From: an uncultured Bacillota bacterium
Lineage (GTDB): Bacteria; Bacillota_I; Bacilli_A; ML615J-28; CAG-313
NCBI GenBank assembly: GCA_946611195.1
Contig: CAMODB010000004.1
Coordinates: forward strand, 33 to 64,032
Length of the DNA stretch: 64,000 nt
Direction: 5' to 3'
Below the pieces are notes generated by a model. The model saw nothing but the letters and a program-made list of their open reading frames with translations, was not told the origin of the DNA and did no database searches. A program made the position numbers and the translations under genes. How positions within the stretch are numbered: position 1 is the first letter of the stretch; the number at the start of each line of letters is the position of its first letter. Below are positions 1 through 64,000 of the stretch, piece by piece.

Positions 1-637
1 CTTCACCTAAGTCGATTGGTTCTTCTGTTTCTTCAACATGTGGTAATAAATTACTTAATGCTGAAACAACTGGACTTAATAAATTTCTTAAAGGTAATGC
101 TTCATCGCTAAAACGAGTAATGTTACCATTGCTGAATACATAATAATATTCAGGTGTCATACCGAAACCAGCATTTTCACCATCATATTCAACATTTACA
201 TATAATTCACCATCAGCATTCATATATGTCACTTTAGCAAGATGATTATTAATCTTAACATCTACTACTGTAGCATTATTGAACATGGCTGTTTCTGCAT
301 AGAAAGTAACTTCTACATTAGCTTTTAAGATCTCTTCTAGATTATATTCATCAACATAGATTCTTGAACCATCAGTAAATACATAGTAATATAATGAAAT
401 ATCTTGACTATGGAATTTTAATTCAGGAAGTGTGTATCCTTTTGCTTTAGTAAATTGATCAACTAATTCTACATGACCATCAACAACATATGTTACTTTA
501 TAATTGTTTTCAGGTTCTCTAACATCATCTTTTGTTGGAGCAGTTTCATCATTATTGATGGCTACACCATTACAGCTTGTTAAAATGACTGTAAAAAGAA
601 ATGTTAAAATGACTAAAAATAACGAAAATTTTTTCAT
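1..637 (-). CDS. Lipoprotein, partial (C-terminus lies outside the window)
   Basis: The frame is open from the ATG (rc of 635-637) to the window edge. N-terminus MKKFSLFLVILTFLFTVILTSC has a signal peptide with lipobox LTSC. AAGGAG Shine-Dalgarno (rc of 645-650) sits 7 nt upstream. Confidence 0.6.
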   Translation of the reverse strand, partial: MKKFSLFLVILTFLFTVILTSCNGVAINNDETAPTKDDVREPENNYKVTYVVDGHVELVDQFTKAKGYTLPELKFHSQDISLYYYVFTDGSRIYVDEYNLEEILKANVEVTFYAETAMFNNATVVDVKINNHLAKVTYMNADGELYVNVEYDGENAGFGMTPEYYYVFSNGNITRFSDEALPLRNLLSPVVSALSNLLPHVEETEEPIDLGE

Positions 638-711
638 TTAGTTTCTCCTTTTGTGTTAATTATACATTTTATTTTACAATAAAAATGCTATTTTGTCAAC
701 TAAAACATTAT

Positions 712-746
712 AAAACAAAAGGTGCTATTTATCCAATAACACCTTT
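712..746 (-). terminator. Rho-independent terminator downstream of the GH18 ORF
   Basis: Stem AAAGGTG (718-724) pairs with CACCTTT (740-746). T-rich runs flank it on both strands. Confidence 0.45.
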
Positions 747-762
747 TTTATAAATAGAGCCC

Positions 763-1890
763 TTACTTATTCAATCCAACTTTTATCGCATTAACTAAAT
801 CTCCAGTTGTATCAGAACCATTTTGCCAATTCATAATACCACCTAAATTATTATCAATGATATATTGACATTTATATCCAAGTGATGTTGGATCATCAAA
901 GGAATAGAATTCTGTTCCATCATTTTTAACAATATATGGTACTTTCGAATTATTATCAAAATGATATGCATAATCTGGATTAGACATTAACGCTTTGATT
1001 GTTGCATAATTATTAGTTCCCGCTTTTGCCCAACTAGACCATACACCATCAGTATAAGTTCTAGATTGTCTTACCGCATAGAAAGGCACGCCAATAATTA
1101 ATTTATTTGAACTAATATTATATGTATTTTTAAAAATATTTACTGTTTCTTCTATTGAGCATGATGTTGTATAAGTTCTACCAACACTAAATTCATTATT
1201 ATCAAATGTAGTTGTACGATATAGACCATTTTGATAACTACCACCTGATTGAATCATATCATAACACATTACATTGATATAATCTAAATATTCTATTGAA
1301 TTATTTAAATCATAATAAGCTGGTTGCCACATTCCTCCACCAATAGCGGCAGTAACTAAATGATGTGGATTATTAGCTTTTACTTTTTGATTAACTATTT
1401 GTACTAAATTAGTAAACCAAGTATATTGACCACTCTTAGGATATTCCCAGTCAATATCAACACCATCAAAGTGATATGTATTGATGGCATTAACAATATT
1501 ATTAGCAAGTGTTTCTACTAAATTATTATCTGGATTAGCAAAGGTTGTCCATTCAGATTCAGGAGCAATACTTAATATTACATAACATCCTTTAGCATGA
1601 GCAGAATCAATAATATAATTTGTAACATTATTAAAGAAATTTGTTCCAGTTAAGGTTGCACTTGCGTTAGCAATTGTAAAGGCACAATTAATAATATCCA
1701 TGGTATTGAAATAATTCTCATTAACACTAGAATAATTAGTATATATATAACTTGAAGCTAAAGGCGCATTTAATTGTTTATAATGGGCTTTAACTGTCAA
1801 TTCATAATCAGTACTATCACTACTATCTAAATATGATACTGTAGCATATAGAGTTACGGTAGTATTGACATATAAATTAGAATTAATCAC
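763..1890 (-). CDS. GH18 chitinase / endo-beta-N-acetylglucosaminidase-like domain protein; the frame continues upstream to 2052
   Basis: FDGVDIDWEYP matches the GH18 DxxDxDxE catalytic motif. The ORF has no signal peptide or SD of its own and only a GTG start. It is in frame with the upstream 951-aa ORF across a single TGA. Confidence 0.65.
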   Translation of the reverse strand: MINSNLYVNTTVTLYATVSYLDSSDSTDYELTVKAHYKQLNAPLASSYIYTNYSSVNENYFNTMDIINCAFTIANASATLTGTNFFNNVTNYIIDSAHAKGCYVILSIAPESEWTTFANPDNNLVETLANNIVNAINTYHFDGVDIDWEYPKSGQYTWFTNLVQIVNQKVKANNPHHLVTAAIGGGMWQPAYYDLNNSIEYLDYINVMCYDMIQSGGSYQNGLYRTTTFDNNEFSVGRTYTTSCSIEETVNIFKNTYNISSNKLIIGVPFYAVRQSRTYTDGVWSSWAKAGTNNYATIKALMSNPDYAYHFDNNSKVPYIVKNDGTEFYSFDDPTSLGYKCQYIIDNNLGGIMNWQNGSDTTGDLVNAIKVGLNK

Positions 1891-2052
1891 ACCAGTATTA
1901 GTAATTACATTACTATCACTTGTTGTCCATTCAATAGATGTGCCATATATATCATTATATGTTGGTAAACTTAAATTACTATTGATTATAGTGACAGAAT
2001 CAAATGCATTATTTAATTCAGAAATAGTTAAATTTATTCTATCACTAGCAGT

Positions 2053-4908
2053 TCAATTTTCAATCCATTTAGCGTATAGTGTTACATCACTTGATGCAGA
2101 AGTTACTGCCGAGCCAGTAAATTCAGGATTATCATACCAACCACCAAATGTATAACCTTCTTTATAAATGTTAGAACCAATTAAATCAGTAATATTAACT
2201 GTATCTAGATTTCCATCAAATACTGTTTGTTCAATTGATGATAAATATGAAAGCGCTAAAGCTTGTCTTGAAGGTTGAGACCAATCACTTGTATTGAAGT
2301 TTGCATTTTTATCCCATAAAATACCGCCAACCCAGCCTCTTGGTTCATATGCAATTTCATAAATATAATTTCCATTTGCATCTTTCAATTCGGATTGTGT
2401 ACTATAATTTTTAAATACTTTATATGCAGGTTTATTAGCTGATGAAGCATTTATAGCAAAGAAATCAACTAACCAACCCCATTTATCTAATTGATTATAG
2501 AAGAAGTTTGTACATGTTCCAATTTCATCCCAAGCACCGATTGCAGAATATGTTTCTTTAGAATAAGATTTACCTGCATAAGCATTATAATCAGTTAAAT
2601 AGTCAGTTGTTACTGCATCATATGAAGCATATTTAGTGTTACCACCATTAAAATCTAAAGTAACTGTAAATCCTTCAGGAGCCATTTTAGCATATAATAC
2701 TTTATTTCCAACTGTTCCTAATAAAATACTAGTGTAGCTTGAACCAGTAAATTCTGAATTATCATACCAGCCTTTGAAAATAAAGCCTGCTTTACTATAA
2801 TTTGGTAAATTAAATGTTTCTGTTTCAATATTGTAAGATGAAGGTGCTAAATTAATTGGTGTATCTTCATCCATATAAGTTATGCTATATTGAATTGGAG
2901 ACCATTGAGCAGTATATATAATATCACCAGGATTTGAATAATAGCCAGGGAATTCTGTATACACTTGACTATCTAAACCATTTAACCAACCATTAAATGT
3001 ATAACCTGTACGATGTGGAGTTGGTAATTCTTCAACAATGGTGTTTACTTTATTTATATTAGCAGTTACAACACTTGGTGAATATAATTTTATTTCAACT
3101 TCTTTTCCAGATCCGTTAGTAGCTGGAACATTATCTAAAACTATATAACTACCAGTATTACTACCATTATAAATAGAATCCATTTGTGATTTATATTCTG
3201 ATTTACAACCAGAATAATACAAAATTACGGCATCATATTGATCTGGTAAAGCTGTACTTCCGTTAGCTTTACCTAAAATCTTATAAACATTAGGAGATGC
3301 AGTAAATTCAAGAACAACAAATTGCCACCATCTTGGTAATCCATTTTGTCCTCTTATAATAAAAGCAATTTCATTACCAGGAGAATCATAAGTATTATAT
3401 CTTGTTGCGATTAAAGATGTAGTAGCTACATTATTATGAATAATTTCATTTGCTTCCCACATACCGCCATTAGTATTAAATGTAGTATTTACATCAACAA
3501 AATCGGTTTTTTCCATTTTTGCGTAGAATACTTTATTACCATGAGATCCTTTCGCAATACTTTCAACAGTACTACCAGTGAATTCTGCATTTTCATACCA
3601 ACCTTCAAACACATAACCAGCTTTTTCGTATGTTGGTAATTCAAAGTTATTAGTTTCAATATTATATGATGCTGGTGCTAAATTAAGAACGTTTAATCCA
3701 TCCATATAGGTAATTGAATATTCAGCAGGTGACCAACTTGGTAATAATTGAACATTATCAGCAGTTAAAACATATTCTGAATTAGGATTATATGTTCCCC
3801 ATTTAAAATTAGTATAATATTCTTTTTCTAATTCTGATGGTAAAATAATACTATCCCCAACTTTTCCAGTTTGAACATTAGTTAAATCAGCAAAAATATG
3901 ATTATTTCTCTTACTGATTAAATAACTCTTTTCTGGATTATTAGCAAAATTATAGCCGTTATAACCAGTTGAACTAAATACACCTGCAAAATAACTTTGA
4001 ATTAGAGAAATAACATGGTATCCAAAATACCAGCTACTAGATTTTGAAGTATCACCTTGTAATAATTGAACTTGAGGTTTTACATAAGTTGTATTACCAT
4101 TATAATTTAAATCATTAGCAATACCAGTTAAAACAAAACCCCATTTTTCTGACATAACAGGATCAGCAAAGAATTGATATAATCTAGAATTAGCATAATC
4201 AGTTTGTTCCCCTGATTTTGCTGAAGATTTAAATGGACTATCATAATCTACAGATACAAATGCCGAAGTAGATAAATTAGTACTGAATTTAGCATTCCAA
4301 TCTTCAATAAATCTTTGAGCTAATATTTGATAATTAGTTTCATAAAGTGCAGAGTCAATAATTACAGTATTAAGTCCATCTTTATAAGCTTTCTTATCTG
4401 AACTAATGCTTGATTGTACTTCAGTAATAATATCGCCTTCTACGCCATCATTAGCAGCATAGTTTACCACTTGACCTAAACTTCTTGTTGCAACACTAGA
4501 CCCATAATAATAAACATCATCACATATTACAAATGGTCTAATTGTTACATCTGTTAAATAATCCGTATTAGGGACATTAACAATTGTCATATAATACATT
4601 CCTTCTCCATCAACTTCATTTACTGTTGTAGAAGTAGTATTAAAGCCATTCACTTTTCCACCAATAACAAAATCTTCAGATATGTTTGCAACACCATTGG
4701 CTGCAACTGCACCATATGCTGTGGGTGTTAAGGTGTCACTTTCAAATTTTATCGCAAATCTAATACCGGGATTACCGGTAGTTCTAACTTGAGCGCCTAA
4801 TACTTGTAAATCTGGTGTTGTTTGAACATCAGCTTTTACTGGTGCTAAAGCAGATGCAAAAAAGATAAATGTAAATAAGAAAATAAAACTAATTATTACT
4901 TTCTTCAT
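2053..4908 (-). CDS. Secreted surface protein with four Listeria-Bacteroides (Flg_new) repeats
   Basis: Signal peptide MKKVIISFIFLFTFIFFASALAPVKA. Repeats of the form GY(V/T)F.GWY.N.EFTGS....LYAK(W/M) occur four times. The ORF ends in TGA. Confidence 0.75.
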   Translation of the reverse strand: MKKVIISFIFLFTFIFFASALAPVKADVQTTPDLQVLGAQVRTTGNPGIRFAIKFESDTLTPTAYGAVAANGVANISEDFVIGGKVNGFNTTSTTVNEVDGEGMYYMTIVNVPNTDYLTDVTIRPFVICDDVYYYGSSVATRSLGQVVNYAANDGVEGDIITEVQSSISSDKKAYKDGLNTVIIDSALYETNYQILAQRFIEDWNAKFSTNLSTSAFVSVDYDSPFKSSAKSGEQTDYANSRLYQFFADPVMSEKWGFVLTGIANDLNYNGNTTYVKPQVQLLQGDTSKSSSWYFGYHVISLIQSYFAGVFSSTGYNGYNFANNPEKSYLISKRNNHIFADLTNVQTGKVGDSIILPSELEKEYYTNFKWGTYNPNSEYVLTADNVQLLPSWSPAEYSITYMDGLNVLNLAPASYNIETNNFELPTYEKAGYVFEGWYENAEFTGSTVESIAKGSHGNKVFYAKMEKTDFVDVNTTFNTNGGMWEANEIIHNNVATTSLIATRYNTYDSPGNEIAFIIRGQNGLPRWWQFVVLEFTASPNVYKILGKANGSTALPDQYDAVILYYSGCKSEYKSQMDSIYNGSNTGSYIVLDNVPATNGSGKEVEIKLYSPSVVTANINKVNTIVEELPTPHRTGYTFNGWLNGLDSQVYTEFPGYYSNPGDIIYTAQWSPIQYSITYMDEDTPINLAPSSYNIETETFNLPNYSKAGFIFKGWYDNSEFTGSSYTSILLGTVGNKVLYAKMAPEGFTVTLDFNGGNTKYASYDAVTTDYLTDYNAYAGKSYSKETYSAIGAWDEIGTCTNFFYNQLDKWGWLVDFFAINASSANKPAYKVFKNYSTQSELKDANGNYIYEIAYEPRGWVGGILWDKNANFNTSDWSQPSRQALALSYLSSIEQTVFDGNLDTVNITDLIGSNIYKEGYTFGGWYDNPEFTGSAVTSASSDVTLYAKWIEN

Positions 4909-4909
4909 T

Positions 4910-5038
4910 TTACATATCCATTCCCTTCATTTCGAAGTCATTAGGAAAATTAATATCGCCTTCATTGCCGCTAGCGGTTAAAATATCAGAAGCAATAGCT
5001 ATTATCTCCAAAATAGGCTCCTCATAAATTTTTTTCAT
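4910..5038 (-). CDS. Unannotated 42-aa small ORF (MKKIYEEPILEIIAIASDILTASGNEGDINFPNDFEMKGMDM)
   Basis: AAAGGAGGAACAAAA-ATG is a near-perfect SD with good spacing. The TAA stop lies 1 nt before the ATG of the 951-aa gene. The ORF sits downstream of an extended -10 promoter. Confidence 0.45.
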   Translation of the reverse strand: MKKIYEEPILEIIAIASDILTASGNEGDINFPNDFEMKGMDM

Positions 5039-5077
5039 TTTTGTTCCTCCTTTATGAAAACGCATTCATACATTAAC

Positions 5078-5114
5078 ATTGTAGCAAAAAAAAAAAAAAA
5101 ACATATTTTTGCAA
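5078..5114 (-). promoter_or_regulatory. Candidate promoter: TTGCAA, a 25-nt spacer containing T16, then extended -10 TGcTACAAT
   Basis: The minus strand reads TTGCAAaaatatg-T16-GC-TACAAT, about 40 nt upstream of the small-ORF SD. Confidence 0.45.
5086..5101. repeat. Homopolymer A16 (T16 on the coding strand)
   Basis: Counted directly: 16 consecutive A at 5086-5101. Confidence 0.95.
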
Positions 5115-5206
5115 CAAAAGATAAATATTATTTTTATTTTAGAAATATTTAAATAAAAGGATTCAAGATTTTGTCTTGAATCCTTTAAATTATTTAGTTT
5201 TTAAAG

Positions 5207-8200
5207 TTAGATATTATACCATTCAGAAATGTTTCTTGCGTCATTTCTTAATGAATAATAACCATCATTCCAGATTTGTTTTGCAGGATATCTACCATCC
5301 CATTGTTCCCAAGTAGTTGAACCATTAACGATTGAATATAATGTTACAGTCTTAGTTTCGCCACCTAATTCAACTGTTAAGTCATAAGAAACTGTTGTTG
5401 TTTCTAGTGGTGGATTATAGATACGACCTGTATCATCTAAGATATCTGGGTTATTAGATTTAATAGAAATCTTAGCATCTTTGTATTTAGACATTACTTC
5501 GTAATTTACTTCTACGAACTTCATGAATGTATCCCAGTAGCGACCAGCGATTAAGCATTGTGGACAGTTCTTTCCTGAGAATGTATTATGCATCTTAACT
5601 CTAGTTGTATCTAGATCATAACGAAGTAAGATATCAGCTACAAGTTGACCTGTTCTTTGCCATGTATCCATAATATCTGAAGAAGTATTAACATTCATTT
5701 CAATACCAATGGAGTTATTATTTCCACCATGACTTGAGATAAAGCCATAATCACCTGACCACCAAGTAGTACCAATGTAATAATTACCATTGTCACCTAC
5801 TTTGAATGTAGGACCAAGATGAGTTAAATATTTCTTAGATGGAGTACCTTTGATTGAAGAAGTTGGAAGTTCAATATTTGATTTTGTACCATTGATTGAT
5901 AAATACCATTTATCATTATCTTTTACCATATCATATAATGGATGTACATCACCTGAAGCTGGGGCTTTAACACCTGAATCATACCACTTAAATACGACAC
6001 CAGTTCCATCACCAGCATGCCATGCGATTAATTTTTCTGGTACTACACCATAGATTGCATCATTACCAACTGTATAATGAATAGATGCTCCATTACCTTT
6101 AGCACTCGCCATACCTGATGCGATAGATTCAACAGTACCAGTTAGAGTAGCAGTATCATGAACACAGACAAATTCAATTTGGTCTGTAGAACGTCTTACG
6201 GTATGACATTCACCAACATTTTCTGCAGTTTCATTATAGGTTGTATCAATCTTGAATTCATCAAATAGATAATTATTAACACTACCATATATTGAATCAT
6301 AATATCTAGTTTGACCATCATCATATAATGAAACATTACCATAATCAACTACACCATTATGATTTTCAACTAATAATTTTAATAATTTACCAATTTCCGT
6401 TGAATCATCATATTGTTTAACACTAATTACGAAAGTAATATTAACGCTTGTATCTGGGATTGAAACAGTAATTGTTGTTTCACCATTAGCAAGTGCTGTA
6501 ATCTTACCATCATTATCGATTGACGCAATATTCTCTTTGCTTGATGTATATGTAAAGGTATTAGGAAGTGATTTACCAATAGCTTTAGGTTGAACAGTTA
6601 ATGATTCACCTACTGTTAAATAACCACTATATACTTTATCAAAGTCAAGAACGATTGTATCATTAGGAACAACAGTAATTTCCTTCTTAATTACAACATT
6701 CTTTAAGTAATCTTGAATTGTTAAGGTAGCTGTACCTGCATTCTTTGCGGTAATCTTACCTGTTTCATCTACTTCGAAGATTGTGGTATTACTTGAAGAA
6801 TAAGAAATTGATGTGAAATATGCATCGGAAGGAACAACGCTTGCTACAACTTGGAATACTTCTTGATCAGCTAATTCTTCTTTAAAGCTTGTAATATCAA
6901 TACCTGTAACTGGATTTAAAGCTTCCCATTTAGCAGTTAAATTAATACGACCCATAGCCGTTTTATCAATTTCGGTTACTTCAACATCATTATCATCAAA
7001 CCAGCCTTGGAATTTAAATCCTAATCTTGATGGAGTAATTAATTCTTCTGCATCCGCAACAAGTACTGTTAAAGGTTTATCAACTGGTAAATTATCACGA
7101 TCAAAGAAATAAATAGGAACTTCTACACCAGTCTTAGCTGTTGTATAATCACCACCAAATACTACATAATCACCAATATGAATACGAGATGTAATTTGTT
7201 TAATACCAAAGTTATAAGATAAACCGCCACCAGGACTATATGAGTTAGAAATAACAAGACAGTGAGTAGCACCATCTGGCCATGTACCAGCATTAGATCC
7301 TACAAAGTTATATACTTCCCAAACACCTGTATTTTCATTTGGACCAACATAGATACGATCGGAGAAAGTTGCATTTGTATATTGACTTCTTTCACAGAAG
7401 AAGATATCGGTTGCGTAATTGGTCCAGAAACCGCCATTAACATTATTATAATTATTTGTACTTAATTTAGGAGTATCACTAGTTGCCATTGCTACAAGAT
7501 AATCATTAGAATAACCACCATTGAAGTTATAAACAATCTTACCTACTTCTTTAACTTCTAAATCAAATTCAACTTTCTTTTCATCAACTGCAACTGTGAT
7601 ATGTGTTGTACCAACAGCTAATGCTTTGATTAAACCAGTTGAAGAAATAGATGCTACTGTTGGATTACTACTTGTATAAGTCACTGTACCATAATTATGT
7701 TCAACAGTTGTATTAAGTTGAAGTTCATTATCAAGAATCATTTCTGATACTGAATTTTCAACTGTAAGTTTTGTATCAAAAACATCTAGAACAAAATATT
7801 GTGATACAGTACCAATAGATACAGTAATTTTAACACTACCTTCTTTTAAGGCTGTAACTAAACCTTCGTTTGTTACTGACGCAACAGATTCATCTTTTGA
7901 TTTATATTTAACTTCAAAATCACCAACATTAGTGAATTCAGCTGGAATCATAAAGGTCTTACCAATACCTATCCATTCAGGTGTTTCACCAATTTTAATA
8001 GTTGGTTTTTCATAAACGGAAATCTCTTTAGTTGCAATAATAAATCCATTAATTACAAGTGTGATTGTTGTTTTACCAGGATTTTTACCTTTAACGACAC
8101 CAGCTGATGTTACTGTTGCAACAGCAGGATCGCTACTTGTATAACTTTTCACTCCAGCTATACCAGTAGCATCTACTTTTAAAGTTATAGTTGAACCAAC

Positions 8201-9040
8201 GAATACATAATCAGCACCATCTAATTCAAACTTTGCAGCTGGTAGAACTTCAATTTCTTTTTCTACACTTTTATCTTCAACACTAACTTTAATAGTTGCT
8301 TTACCAGCTTTTAAAGCTGTTAATTTATTGTTTTCAACTTTTATTACTTCGTTATTTGTTGAAGTAACAACTGGAACTTGATTAGAATTAGTATTGATAT
8401 CAAGAACTAAGTCTGTTCCTTCATTCATTGTTGTAGGAAGTTCAACACTTAAAGTTACTTCTACTGGTGCCTCTTTTTTCGAAACAACGATATCAATTGT
8501 CTTTTCAAGACCACCACCAGCTATAGTTATTGTTACATTACCTTCTTTAAGAGCAGTTACTTTACCATTTTCAACTGTCGCAACACTAGGATCACTACTT
8601 GTATAAGTAACTTTATCAATATTCTTAACAATAACATTTAATTGTTGTTCGTCACCGACTTGCATCTTTGTTTTACCACCAATTACCATTTCAGGTGAAC
8701 CTGGTTCATCTTCACTAGCTTTTTTAACCGTAACAGTTAGAGATGCTTTTATATCGGCATTTGAAGAAAGAGTAACATTAACTTTAACAGTTCCTTCTTT
8801 TAAAGCTTCTACTACTCGTCCATCAATTTTTAGTACGTCTTTAGGTGAACTTTCATCAATTGAAAGAATAATTTCACTAGTTTTCGCATCTTTAATAGTT
8901 GGATTAACCGCATATTTTTCGCCTACTTCTAGTTCAACATTCTCGTCACTTAAAGTAATACTAGCATTTTTATCTTTCTTACATCCCGCAAAAGTTAGAG
9001 TAAGAAAGCATACTAATAATAAAACGATTATTTTTTTCAT
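5207..9040 (-). CDS. Surface lipoprotein with multiple Big_2 Ig-like domains, one Flg_new repeat and a C-terminal N-acetylmuramoyl-L-alanine amidase (Amidase_2/PGRP) domain
   Basis: Lipobox LTFAGC. Repeated motifs of the form TSSDPSVATV..G.VTALK.G..TIT. GFKFQGWFDD...LTAKW. Amidase_2 signatures VHDTA, IHYTVG, AWHAGDG, NSIGIEM and GKNCP. Confidence 0.8.
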   Translation of the reverse strand: MKKIIVLLLVCFLTLTFAGCKKDKNASITLSDENVELEVGEKYAVNPTIKDAKTSEIILSIDESSPKDVLKIDGRVVEALKEGTVKVNVTLSSNADIKASLTVTVKKASEDEPGSPEMVIGGKTKMQVGDEQQLNVIVKNIDKVTYTSSDPSVATVENGKVTALKEGNVTITIAGGGLEKTIDIVVSKKEAPVEVTLSVELPTTMNEGTDLVLDINTNSNQVPVVTSTNNEVIKVENNKLTALKAGKATIKVSVEDKSVEKEIEVLPAAKFELDGADYVFVGSTITLKVDATGIAGVKSYTSSDPAVATVTSAGVVKGKNPGKTTITLVINGFIIATKEISVYEKPTIKIGETPEWIGIGKTFMIPAEFTNVGDFEVKYKSKDESVASVTNEGLVTALKEGSVKITVSIGTVSQYFVLDVFDTKLTVENSVSEMILDNELQLNTTVEHNYGTVTYTSSNPTVASISSTGLIKALAVGTTHITVAVDEKKVEFDLEVKEVGKIVYNFNGGYSNDYLVAMATSDTPKLSTNNYNNVNGGFWTNYATDIFFCERSQYTNATFSDRIYVGPNENTGVWEVYNFVGSNAGTWPDGATHCLVISNSYSPGGGLSYNFGIKQITSRIHIGDYVVFGGDYTTAKTGVEVPIYFFDRDNLPVDKPLTVLVADAEELITPSRLGFKFQGWFDDNDVEVTEIDKTAMGRINLTAKWEALNPVTGIDITSFKEELADQEVFQVVASVVPSDAYFTSISYSSSNTTIFEVDETGKITAKNAGTATLTIQDYLKNVVIKKEITVVPNDTIVLDFDKVYSGYLTVGESLTVQPKAIGKSLPNTFTYTSSKENIASIDNDGKITALANGETTITVSIPDTSVNITFVISVKQYDDSTEIGKLLKLLVENHNGVVDYGNVSLYDDGQTRYYDSIYGSVNNYLFDEFKIDTTYNETAENVGECHTVRRSTDQIEFVCVHDTATLTGTVESIASGMASAKGNGASIHYTVGNDAIYGVVPEKLIAWHAGDGTGVVFKWYDSGVKAPASGDVHPLYDMVKDNDKWYLSINGTKSNIELPTSSIKGTPSKKYLTHLGPTFKVGDNGNYYIGTTWWSGDYGFISSHGGNNNSIGIEMNVNTSSDIMDTWQRTGQLVADILLRYDLDTTRVKMHNTFSGKNCPQCLIAGRYWDTFMKFVEVNYEVMSKYKDAKISIKSNNPDILDDTGRIYNPPLETTTVSYDLTVELGGETKTVTLYSIVNGSTTWEQWDGRYPAKQIWNDGYYSLRNDARNISEWYNI

Positions 9041-9112
9041 AAGACTCTCCTTTTTTCACTTTTATTATACTACTTTCAAAAAATGTTTACAATGAAAACG
9101 ATTACTTATTTT

Positions 9113-9146
9113 GCATAAAAAGAAGAGACTTTATTTAAAAAGTCTC
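9113..9146 (-). terminator. Rho-independent terminator
   Basis: Stem GAGACTT (9125-9131) pairs with AAGTCTC (9140-9146). A T-rich run follows on the minus strand. Confidence 0.5.
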
Positions 9147-9148
9147 AT

Positions 9149-10570
9149 TTAATATTTAATAACAATTCCTAAAAGAATTAAGCCAATTACAATTATAAAA
9201 TTAATTATAAAGAACCACCAACTCTTTTTTATCCATTTGAAATAATCTAAGCCAATCATCGATAATGATATTAATAATACTGGGGAAGTTGGGAAAATTA
9301 CATTGGTGTAACCATCACCAAAGGTATATAATAATACTAACATTTCTTTTGATAAACCAAGAGTTAATCCTGATAAGATTCCCATAACAAGGATTGCTTT
9401 AGCGGTTGATGAAGAAATAAAGAATTCTAAGACTAGGACAATCAAATAAATAATTAAGGCTAAGAAGATTGGATTTTTGTCTGATGCGTAGATATTAATT
9501 TGATTTATAATAGTTGGCATAATCTTGCCTTCATCAAAGATATATTTAATTGAGGCTGCAAGAGCTATAAAAGCTATGGTAGGTAAGGCTCCTAACAAGC
9601 CTTTTAAAAAGCTTTTAAGAACAAATTTAAAATCTTTTTTTACTAAATATCCACAAAGAAGACCACCAAATAAGAAATAGATAATAAGAATCGGTACACT
9701 ATAACCTCTAATAACTTTAATTAAGGAAACTAAAATTATTAATAGAAGAGCTAAAGATAAGAAGATTAAATAAACAATTCTTATCCTTTTTTCATTATCG
9801 TCTTCTTTTTTATCAGTATCTGTTAATTCGATGTTTAAATCTAAATCATGTTGATAAGTATAACTTTTTAATTTATCTTTTTCTATTTTTCTGATATATA
9901 AAAATATATATGACAAGAGAAATAGAAACATAATTACAAAAATAATTAAACGATAATAAATATGATTTAAAGGATTGATACCGATATATTCAGAGGCAAG
10001 TAGAACCGTAAAGGGATTCGTTATGGCTGACGCAAAACCAAAGCCACAAGAAATAATACAAACTAAAAATCCTGTAAATGAATCATATCCCACCGCAATC
10101 ATTAGAATAGTAATAATCGGTAAAAGTGTTAACATTTCTTCAAAAAGACCTAAGAAGGAACCAAAACACATAAAGACAAAACTAATAATAATGACTAATA
10201 AATGACGATTATCTTTAAATTTATTAGCTATTTTTTTAATTAAGCTTTTAATACCACCAACATCATTCATCACTTGAAAAGAGGAAGATATAATGATGAG
10301 GAAAAGTGACAACATAATTAGATTTAAACCATCATTTGATGTAAAAACTAATATGAAGGAAAATAGACCTTTAAAGATATTAATACCTTTAATATTTGTT
10401 AATTCATGATAATCTTGATAATTAATACTTCCATCACTATTTAAACCAAATTCCCCTTTTTTAATAACATAAGTTAAAATGATTGAGAAAATCATTAAAC
10501 TAGCTAGAAGAATACATACTTGAATAAAGGTTTTTTTAGAGATGTTGAGTAAGCTTTTCTTTGTTTTCAT
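9149..10570 (-). CDS. YfcC-family polytopic membrane transporter
   Basis: About 12 hydrophobic segments. The N-terminal pattern KKTF....ILLASLMIFSIILTYVIKKGEFG resembles YfcC/DcuC-like carriers. The start is uncertain because the ORF overlaps its upstream neighbour by 35 nt. Confidence 0.5.
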   Translation of the reverse strand: MKTKKSLLNISKKTFIQVCILLASLMIFSIILTYVIKKGEFGLNSDGSINYQDYHELTNIKGINIFKGLFSFILVFTSNDGLNLIMLSLFLIIISSSFQVMNDVGGIKSLIKKIANKFKDNRHLLVIIISFVFMCFGSFLGLFEEMLTLLPIITILMIAVGYDSFTGFLVCIISCGFGFASAITNPFTVLLASEYIGINPLNHIYYRLIIFVIMFLFLLSYIFLYIRKIEKDKLKSYTYQHDLDLNIELTDTDKKEDDNEKRIRIVYLIFLSLALLLIILVSLIKVIRGYSVPILIIYFLFGGLLCGYLVKKDFKFVLKSFLKGLLGALPTIAFIALAASIKYIFDEGKIMPTIINQINIYASDKNPIFLALIIYLIVLVLEFFISSSTAKAILVMGILSGLTLGLSKEMLVLLYTFGDGYTNVIFPTSPVLLISLSMIGLDYFKWIKKSWWFFIINFIIVIGLILLGIVIKY

Positions 10571-12413
10571 TTTCTCGTTCCTTAATTAGATCAACAATTA
10601 GAGCCCATCTAACAACTTGTCGTTTATTGGTTGTTGGATAAAAATAATATAATTGATCGTTATAATATAATTCAAATTCTTTATCACAAGAAAAAGGAAG
10701 AGCTAAGAGTTTAGATAATTCAATTTTAAAACTTAGCTTTTTCGATGTAAAACTAAAATAATCTTTGGTTAATTGACAACTACCTTTAAGAGTTTTCTTC
10801 TTATTGGTTTTTTTACCAATAAAGACTTTTGTTTTAACATCACAATTTAAATTAATATCATCTAAATGTTCTTTTTCCATTTCTTTAATTAAAGAATAAT
10901 AAGTATGAATGTCTTTTAATTCTGAATCAAAGGTGTAATGTTCATTAATATGATGACGCACTCCACATTCTGTACAATATAAATCATTATTATGACTTTG
11001 CATTGTATACATCGACTTACAATTTGGACAATAATATAAAATTCTTTCTAAACCTTTTGCTTTATTCTTTTCATGATAAAGATTAGGATTGGTTACATTT
11101 TCATTATAAGTAAGCTCGGTATCAATGATATTATCAATTTCTTCGATTGTTAAATTAGCTAATTCTTCTGGTTTAATAACTCTTGTAACAGTTAAATGCA
11201 TTTCATGTTTTTTGAAGAATTTATCACGCCATTTAGGATTGATAAAATAACCACCATTATTATTAACAAAGACTAAAGGAAGACCTAATTTCTTATAGAA
11301 GGCTCCACTCTTTTCCATAATTGGATAATTAGTTCCATCAATTGATAATCTACCTTCTGGACAGATAATTACTGGATAACCTTTATGAGTGATACGTTTT
11401 AGTTTTAAACCAATTCCCATATCTTTATTGAAGAGTTTCTTCGGAATCGAACCACTCTTTTTAACAACAGTTCTAATACCTGGCATCTTACAATAATATT
11501 CATTACCCACTAATGAGAAATTATTATCAGGATCAATTGATAAATTATAATAAAAATCAAAAGTGGAAACATGATTAGTTAATAAGATATAAGGAGCTTT
11601 GATTTCACTTTCTTTGAAGAGATGATTATCAACTACTAATTTTTGTTTTTTCTTTCTAAAGATATGACATAATTTAATAAAGATTTGGTAGACGACAGAA
11701 TCAGGTGTTCCATCATTTTCTTTAAAATATACTTTATCAAGGAAAATAAAGATAATTAAGAAGAGAAGCGTACCAAGTGAAATAATAATTAGTATCAATA
11801 ACCAAATTGGTAAAGCATTTTCTAAGAAAGCACTAGCCGCATTTCCCATAAGAATTGATGTTAGGATCGATGGTATTACCCCAGTAGAGACTGTTAAGAT
11901 ATATTTAGGATATCTTATTTTTGTACTACTACCATAATAACATATTGCACCAAAAGGAATTAAAGGCATAAAGAATAAGAAATACATAAGTAACATTGTA
12001 CTTTTTTCTTTTTTAATTTTTGATTGTAATTTCTTAATCTTTTCTTCACTCTTTTTATATGTATCATTACTGAATTTAAATGTTCTAATCAAAATAAAGA
12101 TGATGGTAGCTCCTAAACAAACCCCAAAATCACAAAGAAGAATTGATAACCAGAAGGGGTATGAAATACCACTAGTGATTTGAATAAATTCAGCTGGGAT
12201 AAATATTACTACCATTTGTAAGGCTTCAACTAAAGAGACAGCCAAGAAACCAAAAATACTACTATCTCTTAATAACTGACTAGCTTCATCTGGTTTATTT
12301 TGAATTTGATAACGGATAAAGGGAATAACAATGTCTTTTAAAAAGAAAGTAAGTAAGGTTAATACTCCTATTAAACAGACAATTATTATTATTCTACTCA
12401 CTGTTTTTTTCAT
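10536..12413 (-). CDS. Fusion membrane protein: DedA/VTT-like TM domain, PlsC-type acyltransferase and a zinc ribbon
   Basis: NHVSTFD matches the HX4D acyltransferase motif, and CPEGRLS matches the PEGTR-like block. CPNC...CTEC forms the zinc ribbon. The N-terminal half is hydrophobic. Confidence 0.65.
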   Translation of the reverse strand: MKKTVSRIIIIVCLIGVLTLLTFFLKDIVIPFIRYQIQNKPDEASQLLRDSSIFGFLAVSLVEALQMVVIFIPAEFIQITSGISYPFWLSILLCDFGVCLGATIIFILIRTFKFSNDTYKKSEEKIKKLQSKIKKEKSTMLLMYFLFFMPLIPFGAICYYGSSTKIRYPKYILTVSTGVIPSILTSILMGNAASAFLENALPIWLLILIIISLGTLLFLIIFIFLDKVYFKENDGTPDSVVYQIFIKLCHIFRKKKQKLVVDNHLFKESEIKAPYILLTNHVSTFDFYYNLSIDPDNNFSLVGNEYYCKMPGIRTVVKKSGSIPKKLFNKDMGIGLKLKRITHKGYPVIICPEGRLSIDGTNYPIMEKSGAFYKKLGLPLVFVNNNGGYFINPKWRDKFFKKHEMHLTVTRVIKPEELANLTIEEIDNIIDTELTYNENVTNPNLYHEKNKAKGLERILYYCPNCKSMYTMQSHNNDLYCTECGVRHHINEHYTFDSELKDIHTYYSLIKEMEKEHLDDINLNCDVKTKVFIGKKTNKKKTLKGSCQLTKDYFSFTSKKLSFKIELSKLLALPFSCDKEFELYYNDQLYYFYPTTNKRQVVRWALIVDLIKERENENKEKLTQHL

Positions 12414-12481
12414 AATAATTCCTTTTTATAATAATTCTTTTGTATTATATCACAATTTAATAAATTTTGTAACCTTATAGC

Positions 12482-12516
12482 ATAAAAAAGACTTCTTTGA
12501 AAAGCAAAGAAGTCTT
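12482..12516 (-). terminator. Rho-independent terminator after the M6 protease gene
   Basis: A 12-bp stem: AAGACTTCTTTG (12488-12499) pairs with CAAAGAAGTCTT (12505-12516). TTTTTT follows on the minus strand. Confidence 0.75.
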
Positions 12517-12522
12517 ATATTT

Positions 12523-15500
12523 TTAATATACGATTTCTAATTCAACACTTGATGATGATAAAGATTTGACATTTAAAGTTCCACTTGTTGTACCATCATA
12601 CCAAGCAAAATTAAAGGAATCTCCCGCAACAAATAAATCATCATCGCTAACAATATAATCAGCATTTGAATAAATCTCATCAGATTCTCTTGGAATTAAT
12701 TGAATCTTTTTACGATTGGTTGTACCATTATCATACTTAAATATTGTGAAGCAATCGTGATAATCATCTAAATTATCAACTAATGATTGATCAATATGAA
12801 GAATCATTAAACCACTCTTAGATGGAAGACCACAATTTTCTTGACATTTAAGTTCATTTTCTTTCGTTGGTGTGTATAATGCGACTATATAATATTCATC
12901 AAAATAAGTAGCTGTACCATTCTTACTAATGATTAACGCATCACCAAAATCAGTGAAGGATTTTAAAGTAACATTAACATCTTTTTCATAAACATAACTT
13001 GGATTAATCCAGCCAAGTAAAGCTTTTGAGAATGGATCATGGTCACCTTGATTATAATCCATCATAAACATACCACCAGTACCACCAGTTGTACCCTTTT
13101 TTAAATCAAAATCATAATAATCATCAAGACCTAAGGCATGACCAGATTCATGGATAGCTGTTTCAACATTGATTTTTACATCAATATCACTAGATATCTT
13201 TTCATCAAAGAATTCATAACTGAACCATAGATAATAATCAAGACCTACACCATCAAATTTAGGATCATCTTCTTCATTGTCAACCATATAATTATAACAA
13301 TATGCCCACCAAAGATCAGTATTACCATCATATGGAGCAAGATATACTAAATAAACACAATCAATATAACCATCATTATTTTGATCATATAAACTATAAT
13401 CAATTTGGTCATCATAATAAGCAATAGCTTCTCTAAAATATTTATAATCTAAATCTCCAGTTGTACCACTTGACAAATCATATTTTTCACCAGTATTGTA
13501 TGGGTCAAGTACTTCTGCATGTAAATTTAATTTACCATAAGAAGTTTCTTTGTAATAACCACTTAAAGAATACCAACCTGTTTCTTCATTTGTTCCATTA
13601 AAAGCAGTTTCAATACGACTTAAATCGTAATTTTTCGAATTAGTAAATTTAATAGGAATTACTAATACATTAACATCACCACTACTTGGTAAACCAGTCT
13701 TATAATATTTTTCATTACTATCAAGTAATTGATTTAAAGTTGTAAAACTAACACTAGGATTATAACGTTTTTCAATAACATTAACAATAATAATAATTGT
13801 ATCTTCGCCGATTGTAAAATTAACATTATAAGAACCAATTTCGTCTTTATTGTAATTTGTTTCGTATTCTAAATCAGAAAATTTATAACTTTCCTTAGTT
13901 TTAATATTGGTAATTACTAAATCAGCTAAAACATCAGCTAATTCAAGTCCTTTATCAACATTATATTTAGTTTTAGATGCTTCATATTTGAGTCCTGCGC
14001 CAACCATTGTTTGATCAGTTAAGACTAATTGAACATTTGTTTTAAAGACTTGAACAGCTACATGTTGAATATTTAATATATCGCCTTCAGTAAAGGAAGC
14101 TACTAATTGACTGAAAGTATCAGCACTACCTTTTTTAACAAAGAAAGATATCTTATTACCAAAATTATCTACTAAATTTAAAGTTGTGTCTTTTGTTGTT
14201 GAAACACTTAATGATTCAAAATATACTTGATTTAAATTTAATACTTCACCCATATTACTTGAAGTAATATTTGAAACATCTGAATATTCATTATAGGCCA
14301 TTTCATAAGCATCAACAACACTTAATTTTGTTTCATCAGGTTTAATTTCATATAAATTATTGTAGATATCAATTGTACCGCTAACACTTACAACATCGCC
14401 AACATTAAAACTATCAATAAAGCTTGATCCTTTATTTAGATACATTACAATATTCTTATTTCCATCAGTTAAATAAACATAATTACCAGAAAAACCTGCT
14501 ACAGCCGCAACAATATTTTCTACAGTGCTACCACTAGATAATGAATATAATTTAGATAAATCCGATAAACCATCAATAGTTGGTGATGGTGTACTTTCTG
14601 GCCAAGTAAAATCAGTTGTTCCAAAATTATAAAATTCCATTAAATCGTGGTATAAACTAACTGTATCATTGGAAGTATAATTATAATCATATTCAATATT
14701 TTTGATTTGATAATTATTGTTTATTTTTTCTAATCTAACTGTGAAATTTAAATATTCATAATGAATCTTATAACTATCATCTTCATAGTCTAAATCACCA
14801 AGAATCTTTTTTACATCACTTATATATTCGGTCTTTAACTTGTAAGTTAATTCATCTACTTTTTCAAAATGTTCATCATTTGCTTCTAAAAGCATATCGA
14901 AGTAGAAGAAATAAACGGAAGTAAAATAATCTAAAATTTCATTGATATTAGTACTTACTTCGCCATCATAATCATTAGCGGCTTTAATTACATTACCTTC
15001 AGAATCAGTTTCAAAATAATAATAATCAGTTGTTGAATATTCAGTATCAGAATATGATTCTGTTACTTTAAATTCATTGGCATTCTTTAATTCAAATAAT
15101 ACTTCACAATTATAATTATCACCCTTAGATGTTAATTTCATTGTTAGATTATCTTTATCGTATAACGCATTAAAGGCGTTTTCTAATACTTTAGTCTCAT
15201 CTACGATTGGACTTTCATCCTTTTTTAAGACGGTAAAAGTAACAATATCAGAATATTTATTTTCATTATAACTTAAAGTGATTTTTACATCAACACTAGT
15301 ATCTACATCTTGTCTTACTACTTTACCAGTATTAGATATTACTTTTACATTCCTTGATAAATAGGTGATGTTCACACCATCAACTTCTGTTTTAAAATTT
15401 AAATCTTCTGTTACTTTGTTCACATCAATGTCACTAAATAAGGCATTGAATATCTTTTCTAAATCTTTATCTTCACCTGTATTATTATTAATATTACTGA

Positions 15501-15564
15501 AGTCACAAGAGAAGAGTGAAAAAGAAACAAATAATATTAAAATTAAATTTATAATTTTTTTCAT
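12523..15564 (-). CDS. Lipoprotein with a C-terminal M6 (InhA-like) zinc metalloprotease domain
   Basis: Lipobox LFSC. HESGHALGLDDYYD matches HExxHxxGxxD of peptidase M6. An N-terminal Ig-like domain carries the pattern GVNITYLS..V.VISNTGKV. Confidence 0.7.
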   Translation of the reverse strand: MKKIINLILILFVSFSLFSCDFSNINNNTGEDKDLEKIFNALFSDIDVNKVTEDLNFKTEVDGVNITYLSRNVKVISNTGKVVRQDVDTSVDVKITLSYNENKYSDIVTFTVLKKDESPIVDETKVLENAFNALYDKDNLTMKLTSKGDNYNCEVLFELKNANEFKVTESYSDTEYSTTDYYYFETDSEGNVIKAANDYDGEVSTNINEILDYFTSVYFFYFDMLLEANDEHFEKVDELTYKLKTEYISDVKKILGDLDYEDDSYKIHYEYLNFTVRLEKINNNYQIKNIEYDYNYTSNDTVSLYHDLMEFYNFGTTDFTWPESTPSPTIDGLSDLSKLYSLSSGSTVENIVAAVAGFSGNYVYLTDGNKNIVMYLNKGSSFIDSFNVGDVVSVSGTIDIYNNLYEIKPDETKLSVVDAYEMAYNEYSDVSNITSSNMGEVLNLNQVYFESLSVSTTKDTTLNLVDNFGNKISFFVKKGSADTFSQLVASFTEGDILNIQHVAVQVFKTNVQLVLTDQTMVGAGLKYEASKTKYNVDKGLELADVLADLVITNIKTKESYKFSDLEYETNYNKDEIGSYNVNFTIGEDTIIIIVNVIEKRYNPSVSFTTLNQLLDSNEKYYKTGLPSSGDVNVLVIPIKFTNSKNYDLSRIETAFNGTNEETGWYSLSGYYKETSYGKLNLHAEVLDPYNTGEKYDLSSGTTGDLDYKYFREAIAYYDDQIDYSLYDQNNDGYIDCVYLVYLAPYDGNTDLWWAYCYNYMVDNEEDDPKFDGVGLDYYLWFSYEFFDEKISSDIDVKINVETAIHESGHALGLDDYYDFDLKKGTTGGTGGMFMMDYNQGDHDPFSKALLGWINPSYVYEKDVNVTLKSFTDFGDALIISKNGTATYFDEYYIVALYTPTKENELKCQENCGLPSKSGLMILHIDQSLVDNLDDYHDCFTIFKYDNGTTNRKKIQLIPRESDEIYSNADYIVSDDDLFVAGDSFNFAWYDGTTSGTLNVKSLSSSSVELEIVY

Positions 15565-15753
15565 AAAAACCTTCCTTCTTTTAATCCTTACGAATTATAT
15601 CATATTTCCCTTTTTAAAACTATTAATTTATTAAAAAAAATGATTACATAAATATTTTTATTTTTTAAATATTTCCTATGCATTATAATAATAAAATCAA
15701 AAAAATTATAAATTTTTAAAAATCTTGATATAATGTTTACAAAGGAGTAAGTT

Positions 15754-16908
15754 ATGAATTACAAATTAGATAATGCTGTTTTATACCTTTTTATTAAAGG
15801 AGAAATCAATTCCACTACTAGTAGTGAGATAGAAAAAGATCTTGAAGAAACAATCAAAGATAAGAATTTTTCTAAACTTGTTTTAGACTTTAAAGAAGTA
15901 ACATATGTATCAAGTGCTGGTCTAAGAATCATTCTTAAACTAAAACAAAAATATAATGATACATCTATTCAAAATGTATCATTAGAAGTTTATGATATCT
16001 TACAAATGACTGGTTTTACAAACCTCATGACCATAAGAAAAGTCTTAAATACCATTGATGTTTCTAACGCAACAATCATTGGTGATGGATATTTTTCCAT
16101 TGTTTATCGAATTGATAAAGATACTATTATCAAAGTTTTTAAGGAAGATTGTAGTATTGAAAATGTCGAAAGAGAATTAAATCTCGCTAAACAGGCTTTT
16201 ATTTTAGGTATTCCTACCGCTATTTCTTTTGATGTCGTACTTGTTAATAATCATTATGGTGTACGATTTGAAATGTTGGATGCGGTAAGTTTAAGAGATT
16301 TATTCAGAGATAACGCTGATAAATTTGATGAATATATTATTAAATATGCAAATCTTGTTAAGAAGATTAATACAACAATTACGATTGATAATCATTTACC
16401 AGATACTAAATTAGAATGGATAAAAAAATTAGAATTTATTAAAGATAAAATCGATAATAATCTTTATTTAAAAGCTTTAAAACTTTTAAATAGTATTGAA
16501 GATCGTTCTACTTTTGTTCATGGTGATTGTCATATTAAAAACATCATGGTTCAAGATAATGAATTATTACTTATTGATATGGATACTTTATCAAGAGGAC
16601 ATCCTATCTTTGAATTAGCAGCTGTTTATGCCCCATATGTAGCATTTGAAGAAGATGAAAAAGGTAATACTGAACGTTTCTTTGGTATCAGTCATGAATT
16701 AGCTTTAAAAATCTATGATGGTTTGTTAAAAAATTATTTACCAATATATAGTGAAGAAAACAAAGAAAAGATTCAAATTGTATCATATATTCATATGTTA
16801 TGGTGGAATCAAATTAATGAACCGAATAATGTGGTACGTTTTAATGGCTGTTTAAATCGACTATTAAATCTAATTGATAAATATGATGATCTTAATATAG
16901 GACTATAA
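15754..16908 (+). CDS. STAS (anti-sigma antagonist) domain fused to an APH/choline-kinase-like protein kinase domain
   Basis: STAS motif VTYVSSAGLRIILKL. Kinase-like motifs GDGYFSIVY..IIKVFK and HGDCHIKNIMV...LIDMD. AAGGAG SD before the ATG. Confidence 0.7.
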   Translation: MNYKLDNAVLYLFIKGEINSTTSSEIEKDLEETIKDKNFSKLVLDFKEVTYVSSAGLRIILKLKQKYNDTSIQNVSLEVYDILQMTGFTNLMTIRKVLNTIDVSNATIIGDGYFSIVYRIDKDTIIKVFKEDCSIENVERELNLAKQAFILGIPTAISFDVVLVNNHYGVRFEMLDAVSLRDLFRDNADKFDEYIIKYANLVKKINTTITIDNHLPDTKLEWIKKLEFIKDKIDNNLYLKALKLLNSIEDRSTFVHGDCHIKNIMVQDNELLLIDMDTLSRGHPIFELAAVYAPYVAFEEDEKGNTERFFGISHELALKIYDGLLKNYLPIYSEENKEKIQIVSYIHMLWWNQINEPNNVVRFNGCLNRLLNLIDKYDDLNIGL

Positions 16909-16909
16909 T

Positions 16910-18745
16910 ATGGAAGAAAAGAATAAAGCCTTTTTGGAAAATGAGATTGATGCGAATAAACAATTAGTTAAATCGATGGTTTTTGCGGCTATCTTGTTAT
17001 TTTTAATGTGGATTGGCTATCTAACTCATCTTTTTAAACTTAATAGTTATACCTCAATTAATATCTTTTTTCCAATTAATATAATTATTTGTTTGAGTTC
17101 TATAATTTGGTCAAAGACTAAATATTTTTATAAAGCTGATTTTAAATATTTCTTATTGTTTAATTTTTTGGTTGTCATAATGATTTTAAATATCATTGTA
17201 CCAAAGCATGGAATTCTTGGTTGGGCAGTATGTATTATTTTAGCTAATCATTATTATGATCCAAAATGTGGTAGAATTATTTTTATCACTAGTTTTGTCG
17301 CAATGCTGCTATGTATTTATCTAGGTATGTTTTTAGGTGAATATGATCCAAACCTCCTTGGTAGTGGTAAAGTAGTAGATGGAGTTATTTATCAACCAGA
17401 TACTATTAAAGAGCGATTTGATTTTATAAATGAAAAGATCCAAAATGGGGAAAACCGTTATTTAAAAGTCTTCTTATATTATTATTTATCAAGAGCTTTC
17501 TTCTTAACTATTATCTTCTTTATCAGCAATGGTTTAAATATTCGGACCTTTAAATTATTAGAAAAGGAAGTTGATGAAGCAAACACTAAAAAACAAATTG
17601 AAACTGAACTTAATGTTGCGAAAGAGATTCAATTAAATGCTCTTCCTGCTACTTTTATTAATAATAAAAAATTAGAAATATTAGGGGAATTGAATCCGGC
17701 CAAAGATGTAGGTGGTGATTTATATGATTACCTTATTCTTGATGAAGATAATGTAGCTTTCTTAATCGGTGATGTTTCTGGTAAAGGTATTCCGGCTGCC
17801 ATGTTTATGATGAAAACTATTACTTGTTTTAAGAATTTAACAACTATTGATAAATCACCAGCACAAATTCTATATGAAATCAATAATGCCTTATATTTAA
17901 ATAATGCGTCATCAATGTTTGTCACTGCTTTCTTAGGTATTATTAATACTAAAACAGGACTATTACGATATGCTAATGCTGCTCATAATAAGCCAATACT
18001 AAAAAGAGATAAAATAGCCTATTTTATTCCAAGTGAGGCTGGTTTCTTACTTGGTGGATTTGAAAATATGTCATACACTGATCAAGAATTACAATTAGTT
18101 CCGGGAGATTTAATTTCATTATATACAGATGGGGTAACTGAAGCAAGAAATGCGAATGGAGAATTTTATACCGAAAATCGTTTAATCCATTTCTTTAATA
18201 AATTTAATTTTGCCTCACCTATTGAACTACATTTTGAACTTAAAGATTCAATTCAAGAATTTACGAATGGTTTTGAACAAAGCGATGATATAACATTACT
18301 TACTATTGCATATATAATGGATGAAAAATCAAACCATGAAATTCTTGTTAATTCCAGCACTAGTAACGTTAATGAATTATTAGAATTTTGTAAGAAGTGT
18401 ATTGATGAAGAAAACATCAAGAAAGAAATTATTAATGATGTATCCATCGTTATTGATGAAATAGCCTCTAATATTTTTAAATATGCTTATCAAAATGAAA
18501 ATGGACCAATTTATTTAAGATTTCAACATAATATAACTAAACACTTAATCCGTTTAACTTTTGTTGATAAAGGCCAATATTTTAATATTTTAGATAGTAA
18601 TAATAAAGCTTTAGATGAAAATTATCATGATAAAAAAGCTGGTGGTTTAGGAATCTTAATTGTAAAAAATCTAGCTCAAGAAATATCTTATAATCGCAGT
18701 AATAATAAAAACATTGTTACTATCACTTTAGATTTAAATAAATAA
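16910..18745 (+). CDS. Membrane sensor, PP2C/SpoIIE phosphatase and RsbW-like HATPase kinase fusion
   Basis: About 6 N-terminal TM segments. GDVSGKGIPAAMFM and LYTDGVTEA are SpoIIE motifs. IASNIFKYA and GGLGILIVKNL are the HATPase N and G boxes. The start lies 1 nt after the upstream stop. Confidence 0.7.
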   Translation: MEEKNKAFLENEIDANKQLVKSMVFAAILLFLMWIGYLTHLFKLNSYTSINIFFPINIIICLSSIIWSKTKYFYKADFKYFLLFNFLVVIMILNIIVPKHGILGWAVCIILANHYYDPKCGRIIFITSFVAMLLCIYLGMFLGEYDPNLLGSGKVVDGVIYQPDTIKERFDFINEKIQNGENRYLKVFLYYYLSRAFFLTIIFFISNGLNIRTFKLLEKEVDEANTKKQIETELNVAKEIQLNALPATFINNKKLEILGELNPAKDVGGDLYDYLILDEDNVAFLIGDVSGKGIPAAMFMMKTITCFKNLTTIDKSPAQILYEINNALYLNNASSMFVTAFLGIINTKTGLLRYANAAHNKPILKRDKIAYFIPSEAGFLLGGFENMSYTDQELQLVPGDLISLYTDGVTEARNANGEFYTENRLIHFFNKFNFASPIELHFELKDSIQEFTNGFEQSDDITLLTIAYIMDEKSNHEILVNSSTSNVNELLEFCKKCIDEENIKKEIINDVSIVIDEIASNIFKYAYQNENGPIYLRFQHNITKHLIRLTFVDKGQYFNILDSNNKALDENYHDKKAGGLGILIVKNLAQEISYNRSNNKNIVTITLDLNK

Positions 18746-18747
18746 AA

Positions 18748-18776
18748 AATGATTTGACAAATATTGTCAAATCATT
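18748..18776. terminator. Bidirectional terminator between convergent genes
   Basis: A 13-bp stem: AATGATTTGACAA pairs with TTGTCAAATCATT. A/T runs lie on both sides. Confidence 0.75.
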
Positions 18777-18783
18777 TTCTTTT

Positions 18784-19116
18784 TTAAATTAACATTACAA
18801 TTGCTTGATTTAGGAATGACACACCTACTGCAATCATTATTACATAAAGTAAAATTCCTGCAGCTAGTGATACAAAGAAAGTAATTAAAGCAGCTTTTTT
18901 TGCTTTTTTATCACCAATAACCAAAACAATAATTAAGCCAATAAGACCTAAGAAGAAAGCAAGAACAAAACCTAAAGCTCCTCCTGTGATAGATTTATTA
19001 GCATCTTCATCTGCTGGTTGTTGAGATTGTTTTCCTGAATCTTGTAAATCCATTCCACATTTTGGGCAGTAGCGTTGATTATCATCAACTTCAGTACCAC
19101 AGTTTTTGCAAAACAT
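18784..19116 (-). CDS. Zinc-ribbon membrane protein
   Basis: CKNCG...CPKCG zinc ribbon followed by two TM helices. GGAGGAATAAGA-ATG SD. Confidence 0.6.
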   Translation of the reverse strand: MFCKNCGTEVDDNQRYCPKCGMDLQDSGKQSQQPADEDANKSITGGALGFVLAFFLGLIGLIIVLVIGDKKAKKAALITFFVSLAAGILLYVIMIAVGVSFLNQAIVMLI

Positions 19117-19185
19117 TCTTATTCCTCCATTATTAAGATACTTTATTATAACATTTTTTTATTTATTTGTTAATAATTATTGCTT

Positions 19186-20040
19186 CTAAATATATAGTAT
19201 TAGTGGTTCATATTTATATATTTTATCACCATTCGTATCGATATAATAAGTCTTATTAACAATAGTATCTTTATCAAAAACATGTAAATAATTTTTATCT
19301 GAATATAATTTCTTATCATATCCAATATCATTTAATGATTGATTATCTAAATCATATACACTTTCAACTACATGTTGAATAATTTTTTTTGTGGTGTTAT
19401 TACTTTGAATTTTAACGTACTCACGAACGATAATTACATTACCATATAAATAATTATAGTCTTTCTTTGTTAAATTAAAATCATTTATTTTAATATTTTC
19501 AAAACTCAAATCATTAGGAAAGCTATAGATATCAGTATTAAGAATCTTAACATTATAAGATATATCATTACTAGAATCAAATACTATCTTTTTAAGATTA
19601 GGAAATGATTTATCAAAATTAAGATGTGAAACATCAATATTTGCTCCTATATGTAATTCTTCTACTTTATCACTATAAACAGTTGGTAATATACTATTAA
19701 CTTTTAAAGGTTTGTCTGAACAAAACTTACTTTTATTCCATTTTAAATATTTATTTTCCTCATTTATTGGATAAGATTTTTCCATAAATAATACTTTTTT
19801 ATCCGTCTTGATTTTTGATATAACAATATCGTTATTAGTACTATCATAATAAGCAGGTTTAAATACGAATTCATCATTTTCAAATTCTAATGAGTTATCA
19901 AAAACCAATCCATCAGCATTTGATGATTTATAAATAATACTTCTATGATAAGTATGATCAAATGAATTCATATAGATAAAAGTGGAAATTAATGGTGCCA
20001 ATAAATTCATTATAATAAGTAATCTTATTATTTTTTTCAT
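19186..20040 (-). CDS. Cassette 1 gene C: N-terminally anchored hypothetical protein
   Basis: N-terminal hydrophobic anchor. Mosaic similarity to 21684-22625, with shared blocks SILPTVYSDKVEELHIG, SFPNLKKIV, DLDNQSLNDI and DTNGDKIYKYEPL. Confidence 0.6.
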   Translation of the reverse strand: MKKIIRLLIIMNLLAPLISTFIYMNSFDHTYHRSIIYKSSNADGLVFDNSLEFENDEFVFKPAYYDSTNNDIVISKIKTDKKVLFMEKSYPINEENKYLKWNKSKFCSDKPLKVNSILPTVYSDKVEELHIGANIDVSHLNFDKSFPNLKKIVFDSSNDISYNVKILNTDIYSFPNDLSFENIKINDFNLTKKDYNYLYGNVIIVREYVKIQSNNTTKKIIQHVVESVYDLDNQSLNDIGYDKKLYSDKNYLHVFDKDTIVNKTYYIDTNGDKIYKYEPLILYI

Positions 20041-20778
20041 CTATTCCACCTCCCACTTTGCATATAAAATGATCGGTTTATATTCATCACCTTTGATTAC
20101 TAGATCATTTTCAAAATCCCATTTGTTAATACATTCTTTTTCTTTATACCAGCCTTTAAATATATAGCCATATCTAATAGGATCAGTAGGGACATGATAA
20201 ATTGGAAAGTTATTAGAAAAAGAATCTATATAATAAATTTCATCATCGATGTTTGTAGTATATATGACATTACAATAAGTATACATCGAATCTTCAGTCG
20301 GTAAATCACTCAAATCTTTAATAGTAATATCTTTAGGTAATGAATAAAAATGATCACCATGAGTGGTAATTGGAAAAACACATGGTTCTTGTAAGATAAA
20401 AGCAGGAAGACTAGAATAATTTTGAGGAAAATTTATTATTTTTACGCCTTTTGGTATATATAATCTACCATATCCAAAAAAATTGATAAACTGATTTAAA
20501 TCAAGAATACCTACTCTTATACCATCTATTGATGAAGGTATTACAAGACAGGGATTGTCCTTTTTTTTAGCACAATCAACTATTTCAATTTCTTTACCAT
20601 AATTACTTTTAGCAATTATATAGCTAAATTCACCATTATCAATTATTTGATTTCTCGAATTAAATAATCCAACAGTTTTATAACTACTCTTAATTCTAAA
20701 AGGAATTAAAAATAAAATTAATAAAACAACAAATGATGTACATAATGAAATAATTATGATTTTTTCTTTTTTACTCAT
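20041..20778 (-). CDS. Cassette 1 gene B: membrane-anchored protein with a degenerate BspA-type LRR and a C-terminal Flg_new repeat
   Basis: TM anchor IIIISLCTSFVVLLILFLIPF. VIPSSIDGIRV. GYIFKGWYKEKECINKWDFEND...LYAKWEVE. Confidence 0.6.
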   Translation of the reverse strand: MSKKEKIIIISLCTSFVVLLILFLIPFRIKSSYKTVGLFNSRNQIIDNGEFSYIIAKSNYGKEIEIVDCAKKKDNPCLVIPSSIDGIRVGILDLNQFINFFGYGRLYIPKGVKIINFPQNYSSLPAFILQEPCVFPITTHGDHFYSLPKDITIKDLSDLPTEDSMYTYCNVIYTTNIDDEIYYIDSFSNNFPIYHVPTDPIRYGYIFKGWYKEKECINKWDFENDLVIKGDEYKPIILYAKWEVE

Positions 20779-21520
20779 AATTACTCATCTCCCAACTATC
20801 TAATTTAGCATATAATATAGTTTTATTATTTATTACTAAATCTTTATAATATGGTATTGTACATTCTTTATCTAAATACCAACCTTTAAACCCAATTCTA
20901 TCTAGTTGATATAATTCTTTGATTGTTTCATTATTATAATCATCAAAATAAATATAATCACTTGAATCGTCTTTTATATTTAATGAATATATTAGATTAG
21001 GTATACTGTAATTTACATCTGAACTTGATTCATTATAATAATATACTTTGGTTTTATATTCTTTTTTTAAATCCTTAACTAATGTTTCATCATTAATAAA
21101 GATCTTTTCAATTGTTTTATTATTATCTAATAAATCATTTAGATTAACTTCTATTCCTTTATCAATAAATAATTTTTTGACTGGTAAATTGGGTTTTAAA
21201 CATATATCTTTAACAATTAAATCACCTTTTATATAATCAAAGTGATTGCCTTCTTTTAAATAAATTGTTTTATTTAAATGAAGAGTATCTATCTCATTTA
21301 TTAAATTCTTTACTGTTAATGTATTATCATCATTAAGATAATAATTAATATTATCTTGATGAAGTTCTAATATTTTATCTCCCTTTATTTTTGTTACATA
21401 AGGTTGATTATTTAATACTACCTTTTTAGTAGCATTATATGAAATACTAGGCATAAAACATAACAAGATAAAAATAATAATTGATATTGGAATTACTATA
21501 AATATTATCTTTTTATTCAT
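20771..21520 (-). CDS. Cassette 1 gene A: membrane-anchored protein with a C-terminal Flg_new-like repeat
   Basis: Differs from 23329-24078 at one amino acid. The start is taken at the ATG homologous to copy 2; the ORF track extends to 21532. Its SD is altered from AGGAG to ATGAG. Confidence 0.6.
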   Translation of the reverse strand: MNKKIIFIVIPISIIIFILLCFMPSISYNATKKVVLNNQPYVTKIKGDKILELHQDNINYYLNDDNTLTVKNLINEIDTLHLNKTIYLKEGNHFDYIKGDLIVKDICLKPNLPVKKLFIDKGIEVNLNDLLDNNKTIEKIFINDETLVKDLKKEYKTKVYYYNESSSDVNYSIPNLIYSLNIKDDSSDYIYFDDYNNETIKELYQLDRIGFKGWYLDKECTIPYYKDLVINNKTILYAKLDSWEMSNYE

Positions 21521-21553
21521 TATGAATCTCATTTAATTATACGCATTAGTACT

Positions 21554-21649
21554 TCATATAATTAATACTATTAATGATAAAACAGCAATAATACAAATTG
21601 CGGTGAAAACAATTAATAAAATATTATATATTTTTTCATATACATCCAT
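21554..21649 (-). CDS. Cassette 1 small TM peptide, 31 aa (MDVYEKIYNILLIVFTAICIIAVLSLIVLII)
   Basis: GGAGGAATCAAT-ATG SD. Homologous to the 49-aa ORF at 24071-24220 but ends early at a TGA. Confidence 0.4.
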   Translation of the reverse strand: MDVYEKIYNILLIVFTAICIIAVLSLIVLII

Positions 21650-21683
21650 ATTGATTCCTCCATCTATTGTTCACTTATTTATA

Positions 21684-22625
21684 TTAATAATTTTTTATAT
21701 ATAAAACTAATGGTTCATATTTATATATCTTATCACCATTTGTATCATTATAATAATTCTTATTAATTATCGTGCTCATATCAAATTCATTTTCAAATTT
21801 CGAATCTAAATATAATTTTTCATCAAATCTGATATCATTTAATGATTGGTTATCTAAATCAAATACTTTATAAATTGCTCCATGGTAAGCGTAAGTGTAT
21901 GTGTAATTATATTCATTTTTATAATATCCTGATATATATTCATAATTTCTAACAATAATAACATTACCATATATATAGTCATAATCTTTTTTTGTCAAAT
22001 TAAAATCTTTTAATTCACTATGTTCATAATCACTGTCACATGGAAATGAATAAATATCTAGATTTGAGTTATAATTATTGCCAGATATATCATAACTAAA
22101 ATCATATACTATCTTTTTAAGATTAGGAAATGATTTTTTAAAATCTAGATGCGAAGTATCAATGTTAGATCCTATATGTAATTCTTCTACTTTATCACTA
22201 TAAACAGTTGGTAATATACTTACAACTTTTAGTTTATAATCTGAATAGAACTTACTATTTTTCCAATTATAATACTGTTGTTGCTCATTAATTTTATATG
22301 CATTTTCAATGTATAGTATTTTTTTATCTGTCTTAATTTCTGATATGACAAGAGAGTTATTACTACTATCATAATAAGCGGGTTTAAAAACAAATTCTTC
22401 ATTTTCAAGTACTAATGTATTATCATCTATTGAAGATTCCATTTTCAAAGTATTTCCTATAACATTTCTAAATGCTTCTGCCATTATATTTCCCGCATCA
22501 GAATCATAATTTTTTCTTAAAAAGAATAAATTATCATAATAAATATTAGAATTATAAAATATTATAGTGGAAAAAATAGGGGCTAATAAATTCATAATTA
22601 TTAAAAGTATAATTATTTTTTTCAT
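21684..22625 (-). CDS. Cassette 2 gene C
   Basis: Paralogue of 19186-20040 with variable segments. Confidence 0.6.
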   Translation of the reverse strand: MKKIIILLIIMNLLAPIFSTIIFYNSNIYYDNLFFLRKNYDSDAGNIMAEAFRNVIGNTLKMESSIDDNTLVLENEEFVFKPAYYDSSNNSLVISEIKTDKKILYIENAYKINEQQQYYNWKNSKFYSDYKLKVVSILPTVYSDKVEELHIGSNIDTSHLDFKKSFPNLKKIVYDFSYDISGNNYNSNLDIYSFPCDSDYEHSELKDFNLTKKDYDYIYGNVIIVRNYEYISGYYKNEYNYTYTYAYHGAIYKVFDLDNQSLNDIRFDEKLYLDSKFENEFDMSTIINKNYYNDTNGDKIYKYEPLVLYIKNY

Positions 22626-23336
22626 CTATTCTACCTCCCATTTTGCAAAAAGGAAATTGAATTCGCTAGCAGCACATATATCATTTTCAAAATCCCATTT
22701 GTTGATACATTCTTTTTCTTTATACCAACCTTTAAAAACATAGCCTTTTCTTACTGGATCATTAGGAATATAATCAATTAACTGATCTTTATAAACATCT
22801 TTAAAATATACTTCATTATCTACATTTGTTAAATAAATTAAATTACAATAATAGAATAATGCATTAGGCGTTGCAAGCTTATCAATATTCTCAACATCAA
22901 AATGATTAGGAAAAGAATAAATATTTCTACGTCGCGAATTACTCCTTTCAAATGCATACGGTTCTTGTAAAACTACATATTTTTGATATCCGTTATTTGT
23001 TAATTGTACACCTTTTGGTATATATACTTTGTAGTCATAACTGTCAAAGTTTTTTAAATTAATTTTTGTAACTTTCATACCATCTATATATGATGGGATA
23101 ACTAAATAAGATTCTGGATTACGATGATAATTTATTATTTCTAATTCTTTACCATAATTTGTTTTATTGACAATATAATCATAATTTTCGGTAACTACAA
23201 CATTAGAATTACTATATTTATTTTTATATATTTTTTTACTTGCAAGATTATCCTTAAATGGAATTAAAAATAGAATTAATAAAATAACAAATGATGTACA
23301 TAATGAAATAATTATGATTTTTTCTTTTTTACTCAT
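22626..23336 (-). CDS. Cassette 2 gene B (degenerate LRR plus Flg_new repeat)
   Basis: Paralogue of 20041-20778. The first ~27 aa and the C-terminal GYVFKGWYKEKECINKWDFEND block are conserved. Confidence 0.6.
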   Translation of the reverse strand: MSKKEKIIIISLCTSFVILLILFLIPFKDNLASKKIYKNKYSNSNVVVTENYDYIVNKTNYGKELEIINYHRNPESYLVIPSYIDGMKVTKINLKNFDSYDYKVYIPKGVQLTNNGYQKYVVLQEPYAFERSNSRRRNIYSFPNHFDVENIDKLATPNALFYYCNLIYLTNVDNEVYFKDVYKDQLIDYIPNDPVRKGYVFKGWYKEKECINKWDFENDICAASEFNFLFAKWEVE

Positions 23337-24078
23337 AATTACTCATCTCCCAACTATCTAATTTAGCATATAATATAGTTTTATTATTTATTACTAAATC
23401 TTTATAATATGGTATTGTACATTCTTTATCTAAATACCAACCTTTAAACCCAATTCTATCTAGTTGATATAATTCTTTGATTGTTTCATTATTATAATCA
23501 TCAAAATAAATATAATCACTTGAATCGTCTTTTATATTTAATGAATATATTAGATTAGGTATACTGTAATTTACATCTGAACTTGATTCATTATAATAAT
23601 ATACTTTGGTTTTATATTCTTTTTTTAAATCCTTAACTAATGTTTCATCATTAATAAAGATCTTTTCAATTGTTTTATTATTATCTAATAAATCATTTAG
23701 ATTAACTTCTATTCCTTTATCAATAAATAATTTTTTGACTGGTAAATTGGGTTTTAAACATATATCTTTAACAATTAAATCACCTTTTATATAATCAAAG
23801 TGATTGCCTTCTTTTAAATAAATTGTTTTATTTAAATGAAGAGTATCTATCTCATTTATTAAATTCTTTACTGTTAATGTATTATCATCATTAAGATAAT
23901 AATTAATATAATCTTGATGAAGTTCTAATATTTTATCTCCTTTTATTTTTGTTACATAAGGTTGATTATTTAATACTACCTTTTTAGTAGCGTTATATGA
24001 AATACTAGGCATAAAACATAACAAGATAAAAATGATAATTGATATTGGAATTACTATAAAAATTATCTTTTTATTCAT
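23329..24078 (-). CDS. Cassette 2 gene A
   Basis: AGGAG SD 7 nt upstream. TM anchor. GFKGWYLDKECTIPYY...ILYAKL. Confidence 0.65.
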   Translation of the reverse strand: MNKKIIFIVIPISIIIFILLCFMPSISYNATKKVVLNNQPYVTKIKGDKILELHQDYINYYLNDDNTLTVKNLINEIDTLHLNKTIYLKEGNHFDYIKGDLIVKDICLKPNLPVKKLFIDKGIEVNLNDLLDNNKTIEKIFINDETLVKDLKKEYKTKVYYYNESSSDVNYSIPNLIYSLNIKDDSSDYIYFDDYNNETIKELYQLDRIGFKGWYLDKECTIPYYKDLVINNKTILYAKLDSWEMSNYE

Positions 24079-24220
24079 TATGAATCTCCTTTAAAAATGA
24101 ATAGAGTAAGTTTTCATAATGAAATCTTATAAATATAATTATAAGAGACAATAATGTTATTATACAAAATACAATAAATATAAATAATAATACATTATAT
24201 GTTTTTTTATAATCATCCAT
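24071..24220 (-). CDS. Cassette 2 small TM peptide, 49 aa (MDDYKKTYNVLLFIFIVFCIITLLSLIIIFIRFHYENLLYSFLKEIHNE)
   Basis: GGGAGGAATCAAT-ATG SD. Overlaps the gene A start by 8 nt (ATGAATAA). Confidence 0.45.
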   Translation of the reverse strand: MDDYKKTYNVLLFIFIVFCIITLLSLIIIFIRFHYENLLYSFLKEIHNE

Positions 24221-24258
24221 ATTGATTCCTCCCAAAAAGTTTTCTTATACTATACTAT

Positions 24259-24287
24259 ATTATATTACTTTATATGAAGATTGTCAA
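24259..24287 (-). promoter_or_regulatory. Consensus sigma-A promoter (TTGACA, 17 nt, TATAAT) ahead of the duplicated cassettes
   Basis: The minus strand reads TTGACAatcttcatataaagtaaTATAAT, about 35 nt upstream of the small-ORF SD. Confidence 0.7.
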
Positions 24288-24302
24288 ATTAAAGATTGTT
24301 AT

Positions 24303-26624
24303 CTAGCGTTTAAAGATTATTTCCCTTATTCCTCTTATTTTTTTACCATTTGCGATATCAAGGACACCTTGAAGTAAGCCATCATTAAGGCCACCATTGA
24401 TTTGGATATTACTTAATGATGAATCTATTGCACCAAAAATCATCATTCTAAAAGTTGGGTTGTTATAATCAATTCCACAACCTAATTCTTTACCAAATTT
24501 CTTTTCAAGAATTCTAATAATAATTCTAACTAATAAAGAATATGGTTTCATTTCAAGTAAGGTATTTTCTTTAGTGAAAGTACCTTTTTTAATTTCTTTT
24601 TCTTGATACTTTCTTTTAGTTAATAATTCAAAATCTTGATTTGTAGGAATACCTTTTAAGGTTTCATACCAAGTAGATTGATATTTTACATCTTCTTGAA
24701 TTCCTTCAATGTCAATATTTATACTTTGATCTCCTATCATGATTTGATATGTTCCTTTAAGTGTTACATAACCATCTTGATAAGATCTAAATGTATATTT
24801 ATCAAATTTGAATTCTATTTCTTGTTCTTCATTCTTTTTAAGATAAATCTTTTTAAAACCTTTTAATTCTTTAATTGGTGTATAAATATGATTATCTGGG
24901 TGTTTAATATACATTAAGATACTTGTTTTACCATCATAATCTCCAATATTTTTTACTTTTATTTTTACACCATTAGGAGTTTTAATTAAATTAGAATATT
25001 TAAATTTAGTATAACTTAGACCATAGCCGAAGGGATAATTGACTTTAATATTTGCTTTATCAAAATAACGATAACCTACATATATACCTTCTTTGTATAA
25101 AGCATCTTTATGTGGTTCACCATAATAGCTTGCGTTTATAACATCTTCATATTTTACTGGCCAAGTTTCCGCTAATCTACCACTTGGATTTGTTTTACCA
25201 AATAAGATATTAATTACTGCTTTTGAACCTGCTTCGCCAGATAGACCAGCATAAATTAAGCCTTTTACTTTTTCATTCCAAGGTAATTCTACGCTGGAGC
25301 CACAGCATAAAACGACAATAGTATTTTTATTATTTTTTATTGCGGTATCAATTACTTCATTAATACCATCAGGAAGTTTCATATTATTTCGATCATAACC
25401 TTCTGATTCATATGAATGAGGAAGGCCGCAAATTATTACTACTTTATCTTTGTTTTTTACTTTTTCTTCTACTTCTTTTAATAATTCTACACTTGTTCTA
25501 CCATCTTCATTATAACCATCGATGTAGGAATAATCTTTTATTAAATCTAAGTAATTATCTAATTGTATAGGGTTTATATGCGAACTTCCTTCACCTTGAT
25601 AACGAGGATTCTTTAACATATTACCAATAAAGAGAATATCTTCTTCTTTTTTAAGAGGCAAGACATTTTCATTTTTAAGTAAGACAATAGATTCTTCAGC
25701 CATTTTTAAAGAAAATTGATGATGTTCAATTTCGTTATAAACATCTTCTTTATTAATTTGATTTGTTTTATTAATTAATTTTAATATTCTTTCAATGTTT
25801 TTATCGATATCATTTATCGTGATTATATTTTTCTTTAAGGCTTTTTTAATTTCTCTTTCGCCATAGTTACTACCACCTGGCATCATTAAATCACAGCCAG
25901 CTAGAATGGCATCTACTCTATTACTCATTGCACCCCAGTCAGTAACAACTAAACCATCAAATTTGAATTTAGTACGTAAAATATCAGTTAAGAGTTTTTT
26001 ATTATCGCTACTATAAATACCATTTATTTTATTGTAACTACACATTACTGTGGATGGCTTACCAATTTCAATTGCTATTTCAAATGGTAAGAGATATATA
26101 TCACGAAGAGTTTTTTCATCTATTTCACTAGAACTAGATAATCTTTTATATTCTTGATTGTTGCAGGCGAAATGTTTTAAAGAACTAGCAATTCCATTTT
26201 CTTCAATTCCTTTTATTAAATTGCCACCTAATATTCCTGCTAGATATGGATCTTCCGAAAAATATTCAAAATTACGACCACAAAGAGGATTTCTTTTTAT
26301 ATTAACTCCTGGGCCTAAGACGATATCTACTTTCTTGTTTTTCGCTTCATTAGCTAAATGACAGCCTAATTCATATAATAAGTTTTCATCAAAACTACAG
26401 CTTGAAAGAGATGCGGAAGGATAACAAGTAGAGGGATATGATTTATTAATATCTAAAAAATTACTATTATCTGGTATGGTTCTTAAGCCATGTGGGCCAT
26501 CAGACATTTTAATACTTTTTATATTATATTTTTTTAATTCTTTTGTATGCCAAAAGTCTTGTCCACTTAATAATTTTATTTTATCATTTAATTTCATTTC
26601 CTTAATTAGTTTATTAATATCCAT
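24303..26624 (-). CDS. GH3 beta-glucosidase
   Basis: KMSDGPHGLR, the GLVVTDWGA nucleophile block, and a C-terminal Fn3-like region. Length is typical of BglX-type enzymes. Confidence 0.85.
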   Translation of the reverse strand: MDINKLIKEMKLNDKIKLLSGQDFWHTKELKKYNIKSIKMSDGPHGLRTIPDNSNFLDINKSYPSTCYPSASLSSCSFDENLLYELGCHLANEAKNKKVDIVLGPGVNIKRNPLCGRNFEYFSEDPYLAGILGGNLIKGIEENGIASSLKHFACNNQEYKRLSSSSEIDEKTLRDIYLLPFEIAIEIGKPSTVMCSYNKINGIYSSDNKKLLTDILRTKFKFDGLVVTDWGAMSNRVDAILAGCDLMMPGGSNYGEREIKKALKKNIITINDIDKNIERILKLINKTNQINKEDVYNEIEHHQFSLKMAEESIVLLKNENVLPLKKEEDILFIGNMLKNPRYQGEGSSHINPIQLDNYLDLIKDYSYIDGYNEDGRTSVELLKEVEEKVKNKDKVVIICGLPHSYESEGYDRNNMKLPDGINEVIDTAIKNNKNTIVVLCCGSSVELPWNEKVKGLIYAGLSGEAGSKAVINILFGKTNPSGRLAETWPVKYEDVINASYYGEPHKDALYKEGIYVGYRYFDKANIKVNYPFGYGLSYTKFKYSNLIKTPNGVKIKVKNIGDYDGKTSILMYIKHPDNHIYTPIKELKGFKKIYLKKNEEQEIEFKFDKYTFRSYQDGYVTLKGTYQIMIGDQSINIDIEGIQEDVKYQSTWYETLKGIPTNQDFELLTKRKYQEKEIKKGTFTKENTLLEMKPYSLLVRIIIRILEKKFGKELGCGIDYNNPTFRMMIFGAIDSSLSNIQINGGLNDGLLQGVLDIANGKKIRGIREIIFKR

Positions 26625-26687
26625 ATTATCTTTCTCCTTTTTTTCTATTATAGCAAAATTAAAAAATAATCTCTAAAAGTTTACCTT

Positions 26688-27176
26688 TTAGAGACTATTT
26701 AATAAAACTAATTCACAGACTTTATAGTCATGATCAAAGATATGATATTGATCAACTACTTTAAAACCTAATCTTTCATAAAGTTTAAGAGCAGGAATAT
26801 TATTTATTTCCACACCTAAATGAATAGAATGATAACCTTGTTTTTTTATTCTACTAATAAATTTAGTTAATAAGGCATGTGAATAGCCTTGATGTTGATA
26901 TTCTTTTTTTATTACTACTCTTGCGATTTCAATACAATTTGTTTGTTCCATAAAGTTAGGACTTTCAAATTCAAAACCATCTACGATTGAGAGGGCACCA
27001 ATGATTTCTTGATTCTTTTTTAAAACATAAAGATTATTTAATTGATAATCATTTTCAATATCCATCATAGTTGGATATTCAGCATCCCATACACAAAAAG
27101 CATGTCCTCTTACTTCATTATAGATATTTAATAATTCACTAAATTCATTCTTTTTTATTTTAGATAATGTCAACAT
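26688..27176 (-). CDS. GNAT family N-acetyltransferase
   Basis: VVIKKEYQHQGYSHALL matches the acetyl-CoA binding R/Q-x-x-G-x-G/A motif region. ALKLYERLGF. Confidence 0.75.
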   Translation of the reverse strand: MLTLSKIKKNEFSELLNIYNEVRGHAFCVWDAEYPTMMDIENDYQLNNLYVLKKNQEIIGALSIVDGFEFESPNFMEQTNCIEIARVVIKKEYQHQGYSHALLTKFISRIKKQGYHSIHLGVEINNIPALKLYERLGFKVVDQYHIFDHDYKVCELVLLNSL

Positions 27177-28431
27177 TTTCTAATTTCATAAAGGCTGGGC
27201 CTTCATAATTATTTATCTTATCTGTTTCTTTAGATAATTCCATAGTATTTAATGTTTCATTTAGATTTGTACTAAAGCTAAAACCACTAATTGGTTTAAT
27301 AGTTTTACCATCATAATATAGAGCTAGTCTTACTTCACCACCAACATACGATGAATAAGCTTCTACTTGAATACCTGATAGATCGATGATTTCAATATAT
27401 GGTTTCTTCTTTAAGGTTTCAATTGATTTATGACCTTTAGAAAGGATTATTTTTGGTAAATTACCTGAAGGTTTAACATTTAAATATTGTGCAAAACGAT
27501 TAGGTCCAAAATAATTAATTAATTTACCATTTTTAATTAAAGGATGTTTATTTAATATTACACCATCTGAATCAAAGAAATCAGCTTTACTTCTTTTATC
27601 TAAATCAATATTTAGACTTTGTTTAGGATTGTTTTGAACATCATCACCAACATTTTTTAGATTAGAATGACTATATACCGCATTATAATTAAAAGTTGAA
27701 ATAAATTCTTTTAATAATTCTTTGATATGTTCACTTCTTAAAATGACATTGCATTTGTTTACATTTTCAATCTTTACTGCTTTACCACGATTATCAACAT
27801 CAAGTAAAGCTAGTTTTGCGTCTTTCTTAATCTTTTCATAATCTAAATTATCATATGTAAACATCCGATATAATTCTGTTTTAAAATCTTTACTATAATA
27901 TGATGGAATAGCTTCCACATTAATTGTGAAAGTTTTCTTTTTTAAATGTACACCATTTGAATTAACAAATTCTACCATTCTTTCTTTAAAGAAGCATTCT
28001 AACGCATTGAATTTTAAATTATCAGTGGTTTCATTATTAAAGATCTCCGCAATTTTTTGTAAGATTACCATTGGTTCTTCTTGTAATGGTGTATAAAAAT
28101 ATTTTTTATTTTTATCTACTTTAGTTAATTCATAAGCTTCATTATGAACATAACTTGCTTTTTTAACCGCATCACTGATCGCTTGTTTTAATTCTTGTTT
28201 AGAGATATTCTTGGAAATATTAAAATCACTATTACCTAAATATGTTTTACCATTGATAATGGTTTTTACATAAATCATGACATTAGTTTCAACTACTTGA
28301 ATATTACGTATGGTTTCTAGAAGTCCTTTAACATAGTATTGTTCAGAATTATTTTCGGTTACTTCTCTTATTTCATATAAATCAATATTGAATTCTTTTA
28401 ATACTCTTTTTACTTGATTGATTCTACTCAT
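27160..28431 (-). CDS. pmbA: PmbA/TldE-family metallopeptidase partner
   Basis: Length and C-terminal pattern resemble TldE. The start overlaps the tldD stop by 4 nt. Confidence 0.6.
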   Translation of the reverse strand: MSRINQVKRVLKEFNIDLYEIREVTENNSEQYYVKGLLETIRNIQVVETNVMIYVKTIINGKTYLGNSDFNISKNISKQELKQAISDAVKKASYVHNEAYELTKVDKNKKYFYTPLQEEPMVILQKIAEIFNNETTDNLKFNALECFFKERMVEFVNSNGVHLKKKTFTINVEAIPSYYSKDFKTELYRMFTYDNLDYEKIKKDAKLALLDVDNRGKAVKIENVNKCNVILRSEHIKELLKEFISTFNYNAVYSHSNLKNVGDDVQNNPKQSLNIDLDKRSKADFFDSDGVILNKHPLIKNGKLINYFGPNRFAQYLNVKPSGNLPKIILSKGHKSIETLKKKPYIEIIDLSGIQVEAYSSYVGGEVRLALYYDGKTIKPISGFSFSTNLNETLNTMELSKETDKINNYEGPAFMKLENVDII

Positions 28432-29834
28432 CCGATTTTTACCTCCGCTTTAATACTACTTCCGCCATCGCTAACACGAACCCATTCTTTATAACCTTTA
28501 CCACATGATCCACTACCATTGACTATAAAATTCTCTTTAGAAATCATGGATATAGATTTTAATAAATCAATTACATAACCTGACATTACAACTGGCGAAA
28601 TTGTTTTACCAGTAAAGACACCATTTTTAATTTCTTTACCATATAGAGCTGTACATTGAATTCCCCAGTTCTTAGGATCTTCCATACCATTATTAGTAAT
28701 ACCAATATAATAACCATAATCAACCGATTTAATCATTTCTTCCAAGGTTGAAGTACCTGCTTCAAAGAAAGTATTAGTCATTCTCGTATAGACTTTATTC
28801 TTGTATGATTGACGACGTCCATTACCTGTAGGTTTATAATTTAAAATAGAAGCTGATACGGAATCACAAATACCACCAATTAATTTTCCCTTATCAATAA
28901 TTTTTGTATCTTGAGCTAAGACTCCTTCATCATCAAAGAAATATGACGCAACACTATAAGTAGAAGCTGCCCCATCATGCATTGAAAGAAGAGGAGAAGC
29001 TACTTCTTTATTCATATATTCGACACTCTTCGCTCTATCTTTAACGAATTGATCCATTTCAAGTCCATGACCAAAAGCTTCATGGGCAATAAGACCAGTG
29101 ATTGATGGGTCAGTTACAATTGTATAAATACCTGGAGTTGGAATTGTTGCGTCTAATAAATCACAAGCTAATTTATATGAATCTAAAATAGCTGGTTTAA
29201 GTTGATTAAACGCTTCATCACTATCATTACAACCATATCCATTATAAGCATATTTCATCGTCTTATCATTTCTTACCATGACATTTTCTCTTGGATTAAT
29301 CCAAGTATAATATTGTTCTAGATCACGATCTTTAGAAATATAAAGTTTTGAATATTCACTAAATTCAACAGCACAGGAAACATTTACAACATTATCACCT
29401 AAAGATAAGCCATAATTTACCGCATCTTTAAGGATTGACATAATTTCTTCATCATTATAAATTTTACCTTTTTGTTTTCTTAAGAACTTCTTTTGTAGTT
29501 TTTCTTCTTCAATTTTTTTTGCAGCAACTTTTTTTACAAAAATATTGGTTGAAACTAAAGAATCAATATTATTAATTATTGATTGATAATTCTTAGTATC
29601 AAGTTCATTAAAGGAATATTCAAAATAATTAGAATCTTTAAAGATACGTACTACAAATCCACATTCCGTAATTGAGGATTCACGAACAAAACTAGATACT
29701 CTATTTACCATATAAGCTGTTGATTTTACATCAGTTGCAAGTACGGATACGAAACTATATTTCTTTCCTAAATCATCAACTAATTGGTGAATTAGAGGTT
29801 TTTTCTTTTTTAGATAACTCGAAAATTTATTCAT
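28428..29834 (-). CDS. tldD: TldD metalloprotease
   Basis: GLIAHEAFGHGLE matches the TldD HExxxH motif. C-terminal GSCGK block. Confidence 0.8.
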   Translation of the reverse strand: MNKFSSYLKKKKPLIHQLVDDLGKKYSFVSVLATDVKSTAYMVNRVSSFVRESSITECGFVVRIFKDSNYFEYSFNELDTKNYQSIINNIDSLVSTNIFVKKVAAKKIEEEKLQKKFLRKQKGKIYNDEEIMSILKDAVNYGLSLGDNVVNVSCAVEFSEYSKLYISKDRDLEQYYTWINPRENVMVRNDKTMKYAYNGYGCNDSDEAFNQLKPAILDSYKLACDLLDATIPTPGIYTIVTDPSITGLIAHEAFGHGLEMDQFVKDRAKSVEYMNKEVASPLLSMHDGAASTYSVASYFFDDEGVLAQDTKIIDKGKLIGGICDSVSASILNYKPTGNGRRQSYKNKVYTRMTNTFFEAGTSTLEEMIKSVDYGYYIGITNNGMEDPKNWGIQCTALYGKEIKNGVFTGKTISPVVMSGYVIDLLKSISMISKENFIVNGSGSCGKGYKEWVRVSDGGSSIKAEVKIG

Positions 29835-29901
29835 AATTACTTCCTTTCTTTTTTTATTTTTTTAACTATTTTATAATAAATTGACAAAAATTGTTATTAA
29901 T

Positions 29902-31284
29902 TTACTTCTTTAAATAATCTTGTAACAATACATAATTAACATCAGGATAATGCATTTGAAAGCTTCTTAGAATAGTATTGGGGTTTGCGGCAGAAGCAAA
30001 TAGTAATTTGGAAGCGGGCTTAGAAAAAAAATTTGCTACTGTTTTACAATGCTTTTTAACCATTTCTTCATCATATGTTTTTTTATCTAATTCAAGATAT
30101 GTTTTAAAGAATTGATATAAATTATCATTAGATAATAATTTAAAGATTTGATTACTATTTAATTGTTTAAAATCATAAATGATTTTATTAAATACATAAG
30201 AAGAAAAATCAAATACGGTAGAAATTAAATAACCAAGTGAAGCTGAAAATCTGGTTTGAAATTCCGTTCTTGTTTTAACAGTATAATCTTTTTCAATATC
30301 GTAAGTAGTCAAAGATTCAATAACATAATCAATAAATTCTTCTTCATTTTGATATTTATCAATTTTATTAAAACTTGCTATTTTCATCTCTTTATCTAAT
30401 AATTCATCTGTTTTTGTATAATCTAAATATATATTAGTGCCGATTCTTTTAAAACAATATTTTTCAGGGACAAGACCTTGTAAAATATCAGCTTTATTAA
30501 TAATATTATATATACCTAGGTATTCTTTATCTACATAATCTTTATCTACATAATCTTTATCGATATTATTTATATCTACTGCTCTTTGTGATTCAAAAGA
30601 ATAGGCAGCTAATTGGTTATTATTAATAATATTGTTATCTAGTAATTTTTTTGCGAGTAAATATGTTAAAGTACCAGATCTTGAATAACCGGTAATCCAA
30701 ATAAATAAATGATCATTCTCATAATTATTTAAATAATTTAAAATATTATCATATATATTATTAATTGTTGTAGTAAATCCTAGATGATTATGGTCTAAAC
30801 CTAAATTAAAATTACTAGACCATTCTAAAGAATAATAAAAACCTTTAAATGAAACCGCAACAACATCTACATCTTTTATTCTTTTATGTCCTAAAATATA
30901 GCCAGCTGTTTCAACACTATCATTTGAATAACCATTAGAAATATATATATTATCAAAATTAAGTGATTGATAAAAATTAGCAGCACTTACCTCATTAAAA
31001 TTTGCGGCAGCGGAAGAATAAGATAAATTAAGTAATTCTTTACTAAAACCATAATTAGTATTTAAAAAGAAAGAATCTTGATAAGGCGTATTAATTACTA
31101 CATCCTCATTTAAAATATAAGAATGCATTATTGAATTAATATTTTGAACTTCTTCTTTTTCTTCAATTATTTCTGGCTTTTTATCTTGTTCTTTTTGTTC
31201 TTTCTTACAACTAGAAATAAAAATAGTAAAGATGATTAAAATAATTATTAATATTTTTTTATTAATTGTTTTTACCATTTGCAT
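29902..31284 (-). CDS. Lipoprotein, possibly a lipase-like alpha/beta hydrolase
   Basis: Lipobox ISSC. WITGYSRSGT resembles a nucleophile elbow but is not canonical. Contains an in-frame DKDYV tandem repeat. Confidence 0.35.
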   Translation of the reverse strand: MQMVKTINKKILIIILIIFTIFISSCKKEQKEQDKKPEIIEEKEEVQNINSIMHSYILNEDVVINTPYQDSFFLNTNYGFSKELLNLSYSSAAANFNEVSAANFYQSLNFDNIYISNGYSNDSVETAGYILGHKRIKDVDVVAVSFKGFYYSLEWSSNFNLGLDHNHLGFTTTINNIYDNILNYLNNYENDHLFIWITGYSRSGTLTYLLAKKLLDNNIINNNQLAAYSFESQRAVDINNIDKDYVDKDYVDKEYLGIYNIINKADILQGLVPEKYCFKRIGTNIYLDYTKTDELLDKEMKIASFNKIDKYQNEEEFIDYVIESLTTYDIEKDYTVKTRTEFQTRFSASLGYLISTVFDFSSYVFNKIIYDFKQLNSNQIFKLLSNDNLYQFFKTYLELDKKTYDEEMVKKHCKTVANFFSKPASKLLFASAANPNTILRSFQMHYPDVNYVLLQDYLKK

Positions 31285-31783
31285 ATTCTTCCTTTGTTAA
31301 TTTATAAATATACATCTTACCATAATAATCATCGATATATTCATTTATTCTTTTAAAACCTAATTTTTCGGCTAATTTATATGAAGCTATATTATCAACA
31401 GTCATATAAGAATATATTTCATTATAATCAAATCTTTGAAAAAAATCTTTAAGAATTATTTGGCAAGCTTCATAAGCATATCCTTGATTCTGATATGTTT
31501 TATAGATATGATAACCTAATTCTGGTAAGAATTGATCTTTTATCTTTTGCATAGTGATACCACAATCACCAATATATTGTTTTGTTTCTTTAATTCTTAA
31601 AGCATACCAACCAAAATGATATTTTTGATAATTATCAAGATTCCATTCAATCCATCTTTTAGCTCCCTTTTCATTATAAACATTAGGATAATATTTCATG
31701 GTTTCTTTATCACTTACCATTTGATAAACATCATTAAAGTCATTTAAATTATATTCATTTATTATTAGTCTTTTTGTTTCCAT
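31262..31783 (-). CDS. GNAT (RimJ/RimL-type) N-acetyltransferase
   Basis: YQNQGYAYEA and KLAEKLGF motifs. Confidence 0.7.
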   Translation of the reverse strand: METKRLIINEYNLNDFNDVYQMVSDKETMKYYPNVYNEKGAKRWIEWNLDNYQKYHFGWYALRIKETKQYIGDCGITMQKIKDQFLPELGYHIYKTYQNQGYAYEACQIILKDFFQRFDYNEIYSYMTVDNIASYKLAEKLGFKRINEYIDDYYGKMYIYKLTKEEYANGKNN

Positions 31784-32450
31784 ATTTGTTTATTATTATC
31801 TTTCTTGATTCACTTAGCCTTTCCATAATAAAATCATCACTAAATGTATCATCTAAAATAATGGTAATCCAGTTTTTATGATTCATATGATATCCTGGGT
31901 AAAAACCATTTATTTTAATTAAATCATTTCTTTTTTCATCACTTACTTTAATATTTAAGATATCGATTGGTGTTTCATCATCATTTTTATCGAGCACTTT
32001 TCTTGGTACATTCATAATTAAACCATACCATTTATGACTATTTTTTTCTCTTATTACTCCACATCCATCATATTTTTTAAAAGGGAAATCGGGTTCTTCA
32101 TTAAATAGATCTTTAATCATTATCATTAAACGATTAGCTTGTTGTGATATAAAATAATTTTCTTTTCCGCACTTGTCTTTAATATCCATTAAAATGTCTT
32201 TATATTCTTCTCTTAAAGTATTTAAAAAAGAACTTTGGATTTTTTCATTATAGAAATTTAAGACTTCACTACCAAAATCTTCATCAATAATCTTCGCACT
32301 AAAACCTTTTTGATATTTGATTATTAATTTAAAGCCTTTTGTTTTTAATTCTTTTTCATATATATAATATTCATTATTTTTCTCAAAACCATAATCAGTT
32401 AATAATTTAAAATTAGGAATCCATTTTTTAAATATTTCTTCTTCAATCAT
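31755..32450 (-). CDS. MmcQ/YjbR-family protein
   Basis: The C-terminal GFYPGYHMNHKNWITIILD block is typical of YjbR. Confidence 0.5.
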   Translation of the reverse strand: MIEEEIFKKWIPNFKLLTDYGFEKNNEYYIYEKELKTKGFKLIIKYQKGFSAKIIDEDFGSEVLNFYNEKIQSSFLNTLREEYKDILMDIKDKCGKENYFISQQANRLMIMIKDLFNEEPDFPFKKYDGCGVIREKNSHKWYGLIMNVPRKVLDKNDDETPIDILNIKVSDEKRNDLIKINGFYPGYHMNHKNWITIILDDTFSDDFIMERLSESRKIIINKYGNKKTNNK

Positions 32451-32540
32451 AATATAACCTCTTTAAATATTATATAATTTTTTTCTTCTTTATTGTTAAT
32501 AGATAATTTATTTTTTAAAAAATGCTAGTATCAAATGATA

Positions 32541-32906
32541 CTAGCAATCTTCTTCATTATCTTTTTCGACATCTACATATTCTTTATCTTTATTTTTTTC
32601 TTCTTTATGTTTATTAGGAAATACCGCATAAAAAATAGGAATTAAGAAAAAGAGAGCCCACCAAGGATGCCATAAATTAAAAGCAATTCCTAAGACTAAA
32701 TAAATCGCAACAATAATAATTGGAAAGCTGATCTTTTCTACACCTAATATTATTGGTAAAAATATTATTAAGCTAAAAGATATTGAGGCCCAACCATAGG
32801 CATATTCAACACCGGCTTTTTTTAAATAATAACCAATAATAAAAAAACAAAATAAAGAAATAAATAGAGTTACACTACAGATTCTTATTCTTAAACTTTT
32901 TTTCAT
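32541..32906 (-). CDS. Small membrane protein with an acidic C-terminal tail
   Basis: Three or four hydrophobic helices. Confidence 0.5.
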   Translation of the reverse strand: MKKSLRIRICSVTLFISLFCFFIIGYYLKKAGVEYAYGWASISFSLIIFLPIILGVEKISFPIIIVAIYLVLGIAFNLWHPWWALFFLIPIFYAVFPNKHKEEKNKDKEYVDVEKDNEEDC

Positions 32907-32921
32907 AATTTATTACCTCCA

Positions 32922-34514
32922 TTATAAAACTGGTTCAATTAATTTAATTAATGAACAAATTCGACTAATACCTTTCTTTAATTTAAAATTCTTTGGTACT
33001 AATTGTGATTCACTAATCATAGTTTCAAAATCTTCTTTAATATCCTTCATACAATTATTTTTATATAATAGTGTTCCACATTCAAAATGATGAACTAAGC
33101 TACGATAATCAAAATTAATTGTTCCAACAAAGGCTAATTCATCATCGACTAAAACAGTTTTCATATGATTAAAGCCTTTCGAATATAAATAGATATTGAC
33201 ACCTGCATCAAGTAAATATTTAAAATGATATTCACCAACGATATAAGCAATCTTTTTATCAGGGATTCCTGGGAAGATTAAATTTACTTCTACCCCTCTT
33301 AAGGCAGCATTCCTAATCGAATCTAAAAGTTGATAGGTAGGAATGAGATATGGAGTAGAGATATATACTTTTTCTTTCGCATGATGCAGCATATTGATAT
33401 ATGTTTGTTCCCCGATTAACGCATCATCAATCCCTCCTGGCCCATCACCAAAAGGCATTACATAACCTTCATCATCATATTTTTCATAATCATAAGCGAG
33501 ATATTTATGATAATCACTAATGATTCCTGTACAAAGATTAAAATTTTGGAGGAAGGTTACTAATAAATTATTAATAGCACTTCCTTCAATCTTAACCATA
33601 GTATCTTTCCAATAACCAAATCTTTCAATTATATTAGCATATTCATCAGCTAGATTCATACCACCAGTATAAGCCATTTGATGATCGATTATTACGATTT
33701 TTCGGTGGTCACGGTTATTATATACTCCGGATAGAATTGGACGGAAAGGATGGAATTTGAAAGCTTGAATATTATATTCTTTTAATATTTTCGGTGTCTT
33801 AGAAGATATTGTACCACCACAGCCCATATCATCATAAATGATTCTAACATCGACACCATGACTAGCTCTTTCCTTTAATATTTCTACGACCTTTGACCAT
33901 AATGATCCATCAGCAATAATAAAGAATTCCATAAAAATAAATTTTTGAGCTTTTTTTAAAGATTCCATTAATTCTGGAAAAAATTCTTCACCCGTTTTAT
34001 AATACGTTACTCGGTTATTTTTATGAACGCCAAGTTCAGTAATATTATTAATATATTTAAAGGTACCAAGGGAGTTACCTAATTCTTTTTCCACCATTCG
34101 ACTTTGTTCATTACTTAATTTAAAATATTCTCGATAAGCATTATGGGTTGAATCAATAATTCTTTTATCTTTCTTTCTTAAGCCATGATTACCAAAGATA
34201 ATAAAGAGAACCGAAAAGAAGAAAGGAAGGAGTAACATTCCAATAATCCATGGTATTTTAAAATCGGGAGCTTCTTCTTTTTTGATTATTTTAAAGAAGA
34301 TCGTTAACGCAACAAGAAAGACAATAATCTTAATAAAGATATAGGCTAAAACTACCCATAATTTTATTTTATCATCGCTTACATCACCAGCGTTTAATTT
34401 ATCTATCAAGCTATCGAAACCAAATTGAAGAAAGATAACAATACCTAACTCAATTAATAAAATAAATAATACTAAAAAATAACCTGAAAAAAGATTTCTT
34501 AAAAATTTCTTCAT
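32922..34514 (-). CDS. cls: Cardiolipin synthase
   Basis: Two N-terminal TM helices. Two HKD motifs: HRKIVIIDHQMAYTGGMN and HMKTVLVDDELAFVGTINFD. Confidence 0.85.
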   Translation of the reverse strand: MKKFLRNLFSGYFLVLFILLIELGIVIFLQFGFDSLIDKLNAGDVSDDKIKLWVVLAYIFIKIIVFLVALTIFFKIIKKEEAPDFKIPWIIGMLLLPFFFSVLFIIFGNHGLRKKDKRIIDSTHNAYREYFKLSNEQSRMVEKELGNSLGTFKYINNITELGVHKNNRVTYYKTGEEFFPELMESLKKAQKFIFMEFFIIADGSLWSKVVEILKERASHGVDVRIIYDDMGCGGTISSKTPKILKEYNIQAFKFHPFRPILSGVYNNRDHRKIVIIDHQMAYTGGMNLADEYANIIERFGYWKDTMVKIEGSAINNLLVTFLQNFNLCTGIISDYHKYLAYDYEKYDDEGYVMPFGDGPGGIDDALIGEQTYINMLHHAKEKVYISTPYLIPTYQLLDSIRNAALRGVEVNLIFPGIPDKKIAYIVGEYHFKYLLDAGVNIYLYSKGFNHMKTVLVDDELAFVGTINFDYRSLVHHFECGTLLYKNNCMKDIKEDFETMISESQLVPKNFKLKKGISRICSLIKLIEPVL

Positions 34515-34604
34515 AAAAACAATATCCTTTGTTTTATTATATCACATTTTCTTTTTTAATTAATTCGAATAAACCTTTAGTGACATCTTTTAAATATGCA
34601 ATAT

Positions 34605-35747
34605 TTATTCCTTTACCGCATCGATATACATTTGTTCTAATTGATCAATCGATTTTTTAATATCATATTCTTGTCCTAAACCAACATATTTTTCTTCTTC
34701 TTTGATTCGTTTTTCATCATCACTTAACCAATAATCAATTTTTTTAGCTAAATCTTTCGGTTTTCTAGCCATAAAAATAGAATTAGGATCAAGTGCAAAT
34801 GTCGATGTTGCGGTTAAAGGTCCTTGTGCAATTATGGGAACAAGACCAGTTTGAATAGCTTCTAAGCAAGATAAGCCTTCTACTTCAATAAAAGCAGCAT
34901 GAATATAAAGATCAGCTTCTTCCGCAATAATTTGTAATTCATCTAAAGTATGGAACCCAAATTCAACTGGATATGATATATAACCTTTTTTATATAATTT
35001 ATCAGCCATCTTCTTTAATTTCTTTTCGATTGGTCCACGGCCTAAAAGAATAAGTTTTATTTTTTTATTAAATTTAGAATATTTTAAACTTTTAATAATG
35101 GTTTGTAAATCTTTTTCATTTGAATAACGACCAATGGAAATAATATTATATGTATCTTTAGGTTCATGTTTTTTCGTAATATGCATCAATTCATCTAAGA
35201 TTAAACCATTAGTAAAAGTTCTAAGTTCCGCTTTAAAATGATGTTTTTTAAGTCTGTCTTCAACATTTTTAGTAGGACAATGTACTATTTTACATTTGTT
35301 ATATACAAGAATTTTCCAGAAGAATAATAAAGTACAGTTAATAATTTTTGACCAATAAAGTTTTATTGATGCGAAAAGATTTTCAGGATGTAAATGATAT
35401 GTAGCAACACAAGGTACATGATATTTTTTAGCAAGCTTAGCTGTTTTAACTTGTATAGCAAAAGGCTCTTCAAGATGAATAACATCAGCCCATTTAATAG
35501 CTTCTATTATTACTTTCTTATCCGCTTTGGCAAATTGATAACCTTGTTTTCTAACAATACCATGGAAAATAGGTATTTTATAATCTGGTAAAATATAATC
35601 TGGTTGTTCATCACCATTATGATTCATACCAGATAATACCCTTATCTCAATTCCTCTTTTCTCAAGTTCATTCATATTTCTTCTAACAGCATTACATAAG
35701 CCATTACCTTTAGAATATAAACTATTAACTACATATAATACTTTCAT
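34605..35747 (-). CDS. GT4 glycosyltransferase (glycolipid synthase-like)
   Basis: GT-B layout. EGLSCLEA matches the E-x7-E region. Adjacent to cls. Confidence 0.65.
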   Translation of the reverse strand: MKVLYVVNSLYSKGNGLCNAVRRNMNELEKRGIEIRVLSGMNHNGDEQPDYILPDYKIPIFHGIVRKQGYQFAKADKKVIIEAIKWADVIHLEEPFAIQVKTAKLAKKYHVPCVATYHLHPENLFASIKLYWSKIINCTLLFFWKILVYNKCKIVHCPTKNVEDRLKKHHFKAELRTFTNGLILDELMHITKKHEPKDTYNIISIGRYSNEKDLQTIIKSLKYSKFNKKIKLILLGRGPIEKKLKKMADKLYKKGYISYPVEFGFHTLDELQIIAEEADLYIHAAFIEVEGLSCLEAIQTGLVPIIAQGPLTATSTFALDPNSIFMARKPKDLAKKIDYWLSDDEKRIKEEEKYVGLGQEYDIKKSIDQLEQMYIDAVKE

Positions 35748-35850
35748 TACATTCTCCTTAATATTTATATTTGTCCCTTACCTATCTATTTGTTTTATTT
35801 TATCATACCAAAAGATCTTTTTCTAAATATTTACAATTATCAAAAATCCA

Positions 35851-35880
35851 TCATCTTTTTATGATGATGGATTTATAAAT
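35851..35880 (-). terminator. Hairpin terminator after the mntA-hepT transcript
   Basis: AATCCATCATC / GATGATGGATT stem, with TTTTT following on the minus strand. Confidence 0.6.
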
Positions 35881-35886
35881 TATTAT

Positions 35887-35975
35887 TTGTCCAGGCAGAT
35901 GTCCAGGCAAATGTCCGGGCGGACATAATAAAATAAGAAAATGACACAATAAATGACACAATAAATGGCACAATA
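35887..35975. repeat. Two sets of 12-nt tandem repeats: 3 x (A/T)TGTCC(A/G)GGC(A/G)(A/G) and 3 x AATG(A/G)CACAATA
   Basis: Read directly at 35887-35922 and 35940-35975. The first set is locally GC-rich and ends in the palindrome ATGTCCG-GG-CGGACAT (35911-35926). Confidence 0.85.
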
Positions 35976-35981
35976 AAATTA

Positions 35982-36338
35982 TTAAGATAGTATTATACTA
36001 GACAAAACGTCGTTTAATTTTGGTATATCATTTAATATTACTTCATATACTATCGTATAATCAGTTTTACCATAATCATGTACAATTCTATTTCTAAAAC
36101 CTATGATATCATTCCAACTGATATTGTTATATTCGTTTTTAAACGAAGCACTCAATTTTTTTATATTTTCGCTAATTTGAATTAGTCTAAACAATATAGC
36201 ATCAATTAACTGATCATCTTCAATAAATTCTTCATATGAAATATTGCCTGTGTACTTCAATATTTTATGAATATCTTCTAAAATTATATTGATATAATAT
36301 TTATCGTCTTTTGTATTATCCATATATCTTAATACCAT
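35982..36338 (-). CDS. hepT: HepT (DUF86/HEPN) toxin of a type VII TA system
   Basis: RNRIVHDY matches the Rx4HxY HEPN motif. Overlaps the upstream MNT gene by 23 nt. Confidence 0.8.
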   Translation of the reverse strand: MVLRYMDNTKDDKYYINIILEDIHKILKYTGNISYEEFIEDDQLIDAILFRLIQISENIKKLSASFKNEYNNISWNDIIGFRNRIVHDYGKTDYTIVYEVILNDIPKLNDVLSSIILS

Positions 36339-36798
36339 CTTTCATTATTTCATTTATTAATTCAAAATTATCTTTTAAATCGTGGAAGCGAATGACATCG
36401 ACATTTTTGTTTAATGCTTGATGTAGTTTTTCGACTAATCCTACAAATTTTAAACCTGTAAGAGTAGTATCAATACATAGATCTACGTCACTATCTTCTT
36501 TTGCGTAACCTTTTGAGTATGAACCAAATAAATAACAAAAAGATATGTCCGCTTTGTATTGTTCAAGCACACTTAGAATAATTACTTTTAGTTTTTCTAA
36601 AGAATATATCCCTTTAGTCTCATTCATCTCATATTTTTCAATTAATAAATCCATTATTTTTTGATATTTTATATTTGCTTCGTCAGTACTTGCTTCATAT
36701 CTTATATATGTTCTTAACGGAATTCCGACAGATGTTGAAGCTTCTATTTGCGTTATACCAAATGATTTTCTTAATTCTTTTAAATTCATTTTGCTCAC
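36316..36798 (-). CDS. mntA: MntA nucleotidyltransferase antitoxin with an N-terminal XRE-type HTH
   Basis: GSYSKGYAKEDSDVDL matches the GSx10DxD NTase motif. N-terminal LRKSFGITQIEASTSVGIPLRTYIRYE is the HTH. Confidence 0.8.
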   Translation of the reverse strand: MSKMNLKELRKSFGITQIEASTSVGIPLRTYIRYEASTDEANIKYQKIMDLLIEKYEMNETKGIYSLEKLKVIILSVLEQYKADISFCYLFGSYSKGYAKEDSDVDLCIDTTLTGLKFVGLVEKLHQALNKNVDVIRFHDLKDNFELINEIMKDGIKIYG

Positions 36799-36809
36799 CT
36801 ACCACATAT

Positions 36810-36890
36810 ATTATATCATATTGGCATTATTTGTCAAGAAAAAAATGCCATTTTGACATTATTTTTTAAGAAATAAGTGCCATTTTGACA
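36810..36890 (-). promoter_or_regulatory. mntA-hepT promoter (TTGACA, 16 nt, TATAAT) with two upstream 13-bp direct repeats TGTCAAAATGGCA
   Basis: -10 at 36810-36815 and -35 at 36832-36837. The repeats lie at 36846-36858 and 36878-36890, 32 bp apart. Confidence 0.65.
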
Positions 36891-36960
36891 CTTTTGTTTT
36901 TACTTTGATGCAATAAAATCAATACTTTCTTTTTTATTTTATCATTAATTATATAAAAAA

Positions 36961-36990
36961 GACATTTTACTTAATTGTAAAATGTCGATT
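36961..36990 (-). terminator. Hairpin terminator downstream of the RES ORF
   Basis: GACATTTTAC / GTAAAATGTC stem, with TTTTTT following on the minus strand. Confidence 0.5.
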
Positions 36991-37219
36991 GTTTCTCTTT
37001 GGCAAAGTTATACATTTTGATACAAAACGTTTGCCACTTGGTTCAAATCGTTTGCTACTAGTTTTTATATGCTTTTGCACTAATGAAAATGCTAGATAAG
37101 GATGATTATATAAAAGCTACCCAGCGATTAAGTTGAGTAGCTTTGTTTTATTTTCTAAACCTAGAATAAGATAAATCTAGAACACGACATTTTTCTTTGT
37201 AATCTTTTGTTTCAAAATA

Positions 37220-37807
37220 CTATTCCTCAACCCCTACTTTAGCTAAAGGGAGTAAACAATTACTGTAATATTTTGGAAAAGGCGTATAGTCGTATGTGTC
37301 TGCACATACAATTCTATTACAATTCTTTCCAGGTAAATTCCCCATTCTTAAACGAACTTGGCTTATTGATAATTTTCTAAAGCTTTTTTCAAAGAAAAGG
37401 AAGTTTACGCCACCTGGATTAGCAACAGATTTATAAACTAAACAATCAAGTCTTAATTTTATTATTCCATTAATGACGTTTATTTCTTGCTCATTGAATG
37501 CAATTCCGTTTTCGTTTTTTTCTAATATTTTATGTATTTCTTTTCTTGCTGTATCAATCTAATCGGACCAATAAGATAGTTTTTGGTTAGGAAAAAGTGT
37601 GGAGTATCTATTGTTAACGTTGGATAATCTCAAATTTCCTTCATTTAATTTAAAAACATTTTTGTTGCAAAATGATGGATTGAATTCAACACATCTAAAA
37701 AAATTGAATTCATCAGTAACGTATACAGGAAATTTGTTATGCTTATAAACATTTCTTTCCCAATCATGATTAGGAAATAATGGTGCACTGATTAATTTGC
37801 CACCCAC
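37220..37807 (-). pseudogene. RES-domain toxin interrupted by an in-frame TAG (37559-37561)
   Basis: FFRCVE and NNRYS supply the Arg region, TARKEI the Glu, and YKSVANPGGVNFLFF the Ser block. Together these match the R-E-S layout. The 82 and 112 codons are in one frame, separated by TAG. The start is GTG. Confidence 0.55.
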
Positions 37808-37839
37808 TAATTAAAATCTTCTTTTATTCCTTATATCAA

Positions 37840-38697
37840 TTATTCTTTGTTATTAAATTTGTTAATACCAATCATATTGTAAAAATCCTTTAAAAATCTC
37901 TCTACATTTGAATCAATCATCCTATATAAAAACTCATCTTCGAATTTAGATAATTTATCCTTAGAATAATATGCTTCAGCGATAGATGTAGCCATAGCAC
38001 CTATTGTATCTGTATCTCCTCCTACCGCAACACAGTTTCTTATAGTATCTTCTATGCTATTAGATATTAAAAAACAATATATAGCTATAGGAACAGATCC
38101 TTGACATGAACTATTAAACTTATAATTTTTTACTAACTCATTAAAATCTAAATATTCTATTTCTTTATAATATTTATTTACCATTATTTTCTTTATCTCT
38201 TCTTTAGTAGAACCATGAAGAGATAAAAATATAGATAACGCAATAGCTTCTGCACCTTTAATTCCCTCAGGATGATTATGAGTAACTTCTGATACTGCTC
38301 TAGATAGAATTGTTACTTCTTGAACACTTCTAGCTATCCAACCAACCGGTGATATTCTCATTGCGCTACCATTACCATAAGAATTATATGGTTTTAAAAT
38401 AGACTTACTTTCATATGATTCTTTACACCAATTATAAAACATTCCACCAAAGCCAATATTCTTATGTTTATTCCAAGTATTAATAAATTCTATACATAGA
38501 TCTTTTTTTATTCCTTCTAATGATTCTTTAGAATAATTAATAGGATAATGTTTCATTAATACTTTCATTACCGCAAGAGTAAGAATAGAATCATCTGTCA
38601 TCCTCATTCTAATATCATATATATTAAAATCTTTTGTTTTACATGGATGAAATTCATAAATAGAACCAACCATATCTCCAATAATTGCGCCTAACAT
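37840..38697 (-). CDS. ADP-ribosylglycohydrolase (ARH/DraG family)
   Basis: N-terminal MLGAIIGDMVGS and C-terminal GGDTDTIGAMATSIAEAYY are ARH hallmarks. Confidence 0.75.
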   Translation of the reverse strand: MLGAIIGDMVGSIYEFHPCKTKDFNIYDIRMRMTDDSILTLAVMKVLMKHYPINYSKESLEGIKKDLCIEFINTWNKHKNIGFGGMFYNWCKESYESKSILKPYNSYGNGSAMRISPVGWIARSVQEVTILSRAVSEVTHNHPEGIKGAEAIALSIFLSLHGSTKEEIKKIMVNKYYKEIEYLDFNELVKNYKFNSSCQGSVPIAIYCFLISNSIEDTIRNCVAVGGDTDTIGAMATSIAEAYYSKDKLSKFEDEFLYRMIDSNVERFLKDFYNMIGINKFNNKE

Positions 38698-38886
38698 CTA
38701 TTTTTTATTTAAAAGATTGATTGAATCCAAAACGTTTGATTTAATCAATCCTTTAGTAACTCCTTTCGTTTTAATTAAATATTTATCTAATCCAAATTCA
38801 TAATAGTCAAATAATCTATCATCTAATATGATAAAGTTATCTACTGCCATATCTTTATTATCACAATCTTCTAAATAGTCTATGAT
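38698..38886 (-). pseudogene. 3' remnant of a HAD-like gene (…FIILDDRLFDYYEFGLDKYLIKTKGVTKGL…)
   Basis: A short open frame ends in TAG directly abutting the ARH ATG. It has no plausible N-terminus, and the frame closes at 38887. Confidence 0.3.
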
Positions 38887-39033
38887 TCCTCAGCATATGA
38901 CTATTTTAAAAATTGCGAAGAACAAGGATATATTAAAAACTTAAAGTTCAATAATAGTTACATAGAACTTAGAAAATCTATCATTGAGTATAAATTTCAC
39001 TAATACTTTAAAGCAATCATAAACACACAAAAA

Positions 39034-39068
39034 GTCTTTATAACAGTGAAAATTATAAAGACCTTTTT
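39034..39068. terminator. Bidirectional rho-independent terminator
   Basis: A 10-bp stem: GTCTTTATAA pairs with TTATAAAGAC. T runs follow on both strands. Confidence 0.65.
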
Positions 39069-39137
39069 AATAATGGAAAAACGACTTGTTCTTTATACTA
39101 TTTAAAACAAAAACAATTTGAAGAAATATTTTAACTT

Positions 39138-40331
39138 TTAGAATGGAAGATCATCTACATCAAGATCATCTATTTCTTGACTAATACTATCCTGTTTCTT
39201 ATTTAAATTATTAATAACTCTTAGTTGTAATACAGTTGGTATAAACATAGAAACTAAAGAATAAATATCATCAAATGAATATTCATAATTAAAATGATAT
39301 ATTTTTCTAAATAAATCAAAATATTTTTTATCTAAAAATAATGTTTCAATTGTATTATCGATAATTGCTATTTTTACTAAATTATCTCTAGATGTGCTAG
39401 ATATTGGTTTTTTCAAGTTACTTATTATTTTATTAATTTGTGAACAAGCATTTTTATACTTTTCTTTTAATTCTTCATTAAATTCAAAACTAATAGTAAT
39501 GTCATCATCTTCAATCTCTTGTTCTAGCATATTTCTACCATAAATAGTGCACTTAGTTTCATCAGCTATAATCGTATTTTCTACACTACCAAGTACATAA
39601 TATTCATAATCAGCAATAATAAGCATCTTAGAATGGCAATCTGTTATCTTCAAATCTCCAAAATTTACATTTTTATCTTCATTTGCATCGTAATTTTCAA
39701 GTTCATATTTCTCAACATCAAAAAATTCATCATTATCAAAAAATTCAACCTCAAAAAGATGCCATGTATCATAAACGTATTTTAATTTTTCATATAGCAA
39801 ATAATCTTTATTATTAATTGCATTTTCTGTCATATTAAAGTATTCATTTTTACCATAGATTCTATATTTCTCATATAATTCTTGAGAATAATCGTCATGC
39901 ATACCTTCAAAAGCTTTATAAGAAAATACAGCTCTACTATAAGAATTGGTTACAAAATGTATTAAAGAAAGCAATTCGTGAGTTTGATTAACAAAGTGAT
40001 AATCGTTTTCATCAAACATTTTTACTTTTACTATATTCTTATCACTACAACTATTTGCATTAGATAATAAATCGAGCATTTTAAGTACAACGCCTTTATA
40101 AAATCCTTTTTCGATAGATCCTTTTTCCTTTATTACTAAAGAATCTTCTCTTATATATTCGCATTCACATTTAGTTTTTAAAACAAAGTTTTCTTCGTGT
40201 AAATCTGGTACAAAAGTAATCAAATATTTTTGATGACATTTTACTATCTCGCTATTATTGTTTTCTACAAAATTCTCATCAAATATTATTTCAACGCTTT
40301 TACCTATTATTCCTCTTTTACTATAAGCCAT
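39138..40331 (-). CDS. Hypothetical acidic protein ending in an SSB-like C-terminal tip (…EIDDLDVDDLPF)
   Basis: AATAGGAGGATTT-ATG SD. No signal peptide. I recognise no family. Confidence 0.6.
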   Translation of the reverse strand: MAYSKRGIIGKSVEIIFDENFVENNNSEIVKCHQKYLITFVPDLHEENFVLKTKCECEYIREDSLVIKEKGSIEKGFYKGVVLKMLDLLSNANSCSDKNIVKVKMFDENDYHFVNQTHELLSLIHFVTNSYSRAVFSYKAFEGMHDDYSQELYEKYRIYGKNEYFNMTENAINNKDYLLYEKLKYVYDTWHLFEVEFFDNDEFFDVEKYELENYDANEDKNVNFGDLKITDCHSKMLIIADYEYYVLGSVENTIIADETKCTIYGRNMLEQEIEDDDITISFEFNEELKEKYKNACSQINKIISNLKKPISSTSRDNLVKIAIIDNTIETLFLDKKYFDLFRKIYHFNYEYSFDDIYSLVSMFIPTVLQLRVINNLNKKQDSISQEIDDLDVDDLPF

Positions 40332-40469
40332 AAATCCTCCTATTTACCAATATAAGTTTTATTGTATAATATTTTTCAGCCACTATTAACATGCAATTGC
40401 ATAATATAGGTATTTTAAAAATGACATAATACATTGTCAAAATATATATAAAAATAAGTTTCAATTGTA

Positions 40470-41297
40470 TTACTCTACATCTATTTTATAATATTCAGAG
40501 TTAGTAAATCTATAGTCTTCCGGATAATAACTTTGTAAGAAACTATCAACATCTTTTATTTGAGTAAAAATTTTTAATCCTTTATAAAATAGTTTTTCAG
40601 GAATTAGTTTAACTACATATTTACTTAAATTTTTAATTCTAAAATTTTTCCGCATTCCACCATGTTCTGTAATAGAAGCATCATATATGAGTTCTAAATG
40701 AAATGAATCTACATCGTCGCCGCTTTCTGTTAGCAAATCTTCAATAGAAATATTTTCTATCATAAGAATTACTCTTGGACTATCTTTAAATTTGTTGTAT
40801 TCAGAGATTATATAATTGATGGATTCCTCAATTCCTAGATCAATCTTTAAATCCCTTAAACCAACAGCATTAAAATATGCAAAACGAGCAACTTCTCCAA
40901 TTTTAATATTAGAAAAAGTTACAGCAGATAAGAAATTGATAGTAACATAGAAATCTCCATATTCATAGTTATGCATTTCTCCAAATGTCAGAGTATGTTC
41001 TTCGCAAAAATAAGTATTGCGAGTTTTTCTGTATTCGTTAATTGTACTTACAATTTCTTTATTTTTTTCGTTTGAAAAATAATATTCTTTAACAGCTTTC
41101 ATAATCTTTATTGAATGATCATGAATTAATTTAATTTCATTCATGTCGCACTCAAGAGCTGCTAAAGACGTCCCGTGAAATAAAGGCTTTCTACAAACTT
41201 TCATATCAGATGTATCTATTTCTTTGCCAAAATAATTCATCAATGATTTTTCATCGATATTTATATAGTTAATCTTTTCCATAAAAATTATTCTCAT
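40470..41297 (-). CDS. Hypothetical protein with ADP-ribosyltransferase-like (H-Y-E type) motifs
   Basis: PLFHGTS (H41), GDFYVTINFLSAVTF (Y117-x10-F128), and candidate Glu strands VILMIEN / FHLELIY. The start codon is uncertain. Confidence 0.35.
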   Translation of the reverse strand: MRIIFMEKINYINIDEKSLMNYFGKEIDTSDMKVCRKPLFHGTSLAALECDMNEIKLIHDHSIKIMKAVKEYYFSNEKNKEIVSTINEYRKTRNTYFCEEHTLTFGEMHNYEYGDFYVTINFLSAVTFSNIKIGEVARFAYFNAVGLRDLKIDLGIEESINYIISEYNKFKDSPRVILMIENISIEDLLTESGDDVDSFHLELIYDASITEHGGMRKNFRIKNLSKYVVKLIPEKLFYKGLKIFTQIKDVDSFLQSYYPEDYRFTNSEYYKIDVE

Positions 41298-41379
41298 CCT
41301 ATAATCAATTTTTTAGTGTAGATGTTCTATATGGTTTTATATTATATATTATTTAAAAACATTATTAATTCATCAATTT

Positions 41380-42648
41380 TTATATAGTAATTCCTTTACT
41401 TTCCATTTTTTTAACAATATTAGAATACTTTCTATTTTTATTGAAAGAAGCTGTATCAGCAATTTGATTAGATATTCTAATTAAATCACCATTTTCTAAT
41501 TTGATAATATCATTAAAGAATCTTGAAGAATCTTTAATATTACTAACTAAGGAAGTCATTTGAGGAAATTCACTATCTATTTCAGCAAATGAATTAATAT
41601 TATAACGTTTAATATATTCATTAAATAATTCAAAAACAATCCTTCTCTTACTTTTTTCCTTACTTTTAGCTGGTTTTGTAGATGAACTAACTTTTTTAAC
41701 GTTCATACCATAGCTAATACCAATATATTTATCACCTGGATTTGCTATTTTTGTTTGTGTGGATAACATTAATTTACTTAGATAATCATCATATTCACTT
41801 CCATATCTTTTTCTAAACTGCTCTTGGGCATATTGTTGTAGCTCTAGCATTTCACCAACATCATTATTTTTTACTTTTATATCAGGGGCAAAAGTATGAC
41901 AACGGTTTTTACCAGATTTTGGTGTTAAAATATAATTTAAAGGACATGCTAATCTTAAAAAATGAGCTTTTAATACATCTATTGCTTGTTTAGGAGCATT
42001 AACTATTACCCTTGAATAAAAACTACCATACTTATCACTTCTTGGTAAATAATCTTCATATTCGCCACGAGTAATACCATATAGTTTACACCACTCACTT
42101 TCATTCATGCTCTTACCATTTATTAAATAATCCATTCCACTATCAATAATGTGTGATATTTTATATCCCGAATCAGCAAAACCAGGATTTTTACCTTTCT
42201 TACCATCTATGGAGTAAGCTGCTTTTACTTTTTCGTATTTCGAGTCACATGGACCAAATCTTGCAGGAAACTCTCTAGAAATCATTGCTTCTTTAAACTC
42301 ATGATAATCAGGCACATATTCATCTAAGGCCAACTTATAAAAATATGCAGCAAAGAAATTATCAGTAAAAAAATAAGAATATTCATTAGTTTGAGTAAAA
42401 AAGCCTCTTCTTAAAGAAATATAGTTCTTTTTACCTTTCTCAGTATTATTATAGTTTCTAATAACAAAAACAGCATCAGGATCATTAATGTACTTTAAAA
42501 GCATATGATATATACCAATAACAACATCCTTCTTAGGTAAACAAGGCTCTACAAAGTGTTCCCAGAATTCCTTTATAGTATTATCACTACCATCTTTAAT
42601 AACATCTATCTTTGGTTTATTTAGAGTTTTAAGTTTATCAATTAGCAT
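41380..42648 (-). CDS. Hypothetical protein, 422 aa
   Basis: Long ORF with coding-like composition. I recognise no motif confidently. Confidence 0.5.
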   Translation of the reverse strand: MLIDKLKTLNKPKIDVIKDGSDNTIKEFWEHFVEPCLPKKDVVIGIYHMLLKYINDPDAVFVIRNYNNTEKGKKNYISLRRGFFTQTNEYSYFFTDNFFAAYFYKLALDEYVPDYHEFKEAMISREFPARFGPCDSKYEKVKAAYSIDGKKGKNPGFADSGYKISHIIDSGMDYLINGKSMNESEWCKLYGITRGEYEDYLPRSDKYGSFYSRVIVNAPKQAIDVLKAHFLRLACPLNYILTPKSGKNRCHTFAPDIKVKNNDVGEMLELQQYAQEQFRKRYGSEYDDYLSKLMLSTQTKIANPGDKYIGISYGMNVKKVSSSTKPAKSKEKSKRRIVFELFNEYIKRYNINSFAEIDSEFPQMTSLVSNIKDSSRFFNDIIKLENGDLIRISNQIADTASFNKNRKYSNIVKKMESKGITI

Positions 42649-42681
42649 TATTCATATTTCCTTTCTTATTACAAATTTATA

Positions 42682-43269
42682 TTAAAATAACTTTTTCATA
42701 CTTCCAGTTACGCCATCTTCCATAAATACATTTATATCTTGATTCATTAATATTTTCATAATTTCAGCGCCGTTTTTTGAATCATATATAGCATCAAAAG
42801 CTATTTCCCAAAGTTTCCTATATAATTCTTTATTATTTAGATCCAATTTAAGTTCACTTCTCGTATATGGATGTATACTAATTAATTTACTAGTAGAAGA
42901 TTCTACTAATTCTGCACAACCAACTTGTTTTTGAAAGGTAGGTGCGTATAAATTGATAACATATTTTTTATTAATATTTTGTTTGTTAGTATTTGAATAT
43001 ACAATGTAATTTTTAAATTTAATAAGAGCACTTCGATAACTATTATGGCTTTTAGCTCCAAGATCTTTTTTATTACCTTCAGTGTAATCATAACATAATG
43101 TTTCAATATTGTCATGAATATCTTCTAGTGTTATTTCTTCAAATCGACATATCATTATTATTCTTTTACAATAATCTTCAACCGTACTATCACTTAAATT
43201 AGCCTCTTTTTTTAAATATTCACGAAAACCATTTAAATCTTTTTTATCAATATTTTTATATTTATTCAT
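42682..43269 (-). CDS. Hypothetical protein whose N-terminus resembles an integrase-type SAM-like/core-binding helix bundle
   Basis: FREYLKKEANLSDSTVEDYCKRIIMICRF. AGGAG SD and a consensus promoter lie upstream. No catalytic recombinase domain. Confidence 0.45.
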   Translation of the reverse strand: MNKYKNIDKKDLNGFREYLKKEANLSDSTVEDYCKRIIMICRFEEITLEDIHDNIETLCYDYTEGNKKDLGAKSHNSYRSALIKFKNYIVYSNTNKQNINKKYVINLYAPTFQKQVGCAELVESSTSKLISIHPYTRSELKLDLNNKELYRKLWEIAFDAIYDSKNGAEIMKILMNQDINVFMEDGVTGSMKKLF

Positions 43270-43292
43270 AAATATCTCCTAAATACGCTTAT

Positions 43293-43321
43293 ATTGTAAC
43301 ACACTAATTTTGGTGTGTCAA
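43293..43321 (-). promoter_or_regulatory. Consensus promoter TTGACA, 17 nt, TACAAT, with an inverted repeat ACACAC/GTGTGT in the spacer
   Basis: The minus strand reads TTGACAcaccaaaattagtgtgtTACAAT, followed by AGGAG and the ATG of the 195-aa ORF. Confidence 0.65.
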
Positions 43322-43571
43322 GTGTTTTGATTAAAAAAATTTTTTTCTTACAAGATGCAAACTATTAATACTAAATCACTCTATAAGCTTTTGATCCTAT
43401 TATACAAAAAAGATGTGTCGAAATTGACACATCTATTATTGAATTTGATTTAATATATCCAACAATTTCTTTTTGAACATCATTGGTTATAATAATTCTA
43501 TCTTTTTGGATAACTTTTATATTGTCATCTGGCAAAATTATCTTTACAAGAAAAAGCACAAAAATATAAAA

Positions 43572-44879
43572 TTAAAATGGTAATGGTCCATCATCGTCAT
43601 CAAATTTTGATGAATATTTATATTTTTCTTTTTCTTCAGCTTCTTCTTCAGCTTTTGTTTTTTTAACAATAAATTTATCACCATTCTTATCCACTATTTT
43701 GCAATGTAAATCTTTTAAAACCATTTTTATATCTTTATGAACTTTTAGTTCTTCATAGTTTTCTTTTATCACATGTATTAACATGTAATATGGATTAGAT
43801 TTTGTGCCTATATATGCGCTGCTATTATAAAAGTTGCACTTAATTCTATATTTATGTGGTTCTTCTATATCGGTTGGTCCAAAAAATTCTTCCGTAGTAT
43901 ATCCTTCTCCATACCCAATAATATCATCAGCTATTTCAGCATTTTCTGGTAAAATAATTCTCTCTAAATTAAAACATCTTCTAAATGCTTCATTCCCAAT
44001 TTTCTCAACACTATCAGGAATGACTGCATTCTCTAAACTAACACATTCGGAGAAAGCCAAGCTATCAATTATCTTTAAAGTTTTTGGTAAATTTATTTCT
44101 TTAAGCTTTTTACAACCAAAAAATGCACTATCACCAATTCTTTTTAAATTACTAGAAAAAGTAATGTTTTTCAAATTACTACAATTACGGAATGCATCTT
44201 CCTCAATCACTTCAACGCTATTAGGTATTACTATACTTTCTAAATTCGTATTACCAGAAAAAGCACTTTTACCTATTATTTTTACACCTTCAGGAATAAT
44301 AGAATTCTGACATGTGGCAATTAATAACATCTTCGTCTTATCAACAATAACATTTGAATTAAATGATCCATAATTAGGATTGCTATCATCAATTACTATT
44401 TTTTCCGCGTTTTTAAAAAATTTAGAATAACTATCACCACACTCAATATATTCAACACTATCTGGAATAATAATACCTTTTGCAGAACAATCTACATCCA
44501 AGTAAACATGAGTTAATGCATCTGGAATAGTAATTTCGTCAATTGCATCAATGTATTTACTTTTAATTCCTGCTGTTCCTGTAAAAGAATCATACTCAAA
44601 TAAATCATCTTGCATAATATCATATGTAGATTTTTCTACTAAATTGTAAACAGTTGCTTTTCCATTTGCAATTATTTTTAATTCCTTACTATCATTAGAT
44701 AATAATAGTACAATCTTATTCATCTCACTTGATATTCTATATTCTAATCTTTCGTTCACTCCTTGCATATCATAATCAGCCGTATAATCAACATCTAATT
44801 TAAATTCAGGAGCTGTTATATCATTTTTTTTGTTTTTATTAATCACACCTGTTATTCTAAATCCATCGACCCAAGACAT
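43572..44879 (-). CDS. Cytoplasmic BspA-type LRR (LRR_5) protein ending in an SSB-like tip (…KFDDDDGPLPF)
   Basis: Repeats of the form IP.SV..I...AF..C..L. No signal peptide. A Lys/Glu-rich linker precedes the acidic tail. Confidence 0.65.
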   Translation of the reverse strand: MSWVDGFRITGVINKNKKNDITAPEFKLDVDYTADYDMQGVNERLEYRISSEMNKIVLLLSNDSKELKIIANGKATVYNLVEKSTYDIMQDDLFEYDSFTGTAGIKSKYIDAIDEITIPDALTHVYLDVDCSAKGIIIPDSVEYIECGDSYSKFFKNAEKIVIDDSNPNYGSFNSNVIVDKTKMLLIATCQNSIIPEGVKIIGKSAFSGNTNLESIVIPNSVEVIEEDAFRNCSNLKNITFSSNLKRIGDSAFFGCKKLKEINLPKTLKIIDSLAFSECVSLENAVIPDSVEKIGNEAFRRCFNLERIILPENAEIADDIIGYGEGYTTEEFFGPTDIEEPHKYRIKCNFYNSSAYIGTKSNPYYMLIHVIKENYEELKVHKDIKMVLKDLHCKIVDKNGDKFIVKKTKAEEEAEEKEKYKYSSKFDDDDGPLPF

Positions 44880-45299
44880 TCTTTTACCTCCTCATTTTTT
44901 AATTATTTAAACATTTCTAATATTAGAATATAATCTATTATTATTATTTTCATTTTTACCAATCAATTATTACAAATTTAAATAAAATTAACTTCATGCT
45001 CATCAGTTTGTATTATACTATACAGTTTTCAATAATTTTGTCTATTACTTGAAGCACTTTTTATTTTTATTATAAAACTGTCAAATAGGATATGACGATA
45101 ATTTAAAAATTTGAACACTAGTATAGCATTTATAATATCTTCATGAATAATAATTTTTAATTAAAACAAAATAGGACCAATATCTTTTGTATAGTTCTGT
45201 AAAAAGTTAGAGTGATGAGTATTTGATATGATATCTCTAATGTGTCTTTTTTTATTTAGTCCGTTTTAATCAAACTAGTTCTATTTTGATAAAGAGTTT

Positions 45300-46235
45300 T
45301 TATTTTTTTATTTTAGCCTCACACTCAACATATTCATCATCATCATCTTCATCATCAGCTTCATTAAAACTATTTAAATGAATATATTTGTCTGTCATAT
45401 CAATTGAACCTACAATTACACTTTTTAAATTATCGCACCACCAAAATGCATTATCCTTAATTCTTACTAATTTATTTTGTATTTCAATTTTTTCTAAAGA
45501 ATGGCACTTACTAAATGCATCTTCTTCGATTTCTTTTACACTTTCTGGAATTGCTATATTTGTCAATTTATAACATTCTCTAAATGCTTCTGTTCTTATT
45601 GTATCAACTTTGCTTGAAATAACAATATCAGTTAATTGTTTGCATCCAGCAAATAATCCAATATTAATTTTAGTAATATTATCTGATAATTTTATATGTT
45701 TTAGACTAGTACATCCCGCAAATGCCCCTTTTCCAATTTCTTTTACACTATCAGTCATGATAATTTCATTAATTCTTGTGCATTTGGCAAAGGCCCAATC
45801 GCCTATTCTTTCTACTGAATTTGGAATATTAACTCTAGTCAAACTTTTACAACCACAAAATAAACCTTCTTGAATAGTTTTTATGCTATTTGGTATTTCT
45901 AATCGATTAATCTTTTTTTCATTTAAATATAAAGCACTACCATAAAATAGCGGATTGGAATGCACTGAAACAAAATCTATTTTACACCAAGATTCAACAC
46001 TGCTTATACCAACATATTTAATTTTTTTGCATCCAAAAAATGCTTCTTTTCCTATTTTACGCACACTCTCAGAAAGTATTATTTTCTTAATATTATTGCA
46101 ATTTAAAAATGCATTGTCTTGTATTTCGACGACCCCATTAGGTACTACAATAGATTCTTCGTCACATCCTTTTATTAAAACATTATCTTTAATTATTAAG
46201 CTCAAACTTTTATTCCTCCCATTAAAAAATATCAT
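45300..46235 (-). CDS. Cytoplasmic BspA-type LRR (LRR_5) protein with an acidic C-terminus
   Basis: At least 8 repeats of the form IP.SV..IG..AF..C..L. No signal peptide. Confidence 0.65.
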   Translation of the reverse strand: MIFFNGRNKSLSLIIKDNVLIKGCDEESIVVPNGVVEIQDNAFLNCNNIKKIILSESVRKIGKEAFFGCKKIKYVGISSVESWCKIDFVSVHSNPLFYGSALYLNEKKINRLEIPNSIKTIQEGLFCGCKSLTRVNIPNSVERIGDWAFAKCTRINEIIMTDSVKEIGKGAFAGCTSLKHIKLSDNITKINIGLFAGCKQLTDIVISSKVDTIRTEAFRECYKLTNIAIPESVKEIEEDAFSKCHSLEKIEIQNKLVRIKDNAFWWCDNLKSVIVGSIDMTDKYIHLNSFNEADDEDDDDEYVECEAKIKK

Positions 46236-46292
46236 ATTAGAATAATCTTTATAATTAAATCAAATAGATAACTTTAAAACTGAAAATGGATA

Positions 46293-46499
46293 TCAATATT
46301 CTTCCCTTATCGCATTTTCTAATATTTTATAAGTGTTTATTAGCTTTTCAAAAGAAGGTGTTATATCCAATCTTTTAGCGAAAGATCTTAAAGATTCATC
46401 ACCACGTATTTTTCTCATGCATTTTCCAAAAGCACTAATCATTATAATACAATTGAAATCATTTATTACTATCAAACACCCTATATTATTAGAGTTCAT
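46293..46499 (-). CDS. Short ORF with a degenerate XRE-like HTH; possibly a remnant
   Basis: MRKIRGDESLRSFAKRLDITPS resembles an HTH. The N-terminus is poor and there is no clear SD. Confidence 0.25.
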   Translation of the reverse strand: MNSNNIGCLIVINDFNCIIMISAFGKCMRKIRGDESLRSFAKRLDITPSFEKLINTYKILENAIREEY

Positions 46500-46539
46500 T
46501 ATCAGTCTACTTAAAGTTATTGTGGTCTCGTTTGGTTAG

Positions 46540-47223
46540 TTATTGTTCAATCTTTTCTAACAATCCTTGTAATTTGCATATAAGATGATTGTAATCACCT
46601 TTTACATCTTTGCAATGCAAGATAGGATTATACGCTCCGAATAAATTTAGGCTTTCAGATGATGAATCGGAAAATGAAAACAATGGAGATCCATCAAATT
46701 CTGGAGGAAAAGCAGTTTTTATAGCACCAAACTATTCAATTGTTCCATTGTAAAAAACATCTTTCATTTTAGTAAACTGAAAAGCATTGGAGCTTATAGA
46801 CTCTATAGCTTTGCTGAGTTTAATCTTTGAAAGCAATTCACAATGAAAAAACGCCCTTGCGCCAATAGATACAAAAACTAGTTCAGTGATAAGCTTGCAA
46901 TTAGAAAAGGCTTCTTCTTCAATACGGATAAGTGATTTAGGTAATTCTTTTTTTGCAAGTATCAATTTATAGCACGAAGAAAATGCAGAAGAACAGATCT
47001 CAGTTATTGAGTCAGGCAGATTAATTGATGATAGGTTTATGCATCGCGCAAAGGCAAGCTGATTGATTCTACGAAGAGATGATGGTAGTTCTACTGAAAT
47101 AATAGATTCGTTATCTTTGAAAGCACTATCGCCAATTGCAATCGTTCCTTCAGGAACAACCACATATCTATTGTGACCAATATATTTAATTAAAACACCA
47201 TCTTTAATTTCAAAATCCCCCAT
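46540..47223 (-). pseudogene. BspA-type LRR protein split by an in-frame TAG (46732-46734)
   Basis: 163 codons, then TAG, then 63 more codons in the same frame. The junction FYNGTIE*FGAI fits the common LRR_5 C-terminal motif GT.EQW..I. Confidence 0.5.
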
Positions 47224-47252
47224 AAATATACCTCACAAAAACATTTTTTATT

Positions 47253-47831
47253 TTAATATGGAAAATAAGCATTTTTTATTTTTGAAATTTCTCTTTTTAG
47301 TTTTTTATTACACTCTTCTAAATCAAAAGAATTAAAATCTAACATTGTATGTCTTCCTCTTTTTATAAATAATAAAGGATATTCTAAAGGTTTACCATCT
47401 AGGTAATCTTCTAAAATGAATTTCCCATCTTCTACAATACCATATCCGACTCCATCAACAACTCTTGGAATTCTATATATTTCTTTTAATTCAATTTGTT
47501 CTATTACTTCAATAACAAATTCGTAATTTTCACCAAAATCATATGTCATCATAAATTTATTGTTTTTAATATCTAATTGATCTAAAGTTACTGACCAAGT
47601 ATTAATACCTTTATCCGGATAACCCATTTCTTCAGCTTCTCTTAAACTGATTTCACATTCATATTTTTTAAAATCATCTTCAAATTCGTATAAATGATAT
47701 GCTAATGTATTAAATATTGAAAGAATTGTAAATGCTAATTCATCTAAATCATTATCATGTTTAAATAAAATAGTTCTATTTAACCTATCTTCATAATTAT
47801 TAAGCGATATTTTTAATTTATAATATTTCAT
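47253..47831 (-). CDS. pRiA4b ORF-3-like (PRiA4_ORF3) family protein
   Basis: MKYYKLKISL....R.I......L.EL...I......HLYEFE matches the PF07929-type N-terminal pattern. Confidence 0.55.
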   Translation of the reverse strand: MKYYKLKISLNNYEDRLNRTILFKHDNDLDELAFTILSIFNTLAYHLYEFEDDFKKYECEISLREAEEMGYPDKGINTWSVTLDQLDIKNNKFMMTYDFGENYEFVIEVIEQIELKEIYRIPRVVDGVGYGIVEDGKFILEDYLDGKPLEYPLLFIKRGRHTMLDFNSFDLEECNKKLKREISKIKNAYFPY

Positions 47832-48277
47832 ATTACACGTATAATTAATTAAACTAAAAATACTTATTTAATTAATTAACTCCTTTCTTCTAATTTTGTT
47901 TATTTCATATAATATTAGATGATATAATAAATTGCACTGTGGATCTTTACCTGTATTACTAAGGCATTATTTGACCATTTCGAGGTGATTACTATCACAG
48001 TCTTTTTTCTAATGTTAATTCGGTTAATTAGAGCTATTTAGACTCTTTATGATGAACGTGAATACATGATTAGAGAACCTTCTGTGGATGACTCAGTGTG
48101 CAAATATTTATTTTTGGAGGTGTTGCAGTCACTCCTTTCACACTTATATTATACACTAAAACAAATTTAATTTCCACCATTATTTCTTATTGGTTCGAGT
48201 CCGTGATTAGTCTCCTCATAAAGAGGTAAAAAAAGAGACTATTTCACTATATTTCAAGCAAAATAGCCTACATAAAT

Positions 48278-48308
48278 AAAAAAATAGGCCTTTACTCAGA
48301 AGACCTAT
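48278..48308 (-). terminator. ssrA terminator
   Basis: On the minus strand, stem ATAGGTC pairs with GGCCTAT (one G-U pair), followed by a T run. It lies 14 nt after the tmRNA CCA end. Confidence 0.6.
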
Positions 48309-48321
48309 AGATTTCAGAAAA

Positions 48322-48690
48322 TGGTGGATGTGCTGGGAATTGAACCCAGGTCTTAAACTTTACTCAATATGTTTTCTACATGTTTAGTTTATTTTTAGTT
48401 TTCAATTAATATTTGAAATAAACAAATAAATATTAATCAAAGCTATTTTCTCGTTGATTTATTTAGCAGATAAATCAATAAAGTCTATTTTCTGAAATCA
48501 AGAATATTCATAGACAAAACATTTCTTGATATAAACCATCTATTTCAAGATGGGCGCTTTACAAATTAGTATGCAAAGCTATAATTTTGATTGTTTGCGT
48601 TTATATTTAAATAAACCTCAGGTTTTAACGTGCCTACCCACGACATGCTTACACATCTAAAAAAATCTAATCGAATCCTAAAACACACCC
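48322..48690 (-). ncRNA. ssrA: tmRNA (transfer-messenger RNA)
   Basis: The 5' end GGGUGUG pairs with the 3' end CACAUCC-ACCA, including the G3:U alanine identity pair. T-arm GGGUUCAAUUCCC. 5' GGAUUCGA box. Candidate tag ORF GCA AAC AAT CAA AAT TAT AGC TTT GCA TAC TAA at 48598-48566. Confidence 0.85.
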
Positions 48691-48712
48691 ATTAAGGCTT
48701 TATAAATAAAGC

Positions 48713-49888
48713 CTAACTTATTTTATTTAAGATTTCTTTTACTTCATCAGGGATAATTCTTTTTACAGGGAAAGTATCCGCATTAGAGAATTTCATTAAA
48801 ATATTGATTAAGAATTGATATGTCTTTTCCATAGCTTCCATTGATATTAGATTTAGATTATCTTCTTCTTTTTCTTTCATTGTTGATAGTTTTGAGAAAA
48901 GAAGCGATGGTATTTCTTTTTTACTAAAGAAGACAGCTGCTGATAAAGGATGTTTACTAGTTACATGGATAGGATAAGAAGCTATTTTTGATTCATAAGA
49001 TATATAATTAGCTAACGCATGTTCCGCATAAACATTAATTGTCGTCTTTCCTAACGCAAGACCACATTTATCAATGGTTAGACAGAAGATTATTTTATCT
49101 ATTTCTTCTTGATCAAGTTCTTCTAAATAATTCTTTGAACCAGTATCGTTATTCTTTTCACTACCAAACCAAATAAATCTGATTGTTCTTTTAGGGGGAT
49201 TTTGGATAAAATAAGAAAAGAATTTAAGTAACATGACACAACCTGTTCCGGAATCATAAGCTCCTAGTGAATTAGGATAGGAATCAAGACTTGATGTTAA
49301 GGCTATTACTTCATTAGGAAATGTAGTACCTCTTAATTCATATATAACATTTCTTCCTGTTTTAAAGGTTGATCTTTGATCTAAATTAAGAGTTAAGAAT
49401 AAGGGATTATCCTTTATTAATTGTCTTGCGTCTTCTTTGGATATTTTAACGCCAGGGATTGTTCCATATTTAATAAATTTAGAATCTAATTCATTAATTG
49501 TTTGATCATAAGTTATAAAAGCTATAGCTTTACAATTAATAAGTTTTAGATATTTTTCATAATCTAGACTTCCTTCGATTAAGACAATCTTACCTCTTAA
49601 TTTGAAACTATCTTGATCACTGGAATTCTCCATAAAATAAAGAGGAGCACTAATTTGGTTAGCATTACCACTACCTTTAATACCTTCTACTTTATATTCT
49701 CTCATATCACTAGTTAAGGATGCTGCTACTACTTCATAATCAACTATATCATAACTAGAAATATCACAATTCTTACCTTCATTTAAGATTTGATTACGGA
49801 TAATTGCGGCTGCCTTTAATTCTTCTGTTGATCCTGATGGACGATTAAAAGCTAGTTGACTTAAGATTTCATACATATCAATTGCCAT
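48713..49888 (-). CDS. M28-family peptidase-like protein with a PA domain (metal ligands partly substituted)
   Basis: NRPSGSTEELKAA is the N-terminal M28 pattern. The PA-domain stretch is GKIVLIEG...AIAFI. SSLDS...GAYDSGTG and FGSEKN align to the M28 blocks HxDS...GAxDxxSG and EE. Confidence 0.5.
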   Translation of the reverse strand: MAIDMYEILSQLAFNRPSGSTEELKAAAIIRNQILNEGKNCDISSYDIVDYEVVAASLTSDMREYKVEGIKGSGNANQISAPLYFMENSSDQDSFKLRGKIVLIEGSLDYEKYLKLINCKAIAFITYDQTINELDSKFIKYGTIPGVKISKEDARQLIKDNPLFLTLNLDQRSTFKTGRNVIYELRGTTFPNEVIALTSSLDSYPNSLGAYDSGTGCVMLLKFFSYFIQNPPKRTIRFIWFGSEKNNDTGSKNYLEELDQEEIDKIIFCLTIDKCGLALGKTTINVYAEHALANYISYESKIASYPIHVTSKHPLSAAVFFSKKEIPSLLFSKLSTMKEKEEDNLNLISMEAMEKTYQFLINILMKFSNADTFPVKRIIPDEVKEILNKIS

Positions 49889-49904
49889 AAAACACCTCTA
49901 ATTT

Positions 49905-50243
49905 TTATTTATCTTTAATTATAATAATTAAAACAATTAAGTCACTCGTTCCTGTATTAATTAATTCATGTTCACCTTTATCAATGACATTTAACATACC
50001 TTTAGAAAATTCTTTATATCCATCTTTATCAAATAATTTACCATTACCTTCGATACAATAAATTATTTCACTATCCGTTGTATGAATATGATGTCCGATT
50101 GATGATGAAGGGTGAATAATAATTTTTGCTAAATTATTTAATTTATCAGTTAATTCATCTATTTTATAAATAGTGCAACTACCTGACCCATCTTTAAAAT
50201 GTTCAATTTCTTTACCATTTAAATTTTTAAAATCAGTTATCAT
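49905..50243 (-). CDS. Cupin-domain protein
   Basis: The pattern GHHIHTTDSEIIYCIEGNG ... GEHELINTG is a two-motif cupin signature. Confidence 0.6.
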   Translation of the reverse strand: MITDFKNLNGKEIEHFKDGSGSCTIYKIDELTDKLNNLAKIIIHPSSSIGHHIHTTDSEIIYCIEGNGKLFDKDGYKEFSKGMLNVIDKGEHELINTGTSDLIVLIIIIKDK

Positions 50244-50397
50244 ATAACCTCCGCTTATATTATACCATTTATTTAGTTAAAACGCAATATGTTTTAAATA
50301 TAATTTTATGTAATAAAGGTTTTTATTTTGTAATTTAAGGCTATATTTTGCTGAATTTTAAAAGTTTAGTGAATATTTGAATAAATAATATTATGTA

Positions 50398-50432
50398 AAT
50401 AAAAAATGATTTATATAAAGAATATAAATCAT
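50398..50432 (-). terminator. rpsD terminator
   Basis: Stem ATGATTTATA pairs with TATAAATCAT. A T run follows on the minus strand. Confidence 0.65.
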
Positions 50433-50445
50433 TTCTTTCTGCTTA

Positions 50446-51045
50446 TTATCTATTGTAGAATTCAACGATAAGATTTTCTTTTACTTCTGGAAGAATTTCA
50501 CTTCTTTCTGGTAATCTTTCGTATTTAGCTGTTTGTGTTTGTTCATCAAATGATACGAATGCAACACGAGAAACTTTATTTTCTAATGCTTCTTTAACAA
50601 TTGCTAAAGATTTAGATGTTTCTTTTAATGCGAAAGTTTGACCAGGTTTACAAATATAAGAAGGAATATCTACTTTCTTACCATCAACTACGATATGTCC
50701 ATGACTAACTAATTGTCTAGCTTGACGACGTGTAGTCGCAAAACCAGCTCTATAAACTAGATTGTCTAATCTTGATTCTAACATGAATAAGAAGTTATCA
50801 CCATGAATACCTTTAAGTTTACCAGCTTTAAGGAATGTATTATGGAATTGTTTTTCATTTAAGCCATATACCATACGTACTTTTTGTTTTTCTTGTAATT
50901 GTAAACCGTATTCAGAAAGCTTAGTTCTTTTTTGACCATGTTGACCAGGAGCATAAGGTCTTTTTGATAATTCTTTACCAGTTTCTAAAGTAGAGAATTT
51001 TAATCTTCTTGAAACTTTCCAACTTGGACCAGTATAACGTGCCAT
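50446..51045 (-). CDS. rpsD: 30S ribosomal protein S4
   Basis: [15 protein letters not shown]... is a canonical S4 N-terminus, followed by an S4 RNA-binding domain. Confidence 0.95.
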
Positions 51046-51255
51046 CTTTTTTTTCTCCTTTTCTTTTTATTAAATTTTTAAAGCGAGATAAAAATCCAAT
51101 TCTTTTAATAGGATAGATAAATCTAATTTGTTTTCACCTAAGCAGCGGGATTACTAACAACCAATTATCTTGTGATTATCTAAATCTACTAACACATTGA
51201 ATGCTGCTTTTATCTGCACCTTGTATATTATACTCTTTTTTTCCTTAAAAGTCAA
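51046..51255 (-). promoter_or_regulatory. rpsD promoter (TTGACT, 17 nt, TATAAT) plus a leader of about 180 nt; candidate S4 autoregulatory leader
   Basis: -35 at 51250-51255 and -10 at 51227-51232. The leader contains a long-range AAGCAGC / GCTGCTT pairing. Confidence 0.5.
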
Positions 51256-51274
51256 ATAATATAATTTGGTTATT

Positions 51275-51904
51275 TTATTCTATTTCAATAGTGTATTGAC
51301 TAGGATTGGAAGGATTAATATTATTATCGGAATAAGCTATTACATAAAAAGTAATTGTGCCTTTTTTATTAATGGTGATTTTTATATTATCATCTGTAGT
51401 TGTATATTCGCTACTTTTCTTTTCTACACCATCTTCTTGATATATATAATATATTTTATAACCATCGGCAAAATCAACTTCTCGCCAGCTAAGTTGTGCA
51501 TCAGACCCATACATTGTAACAATAAAACTATCCGGACTACTTAAAGTTGGGGTCTTTGATAAAATCTTACTAAAGATAAACCAGCCAGCCGCAATAATTA
51601 TAATGATTGATAAAATAATGATTCCTTTAATATAATCTTTATCAACATATTTTTTGGAATAATTTTTTAATTTATCACTAATATATTGATCATAATTGGG
51701 AATAATACTATTAATATTAATACCTTTATCTTCTTTTTCTTTTAATTCTATTAAATCATCTTTGAGTTTGATTTCACTGTCTTCACTTTTTACCGCAAAT
51801 TTTCTTACACGTTTAGCTAATTTAATAGCTACTATTTGGTATTGATCACCTAAAAAAGAAATAATTTGATTATTTTCTTTTTTTAATTCTTGATATCTAT
51901 TCAT
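51275..51904 (-). CDS. Single-pass membrane protein with a C-terminal Fn3-like domain
   Basis: Central TM segment IIILSIIIIIAAGWFIF. The C-terminus carries LSWREVDFADGYKIYY. Confidence 0.5.
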   Translation of the reverse strand: MNRYQELKKENNQIISFLGDQYQIVAIKLAKRVRKFAVKSEDSEIKLKDDLIELKEKEDKGININSIIPNYDQYISDKLKNYSKKYVDKDYIKGIIILSIIIIIAAGWFIFSKILSKTPTLSSPDSFIVTMYGSDAQLSWREVDFADGYKIYYIYQEDGVEKKSSEYTTTDDNIKITINKKGTITFYVIAYSDNNINPSNPSQYTIEIE

Positions 51905-51905
51905 A

Positions 51906-52238
51906 TTATTTTTTTAATTTATTTACTTCTACAATACCAACTACTTCATCAACTGGTAATGCAAAAGTAATACCTTGACCAGTAGATGAAAATCCTACTT
52001 CTTTATAAATAGAATGTAAAACATTATCTTTAACCGTTTCATCAACTAAAATAAGAACAATTTCTTTTTCGGGATGAAGTAAAACATTATATAATTTTTC
52101 GGCTTCTTTACTAATCGTACCACGAGCAGATATTACAGTTCCCCCACGCGCTCCAGCTGAACGAGCAGCATCCATTACAATATCTGAAAAGCCATTATTA
52201 ACGATTGCGAAAACAGCGAAATAATTACGATTTGCCAT
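51906..52238 (-). CDS. P-II-like protein (DUF1538-associated)
   Basis: The start is reassigned to the ATG at 52238, which has an AGGAGG SD 8 nt upstream. AARSAGARGGTVISARG block. Confidence 0.6.
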   Translation of the reverse strand: MANRNYFAVFAIVNNGFSDIVMDAARSAGARGGTVISARGTISKEAEKLYNVLLHPEKEIVLILVDETVKDNVLHSIYKEVGFSSTGQGITFALPVDEVVGIVEVNKLKK

Positions 52239-52239
52239 T

Positions 52240-52617
52240 TTACATTTCCTCCTTGAAATTAATACCTGATAATAATTGATATACTTGTAAACCAATTACA
52301 CTATCTAAGGGAATCGTAAAGGCCATACCTTTACCATTTTTTATTTTAAAATATCGATCTTCATAAGCAATTAATATTTCTTTAATTTTATCTTCCGGAA
52401 CGACTGATAGAATAACAGCTTTTGAATTATCGGTAAAACCCATAAATTTTAAGGCGTCACTAGGAGCAGTTCCTCTAGCATAGGTTACGGTTTGACAATT
52501 AACGCCAAAGCCTTCTAATGATTGTAAATAAAAATCTACTTTAACTCTTTCAACAATGGTAAATAAGATTTTTAATTTTTTAGGAGCTTTAATATTATTT
52601 TCACTCATATATATCAC
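52240..52617 (-). CDS. P-II-like protein (DUF1538-associated)
   Basis: About 120 aa with a beta-alpha-beta pattern, paralogous to the downstream gene. Abuts the DUF1538 stop. Confidence 0.55.
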   Translation of the reverse strand: MIYMSENNIKAPKKLKILFTIVERVKVDFYLQSLEGFGVNCQTVTYARGTAPSDALKFMGFTDNSKAVILSVVPEDKIKEILIAYEDRYFKIKNGKGMAFTIPLDSVIGLQVYQLLSGINFKEEM

Positions 52618-54171
52618 CTAGAATTTAATGATAACTTCATCATCTTCAATATTAGAAATAAGTTTAAGACGACTGATTGTCTTTCTCTTCTTTCTAATTA
52701 TTGCTGTAAAGCCTAATAATTGAATAGTAATTAAAGGAGTCATAGCAACCATTGCCACAATACCAAAGGCATCTTCTAATAATTTTTCTTTTTGTGCAAT
52801 ACTACAAAAGCCAATCGCAAAAGGTAGAATAAAGCTTGATGTTAATGGACCTGATGCAACACCACCGGAGTCAAACGCAATAGCTGTATATATTTTAGGA
52901 ACAAAGATAGATAAACCAATCGAAATAATATAACCAGGAATTAAATAATATAGAACTGGGAAATCATAGATAATTCTTATGATTGATAACATGATTGATA
53001 AACCAACACCAATACATAATGCAATTAACATTGATTTTTTACTAATTGATCCATTTGTAACTTCTTCTACTTGACTGGTTAAAACATGAACAGCAGGTTC
53101 CGCAAGAACAGTTAAGAAACCTAAAATAAACGCAATAATAACACCACTTATTTCTGATTTAGAAGCAATATCAGCACCCAATTTAAAACCGATCGGTAAG
53201 AAACCAATTTCGGCAGCCGTTAAGAATATTACTAAACCAAAGAAAGTTGATACTACACCAACAAAAATACTAATTAATTGTTTTTTTGGTAATTTGATAA
53301 ATAAGAAATTAATAATTAAGAAGAAGGTAACAATTAAACCTAAGGATAAACCAACATTACCTAATTGAGATTTAAAAACTTCTACTAACTCAACAAAGAA
53401 ATCTTCGGTTGTTAGTTCATAATCAGATAATTCAAATAAATCTTTGGAAGTAAGTCCTGTTGTATTATTCATACAGCCAAGGATAAGTACCGCAATAATG
53501 GGACCAATTGAACATAAAGCTACCAACCCGAAAGAATTTTCTTTAGCGCCTCGTCCACCAATAGTAGCTGACATACCAACACCTAGAGCCATAATAAAAG
53601 GAACCGTAATCGGACCAGTTGTTACACCACCAGAATCAAAAGAGATTGGTAAGAAATTACTATTTTCTTTATAAATCATTAGCGATACCATCGCAAAGAT
53701 TAACATATAAGAAAACATTATTATTGGGGTGATTTCAATTTTAAAGATAATTTTTAAAACACCAACTACTAAAAAGATACCAACACCTACACCAATCGCA
53801 ATTTGGAAAATTATACTATTTACAACTTTACTTAATTGTCTTGATAGAACTGATAAATCTGGTTCCGCAATCGTAATAAGTATTCCCATTGCAAGCATTA
53901 CTAGACCAATAATAAGTACCTTTTTGGTTCTCGTTAGTGATGAACCAACTTTTTCACCCATAATAGACATTGCTTGATCAGCACCTTGGTTAAACATTGT
54001 TATTCCAATAATCAAAAGAAATGTTGAAACAATAAATAAGGCTAATTCGGTACCATCAATATCTAGTAGAGGAGTAAATGATAAAATAATTACCACAAGT
54101 GAGACTGGTAATATTGATATTAAGGCTTCTTTTAATTTAGTCCAATAATCTTTCCATATTTGTTTATGCAT
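52618..54171 (-). CDS. DUF1538-family polytopic membrane protein (two repeats)
   Basis: Internal duplication: ...FDSGGVTTGPITVPF... and ...FDSGGVASGPLTSSF... Followed by two PII-like genes, as is usual for this family. Confidence 0.6.
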   Translation of the reverse strand: MHKQIWKDYWTKLKEALISILPVSLVVIILSFTPLLDIDGTELALFIVSTFLLIIGITMFNQGADQAMSIMGEKVGSSLTRTKKVLIIGLVMLAMGILITIAEPDLSVLSRQLSKVVNSIIFQIAIGVGVGIFLVVGVLKIIFKIEITPIIMFSYMLIFAMVSLMIYKENSNFLPISFDSGGVTTGPITVPFIMALGVGMSATIGGRGAKENSFGLVALCSIGPIIAVLILGCMNNTTGLTSKDLFELSDYELTTEDFFVELVEVFKSQLGNVGLSLGLIVTFFLIINFLFIKLPKKQLISIFVGVVSTFFGLVIFLTAAEIGFLPIGFKLGADIASKSEISGVIIAFILGFLTVLAEPAVHVLTSQVEEVTNGSISKKSMLIALCIGVGLSIMLSIIRIIYDFPVLYYLIPGYIISIGLSIFVPKIYTAIAFDSGGVASGPLTSSFILPFAIGFCSIAQKEKLLEDAFGIVAMVAMTPLITIQLLGFTAIIRKKRKTISRLKLISNIEDDEVIIKF

Positions 54172-54242
54172 ATTAATTACTCTTTTCTATTACTAATTAA
54201 TATATTTTAACATATTTTTTTAGAAATTGTCGTGTATTAGTT

Positions 54243-54283
54243 AAAAAAATTAAAGAAGGCCAAGGAGTGAATTCCTTGACCTT
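54243..54283 (-). terminator. tpiA terminator
   Basis: An 11-bp stem: AAGGCCAAGGA pairs with TCCTTGACCTT (one G-U pair). A T7 run follows on the minus strand. Confidence 0.7.
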
Positions 54284-54291
54284 ATAATTTA

Positions 54292-55047
54292 TTATTTTAG
54301 ACTAGCCTTGACAAGTGTAATAAAATCTTCAGCTTTAAGACTAGCACCACCGATTAAAGCACCATCAATATTTGGTTGTGCCATTAGGGCTTCAATATTC
54401 GATGTCTTAACTGATCCACCATATTGAATTCTAATCTTTTCCGCAACACTTTCGCCATATAAATCTTTGATACAAGTTCTAATAAAACCACATGTATCAT
54501 CCGCAATTTCTGGAGTAGCAGTTTTACCAGTACCAATTGCCCAAATAGGTTCATAAGCGATAACTAATTTTTCTACTTCATCACTAGATAATAAATTTAA
54601 ATCTCTAATGATTTGTCCTCTGATTAAATCTTGCCAACTACCATCTTCTCTTTCTTGAAGATGTTCTCCAACACAAAGAATTGGTGTTAAGTTATGTTTG
54701 AAAGCAGCTTTTAATTTTTTACTACAAGCTTCATCTGTTTCATTGAACATATCTCTTCTTTCCGAATGGCCAATGATAACATATGATACACCTAATGATT
54801 CAAGCATAACTGGAGAGATTTCACCAGTGAAAGCACCATTTTCATTGAAATGCATATTTTGAGCACCAATTCTTAAGTTTTCACCTTGTCTTTTAACAAG
54901 ATCTCTTAAAACAGTAAATGGAGCACAAATAACACTATCAACTTTATCAATAGATGGAAGATTATTATTAACAGCGTAAACGAATTCTAAAGCTTCGTCA
55001 CGTGTTTTGAACATCTTCCAGTTCCCCGCAATAATTGGTTTTCTCAT
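54292..55047 (-). CDS. tpiA: Triosephosphate isomerase
   Basis: IAGNWKM, IGHSERR and AYEPIWAIGTG motifs. Confidence 0.95.
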   Translation of the reverse strand: MRKPIIAGNWKMFKTRDEALEFVYAVNNNLPSIDKVDSVICAPFTVLRDLVKRQGENLRIGAQNMHFNENGAFTGEISPVMLESLGVSYVIIGHSERRDMFNETDEACSKKLKAAFKHNLTPILCVGEHLQEREDGSWQDLIRGQIIRDLNLLSSDEVEKLVIAYEPIWAIGTGKTATPEIADDTCGFIRTCIKDLYGESVAEKIRIQYGGSVKTSNIEALMAQPNIDGALIGGASLKAEDFITLVKASLK

Positions 55048-55056
55048 GTCTACCTC

Positions 55057-56286
55057 TTATTTTTCATCTAGGCAAGCTACACCTGGAAGTACCTTACCTT
55101 CAAGATATTCTAAACTAGCACCACCACCAGTTGAGATATGGCTGAATTTATGTTCATAACCCATTGAAATAGCTGCTGCTGCTGAATCACCACCACCGAT
55201 AATAGTAGTAGCACCTTCAAGATTAGCTAATAATTCACAGATAGCTTTTGTACCAACGGCAAATTTTTCAACTTCGAAAACACCAGCAGGACCATTCCAT
55301 ACAACAGTCTTAGCACCTTTTAATTCTTCTTTAAATTTTTCGATTGTAGCAGGACCACAGTCTAAACCTTGATAATCACTTGGAATCTTATCAGATGGAA
55401 CTACTTTTGTTTCGCATTCAGAAATAGCTTGGAAGAAATCAACAGCTACTTTTTCTTTATCTGGTTTTGCGACAACAGTATCAACAGGAAGAATAATCTT
55501 ACCATTAGCTTTGTCTAATAAACCTTTTGCGTAATCAACGAAATCAAGTTCGCATTTAGATTCACCAACTTCATAGCCTAATGCTTTGAAGAATGTATAA
55601 CTCATAGCACCACAGATAAGTACTTTATCAGCTTTGTTAAGTAAGTTTTCAATAACAGAAATCTTATCAGATACTTTAGCACCACCAAGGATAGCTACAA
55701 ATGGATGAACTGGATTATCGACAGCTCCACCAATAAATTTAATTTCTTTTTCAAGTAAGAATCCGGATACGCTTTCTCCTTTAATATGAGCAGCAATACC
55801 AGTGTTAGAAGCCGCATCACGGTGAGCAGTACCGAAAGCATCATTAACAAATACATCACCTAAAGATGCCCAGTAAGCACCTAATTCTGGATTATTTTTA
55901 GATTCCTTTTTGCCATCTAGATCTTCATATCTAGTGTTTTGGAACATTACAACTTCACCAGGTTTCATTTCATTAATTGCATCTTCTAATTCTTTACCAC
56001 GTGTTGCGTTGACAAATTTAACTGGTTTCTTTAATAATTCTTCTAATTTCTTTGCGACAGGAGCTAAATCATTTTTAGCTAAATCAGCTTCTTCTTTAAT
56101 ACGTCCTAAATGAGAAAATAGAATAACTTTTGCGCCAGCATCTAGAGCGTAGTTAATTGTAGGTAATGCTTGAACAATACGGTTAGTATCAGTAATAACC
56201 CCATTTTTCATTGGGACATTAAAGTCTACACGCATCAATACCTTTTTATTTTTCAATTCTACGTCTCTAATATTTTTCTTTGCCAT
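55057..56286 (-). CDS. pgk: Phosphoglycerate kinase
   Basis: RVDFNVP, SHLGRP-like block HLGRIKEE, and C-terminal STGGGASLE. Confidence 0.95.
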
Positions 56287-56726
56287 AATAATATATTCCT
56301 TTCAGTTATTTTATTTAATTGATCTTTTTGAATAAATTTACACTTCTCTATATATTGTTTTAATTTAAGATAGGGGACTTCAGCAATTAATTGAAGATTA
56401 TTCTTAAAAATAATAAGAGAATTTAATCTATCTTTTTTTACTTCTTTAATATTACAAATATTAACGAAGGTTTGATTCCAACTCCTTTTTTGATATAGTG
56501 GTTGTAAAATAATATTCTGGTTTATATAGATGGGGATAAACTTATGAATATTATAAACTAATCTAATAGCTTCAATGCGACCATTATATGTTGTAAGTTC
56601 ATTTAAACAAATTTTATTTAAAAAAGGATATAAGGAATCATTAATTATTTTAGTATCATTAAAATACACAATATTAGTAGAGCGATTATTTGCGGTCAAA
56701 TAAAGGACATCTACATTTAAATCCAT
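56259..56726 (-). CDS. ComK-family-like protein
   Basis: [10 protein letters not shown]...HKFIPIYI...IILQPL...W resembles the ComK core (GR...K.P....FPT...W). Confidence 0.45.
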
Positions 56727-57862
56727 TAGTCTTTAACGATTCTATTAGTTGTTTCTGGATCAAAGAAGTGACATTTATTCATATTAAGAGCTAACTTAAT
56801 TGTATCACCCATATGAACATCAACTCTTGCTGCTACTTTAGCAGTTAAATTTTGACCAGCACGATCTGTACCAGGAAGTTTAACAGTGATTTGTGATTCA
56901 GCACCTAGTAATTCGGATACATCAACTTTTTGTTCAATACTCCATTGAGGATATTTTTCAATATCTTCTGGTTTATCAAATACTGCTTCTGGACGAATAC
57001 CCATAACGATTTCTTTATCGATATAGTTCTTTTCTTTTAATAATTCAAATTGTTTTTCAGGCACTGCAAGTCTTACAACACCAAATTTTTGGTTACCACA
57101 TTCGAAGATACCATCTTCACCAACGTGACCAGTAATAAAGTTCATTGGTGGAGTTCCGATAAAGCCTCCTACGAAGATATTAGCTGGGTTATCATAAATT
57201 TCTTTTGGAGCACCAATTTGTTGAATCCAACCATCTTTCATAACTACGATTCTTGTTGCCATAGTCATGGCTTCGATTTGGTCATGAGTTACATAAATAG
57301 TAGTTGTGCCAAGTGATTCATGAATCTTAATTAATTCTGATCTCATTTGTACACGTAGTTTAGCATCTAGGTTAGATAGTGGTTCGTCCATTAAGAATAC
57401 TTTTGCATCACGAACGATAGCTCTACCTAAGGCTACTCTTTGTCTTTGACCACCGGAAAGAGCAGCTGGACGACGATCTAGATATGGTTTTAAACCTAAC
57501 TTTTCAGCAGCACTTTGTACACGACGATCGATTTCATCACGGCTAAATTTTCTTAGTTTTAATCCAAATGCCATATTGTTATATACAGTCATGTGTGGAT
57601 ATAGCGCATAGGATTGGAATACCATCGCGATATTACGATCTTTTGGCGCAACGTCATTCATAATTTCATCATCAATCTTTAATTGTCCTGATGTGATTTC
57701 TTCTAGACCTGCAATCATTCTTAATGTAGTAGTCTTACCACATCCTGAAGGTCCTACGAAAACAATAAATTCACGGTCTTTGATTTTTAAATTGAAATCA
57801 AAAACGGCTTGAACATTATTAGGATAAATCTTATTAATGTTCTTTAGTTCAACTGTTGCCAT
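56726..57862 (-). CDS. Sugar-type ABC transporter ATP-binding protein (MsmX/MalK/UgpC family)
   Basis: Walker [10 protein letters not shown], signature LSGGQRQR, Walker B FLMDEPLS, and a C-terminal TOBE-like domain. No permease gene is adjacent. Confidence 0.9.
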
Positions 57863-57968
57863 AAATTTTCTCCTTTAATTTTCATTATAGATTTATTTCT
57901 ACGATTATATTATATAACAAAAAAGATTAAAAATAAATAAACAATTTGTTTAAAAAAATCATCTAATT

Positions 57969-59048
57969 TTATTTAGATGATTTTCTTATTAAGATTGCTT
58001 GCGCATATAATTCTGTATAACGATTCTCAAATTCTATTAGCTTTCTAGTTCTTAATTCTATTCCGTTTACTTCCGGATCTGCTAGATAGACTTCATTCTT
58101 TTCTAAATCATAGCCCACCAAAGATAAGGAATGATCATTACCTGGCCAATATAATTCGCCAAAAATAGTTTTAAAAATTGTTGAACCATATTTTACTTTA
58201 TACATTTCTTTATCATTTTCCATTGTTGCCCAGATAGGTAAAGGATATTTTGCTTTTAAAAATTGGAATAATAAATAAAATGGTAGTCCCGTTAAATTAT
58301 ATACTTCAAAATCTTTAATATTATATTTTTTAAAATAATTTTTGATTGTTTTAACACTGACTGGTGACATACATCCCCAACCATCTTTAACAATATCACC
58401 TATAAAATAATCCCAAAATGATTCTTTAATATCTAAATCTTGGGGCATAAGAGATGCTGTTTCTTTTTTCTTAATATCTTTATTTAAAATATAACTTAAA
58501 GAAGCAGCTACAGCTGTTGCTTCACAACCAACATATAATGCTGGATCATCAGCAGTTCCTAAATATTGTGGAATATTTTTAACATTTAATTTTATCGCTG
58601 GTTCAATATCTACTAATTCGATTTGTTTCATAAAATTATAATCAGAATATTCTGTTTTATAACCACTCTTATCTTTAAATTGAATTGTTTTATTAGTAAT
58701 TTGTTCTAAATTATAAATCATTAAATTAGGATAATTAGATTTTAAATTATCATTAATACCTTTTTCAAATTTAGAAAAAGAAATAGTAATTGCTGGTTTT
58801 ATATATGGATCTATTTCTATAATTAAATTATTCTTAAATAGACAATCAAAAAAATAAATTGTTGTATTTAAATTTGGTTTCTTAAGTTTTATTCTTACAT
58901 CATTATTAAAAATACATTTTGTAAAATGTAAAACATAATCATAATCTAAATCCGTTATTAATAATTCATCATAAGTATTTTGATAATTTATTTGATATTG
59001 GTCAAGATGTTGAAAAGATTGTTTAATTTGATTTTTAATTATCTTCAT
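57969..59048 (-). CDS. Papain-like (C39-type) cysteine peptidase domain protein
   Basis: VGCEATAVAASLSYIL is the candidate Cys nucleophile block, and NDHSLSLVGYD the His block. Confidence 0.4.
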   Translation of the reverse strand: MKIIKNQIKQSFQHLDQYQINYQNTYDELLITDLDYDYVLHFTKCIFNNDVRIKLKKPNLNTTIYFFDCLFKNNLIIEIDPYIKPAITISFSKFEKGINDNLKSNYPNLMIYNLEQITNKTIQFKDKSGYKTEYSDYNFMKQIELVDIEPAIKLNVKNIPQYLGTADDPALYVGCEATAVAASLSYILNKDIKKKETASLMPQDLDIKESFWDYFIGDIVKDGWGCMSPVSVKTIKNYFKKYNIKDFEVYNLTGLPFYLLFQFLKAKYPLPIWATMENDKEMYKVKYGSTIFKTIFGELYWPGNDHSLSLVGYDLEKNEVYLADPEVNGIELRTRKLIEFENRYTELYAQAILIRKSSK

Positions 59049-59712
59049 ATCGCGTCCTATCAGCTAAAAGTAACATATATATCGTTGCCGCATGAGAAAA
59101 TTTTTGTAAATTAACACCGGTTGATTTATATATTAAATCAAGTTTATTAATTAAACTATTACGGTTCATATATAATTTCTTTGATGTTTTTAAGACATTC
59201 AAATCATTATTAAAATAAACTAATACTAAATCTTTGGTTAGTGTATCTTTTATGATTAAAGGAAGGATATTTATTTTGAAATATTCTTGATAATCTTTAA
59301 CATTGTTTTGTAACATTGATACTAAATCGGAAACAACTTCGGTTGTTATTTTAAAATAATTATTGACAAAAGATATATATTCAAGAATTGTTTTGTTATT
59401 CAAAGCTCTAGTAATATAGATACCATTATTTACTTTAAAATTAAGACCTAGGTCAAGGGAAACACTCATAATAATATCGGTTAAATCAAAATAATCATCT
59501 ACATAAAAAATTAAAGAAAGATCATTTAATTTAATAATATTCGCATGTAAAAAGATTTCATTAAATACACTTAATAAATTATCATTAGTATTATTGACAA
59601 TCATTAGACGAACTTTTTTATCTTTAAAGGGATAAACTAAATTCTTATCTAAATAATCAATAATCGTTTTATAATCATCATGACAAGAGAAATTCTGATA
59701 TTTGTAATTCAT
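59035..59712 (-). CDS. PucR/CdaR-like C-terminal HTH regulator
   Basis: TSKKLYMNRNSLINKLDLIYKSTGVNL matches the PucR-type HTH pattern. Confidence 0.45.
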   Translation of the reverse strand: MNYKYQNFSCHDDYKTIIDYLDKNLVYPFKDKKVRLMIVNNTNDNLLSVFNEIFLHANIIKLNDLSLIFYVDDYFDLTDIIMSVSLDLGLNFKVNNGIYITRALNNKTILEYISFVNNYFKITTEVVSDLVSMLQNNVKDYQEYFKINILPLIIKDTLTKDLVLVYFNNDLNVLKTSKKLYMNRNSLINKLDLIYKSTGVNLQKFSHAATIYMLLLADRTRYEDN

Positions 59713-59718
59713 ATATAC

Positions 59719-59904
59719 CTACAATACTCGTTTTATTCTTTTCTTTACATCTAAACGGGGAATCATAATCACGCGTCCACATCTTTCACATTCTAATTTA
59801 AAATCAATACCAATTCTTTGGACAAGCCATATTGTTCCACCACAAGGATGCGGTTTTTTAAATTCTATTTTATCCCCAACTTTAATTATTGTTAAATCAA
59901 TCAT
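59719..59904 (-). CDS. DUF951-family small protein
   Basis: VGDKIEFKKPHPCGG..W.V.R.G.D.KL.C..CGR..M..R is the DUF951 pattern. Its position next to parA/rsmG is typical. Confidence 0.7.
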   Translation of the reverse strand: MIDLTIIKVGDKIEFKKPHPCGGTIWLVQRIGIDFKLECERCGRVIMIPRLDVKKRIKRVL

Positions 59905-59905
59905 C

Positions 59906-60670
59906 TTATAAATCCTTATTGTTTTCTAATATTTCTTGAGCTAATTTACGATATTCCTTAGCTCCTTTAGAATTAATTGAATATTCTAAAACACTTTGAC
60001 CATAAAGAGGGGCAACTTGAATATGTGATGAATAAGTAATAACAGTTTTAAATAATTTTTCCGGAAAAAGAGCTTTTACTTTATCTAATATATCATAACC
60101 AAGTGTCGTACGATTATCAAGTTTTGTTATTAAAACACCTTCGATACTTAAATTTTTATCTTTTTGAACTTTTTCAATTTTATTTATCATGGTGTTTAAC
60201 GCATCATAAGCATAATAACTAGTATCAACAGGAATAATAACAGAATCAGAAGCGTATAACGCATTATCAACAATCAAACCAAGAGAGGGTGGACAATCAA
60301 TTAAAATAAAATCATATTGGTTTTTTAGTTGATCAAGTTTTTGTTGGAGTAAGAATTCTTTATTAGGAATGTTATATAACGATTCTTCGACACTTGCAAG
60401 TTTAATTGAAGAGGGGATAATCGATATATATGGATTCTTAGTTTTCATGATTGCTTTAGTTAATAAGCCGATATGACTAAAGAAATCTGCCATGTCAAAA
60501 AGAATATCTTCTCTTTTAATTCCTAAACCTTTGGTTGCGTTAGACTGTTCATCAAAATCGACAATTAATACTGATTTATTTTCATATGAAAAAGCACTAG
60601 CTAAGTTGATAGTAGTTGTCGTTTTACCGACGCCACCTTTTTGATTGACAATTGAAATTACTTTTCCCAT
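59906..60670 (-). CDS. parA: ParA/Soj partition ATPase
   Basis: Deviant Walker A KGGVGKTTT. IDCPPSLG. Confidence 0.9.
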   Translation of the reverse strand: MGKVISIVNQKGGVGKTTTTINLASAFSYENKSVLIVDFDEQSNATKGLGIKREDILFDMADFFSHIGLLTKAIMKTKNPYISIIPSSIKLASVEESLYNIPNKEFLLQQKLDQLKNQYDFILIDCPPSLGLIVDNALYASDSVIIPVDTSYYAYDALNTMINKIEKVQKDKNLSIEGVLITKLDNRTTLGYDILDKVKALFPEKLFKTVITYSSHIQVAPLYGQSVLEYSINSKGAKEYRKLAQEILENNKDL

Positions 60671-60683
60671 TATTATTTCCTTT

Positions 60684-61391
60684 CTATAAAGGTTTTGATT
60701 TTATTCTTTGATAACTTCTTGGATAAATTGGATTAGTTTTATTAATTTTATTATATTGAAGAATAAAACGACTACCTTTATTCATTGGTAATTGATATTC
60801 ATAAATATCTAATAATTCCGCTTTTAATATTCTTGCGGCTGAATGTGATTGATTTAATTCATCTTGATAATTTAAGCCTTTTAATGCTAAGAAATAACCA
60901 CCTATTTTCGTATAAGGAATAGAAAGTTCTAATAAAGTATTAAGATTAGCTACCGCTCTTGCGGTTACGATATCAAAACTTTCACGGTTATTTTTAATGT
61001 ATTCTTCAGCTCTGTCATTTATTACTTTAATATCTTGTAATTGAAGAGTATCTATTACTTCTTGTAAGAATTGACATTTCTTGGTTGTTGCTTCAAGAAG
61101 AGTTATCTCTAATTTTGGAAAACAAATCTTTAAAACTATTCCTGGAAAACCTGCACCTGTTCCTAGATCAAGTAAAGATATTCTAGAATTTAAGTCAACA
61201 ACTTTACTAACTAGGAGTGAATCATAGAAATGTTTAATATATACTTCTTCTAAATCTGTTATTGTGGTAAGATTTAAGGATTCATTTTTCTTAATTAAGA
61301 GGTTAAAATACAAAAATAGTTTATTAAATATTTCCTCATTATTTAGCCCAAAATCCTTTTTTATTAAATTTTCTAATTGTTCTTTATCCAT
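60684..61391 (-). CDS. rsmG: 16S rRNA m7G527 methyltransferase RsmG (GidB)
   Basis: [15 protein letters not shown] motif. Synteny with mnmG. Confidence 0.9.
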
Positions 61392-63297
61392 GATTTCTTC
61401 TACTTTCTATATATACTAAAAGAAGAGAAACATCTACTGGATTAACCCCACTAATACGACTAGCTTGACCAATTGTTCTTGGTTTAATAAGGTTTAATTT
61501 TTCTTTTGCTTCACTAGCTAAATTATGAATTTCATCATAATTTATGTCTTCTGGAATGGTAATTGTTTCTAATTTTAACATTCTTTTAGCTTCTTTATAA
61601 GCCTTATCTATGTAGCCTTGATACTTAATTTCAATATCTATTTGTTCAGATTCAGGATATATTAATGGATTATCTAGATTAGTTATTTTCACAATATCTT
61701 CATAATGAACTTCTGGTCTTTTCATTAATATATCGGCATAGATACCTTCTTTAAGACTCGGAGAATTGATGGATTCTAAATATGAATTTACATCTTCTTT
61801 TGGTGAAATCTTTAAATTAGCTAATCTTTCTTTTTCTTTTTGAATTCGATTCATTTTCATTTCAAATCTATTATATCTATCTTGTGAAATAAGACCAGCA
61901 TAATAACCATATTTAATACATCTTTGATCAGCATTATCGTGTCTTAGTAATAAACGATATTCCGCTCTAGATGTCAACATTCGGTAAGGATCAGTAACAC
62001 CTTTAGTAACTAAGTCATCAATTAATACGCCAATATAGGCTTCATCTCTTTTAAGAACAATTTCTTTCATTCCTCTTATAGATAAACTAGCATTAAGACC
62101 AGCCATTATACCTTGAGCAGCAGCTTCTTCATAACCACTAGTACCATTAATTTGACCAGCTAAATATAAACCTTTAATAATTTTTGTTTCTAAAGTTGGA
62201 TATAATTGTAATGGATCAACGGCATCATATTCGATTGCATATGCATATTTTGCGATAACAGCATTCTCAAAGCCTGGTAAAGATTTAACCATTTCTTCTT
62301 GAACATTTCTTGGCATTGAAGTTGAAAAGCCTTGGATATATGTTTCATTTATTTGTAATGATTCCGGTTCAAGGAAGATTTGATGTCTTTCTTTATCTTT
62401 GAAACGTTCTAATTTTGTTTCAATTGAAGGGCAATAACGAGGACCAGTACCTGTTATTAAACCAGAATACATACTCGACTCCTTCATATGTTTCCAAATG
62501 ATTTCGTGAGTCTTTGGTGTTGTATAGATTAAATAACATGGTATTTGTTTATCAAATGGTCGAACAGTACTTGGATCAGTTTCATAGCTAAATGTAAGTG
62601 GTTTGTTAGTTCCATCTTCTCTAATAGCTTTTGAAAAGTCAATTGATTCTGTTATTATTCTTGGTGGAGTACCAGTTTTTAAACGCATCAATTTAAATCC
62701 ATTTTCTCTAAGTGAATTTGATAATTGATAATTTGTATCTTCACCATCAGGTCCACTCTTGATTACTTCACTACCGCGTAATACACAACTAGATAGATAT
62801 GTACCTGTGGTTAGAATTACTCTTTTTGCGAAAATCTTAAGACCATTTTCTAATTCAACACCTTTAACAGTTTTGTCTTCCACAATCAAATTACTAACAA
62901 GTGAAATGTAGATGTCTAAATTATCTTGTTTACTACATACATCTTGCATATATGCAGCATATGCTAATTTATCTGATTGCACTCTCATTGCCCATACAGC
63001 AGGACCTTTTGAAGAATTTAAAAGCTTTGTTTGTAAACTTGTCGCATCGGCAGTTCTTGCCATTTGTCCACCTAAAGCATCTATTTCTCTAACTAAAATA
63101 CCTTTTGCAGGACCACCAACTGAAGGATTACATGGCATATTACCTATTCTTTTATAAGCACCACAAACCATCATTGTTTTAAGTCCAATTCTAGCCGGTG
63201 CAAGACTAGCTTCTATTCCGGCATGACCTCCACCAACAACTAAGACATCATATATATCTTTAATATCTAAATCTTCTTTATTATATAAAGTACCCAT
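61384..63297 (-). CDS. mnmG: tRNA uridine 5-carboxymethylaminomethyl modification enzyme MnmG (GidA)
   Basis: [15 protein letters not shown] motif, TGTPPR, and [16 protein letters not shown]. Confidence 0.95.
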
Positions 63298-63302
63298 GAG
63301 AA

Positions 63303-63533
63303 TTATCCTCTACTACTTAACCAAGCAATAACTATAACTACGATTATCGCAATAACTCCCAATATTGTACCAATCAATTTAATCATAGAATTGTGATATT
63401 TGTTTTTCTTTTCTTTCTTTTTAATATTTTTAATTTCGTTTTTTCTTTTTTCTGTCATTGGTAATTCTTTTAAACAGAAATCACATGTTAATGCGTCATA
63501 TTTATTTTCCGCATGACAATAAGGACAAATCAT
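63303..63533 (-). CDS. Zinc-ribbon membrane protein
   Basis: CPYC...CDFC zinc ribbon followed by a C-terminal TM helix. Confidence 0.5.
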
Positions 63534-63654
63534 CTTACCATTATCCTTTCTTTATTATATATATTATAATATATTTTATCATAATTCTTAAAAAAATGAA
63601 ATACAATAACACGCAAAAAAAGAAAGGCTTTTAAAAACCTTTCTTATATTTTAA

Positions 63655-64000
63655 TTATTTTACAATTTCACCATATACTAATCCACTTAATGCACCTGCA
63701 TTAGCTTCATCAGTATCAATGTGCATTGCAAGAGCATATTTAGGAGAAACTCTAATAACAGTATCACCAAAGATTATGCTTCTGCCTGTTTCATTAAGAA
63801 CTTTAACACTTACGATTTGACCATTTTCTACACCAAATTCTTTTGCATCTTCTGGGGTCATATGAATGTGACGTTTTGCGGCAATTACACCTTCTTTTAA
63901 TTCTACTTCACCTTTAGGACCAACTAATTTACAAGGAGCACTACCTGCTACATCACCTGATTCTCTTACTGGTGCACTTAAACCTAAAGTTCTTGCGTCT
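63655..64000 (-). CDS. pduL: Phosphate propanoyl/acetyltransferase PduL, C-terminal part (5' end outside the window)
   Basis: The frame is open to the window edge. ...AAKRHIHMTPEDAKEFGV..GQIVSV......I.F..V.IRVS.KYALAMHIDTDEANA is the PduL (PTAC) repeat signature. Confidence 0.8.
   Translation of the reverse strand, partial: DARTLGLSAPVRESGDVAGSAPCKLVGPKGEVELKEGVIAAKRHIHMTPEDAKEFGVENGQIVSVKVLNETGRSIIFGDTVIRVSPKYALAMHIDTDEANAGALSGLVYGEIVK

Follow-up and report, generated by a model that had tools for sequence, protein, structure and literature searches.

An ADP-ribosylglycohydrolase gene beside a decayed RES-like gene in a mosaic locus of an uncultured Bacillota bacterium

Organization of the locus

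The DNA analyzed here, which we call the window, is a stretch of 64 000 nucleotides from contig CAMODB010000004.1 of an uncultured Bacillota bacterium. All the features of the locus are on the minus strand. In the direction of transcription these are the 3′ remnant of a gene of the HAD_SAK_2 phosphatase family (38698–38889), an intact gene for an ADP-ribosylglycohydrolase (ARH, or ARG; 37840–38697), a spacer of 32 nt (37808–37839) and a pseudogene of a short RES-like family (37148–37807). A promoter-like site, TTTCCA-16-TATAAT with 10 of 12 matches in a consensus scan, is found at 39052–39079 and could drive the HAD remnant together with ARH. Consensus scanning also places a terminator-like hairpin 3′ of the pseudogene, at 36961–36986.

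The ARH gene encodes a protein of 285 amino acids. In a Pfam profile search it matches PF03747 with an E-value of 1.9e-34 and a score of 120.1 bits (cut-off 26.2), residues 1–245 covering positions 3–280 of the 287 in the profile, and in PHROGs it matches phrog_6572 (E 2.6e-49). The sequence matches in the PDB are ARH3, DraG and Lmo0067, and there is weak similarity to the DraG and Tri1 models of NCBIfam. Both expected motifs, GAIIGDMVGS and GGDTDTIGAMA, are present, and an alignment shows that GAIIGDMVGS and VGGDTDTIGAMA match the corresponding segments of human ARH3. Acidic metal-site motifs G-D-x-x-G-S and G-G-D-T-D-T are thus located at the two termini, and the protein is putatively active. 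The profile match and the two motifs confirm the earlier identification of this gene as an ARH, which had been made by inspection of the sequence. The closest relative (P0122) is 90% identical, and the dN/dS ratio is 0.14 when compared with the ARH of the locus that contains it, L014. The gene is intact and under purifying selection.

Immediately upstream, the HAD_SAK_2 remnant corresponds to residues 101–162 of a 163-aa protein, i.e. its last 62 codons. A tblastn search with the 163-aa protein of L014 aligns to 38889–38704 of the window with 85% identity (E 9e-30). The residual open reading frame runs from 38698 to 38850, and its TAG abuts the ATG of ARH. The sequence-only reading was right to regard this upstream gene as a truncated remnant; however, it also took the abutment as a sign of decay, and that cannot be maintained. 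The same TAG/ATG junction is present in L014 at 2830/2831, and it is thus the native arrangement of the operon.

Comparison with L014 also reveals how the locus was put together. L014 has the gene order HAD_SAK_2–ARH–HAD_SAK_2, with abutting genes. By blastn the homology to L014 starts at 38890 of the window and ends at 37814, while homology to a RES-like locus, L002, begins at 37812. Two unrelated cassettes are therefore butt-joined at about 37813, within the spacer. Blastn and an alignment of the junction show that the spacer contains a degenerate copy of about eight codons, those with which the HAD_SAK_2 gene 3′ of ARH begins in L014. What the window retains is thus a 1.08-kb piece of the HAD_SAK_2–ARH–HAD_SAK_2 cassette, fused to the start of the RES-like gene. 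Both HAD genes of the cassette have been lost, leaving the 62-codon remnant, and no relics of a type IIG enzyme, its methyltransferase or other L014 genes were found elsewhere in the window.

The short RES-like family

Intact members of the family to which the pseudogene belongs are ~257 aa in length (246–288 aa). Weak matches to the RES profile PF08808 were obtained for 29 of 52 intact members at E ≤ 1, with a best E-value of 2.7e-6. Most members are below threshold (family member 1, for example, reaches 14.3 bits where 23.2 are required), and two relatives carry a precomputed PF08808 match. The fold was examined using an AF2 model of an intact relative (P0002; pLDDT 89, pTM 0.86), and not of the broken copy in the window. 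The best match of this model in a Foldseek search of the PDB is MbcT (6fkg; E 1e-4, prob 1.00). NatT (8qnq), Res (9r35 and 6gw6) and ParT (6d0i) are among the other top matches, with ART domains of diphtheria toxin interleaved between them. As judged from the model, the family is RES-like, with a predicted ART fold. MbcT, Res and NatT are all NAD+ degraders.

Four residues, R60, R67, E90 and S168, are invariant in all 52 intact members. From their order and motif context they would correspond to the canonical catalytic residues of RES proteins. The family resembles the RES–Xre type of system (MbcT–MbcA, ParT–ParS and NatT–NatR) in the weak PF08808 matches of its members, in the best matches of its predicted fold, in the expected order of its invariant Arg, Glu and Ser, and in a serine motif, DCLAYKS..GG.NFLFFE, that is similar to the canonical one. 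At the level of sequence its membership of the RES family is nevertheless remote. When the family was compared with a thin alignment of three canonical RES proteins using hhalign, the serine motif alone was aligned, with an insignificant E-value of 0.054. The HMMER profile of the family did not reach the canonical proteins; a search of 1.84 billion representatives gave 131 matches, all of them members of the family or fragments thereof. The family alignment used as a profile against PDB sequences returned only spurious matches to protein G.

The family is sequence-isolated, comprising about 130 clusters at 50% identity, and occurs in gut Firmicutes and also in Methanomassiliicoccales archaea. 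A search of 60 related genomes for a RES-like protein found the copy in the window alone. The intact relatives have no match in PADLOC or PHROGs, and the family is absent from PADLOC-DB 2.0.0.

Lesions in the RES-like copy

The pseudogene was delineated by read-through translation and alignment with intact relatives of 260 aa. It begins with GTG at 37807, 32 nt past the stop codon of ARH, where the relatives use ATG. A RES-type frame had been placed at this distance downstream of ARH from the outset, and the predicted fold and weak Pfam matches of the intact relatives bear this out. The frame in the window has no Pfam match itself even at E ≤ 10, either whole or as two pieces, and likewise none in NCBIfam.

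There are three lesions, namely an internal deletion and two nonsense codons that each arose by a single-base change. The first is an in-frame TAG at codon 83 (37559–37561), where relatives have a serine encoded by TCG or TCA (TCG in the closest). It falls between the conserved arginine (R60/R67) and glutamate (E90) residues, just as the sequence-only reading had described, but while that reading was correct in taking the toxin gene to be interrupted there, this TAG is not the sole lesion. A second in-frame TAG at 37220–37222 (codon 196; GAG or GAA, encoding glutamate, in relatives) had been mistaken for the end of the gene, whereas the frame continues past 37220 to a TAA at 37148–37150. The third, identified by alignment to relatives, is an in-frame deletion of 123 nt (41 codons) with its junction at 37534–37535. 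The deletion takes out the core HG..FWAYDDxTSTFP..IIDG, two predicted β-strands, and eight of the 30 invariant residues of the family. The divergence from a related locus, L005, also changes at this point, with dS going from 0.54 to 0.10.

In total, nine of the 30 invariant residues are missing from the pseudogene, along with 11 of the 39 near-invariant ones, compared with a median of two and a maximum of six in intact members. Its dN/dS ratio is 0.26–0.29, a modest rise from the value of about 0.08 found between intact genes, which indicates that the decay is recent. From its lesions, the RES-like copy in the window is dead. There may have been a brief functional association of ARH with the RES-like gene before this recent decay.

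Genomic contexts of the two genes

How are the relatives of each gene arranged in other genomes? For the RES-like family we analyzed 82 related loci, which come from metagenomes as well as from other genomes. In 40 of these a restriction–modification (R-M) gene is an immediate neighbour, and an accessory place in an R-M operon is the commonest setting of the gene. The typical order is hsdM–RES-like–hsdS with overlaps of 4 nt, and in the closest relatives the RES-like gene is the last gene, 2 nt behind a type IIG restriction endonuclease/methyltransferase. Further defence neighbours are AbiH, DpnII, AbiEii, McrB-like and similar genes. The genes upstream encode HsdM, HsdS, type IIG enzymes, DUF4238 proteins and a variety of unrelated products. 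None of the loci examined has an Xre/DUF2384 antitoxin gene upstream of the RES-like gene, the position taken by ARH in the window, and neither a conserved small partner nor a conserved upstream antitoxin was found in them. The family thus departs from the RES–Xre type (PF08808 with DUF2384/Xre) in lacking that gene, in being ~100 aa longer with extensions at both the N- and C-termini, and in being embedded in R-M operons, while the copy in the window is moreover a pseudogene. The R-M partner is absent from the window, and no R-M relic remains there.

The ARH gene has a different native context. Besides L014, the order HAD_SAK_2..ARH is found in L088, and further arrangements of the type AAA/M41..HAD_SAK_2..ARH are alike. 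The elements that carry the ARH cassettes of the relatives also have genes for FtsK, DnaB and Macro proteins, and nearby accessory genes encode an AAA+/M41 IetA-like protein and an RNA ligase. The native partners of ARH are HAD-family phosphatase-like proteins, with phage relatives (phrog_1818, phrog_6572). HAD_SAK_2–ARH–HAD_SAK_2 is a mobile-element cassette, and the combination HAD_SAK_2–ARH recurs on such elements.

The two contexts do not overlap. There is no ARH within ±4 kb of the RES-like gene at any of the 82 loci (by tblastn; the best E-value with an ARH HMM is 0.29), and no RES-like gene near ARH in the five loci of its nearest relatives, a sample drawn from >7700 homologues. The search of other genomes for ARH–RES pairs that the sequence-only reading had itself proposed therefore found the adjacency only here. 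Its central suggestion, that ARH occupies the antitoxin slot and neutralizes the RES protein by reversing a modification, is contradicted by these counts on the criterion that it had set for its own refutation. Its description of a decaying module that kept the hydrolase is half right: the locus is decaying, more heavily than had been claimed, but ARH and the RES-like gene are not a toxin–antitoxin pair. Across the class, canonical PF08808 proteins were found in four of 301 genomes, none related to the family or adjacent to an ARH, a sample too small to address ARH–RES pairing in general. We found nothing specific in the literature on RES proteins inside R-M operons or on ARH–RES pairs.

Interpretation

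ARH and the RES-like frame are very probably accidental neighbours, a cassette fragment having been butt-joined to a gene of the R-M-accessory type that is now dead. The locus is a mosaic scar, and the island that contains it, next to ssrA, is decaying. A rearrangement has joined the 1.08-kb fragment of the HAD_SAK_2–ARH–HAD_SAK_2 cassette to the start of the RES-like gene at about 37813, and the RES-like copy would have decayed following the loss of its R-M partner. ARH would act alone or with distant partners as a remover of ADP-ribose, in a conflict system of the ARG-plus-phosphatase type, and would not serve as an antitoxin here.

Could the association be young and confined to this lineage? 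After a chance fusion, ARH (with the HAD phosphatases) might have been retained for processing a product of RES-type enzymes, for instance ADP-ribose derivatives such as ADPR-1″-phosphate, giving protection or a counter-defence on a mobile element. A preprint on antiphage aRES proteins reports that these make ADPR-1P and that phages answer with phosphatases (10.64898/2026.01.28.702374). The phage-related phosphatase-like partners of ARH, and the FtsK, DnaB and Macro genes that share elements with its cassettes, are in keeping with such a role. Yet there is no co-occurrence elsewhere, at either the 82 RES-like or the five ARH loci. Both HAD genes have been lost from the window, and since the RES-like gene is dead there is nothing to counter in cis. 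We regard this reading as very improbable.

Still less probable is a genuine ARH–RES toxin–antitoxin module of a new type, in which ARH reverses ADP-ribosylation by the RES protein, as in DarTG and Tre1–Tri1, and the decayed copy has kept its antitoxin. It has in its favour that the two genes are on the same strand and 32 nt apart, and that ParT, a RES toxin that is a protein ADP-ribosyltransferase, is among the fold matches. Moreover, ARH-type immunity proteins are known for ART toxins of the R-S-E clade, which Imm-ARG strictly accompanies (PMC3482391). The locus is indeed similar to DarT–DarG, Tre1–Tri1/Imm-ARG and DraT–DraG in that a hydrolase of the ARH superfamily adjoins an ART-fold gene. 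But those pairs are conserved across genomes, whereas the adjacency seen here is unique, with each gene having its own conserved and different context, and the spacer holds a relic of the start of another gene. Most characterized RES enzymes (MbcT, Res, NatT and aRES) destroy NAD+ rather than modifying a macromolecule, and this could not be reversed by an ARH. Neutralization of a RES toxin by an ARH that serves as its enzymatic antitoxin would have been a new toxin–antitoxin logic; the evidence speaks against it here, and the locus is therefore not worth pursuing for that purpose.

It is equally implausible that faulty assembly or binning of the metagenome created the junction, the nonsense codons or both, and that the true genome lacks the adjacency and the broken gene, even though the source genome is a MAG that is 65% complete and in 34 contigs. 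An identical 8858 bp, with no mismatches and the same junction and lesions, is present on an ENA scaffold of different size, and there are up to three contig blocks with identical ARH. The junction and lesions are known from assemblies alone, of which the second may share the host population of the first. Three independent lesions, including a clean in-frame deletion of 123 nt, and many substitutions at conserved sites are unlike sequencing error, and the sequence flanking the locus on either side is collinear with the island. Finally, the RES-like gene might be expressed if TAG were read through or recoded, whether through a suppressor tRNA or through a reassigned code of the element. Two in-frame TAGs in one gene, and a further in-frame TAG that separates the HAD remnant from ARH, might suggest this, but it can be rejected with near certainty from stop-codon usage and the deletion. 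TAG is an ordinary stop in the window, where it ends 10 of 53 long ORFs, core operon genes among them; L014 natively has the TAG/ATG abutment as well; and a read-through protein would still lack 41 core residues, eight of them invariant.

With accidental juxtaposition as the preferred explanation, what might the RES-like family do in its native setting? Two known systems offer analogies. Osterman et al. (bioRxiv 10.64898/2026.01.28.702374) describe aRES as stand-alone antiphage RES proteins of 300–600 aa, with RES and PF18870 (HEPN/RES-NTD1) domains, that lie in defence islands beside R-M and Abi genes and degrade NAD+ to ADPR-1P. The RES-like family is similar in having no cognate antitoxin and in being placed among defence genes, but it differs in its length of ~257 aa and in the absence of PF18870, for which none of 52 members scanned gave a match. 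NAD+ depletion upon infection in the manner of the aRES proteins is the likely functional analogy for the family. The second system is the anticodon nuclease PrrC, whose gene lies within the type Ic R-M locus EcoprrI, together with other effectors embedded in R-M operons (PMC3710099). Relatives of the RES-like gene are similarly found inside type I operons or next in line after a type IIG enzyme gene, and their product might possibly be controlled by the restriction complex as PrrC is. They differ in that the effector would have an ART/RES fold, where PrrC has an ABC-ATPase plus HEPN, and there is no R-M partner in the window. By analogy with aRES or PrrC, the family would be an antitoxin-less, NAD+-targeting effector accompanying R-M systems.

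A more specific version of this is doubtful, though less so than any of the alternatives above. The family might be a hitherto undescribed suicide effector guarded by the R-M system, consuming NAD+ and requiring no protein antitoxin, kept latent through the translationally coupled HsdM/HsdS or type IIG complex and fired once a phage blocks restriction. The window copy would then have been inactivated three times because its R-M guard was lost in the rearrangement by which the ARH fragment arrived, leaving an uncontrolled toxin.

With the compact RES-like family, which is found repeatedly in type I and type IIG restriction operons of gut Firmicutes, the genes embedded in R-M systems gain a candidate NAD+-targeting effector. 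For ARH, the closest parallel is with the ARG-centred host systems coupled to phosphatases (Iyer et al. 2022, PMC9503650 section 3.8), for which a role against ADP-ribosylation by viruses is predicted. The nearest relatives of our ARH are likewise tightly linked to HAD_SAK_2, with no ART in the operon, while they differ in lineage (AT-rich Firmicute-like MAGs) and in accessory genes, and in the window both HAD genes are gone. The recurrent HAD_SAK_2–ARH cassette on mobile elements fits these predicted conflict systems.

An intact ARH gene beside a dead RES-like gene

All features of the locus lie on the minus strand. The ADP-ribosylglycohydrolase (ARH) gene at 37840-38697 is intact and encodes 285 aa. 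Its identification is borne out by matches to PF03747 (E 1.9e-34, 120 bits against a cut-off of 26.2) and phrog_6572 (E 2.6e-49), and the N-terminal GDxVGS and C-terminal GGDTDT motifs line up with the solved relatives, of which human ARH3, Lmo0067, MJ1187 and DraG are the closest by sequence. Compared with the orthologue in L014, the locus of the nearest relative, dN/dS is 0.14. Directly 5′ is a truncated ORF of 50 codons (38698-38850), whose TAG abuts the ARH ATG as previously described; the same abutment is present in L014.

The RES-like gene that follows is dead. Its frame starts at 37807, 32 nt past the ARH stop, with GTG replacing the ATG of its relatives. Searching 5.8 billion proteins recovered 245 such relatives, nearly all of 246-288 aa, with identities to the window copy of up to 71% (BLAST) or 86% (alignment). 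The sequence-only reading rightly reported an in-frame TAG, and placed it correctly between the Arg and Glu of the invariant residues, which run in the order R...E...S; yet it underestimated the damage, as alignment to relatives reveals three lesions. A first in-frame TAG occurs at codon 83 (37559-37561), where the closest relatives have TCG. A clean deletion of 123 nt (41 codons) between 37535 and 37534 removes the HG..FWAYDDxTSTFP..IIDG block. The stop codon of the earlier reading, the TAG at 37220-37222, is a second such TAG; this is in-frame nonsense rather than the gene end, replacing a GAG of the relatives and followed by 23 further conserved codons before a TAA at 37148-37150. With 52 intact members as reference, the window copy has lost 9 of 30 invariant positions (eight via the deletion, together with Y47C), and 11 of the 39 that are non-invariant and at least 90% conserved; among the intact members themselves, departures from these 39 number 2 at the median and 6 at most. 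Recoding of TAG is no explanation because it is an ordinary stop in this genome, terminating 10 of 53 long ORFs, core operon genes among them, and the deletion would be fatal to the protein regardless.

The dN/dS of the copy against its closest intact relatives is 0.26-0.29, compared with about 0.08 among intact relatives at larger distance, which fits recent inactivation. Against the closest intact gene, in locus L005, dS is 0.54 in the 5′ part and 0.10 in the 3′ part. The switch coincides with the junction at 37535/37534, so that what looks like a deletion may instead mark where two diverged alleles recombined. Broken copies of the family may be common, since a simple ORF caller found no full-length ORF away from contig ends in about ten of 70 genome loci (L052, L057, L064, L076-L081 and L084).

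A remote, ART-fold relative of RES

The earlier assignment as RES is supported at the level of the family. The window copy itself has no Pfam or NCBIfam match, and PF08808 matches 29 of the 52 intact members weakly (best E 2.7e-6), the majority below the gathering score. An AlphaFold2 model of one relative, P0002 (pLDDT 89, pTM 0.86), has RES toxins as its first PDB matches, namely MbcT (6fkg; E 1e-4, probability 1.00), NatT (8qnq/8qnl), P. putida Res (9r35, 6gw6) and ParT (6d0i), with diphtheria toxin ART domains interleaved among them. R60, R67, E90 and S168 are invariant across the intact members. An exhaustive HMMER search with the family profile gave 131 clusters at 50% identity, each a family member or fragment, and reached no canonical RES; hhalign of the family to three canonical RES proteins covered the Ser motif only (E 0.054). 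The family is thus RES-like with an ART fold, remotely linked to RES and not a certified PF08808 member. It is absent from PADLOC-DB 2.0.0, and most members fall under the Pfam RES threshold.

The two genes have separate native contexts

The sequence-only reading had proposed that the ARH is the antitoxin of the RES toxin, acting by reversing its modification. Its observations were correct, in that the ARH, the GTG frame with its TAG and the abutting ORF are all present, but the pairing is refuted on its own terms. Across 82 RES-like loci (70 from GTDB, one genome per species, and 12 from metagenome or genome records), none has an ARH within about 4 kb (tblastn E<=1e-3), and an unfiltered ARH HMM gave a best E of 0.29 on these loci. 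No Xre/DUF2384 antitoxin was found in the RES-like loci examined.

The neighbours are R-M genes instead, one being immediately adjacent in 40 loci. The most frequent order is hsdM (about 520 aa; N6_Mtase + HsdM_N), RES-like, hsdS (Methylase_S), the genes overlapping by 4 nt on each side; alternatives are DUF4238, RES-like, type IIG-like enzyme, and hsdS, RES-like, GIY-YIG/DUF4357. In the four closest relatives (L002, L005, L015 and L016; DNA identity 82-94% for L002 and L005) the RES-like gene is the last of an operon of HTH, MTase_II and type IIG REase/MTase (1331-1337 aa), after a 2-nt gap, and this last enzyme is of ResIII+Eco57I type. R-M wiring is seen in L022-L070 (e.g. L022:2424-5859), L033, L019 and L002. 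In one lineage (L007:5001-6385, L009:488-1872) a Barstar-family PF01337 gene lies 161 nt 3′ of the RES-like gene, in an island also holding DpnII, AbiH and an N6/N4 methyltransferase. Gut-sample MAGs of Methanomassiliicoccales archaea (L072-L075) contain members of 40-46% identity, suggesting cross-domain transfer; conserved upstream (245-aa) and convergent (497-aa) genes there have no Pfam match.

The ARH keeps different company. Around its nearest relative P0122 (90% identity) the order is AAA/Peptidase_M41 (IetA-like), HAD_SAK_2 (163 aa), ARH, HAD_SAK_2 (306 aa), and an RNA ligase lies close by. Further relatives occur as AAA/M41..HAD_SAK_2..ARH with LRR_5 genes, as FtsK..AAA/M41..ARH..DnaB..Macro, or solitary, and no RES-like gene is present in the five ARH-relative loci examined. 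The AAA+/Peptidase_M41, HAD_SAK_2, ARH cassette recurs (L014:978-4614, L085:2655-5852, L088:479-4661); its AAA+ protein is IetA-like by PADLOC (E 2e-19), and FtsK, DnaB, Macro, RNA ligase and small LRR_5 genes are found on the elements that bear the cassette. LRR_5 paralogues lie within the window's island too, and so the ARH fragment and these genes may stem from elements of one kind. JGI labels three ARH homologues (P0135, P0164 and P0180) 'type I restriction enzyme M protein'. Each is a PF03747 protein of 283 aa, and hsdM is absent from L085, the one context examined, so the label looks like a source annotation error.

A junction between two cassettes

By blastn, window 38890-37814 corresponds to L014 2638-3711 at 90% identity, and homology of the RES-like copy to L002 starts at 37812. 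Residues 101-162 of the 163-aa HAD_SAK_2 and the whole ARH are retained, and within the 32-nt spacer the first ~8 codons of the following HAD_SAK_2 gene survive in degenerate form. Elsewhere in the window, neither the type IIG enzyme nor any other L014 gene has left a relic. On these breakpoints and partial genes, the two genes in this assembly are pieces of two unrelated cassettes butt-joined at about 37813. Their adjacency is unique and secondary, and the locus is an ordinary mosaic scar. The junction lies in a variable island beside ssrA; an identical 8,858-bp stretch spanning the whole region, on an ENA scaffold of other length, argues against a one-off assembly error.

We suggest that the ARH has been orphaned from a mobile-element ARG-plus-phosphatase cassette, ARG being another name for the ARH family. 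Such cassettes are predicted to remove ADP-ribose adducts from an extrinsic enzyme (Iyer et al., PMC9503650), and ARH-type immunity is known for R-S-E clade ARTs only (PMC3482391). The RES-like family is not a RES-Xre toxin-antitoxin system (PMC2701414). It would rather be an antitoxin-less NAD+-targeting effector travelling with R-M systems, analogous in that role to aRES, the stand-alone antiphage RES-domain proteins (Osterman et al. 2026), and in riding with R-M systems to PrrC-type embedded effectors (PMC3710099). It is not aRES as defined, being too short and without the PF18870 domain. Apart from the scar, what is left is an uncharacterised RES-like family of modest interest, whose genes are embedded in R-M operons.

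Directly 3′ of the pseudogene is an intact MNT-HepT pair (35982-36798), whose nucleotidyltransferase has an extra N-terminal HTH_3 and whose promoter is a perfect TTGACA-16-TATAAT at 36837-36810.

Follow-up and report, generated by a model that had tools for sequence, protein, structure and literature searches.

A conserved gene pair in a variable, defence-type island near ssrA of an uncultured Bacillota bacterium

The block of four genes at 39034-43321 of the window (the whole 64,000-nucleotide stretch of contig CAMODB010000004.1 that was analyzed) has, in our estimation, about an even chance of being a mosaic in which three or more cassettes can be exchanged independently, set in a variable conflict island, with the products of its first two genes acting as a DNA-directed effector. 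These two genes (g1 and g2) are the conserved unit, and the only conserved pair within the four. The first-pass annotation had put forward the four genes together as a novel module, and had named their co-occurrence in other genomes as the check; near-identical contigs apart, they fail to co-occur. All four genes occur together only in rumen contigs that are nearly identical (L001 and L008), g4 relocates, and among the 41 loci fetched with g2 as query none carries g3 and none a full-length g4 (the sister contig L005 carries g4 fragments). The statement that none of the four belongs to a nameable family has stood: no PADLOC, PHROG, NCBIfam or PDB match was obtained for them, their sole Pfam match is a SAM-like domain in g1, and a PADLOC v2.0.0 search at E ≤ 1 gave no match for g1-g4 or for the leucine-rich-repeat (LRR) protein encoded just upstream. 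A phage origin was considered and rejected; these are not phage genes.

The four ORFs are real genes and look well expressed. They lie co-directionally on the minus strand as g1 (42682-43269, 195 aa), g2 (41380-42648, 422 aa), g3 (40470-41282, 270 aa) and g4 (39138-40331, 397 aa); the mechanical ORF of g3 reaches 41297 (275 aa), and both the gene caller output and the family alignment place its start at M6 (41282). Ahead of g1 stands promoter P1 (TTGACA-17-TACAAT with an extended -10 TG; 43293-43321, minus strand, matching consensus at 11 of 12 positions), whose spacer holds an inverted repeat ACACAC...GTGTGT of 6-8 bp (43299-43318) that is possibly an operator. Promoter P2 (TTGACA-17-TAAAAT; 40412-40440, minus strand, likewise 11/12) precedes g4, and between P2 and the g4 ribosome-binding site lies the perfect 12-bp palindrome ATGCAATTGCAT (40391-40402, no strand). 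The pattern TTGACA-N17-TAHAAT is found four times in the window, where 0.22 occurrences would be expected, and each time it is on the coding strand. The perfect copy of ATGCAATTGCAT is unique, and in a related locus (L058) a double change turns it into ATACAATTGTAT with symmetry preserved; a 12-mer by itself is weak evidence. The block ends at an intrinsic terminator-like hairpin (~39034-39068, minus strand) that folds with 16 pairs, with an A run before it and a U run after it, and that a simple scan missed because it is AT-rich. Apart from the shifted g3 start, the anatomy agrees with what had been described earlier: four co-directional genes, a promoter with an inverted repeat in its spacer, a separate promoter and palindrome for the last gene, and a terminator at the end. 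A second terminator-like hairpin (43411-43434, minus strand) ends the upstream LRR unit, so that P1 begins a separate transcription unit; between g1 and g4 no terminator was found.

The surroundings had been characterized as an ssrA-adjacent island with toxin-antitoxin systems, and the tmRNA gene (ssrA, 48322-48690) and an MNT/HEPN pair (35982-36798) bear this out; the island is variable and of defence type. It also contains an ADP-ribosylglycohydrolase of 285 aa (ARH, or ARG; 37840-38697, minus strand; Pfam PF03747, E 1.9e-34) that is 96% identical in L005 and is a stable neighbour common to both strains. Next to it is a 50-aa remnant of a HAD_SAK_2 phosphatase (38698-38850, minus strand), 86% identical to the C-terminus of an intact 163-aa gene in L005, where the HAD genes flanking ARH are intact. 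No WYL or Nudix regulator was called at 35-48 kb of the window, and a search of the ARH neighbours there detected neither an ART nor a sirtuin domain.

The N-terminus of g1 matches Pfam Phage_int_SAM_1 (PF02899) at residues 12-88 (31.8 bits against a gathering threshold of 22.3; E 1.8e-7), and the XerC, XerD and FliZ models match it more weakly. An integrase-type SAM-like (core-binding-like) domain spans residues ~2-100, and the C-terminal half has no family assignment. The protein is only 195 aa long and gave no Phage_integrase match for a recombinase catalytic domain (R-K-H-R-H-Y), in keeping with the original description of a SAM-like N-terminus without a recombinase domain; a tyrosine recombinase or phage integrase was accordingly ruled out as the identity of g1. 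Its above-threshold match to PF02899 is a likeness to the core-binding domain of tyrosine recombinases and to stand-alone FliZ-type proteins, from which it nevertheless differs in its size, the absent catalytic domain, an unrelated C-terminal half and a partner, g2, that is not a recombinase.

The g2 family is rare (54 clusters among 5.8 billion proteins) and spread over at least four phyla, with hosts in Bacteroidales, Fibrobacter and Clostridia and on plasmids of Treponema and Bacillus. A core of ~320 aa is conserved and is followed by a variable C-terminal domain (residues ~330-422). Seventeen columns, mostly polar or charged, are invariant: R64, R80, R81, G82, F83, D96, N97, E139, H166, G171, R213, F230, R232, P236, N238, P243 and E266. 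No match to g2 was found in Pfam, PADLOC, PHROG, NCBIfam or PDB, and a Foldseek search of PDB with its confident AF2 model (pLDDT 90) gave no structural neighbour (best E 4.7). Nuclease folds (PD-(D/E)XK, HNH, GIY-YIG, PLD) were sought through Pfam, PDB profiles and Foldseek against PDB and none was found, nor was a nuclease, ART or other known motif detected. By its pattern of conservation the g2 core is enzyme-like, without known relative or fold in the libraries searched; that it reveals no biochemical activity counts against the effector reading.

A SAM-like protein is encoded directly upstream of g2 homologues in four lineages (the window, the L005 group, L025 and L038), and in at least seven others (P0018/L019, P0023, P0017, P0015, P0034/L004, L022 and L015) the g2 core carries this domain as a C-terminal fusion, with E-values of 1e-6 to 1e-4 in a first-pass HMM search. 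An MrcB_N DNA-reader gene lies upstream of the g2 homologue in L004, and a second MrcB_N match occurs among g2 neighbours. P1-g1-g2 would then be a first cassette, the split form of a two-part protein made of a SAM-like DNA-binding domain and the ~320-aa core, in which g1 would bring g2 to DNA and g2 would act there in a restriction-like role. Type IV-style reader-plus-effector restriction (e.g. McrB-N) offers a parallel, in that the constant g2 core likewise has a DNA-binding module that varies (a SAM-like, an MrcB_N or another C-terminal domain) and is either fused to it or adjacent, and most g2 loci are likewise solitary in a defence island, without a methyltransferase; the g2 core differs in that neither a nuclease motif nor a nuclease fold can be recognised in it, and cleavage by it would be hypothetical.

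The neighbours of g2, counted over 45 loci, are defence-type genes. DUF2779/Cas4-like nucleases and WYL-WCX regulators each occur at 7/45 loci (a second WYL family adds five more), IetA-like AAA ATPases at six, m5C methyltransferases at three and type I HsdM/S at three; a Vsr match and PD-(D/E)XK, AIPR and UvrD genes are also among the neighbours. BspA-type LRR genes recur near both g2 and g3. At five loci (~12% of g2 loci) ADP-ribose hydrolases of three different folds are found near g2: ARH in the window, ARH with two HAD_SAK_2 genes in L005, PARG in L010, a g2-NUDIX-PARG operon in L029, and in L015 a DarT1-type NADAR oriented tail-to-tail with the g2 homologue and with no DarT nearby. The activity of g2 would be tuned to that of enzymes by which ADP-ribose is removed or degraded; against this part of the mosaic reading stands the low share of g2 loci with a hydrolase. 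ADP-ribose hydrolase genes are generally enriched in defence islands, so the link to g2 may be co-residence in an island.

By analogy, g2 neighbourhoods match the ARG-centred systems predicted to counter viral ADP-ribosylation, which combine ARG with a phosphatase, a WYL/Nudix regulator and variable nuclease effectors and are reported, in section 3.8 of Iyer, Burroughs, Anantharaman and Aravind (2022; PMC9503650), from actinobacteria, planctomycetes and proteobacteria. The likeness lies in an ARG with no coupled ART or sirtuin detected in the window, beside which a HAD_SAK_2 phosphatase gene survives as a 50-aa remnant while the HAD genes of L005 are intact, in the WYL/Nudix partners of related loci together with their NADAR or macro-type (PARG) enzymes and tightly linked, variable effectors, and in module gain and loss between close relatives. 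The window differs in its missing WYL/Nudix regulator and truncated HAD gene, so that its ARG-centred core is incomplete. Measured against the same section, in which the g2 family was not found, the loci here come from rumen and gut Bacillota and Bacteroidota, and the g2 core, far from evolving fast, shows strong conservation.

The second putative cassette is g3. In 37 aligned sequences H41, G42, Y117, G134 and E135 are invariant, and the family, which is confined to Bacillota, has no Pfam or PDB profile match; g3 is a separate enzyme-like family that sometimes rides with g2. The label "ART-like" given to it at first pass is motif-based only: the invariant H...Y...E positions follow the order of the ART triad, but no ART fold was detected for the confident model (pLDDT 94) in PDB (best E 1.7) or BFVD (best E 0.11), and E135 lies only 18 residues past Y117, where the model begins a helix. 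In ART folds the catalytic Glu is carried on a strand. g2 is within reach of g3 in 3/10 loci; as these three are very divergent, g3 may be a true partner and not a passenger. A CPBP/Rce1-like protease and a TMEM164-family protein are among the g3 neighbours.

The third putative cassette, P2-palindrome-g4-terminator, would be self-contained. g4 is lineage-specific and moves independently, with its own promoter and palindrome and other positions in relatives: L057 has it among different neighbours, L058 upstream of the g1 promoter region, and L005 retains it only as fragments. It ends in the acidic sequence DDLDVDDLPF, which resembles the SSB C-terminus, and an acidic tail with a terminal aromatic residue is kept in all three g4 homologues, two of which end DDLPF (tails include EEDDLPF and DDDVDDDFNF). 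The earlier description of g4 as SSB-like is borne out for this tail but does not extend beyond it, no OB-fold or SSB domain match of any kind having been found in Pfam, NCBIfam, PHROG or PDB sequence searches; g4 as a bacterial SSB was rejected for the same reason. A tail of related type (DDDDGPLPF) ends the BspA-type LRR protein (435 aa; 43572-44879, minus strand; no obvious signal peptide), whose gene, just upstream of P1, occupies the slot held by g4 in L058. Both tails are like the docking peptide at the SSB tip (DDDIPF/DDDLPF), and that of g4 is retained in homologues as such a likeness; both proteins differ from SSB in having no SSB/OB-fold domain by family search, and neither is an SSB. 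Through its tail g4 would be able to bind the usual protein partners of the SSB C-terminus.

That the four genes form a single defence or toxin-antitoxin operon, running from P1 to the terminator with all products acting together, is distinctly unlikely. The genes are co-directional behind a strong promoter, with a clear terminator after g4 and a defence-like island around them, and since none lies between g1 and g4, co-transcription from P1 and joint action may hold in this genome; g2 and g3 also meet in three divergent loci. However, a quartet confined to near-identical contigs, the separate promoter of g4 and its location elsewhere in L057, L058 and L005, the 41 g2-derived loci with neither g3 nor full-length g4, and the absent PADLOC match all weigh against it. 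It is equally improbable that the genes have no enzymatic defence role and are orphan cassettes, for immunity or accessory functions, from loci of polymorphic toxins or surface proteins. The Treponema plasmid homologue has Imm6 and Imm1 immunity genes and a RelE toxin around it, and the recurrent LRR genes and the protease and TMEM164-family neighbours of g3 would fit such loci, but the invariant charged and polar residues of both families are typical of enzymes, and g2 is fused to DNA-binding domains and shares operons with restriction-modification genes, WYL regulators and AAA ATPases.

Somewhat less improbable, though still unlikely, is that g2 or g3 is a new NAD-using ADP-ribosyltransferase toxin acting on DNA, guided by g1 and paired with ARH, NADAR or PARG as antidote. 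The DNA-binding partner and the hydrolases of three unrelated folds beside g2 homologues (including the L029 operon and the L015 NADAR without DarT) recall DarT-DarG and DarT1-NADAR, and the g3 residues H-G, Y and G-E follow the order of the ART triad. The g2 loci differ from those systems in that no DarT/ART domain was detected and the L015 genes are not operonic; moreover, neither model has an ART, sirtuin or other PDB match (nor g3 one in BFVD), modelled E135 opens a helix, hydrolases are absent from most g2 and g3 loci, and in the window g4 and the terminator separate ARH from g3. That g2 belongs to a new sequence family of ordinary type II restriction endonucleases is very unlikely indeed. 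In L034, L039 and L042 the gene immediately upstream encodes an m5C methyltransferase and is co-directional, and a Bacillus homologue adjoins a Sau3AI-family enzyme. A solitary type II restriction enzyme would be lethal, however, and most loci, the window included, have no methyltransferase within 5 kb (it is adjacent in only 3/45); the conservation of the g2 core is also unusually high for a restriction enzyme family.

The mosaic of exchangeable cassettes, beside an ADP-ribosylglycohydrolase/HAD-phosphatase core downstream of ssrA, is the reading we prefer. Of its parts, the anatomy, the pairing of g1 with g2, the gene neighbourhoods and the absence of known relatives are shown, and DNA targeting, the role as effector and the function of the tail are inferred. 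A bolder version of it is a speculation with a rather small chance of being right: the g2 core would be a new-fold enzyme able to write or read ADP-ribose, or some other bulky modification, on DNA or to cut there, guided by g1 or a fused copy of its domain and balanced by ARH, NADAR or PARG with NUDIX or HAD enzymes, and g4 and the LRR protein would mimic the SSB tail. If this is true, g2 would stand for a new class of conflict effector, directed at DNA and sharing its fold with neither ARTs nor sirtuins nor known nucleases, and their tails would connect g4 and the LRR protein to the network of SSB interactions.

The four genes g1 to g4 lie on the minus strand of the window, whose G+C content is 27%, as consecutive open reading frames at 42682-43269 (g1, 195 aa), 41380-42648 (g2, 422 aa), 40470-41297 (g3, 275 aa) and 39138-40331 (g4, 397 aa); g3 more likely starts at M6 (41282), the position chosen by the gene caller and shared by every close homolog. 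Promoter P1 (TTGACA-17-TACAAT, with TG preceding the -10 box; minus strand, 43321-43293) stands before g1 and has an inverted repeat in its spacer (43299-43318), while P2 (TTGACA-17-TAAAAT; minus strand, 40440-40412) stands before g4, together with the palindrome ATGCAATTGCAT (40391-40402). The 64-kb window contains four copies of the pattern TTGACA-N17-TAHAAT, where 0.22 would be expected, and each of them is on the coding strand; on this sequence statistic the matches are very probably genuine promoters. The gene preceding P1 is closed off by a terminator-like hairpin (43434-43411), and g4 is followed by a well-folding 16-pair hairpin, flanked by an A run on its 5' side and a U run on its 3' side; no terminator was detected from g1 through to g4. 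The sequence features listed in the first-pass annotation (promoters, four genes, inverted repeat, palindrome, terminator) are all present, and a sheep-rumen metagenome contig contains a stretch identical to the window.

The annotation had also taken the block for a novel four-gene module, and the two parts of that claim fare differently. Novelty is borne out: the sole result for g1-g4 in Pfam, NCBIfam, PHROGs and PADLOC is a SAM-like domain in g1, with no match in these libraries or among PDB sequences for g2, g3 or g4, and nothing meaningful in the PDB by sequence (all four proteins) or by profile (g2 and g3). PDB matches to METTL6 and RhoGEF (E > 0.05) were rejected as chance. Neither scans of IMG/VR contigs nor tblastn against 50,697 phage genomes turned up a relative of any of the four. 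The module does not stand, as the full set of four is confined to contigs near-identical to the window (L001, L008); the arrangement is an accident of cassette shuffling, and the quartet should not be cloned as one unit.

The composite nature of the block is seen by comparison with a sister strain (L005), where the gene order is HAD-ARH-HAD-(SAM-like protein)-(g2 homolog, 43% identical) versus g1-g2-g3-g4-(HAD remnant)-ARH in the window, ARH being an ADP-ribosylglycohydrolase (37840-38697, minus strand) and HAD a HAD_SAK_2 phosphatase gene. The ARH proteins of the two strains are 96% identical; their DNA has in common ARH with part of the neighboring HAD gene, a short 123-bp match just upstream of that ARH/HAD block, and a weak stretch within g2 (69% identical), and L005 retains two g4 fragments. 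A 50-aa open reading frame in the window (38698-38850) is the C-terminal remnant of the 163-aa HAD_SAK_2 gene that is intact in L005 (6555-7046), the rest of which appears to have been replaced in the window by the g4 cassette. The block is a patchwork of a conserved g1-g2 pair, an occasional partner g3 and an autonomous g4 unit. The variable region that holds g1-g4 is downstream of ssrA and includes, next to them, a decayed ARG/HAD core.

The integrase N-terminal SAM-like domain is recognized in g1 at residues 12-88, with a score exceeding the Pfam threshold; the FliZ, XerC and XerD models match more weakly, and the family libraries reveal no catalytic domain. The protein directly upstream of the g2 homolog in L005 carries the same SAM-like domain (30% identity to that of g1), and its homologs precede g2 homologs in two further loci, L025 and L038. 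When a profile built from these domains was searched against g2 homologs, the SAM-like domain was found fused to the C-terminus of the g2 core in seven more (P0018/L019, P0023, P0017, P0015, P0034/L004, and those of L022 and L015). Alternation of a domain between adjacency in some genomes and fusion in others is commonly accepted evidence of a functional link, and g1 and g2 are linked on this ground. Other g2 homologs have different C-terminal domains, a MrcB_N gene lies upstream in L004, and a second MrcB_N match occurs among g2 neighbors; the protein therefore looks like a constant g2 core of ~320 aa combined with a variable, putatively nucleic-acid-binding module. SAM-like domains of this kind bind DNA in tyrosine recombinases and FliZ. 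We read the g1-g2 pair, with moderate confidence, as a putative DNA-guided effector, whatever its chemistry. The SAM-like/g2 cassettes of L005 (9040-9075), L025 (6030-6060) and L038 (about 150-180), from three organisms of 27-43% G+C, also have a common element, ACAC(A/T)AAAACACAAAA, just upstream of the -35 box, and a common -10 region, TATAATAATGCA; P1 of the window bears only a faint echo of the upstream element (AAAACAC-TTGACACACC).

The g2 family is small, with only 54 clusters among 5.8 billion proteins, and is spread over Bacteroidales, Fibrobacter, Clostridia and other Bacillota, and also over plasmids carried by Treponema saccharophilum and Bacillus mycoides; what is encoded upstream of g2 in the Treponema and Bacillus cases is neither g3-like nor SAM-like. 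Seventeen columns are invariant, chiefly Arg, Asp, Asn, Glu and His, and AlphaFold2 yields a confident model (pLDDT 90, pTM 0.75). Assignment of g2 to the HNH, PD-(D/E)XK or PLD nucleases was provisionally rejected on motif inspection, which showed no consistent spacing of motifs. In a Foldseek search of the PDB the model has no neighbor (best E 4.7), and the predicted fold is provisionally regarded as new, as judged against the PDB only.

The neighborhoods of g2 were surveyed in 45 loci. Recurrent neighbors are a DUF2779/Cas4-like nuclease (7 loci), WYL-WCX regulators (7 loci, plus 5 with a second WYL family), a 569-aa AAA ATPase resembling IetA (6), BspA-type LRR proteins (6), an m5C methyltransferase (3) and Type I HsdM/HsdS (3), together with PD-(D/E)XK nucleases, AIPR and UvrD helicases in several loci and one Vsr match. 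An AAA-WYL-g2 operon in L027 (4289-8371) exemplifies a cassette of IetA-like ATPase, WYL-WCX regulator and g2 homolog that recurs in Bacteroidales (also L028, L003, L020, L021 and L051), is often accompanied by the DUF2779/Cas4-like nuclease, and looks like an undescribed candidate defense system in its own right. A literature search on DUF2779 gave nothing bearing on g1-g4. A further recurrent class near g2 is that of ADP-ribose enzymes, which belong to three different folds: ARH in the window and L005, PARG in L010 and in a g2-NUDIX-PARG operon in L029, and a DarT1-type NADAR that abuts the g2 homolog in L015, where no DarT was detected. Within L015 961-3573 the NADAR (E 2.4e-66) has the same orientation as the gene of a 615-aa protein containing WYL, relatives of which occur near g2 homologs in several other loci. 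ARG-centered systems comprising ARG, a phosphatase, a WYL or Nudix regulator, Macro or NADAR enzymes and variable nuclease effectors have been predicted, with a proposed role in countering viral ADP-ribosylation (Iyer et al., PMC9503650, section 3.8). The g2 loci fit this template, with g2 at the position of a variable effector, a likeness of context and not a proof of function.

A word-indexed homolog search with g3 retrieved only itself, and a full HMMER scan gave 50 representatives; each of its eight genomic loci comes from a Bacillota MAG, and a plasmid search found no homolog. The order of the invariant residues (H41, G42, Y117, G134 and E135) recalls the H-Y-E triad of ART enzymes, but in the g3 model (pLDDT 94) E135 is placed at a helix start, which weighs against ART likeness, and neither an ART nor any other neighbor of the model was found in the PDB or BFVD. 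The g3 gene adjoins a g2 homolog in L010, in reverse order, and lies 3 kb from one in L015, so that with the window three of ten g3 loci have g2 nearby, which is far above chance for so rare a family. The g2 and g3 profiles are unrelated by hhalign, and other upstream neighbors of g3 are mutually unrelated. Since g3 is absent from all 41 loci retrieved by a g2 query, it is an occasional partner.

For g4 only three homologs were found, with ends DDLPF, DDLPF and DDDFNF. The neighbors of the homolog in L057 differ from those in the window; in L058 the sequence following g4 corresponds to the stretch just upstream of P1 in the window, and g4 there therefore stands before g1, in the slot held by an LRR gene in the window. 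The g4 leader and palindrome travel together with g4: the L058 palindrome, ATACAATTGTAT, has a symmetric double change, and the site reads ATACAATTGCAT in the decayed L005 copy. The cytoplasmic-looking 435-aa LRR protein upstream of P1 ends DDDDGPLPF, and an 84-codon open reading frame of L005 ends EDDYLPF. The SSB tip DDD(I/L)PF is a docking peptide for many genome-maintenance proteins (e.g., PMC5872125), and from their terminal residues we infer that the g4 and LRR tails may dock on the same partners. That two unrelated non-SSB proteins of a single island both have SSB-like tails suggests deliberate docking onto the network of SSB partners; the literature searched contains no description of such docking by defense-island proteins, and a search on SSB-tail mimicry gave nothing bearing on g1-g4.

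A search for a direct repeat of the tmRNA 3' end gave no clear att repeat for the island, and neither an integrase nor a step in GC content was found; this marks the island as a variable region rather than a demonstrable integrated element. The tmRNA (48322-48690) has the predicted tag ANNQNYSFAY, ending in FAY, the common ending being LAA-type, and is followed by two terminator-like hairpins (48308-48284, 48269-48236). Right after ssrA lies a 192-aa PRiA4_ORF3-family gene (47253-47831), whose 90% cluster, at 173 members on many contigs, far exceeds that of any other island gene and so points to a mobile or repeated element. The interval from ssrA to the block holds three BspA-type LRR_5 genes (43572-44879, 45300-46235, 46732-47223) with no obvious signal peptide, the 311-aa product ending in a long acidic run; such genes recur near g2 and g3 homologs in other phyla. 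The ~1 kb downstream of ARH (36870-37840) has no called gene and short open reading frames only, one of which (82 aa, 37559-37807) looks like a RES-type domain fragment, and is probably gene debris. Beyond it lies an MNT/HEPN (NTP_transf_2 + HepT-like) toxin-antitoxin pair (35982-36798), preceded by a tandem 32-bp repeat (36817-36880) and a promoter (TTGACA-16-TATAAT with TG, 36810-36837) that is the only perfect 12/12 match in the scanned stretch.

The core of g2 combines rarity and a cross-phylum distribution with strong conservation and a confident model, yet neither sequence nor structure links it to anything in Pfam, PADLOC, PHROGs or the PDB; its company is that of restriction, WYL/AAA and ADP-ribose-removal genes. 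If it is an effector, it would add a new catalytic domain to bacterial immunity and offer a concrete handle on the predicted systems that counter ADP-ribosylation.

Follow-up and report, generated by a model that had tools for sequence, protein, structure and literature searches.

SSB-type C-terminal tips on two unrelated proteins of a chromosomal island in an uncultured Bacillota bacterium

SSB carries a characteristic C-terminal tip (SSB-Ct) that serves as its docking peptide, MDFDDDIPF in E. coli and ...DDDLPF in Bacillus, Staphylococcus and Streptococcus, and the field regards this tip as a property of SSB. The window analysed here, a stretch of 64,000 nucleotides of contig CAMODB010000004.1, encodes two proteins with endings of this type that resemble neither SSB nor each other. 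What such a tip might do on these proteins, and whether it is more than a chance likeness, is the question raised by this locus.

Two unrelated proteins with one kind of ending

The translations agree with the first-pass annotation, which had placed the two tails on ORFs of 397 and 435 aa. The first protein, p397 (39138..40331, minus strand, from the ORF list), is a 397-aa orphan predicted to be cytoplasmic; its end is translated as SQEIDDLDVDDLPF* (39138-39182, minus strand), with the tail DDLDVDDLPF-COOH at 39141..39170. The second, LRR435 (43572..44879, minus strand), is a BspA-type LRR protein of 435 aa that consists of an N-terminal domain, LRR_5 repeats at about residues 190-310, a C-terminal domain, a low-complexity, Lys/Glu-rich linker (KKTKAEEEAEEKEKYKYSSK, 43605..43664, minus strand) and the tip FDDDDGPLPF-COOH (43575..43604, minus strand), the final codons reading KFDDDDGPLPF* (43572-43607, minus strand). 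In both proteins LPF forms the last three residues, with Phe at the very end and its carboxylate free, and in both, as in SSB, a disordered linker leads up to an acidic tip with [LI]PF-COOH. A perfect DDD[LI]PF is found in neither tail: p397 has DVDDLPF, with two contiguous acidic residues directly before LPF, and in LRR435 (DDDD-GP-LPF) a Gly-Pro stands between the acidic run and LPF.

An [LIVM]PF ending is found in p397 and LRR435 alone, both among the window's 52 ORFs that reach 100 aa and, with the limit lowered to 30 aa in all six frames, among 292. When [LIVM]PF-COOH with at least three acidic residues in the preceding six was counted, the amino-acid composition of the window gave an expectation of 6e-4 tipped ORFs per 52 genes and a probability of 1.9e-7 for two or more, so the earlier view that the shared tip is not due to chance was upheld. 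The codons of the two tails differ (CTT CCA TTC and TTA CCA TTT), as do their flanks, so no single DNA segment was copied recently to give both, and their origin is either independent or old.

LRR435 clearly belongs to the BspA-type LRR family (PF13306, LRR_5; E=3.3e-35; 121 bits, with the cut-off at 27.7). For p397, no family match was obtained in Pfam, PHROGs, NCBIfam, PADLOC or PDB sequences, and only three full-length relatives were found among 5.8e9 proteins, to which an exhaustive HMMER search added one fragment and the partial relative P0125. The AF2 model of p397 (pLDDT 32) was too poor for a reading of the fold and would not reveal a cryptic OB fold. Searches of Pfam, NCBIfam and PHROGs connected neither protein with an SSB or OB family and so gave no support for identity with the bacterial OB-fold SSB (PF00436). 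When the p397 family was aligned by hhalign with a cluster of 34 canonical SSBs, the probability was 0.3%, and the p397 profile stayed below 1% against all tail-bearing phage clusters. By these searches the two proteins are mutually unrelated, non-OB and, for LRR435, BspA-type, as had been proposed. A DNA-related domain was recognisable in neither of them, nor in any neighbour except the SAM-like p195 described below. No signal peptide or TM segment was predicted in p397 or LRR435, and both are predicted to be cytoplasmic, where the partners of SSB are. Classical BspA-like proteins, in contrast, are secreted or surface adhesins, while other LRR_5 proteins appear intracellular from their Pfam annotation, which shows kinase, TIR or BRCT domains fused to them.

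The accessory island and its operon

The setting is a variable accessory island, as had been described, and starts directly 3' of the tmRNA gene ssrA (48322..48690, minus strand; ARAGORN, and Rfam RF00023 with 128 bits); no att-like repeat was found. The two tailed genes form separate transcription units on either side of an orphan three-gene operon, and they co-occur in every contig that carries them. LRR435 is followed by a terminator-like hairpin with a T-run (43411..43434, minus strand), after which a strong sigma-70-like promoter (TTGACA-17-TG-TACAAT, 11/12 matches, 43293..43321, minus strand) precedes the operon. Its first gene encodes p195 (42682..43269, minus strand), which has the N-terminal SAM-like (core-binding) domain of tyrosine recombinases only (PF02899, E=1.8e-7). 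This protein is a conserved partner of the LRR gene, as in locus L009 the tail-less LRR460 is likewise followed by a homologue (39% identity); the third gene of the module is a different one there. The second gene, p422 (41380..42648, minus strand), is an orphan with no significant family or PDB match and no phage match. The third, p275 (40470..41297, minus strand), is also an orphan, with no family and a single homologue; its AF2 model reached a pLDDT of 30, and its sequence FHGTS...GDFYVTINFLSAVTF is reminiscent of H-Y-E ADP-ribosyltransferases. A further sigma-70-like promoter (TTGACA-17-TAAAAT, 11/12 matches, 40412..40440, minus strand) lies upstream of p397, and an ADP-ribosylglycohydrolase gene (37840..38697, minus strand; PF03747, E=1.9e-34; phrog_6572) lies downstream of it, an order also seen in L001, L132 and probably L135.

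The remaining island genes analysed include those for LRR311, LRR163 and a PRiA4_ORF3-family protein (45300..47831, minus strand). LRR311 has an acidic run, DDEDDDDE, near its C-terminus and no PF tip. At the far end of the island, two overlapping ORFs (35982..36798, minus strand) encode a nucleotidyltransferase (HTH+NTase) and a partner that, in our own reading of its sequence, is HEPN-like. A defence or anti-defence function had been suggested for the tailed proteins, and this link found no backing: ten island proteins gave no match at E<=0.01 in PADLOC-DB v2, and no relatives of p397, p275, p422 or the LRR family of about 700 aa discussed below were found in phages or viral contigs, the only hit of LRR435 among phage and viral sequences being a generic LRR match in a tail-fibre-like protein.

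The tip in orthologues, in a third family and on viral proteins

Absence or variability of the tails in orthologues, which the first-pass annotation had named as evidence against its idea, was seen in part. Orthologues of p397 end in EEDDLPF (84% identity) and DDDVDDDFNF (71% identity), the FNF ending, without the proline, being that of P0003; P0002 and the LRR435 orthologue P0005 end in LPF. Mutation of this tip proline, as in ssb-113 (P176S), cripples E. coli SSB. The orthologues of LRR435 are P0004, P0005 and P0008. P0005 (78% identity) ends in IEDDNLPF, with an Asn between the acidic run and LPF, and its linker differs from that of LRR435 in both length and sequence. In P0008 (46% identity) the tail is absent and a different C-terminal extension is present, while the p195 partner is retained, so the core module can do without the tip. 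All tail-bearing relatives have the terminal Phe, and their stop codons lie inside the contigs, so the genes are complete. Across orthologues of 71-84% identity the acidic run and the terminal Phe are kept while the linker varies, a pattern typical of a selected linear motif, and these alignments support the view that the tip behaves as one.

Independent recurrence of the tip in a third family is likewise supported by sequence comparison. Members of an unrelated LRR_5 family of about 700 aa (59-87% identity, on contigs of 42-49% G+C, higher than here) end in a [DE]-rich stretch followed by [IVP][IV]PF, with P700, F701 and an upstream Phe invariant, and their consensus DFEEDEIPF is close to the MDFDDDIPF of E. 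coli. Like LRR435, and unlike the classical BspA-like proteins, they have no signal peptide. Their neighbourhood is quite different, containing no relatives of p195, p422 or p275.

The same tip also occurs on viral proteins. In a sample of IMG/VR viral contigs, 118 ORFs ended in DDD[LIMF]PF, of which 41 were canonical OB SSBs and the remainder were spread over many clusters. DDD[LIM]PF-COOH was present on at least 37 viral sequence clusters, the 113 viral examples having all been chosen for DDD. The carriers include gp32-like and other SSB families, SF2 helicases (562 and 610 aa), DUF968, a SpoVG-like protein and a processivity-factor family. The tips are thus the same and the folds unrelated, as in p397 and LRR435; the nameable viral carriers are DNA-transaction proteins, with no LRR protein among them. 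Since the clusters include non-OB proteins, the tip appears, judging from these sequences, to be a portable docking module gained independently by unrelated proteins and not a mark of common descent. The many non-OB viral carriers are also a precedent for the idea that the first-pass annotation did not know to be described.

Possible roles of the tip and the closest known systems

That the motif is present, non-random, kept in close relatives, recurrent in another LRR family and carried by many unrelated phage DNA-transaction proteins was observed directly. As to its role, we tentatively favour the reading that the tails may be functional SSB-tip-type C-terminal motifs that engage SSB-tip-binding pockets, which seems to us quite possible; binding to such pockets in this organism, and what would follow from it, we infer. 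The acidic run and the hydrophobic-Pro-Phe with its free carboxylate would be displayed on a flexible linker, and the terminal Phe and carboxylate would insert into the hydrophobic pocket and basic rim with which replication, repair and recombination proteins hold the SSB tip. Candidate partners are the host RecO, RecJ, RecQ-family helicases, PriA and DnaE, or RecT-type annealases of phages. The globular part (the protein-binding LRR scaffold of LRR435 or the orphan fold of p397) might thereby be brought onto the partner; alternatively, the protein could compete with SSB for it. Phage RecT specifically reads the last seven residues of host SSB (bioRxiv 10.1101/2020.04.14.041095), which suggests that tip-recognising proteins are common in conflict settings. 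Counting against the docking reading are the departure of both tails from DDD[LI]PF, the missing proline in P0003 and missing tail in P0008, the lack of recognisable DNA-related domains outside p195, the profile probabilities below 1% for p397 and the degron function documented for LPF-COOH. A more specific version, which we consider rather improbable, is that the cytoplasmic BspA-type LRR proteins and p397 act as 'integrated-decoy' sensors with an SSB-tip mimic as bait. The bait would catch invader proteins that dock on host SSB, such as RecT-type annealases or phage helicases and nucleases, and capture by the LRR scaffold would be coupled to the p195-p422-p275 operon, with its DNA-binding SAM-like protein and orphan effectors. 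Such an arrangement would parallel, in bacteria, the integrated decoys of plant NLRs, with a linear motif in place of a domain.

It is very improbable that the tails are neutral, i.e., acidic low-complexity ends that drifted alike in island genes that are A+T-rich and evolve fast. Drift would suit the orphan status of these genes and their scarcity of relatives, the low complexity of the linkers, the nearby LRR gene whose acidic run is not followed by a PF tip, and the absence of the tail from P0008. Against this stand the composition-based probability of about 2e-7, the choice of residues (with 26% G+C in the genome, the codons for Pro and Phe contain G/C or are rarely chosen, and Pro makes up 2.8% of residues), the retention of the terminal Phe and acidic run at 71-84% identity beside a changing linker, and the invariant PF in the 59-87%-identical LRR family of another lineage. 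An alternative that accepts selection is a degron, in which case an AAA+ protease, either ClpXP or, in a host of Mollicute type, Lon, would read LPF-COOH with or without the help of an adaptor. The two proteins would then be constitutively unstable, as expected for antitoxin-like, immunity-like or tightly dosed regulatory proteins, and the island does carry the nucleotidyltransferase/HEPN-like pair of toxin-antitoxin type. In S. mutans UA159, adding LPF to GFP is enough to have it degraded in vivo in a ClpX-dependent manner, and the same ending directs the breakdown of SsbA and SsbB (PMC5143411). The genome's own tmRNA tag, ANNQNYSFAY, ends in an aromatic residue, suggesting that the tag-reading protease accepts aromatic C-termini. 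However, LPF recognition is strain-dependent, needs a further factor and fails in vitro with pure ClpXP (PMC5143411), and it is absent in E. coli and S. gordonii. All three residues are needed in S. mutans, where DPF and LDF fail, whereas relatives here end in IPF, VPF and FNF; moreover, a degron does not need the acidic run, yet this is the most constant feature of the tails. We therefore hold degradation to be an unlikely purpose of the tip.

A receptor other than those of SSB, such as an island hub (p422, p275 or p195), a PDZ-like reader or a non-classical exporter, would account for the breadth of the endings, since LPF, IPF, VPF and FNF all amount to hydrophobic-x-Phe-COOH after acidic residues, broader than the SSB tip. 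The position of the tailed genes around the three-gene operon and their co-occurrence agree with a hub, and L009, with its tail-less LRR and different third gene, fits a tail co-evolving with island-specific partners. Export by a machine that reads acidic-hydrophobic C-termini would suit BspA-type LRR proteins, which are usually at the surface, LRR_5 proteins being typically extracellular and the best NCBIfam matches being adhesins. Nevertheless, no PDZ, ABC-exporter or secretion gene was found in the island, both tailed proteins lack a signal peptide or TM segment, and the LRR family of about 700 aa carries the tail without relatives of p195, p422 or p275 nearby. The likeness to the SSB tip would also have to be coincidence, though outside SSBs and DNA-transaction proteins this ending is scarcely found, and we doubt this explanation as well.

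If the SSB-type tip works as a portable plug on unrelated proteins, the SSB interactome would be open to hijacking, competition and surveillance by accessory genes, with carriers ranging from LRR scaffolds of chromosomal islands to phage helicases and nucleases. It would provide a simple sequence rule for finding such players, and a first functional handle on the intracellular BspA-type LRR proteins, a large and unexplained class in gut and rumen bacteria. If the tips are degrons, a poorly understood, strain-specific proteolysis signal would extend to a new lineage.

Among known systems, SSB-Ct is like the window tails in that a flexible linker of low complexity leads to an acidic run and [LI]-P-F-COOH at the very C-terminus. 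In contrast to SSB, the window carriers have no OB fold or detectable ssDNA-binding domain, their acidic run is interrupted (DVDD; DDDD-GP), and the tip is not kept in every orthologue. The closest earlier example of a non-SSB protein with a tail of SSB type comes from phage T7, in which the gp4 helicase-primase and the gp2.5 SSB have in common an acidic tail ending in Phe. These are two unrelated proteins of one element whose same Phe-terminated acidic tail, described for gp2.5 (PMC10359462), docks on a common partner. The T7 carriers belong to the replisome, have T7 DNA polymerase as their known partner and carry tails ending in DF, whereas the window carriers are an LRR scaffold and an orphan in a chromosomal island without replication genes, with tails ending in LPF. 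The proteome of S. mutans UA159 holds three LPF-COOH proteins, two of which are SSBs (PMC5143411), and the single non-SSB carrier agrees with the rarity computed in the window. The LPF-COOH degron of its SsbA and SsbB is identical to the last three residues of both window proteins; the relatives ending in IPF, VPF and FNF depart from it, and the S. mutans data suggest that these would not be recognised.

Two acidic C-terminal tails and their carriers

Translation of the two island ORFs that the first-pass annotation had credited with SSB-type tips gave the tips as claimed. The 397-aa orphan ORF p397 (39138-40331, minus strand) terminates in ...SQEIDDLDVDDLPF, and the 435-aa ORF LRR435 (43572-44879, minus strand), a BspA-type leucine-rich-repeat protein belonging to Pfam LRR_5 (E=3.3e-35), terminates in ...KFDDDDGPLPF. 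These were the only two of the 292 ORFs of at least 30 aa in the six frames of the window to end in [LIVM]PF. Based on the amino-acid frequencies of the window itself (Pro 2.8%, Phe 5.0%), the expected number of genes with [LIVM]PF and three or more acidic residues among the six before it was 6e-4, with P(≥2)=1.9e-7; the source genome is A+T-rich (26% G+C). The rarity of such an ending agrees with the proteome of S. mutans UA159, where only three proteins end in LPF-COOH and two of them are SSBs (PMC5143411). The codons of the two tails differ, their flanks are unrelated, and none of the repeat families in the window covers either tail, indicating that the tails are not a copied cassette. A recent duplication was rejected on these grounds.

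Both tails match the SSB tip in position and in the terminal Phe, and only partly in the contiguous acidic run and the Pro. No OB domain was detected in p397 or LRR435, and judged by their sequences neither is an SSB. A signal peptide or membrane segment was found in neither of them, which sets them apart from a control lipoprotein of the same window. Searches of Pfam, PHROGs, NCBIfam and PADLOC with p397 gave no match, and neither did PDB sequence searches with p397 or with p422 and p275, two orphan ORFs lying between LRR435 and p397. When p397 was aligned by hhalign with 11 clusters of phage proteins that carry such tails, every probability stayed under 1%. The AF2 models were unusable for p397 (pLDDT 32, 4-sequence alignment) and p275 (pLDDT 30, 2 sequences), and an OB-like strand-helix order in the p397 model was not counted as evidence at that pLDDT.

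Conservation and recurrence of the tip

The p397 family is tiny: 5.8e9 proteins yielded three full-length relatives. When 1.84e9 representatives were searched exhaustively with HMMER, the only additions beyond its own cluster were a fragment and the partial relative P0125, a tail-less metagenome protein of 441 aa. The C-terminal half of p397 (residues 233-389) corresponds to the N-terminal module of this otherwise different protein, suggesting that p397 is itself a two-module protein. Relatives of p397 end in EEDDLPF (84% identity) and DDDVDDDFNF (71%), and the region preceding the tip varies in length and sequence; orthologues of LRR435 end in DDDDGPLPF (99%) and IEDDNLPF (78%). The stop of each such gene lies within its contig, so these C-termini are real. 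Conservation in homologues, which the earlier reading had proposed as a test, held for the acidic run and terminal Phe at 71-99% identity; the FNF ending lacks the Pro, and the 46%-identical LRR435 orthologue P0008 carries a different C-terminal extension without the tail. Judging by these endings, the tails behave like a short linear motif under selection, with acidic character and terminal Phe kept and the linker free, and the tip appears to be both gained and lost among relatives, the Pro not being obligatory.

The tip recurred among the best 120 LRR_5 matches to LRR435, where seven proteins of about 700 aa carried an acidic-[IV]PF ending (DEDEIPF, GEDEVPF, TREEIPF, EKDEVPF, DEDPIPF). They form one family (L002:5910-8009, L006:4105-6210 and relatives; members P0030, P0040, P0057, P0066, P0068, P0093 and P0101) with 59-87% identity and without signal peptides, in which the final Pro, the final Phe and one upstream Phe are invariant (consensus DFEEDEIPF). 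Their source contigs have 42-49% G+C and ordinary chromosomal neighbours, and every tailed member adjoins a tail-less LRR paralogue of 735-738 aa; in L002-L005, a 124-aa orphan comes after the tailed gene. Since this family and LRR435 are unrelated outside the repeats, intracellular LRR_5 proteins have acquired the tip at least twice. Further LRR_5 matches carry kinase, TIR or BRCT domains (Pfam), which points to intracellular LRR_5 proteins as a broader, poorly understood class.

A scan of IMG/VR viral contigs for DNA encoding DDD-[LIMF]-P-F-stop returned at least 120 loci. Canonical OB SSBs, recognised by an iterative HMM seeded with the E. coli and B. subtilis SSB cores, accounted for 41 of the 118 ORFs ending at a match among the matches listed, and the tail-bearing ORFs of at least 60 aa among these matches fell into at least 37 sequence clusters, many unannotated. 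The 72 tailed ORFs other than canonical SSBs among the matches listed included, by Pfam and PHROGs, gp32-like and several other SSB families, a processivity-factor family and many families of unknown function. Also among these 72 were, with tips of the form DDD[IL]PF, SF2 helicases with ResIII, DEAD and Helicase_C domains (562 aa, L071:4839-6524, minus strand; 610 aa, L130:942-2771, plus strand), a DUF968 protein (L120:6190-6528, minus strand) and a SpoVG-like protein (L119:2278-2574, minus strand). Non-SSB proteins with an SSB-type tip are thus not confined to the window, and from these sequences the tip is a portable module, apparently common on phage DNA-transaction proteins. Some of the tailed viral proteins are small, at 73-75 aa and 84-108 aa.

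Gene neighbourhood of the tailed ORFs

The accessory gene run begins directly 3' of the tmRNA gene (ssrA, 48322-48690, minus strand; ARAGORN, Rfam 128 bits). The last residue of the encoded tag peptide, ANNQNYSFAY, is aromatic, in place of the ...LAA ending; Mollicute-like lineages, in which the tag is read by Lon, have tags of this kind. From the tmRNA gene, the order is a PRiA4_ORF3-family protein, two LRR_5 ORFs, LRR435, p195, p422, p275 and p397, followed by an ADP-ribosylglycohydrolase and a nucleotidyltransferase/HEPN-like pair, with ordinary metabolic genes beyond. Three further metagenome contigs, about 98-99% identical, share this order. Downstream of LRR435 lies a terminator-like hairpin, and strong sigma-70-like promoters precede p195 and p397, indicating that LRR435 and p397 are separate transcription units flanking the p195-p422-p275 operon. 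In a distant counterpart of the module (L009:462-3261), LRR460 has no tail, the p195 homologue is 39% identical and p422 is replaced by a Cys-rich protein of 240 aa, which suggests that the LRR-p195 pair is the conserved core and the tip a lineage-specific addition. In the 240-aa protein, the spacing CxxC...H...CxxCH hints at an HNH or zinc-finger nuclease; Pfam gave no match.

A prophage or integrative element was considered and rejected: the island lacks an integrase, a search for att-like copies of the tmRNA 3' end found none, and no viral relatives turned up in phage genomes and viral contigs. Of the tyrosine recombinase domains, p195 has the SAM-like N-domain alone.

Several further features were recorded. 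In p275 (40470-41297, minus strand), FHGTS ... GDFYVTINFLSAVTF recalls the His and Tyr motifs of H-Y-E (PARP/DarT-like) ADP-ribosyltransferases, and the ADP-ribosylglycohydrolase gene (37840-38697) lies two genes away. An H-Y-E enzyme paired with that gene found no support, as Pfam gave nothing even at E≤10, a single homologue is known and the model is unusable, and the resemblance is kept as a lead. LRR311 (45300-46235, minus strand; 311 aa, LRR_5) carries an acidic run, DDEDDDDE, 11 residues before a basic C-terminus (...AKIKK); this acidic tail without a PF tip is conserved in the metagenome contig L001. The nucleotidyltransferase (HTH+NTase) and HEPN-like ORFs overlap and form a toxin-antitoxin-type pair (35982-36798), and a 32-nt tandem direct repeat just upstream (36817-36880) may be an operator. 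At 19186-24078 (minus strand), a three-gene cassette occurs in two tandem copies (284/245/253 aa and 313/236/249 aa) with near-identical N- and C-termini, where the G+C content of the window is lowest (about 21%); the N-terminus of each first gene resembles a lipoprotein or secretion signal.

Possible roles of the tails

The tails might instead be C-terminal degrons, as in S. mutans LPF suffices to direct ClpX-dependent degradation; however, that degron works in some strains only and not with pure ClpXP (PMC5143411), and its strict sequence needs would fail the IPF, VPF and FNF relatives, so we consider this unlikely. Service to a different receptor, whether an island-encoded hub, a reader of hydrophobic-x-Phe-COOH or non-classical export, seems equally doubtful. 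That the tails have no function is very improbable, being contradicted by the ending statistics and by conservation. The first-pass annotation had also proposed a defence or anti-defence function, which finds no support: a PADLOC search with 10 island proteins gave no match to any known system; the associated decoy idea is attractive but quite unlikely.

We tentatively favour, as the best-supported reading, a role for the tails as docking peptides of the SSB-tip type, which would occupy the pockets that replication, repair and recombination proteins, of the host or of a phage, use to hold the SSB tip; the RecT proteins of phages specifically read the last seven residues of host SSB (bioRxiv 10.1101/2020.04.14.041095). 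Docking would bring the globular parts to tip-binding partners or make them compete with SSB for these partners, and a tipped LRR scaffold could serve as an adaptor that links a tip-binding protein to an LRR ligand. Both the choice of partner and the outcome, which may be recruitment, competition or bait, are inference.

Full-text literature searches on the tip motif and on SSB-Ct mimics or likenesses retrieved only papers on SSB itself. The Retron-Eco11 effector has a conserved C-terminal peptide, YYPxxLRxx, which is unrelated to the tails here. A closer likeness is the textbook pair of T7 gp4 helicase and gp2.5 SSB, two unrelated proteins with a common acidic, Phe-terminated tail. Here, the carriers of the known hub peptide are new, one being an intracellular LRR scaffold and the other an orphan protein, and so is the setting, a chromosomal island rather than a replisome.
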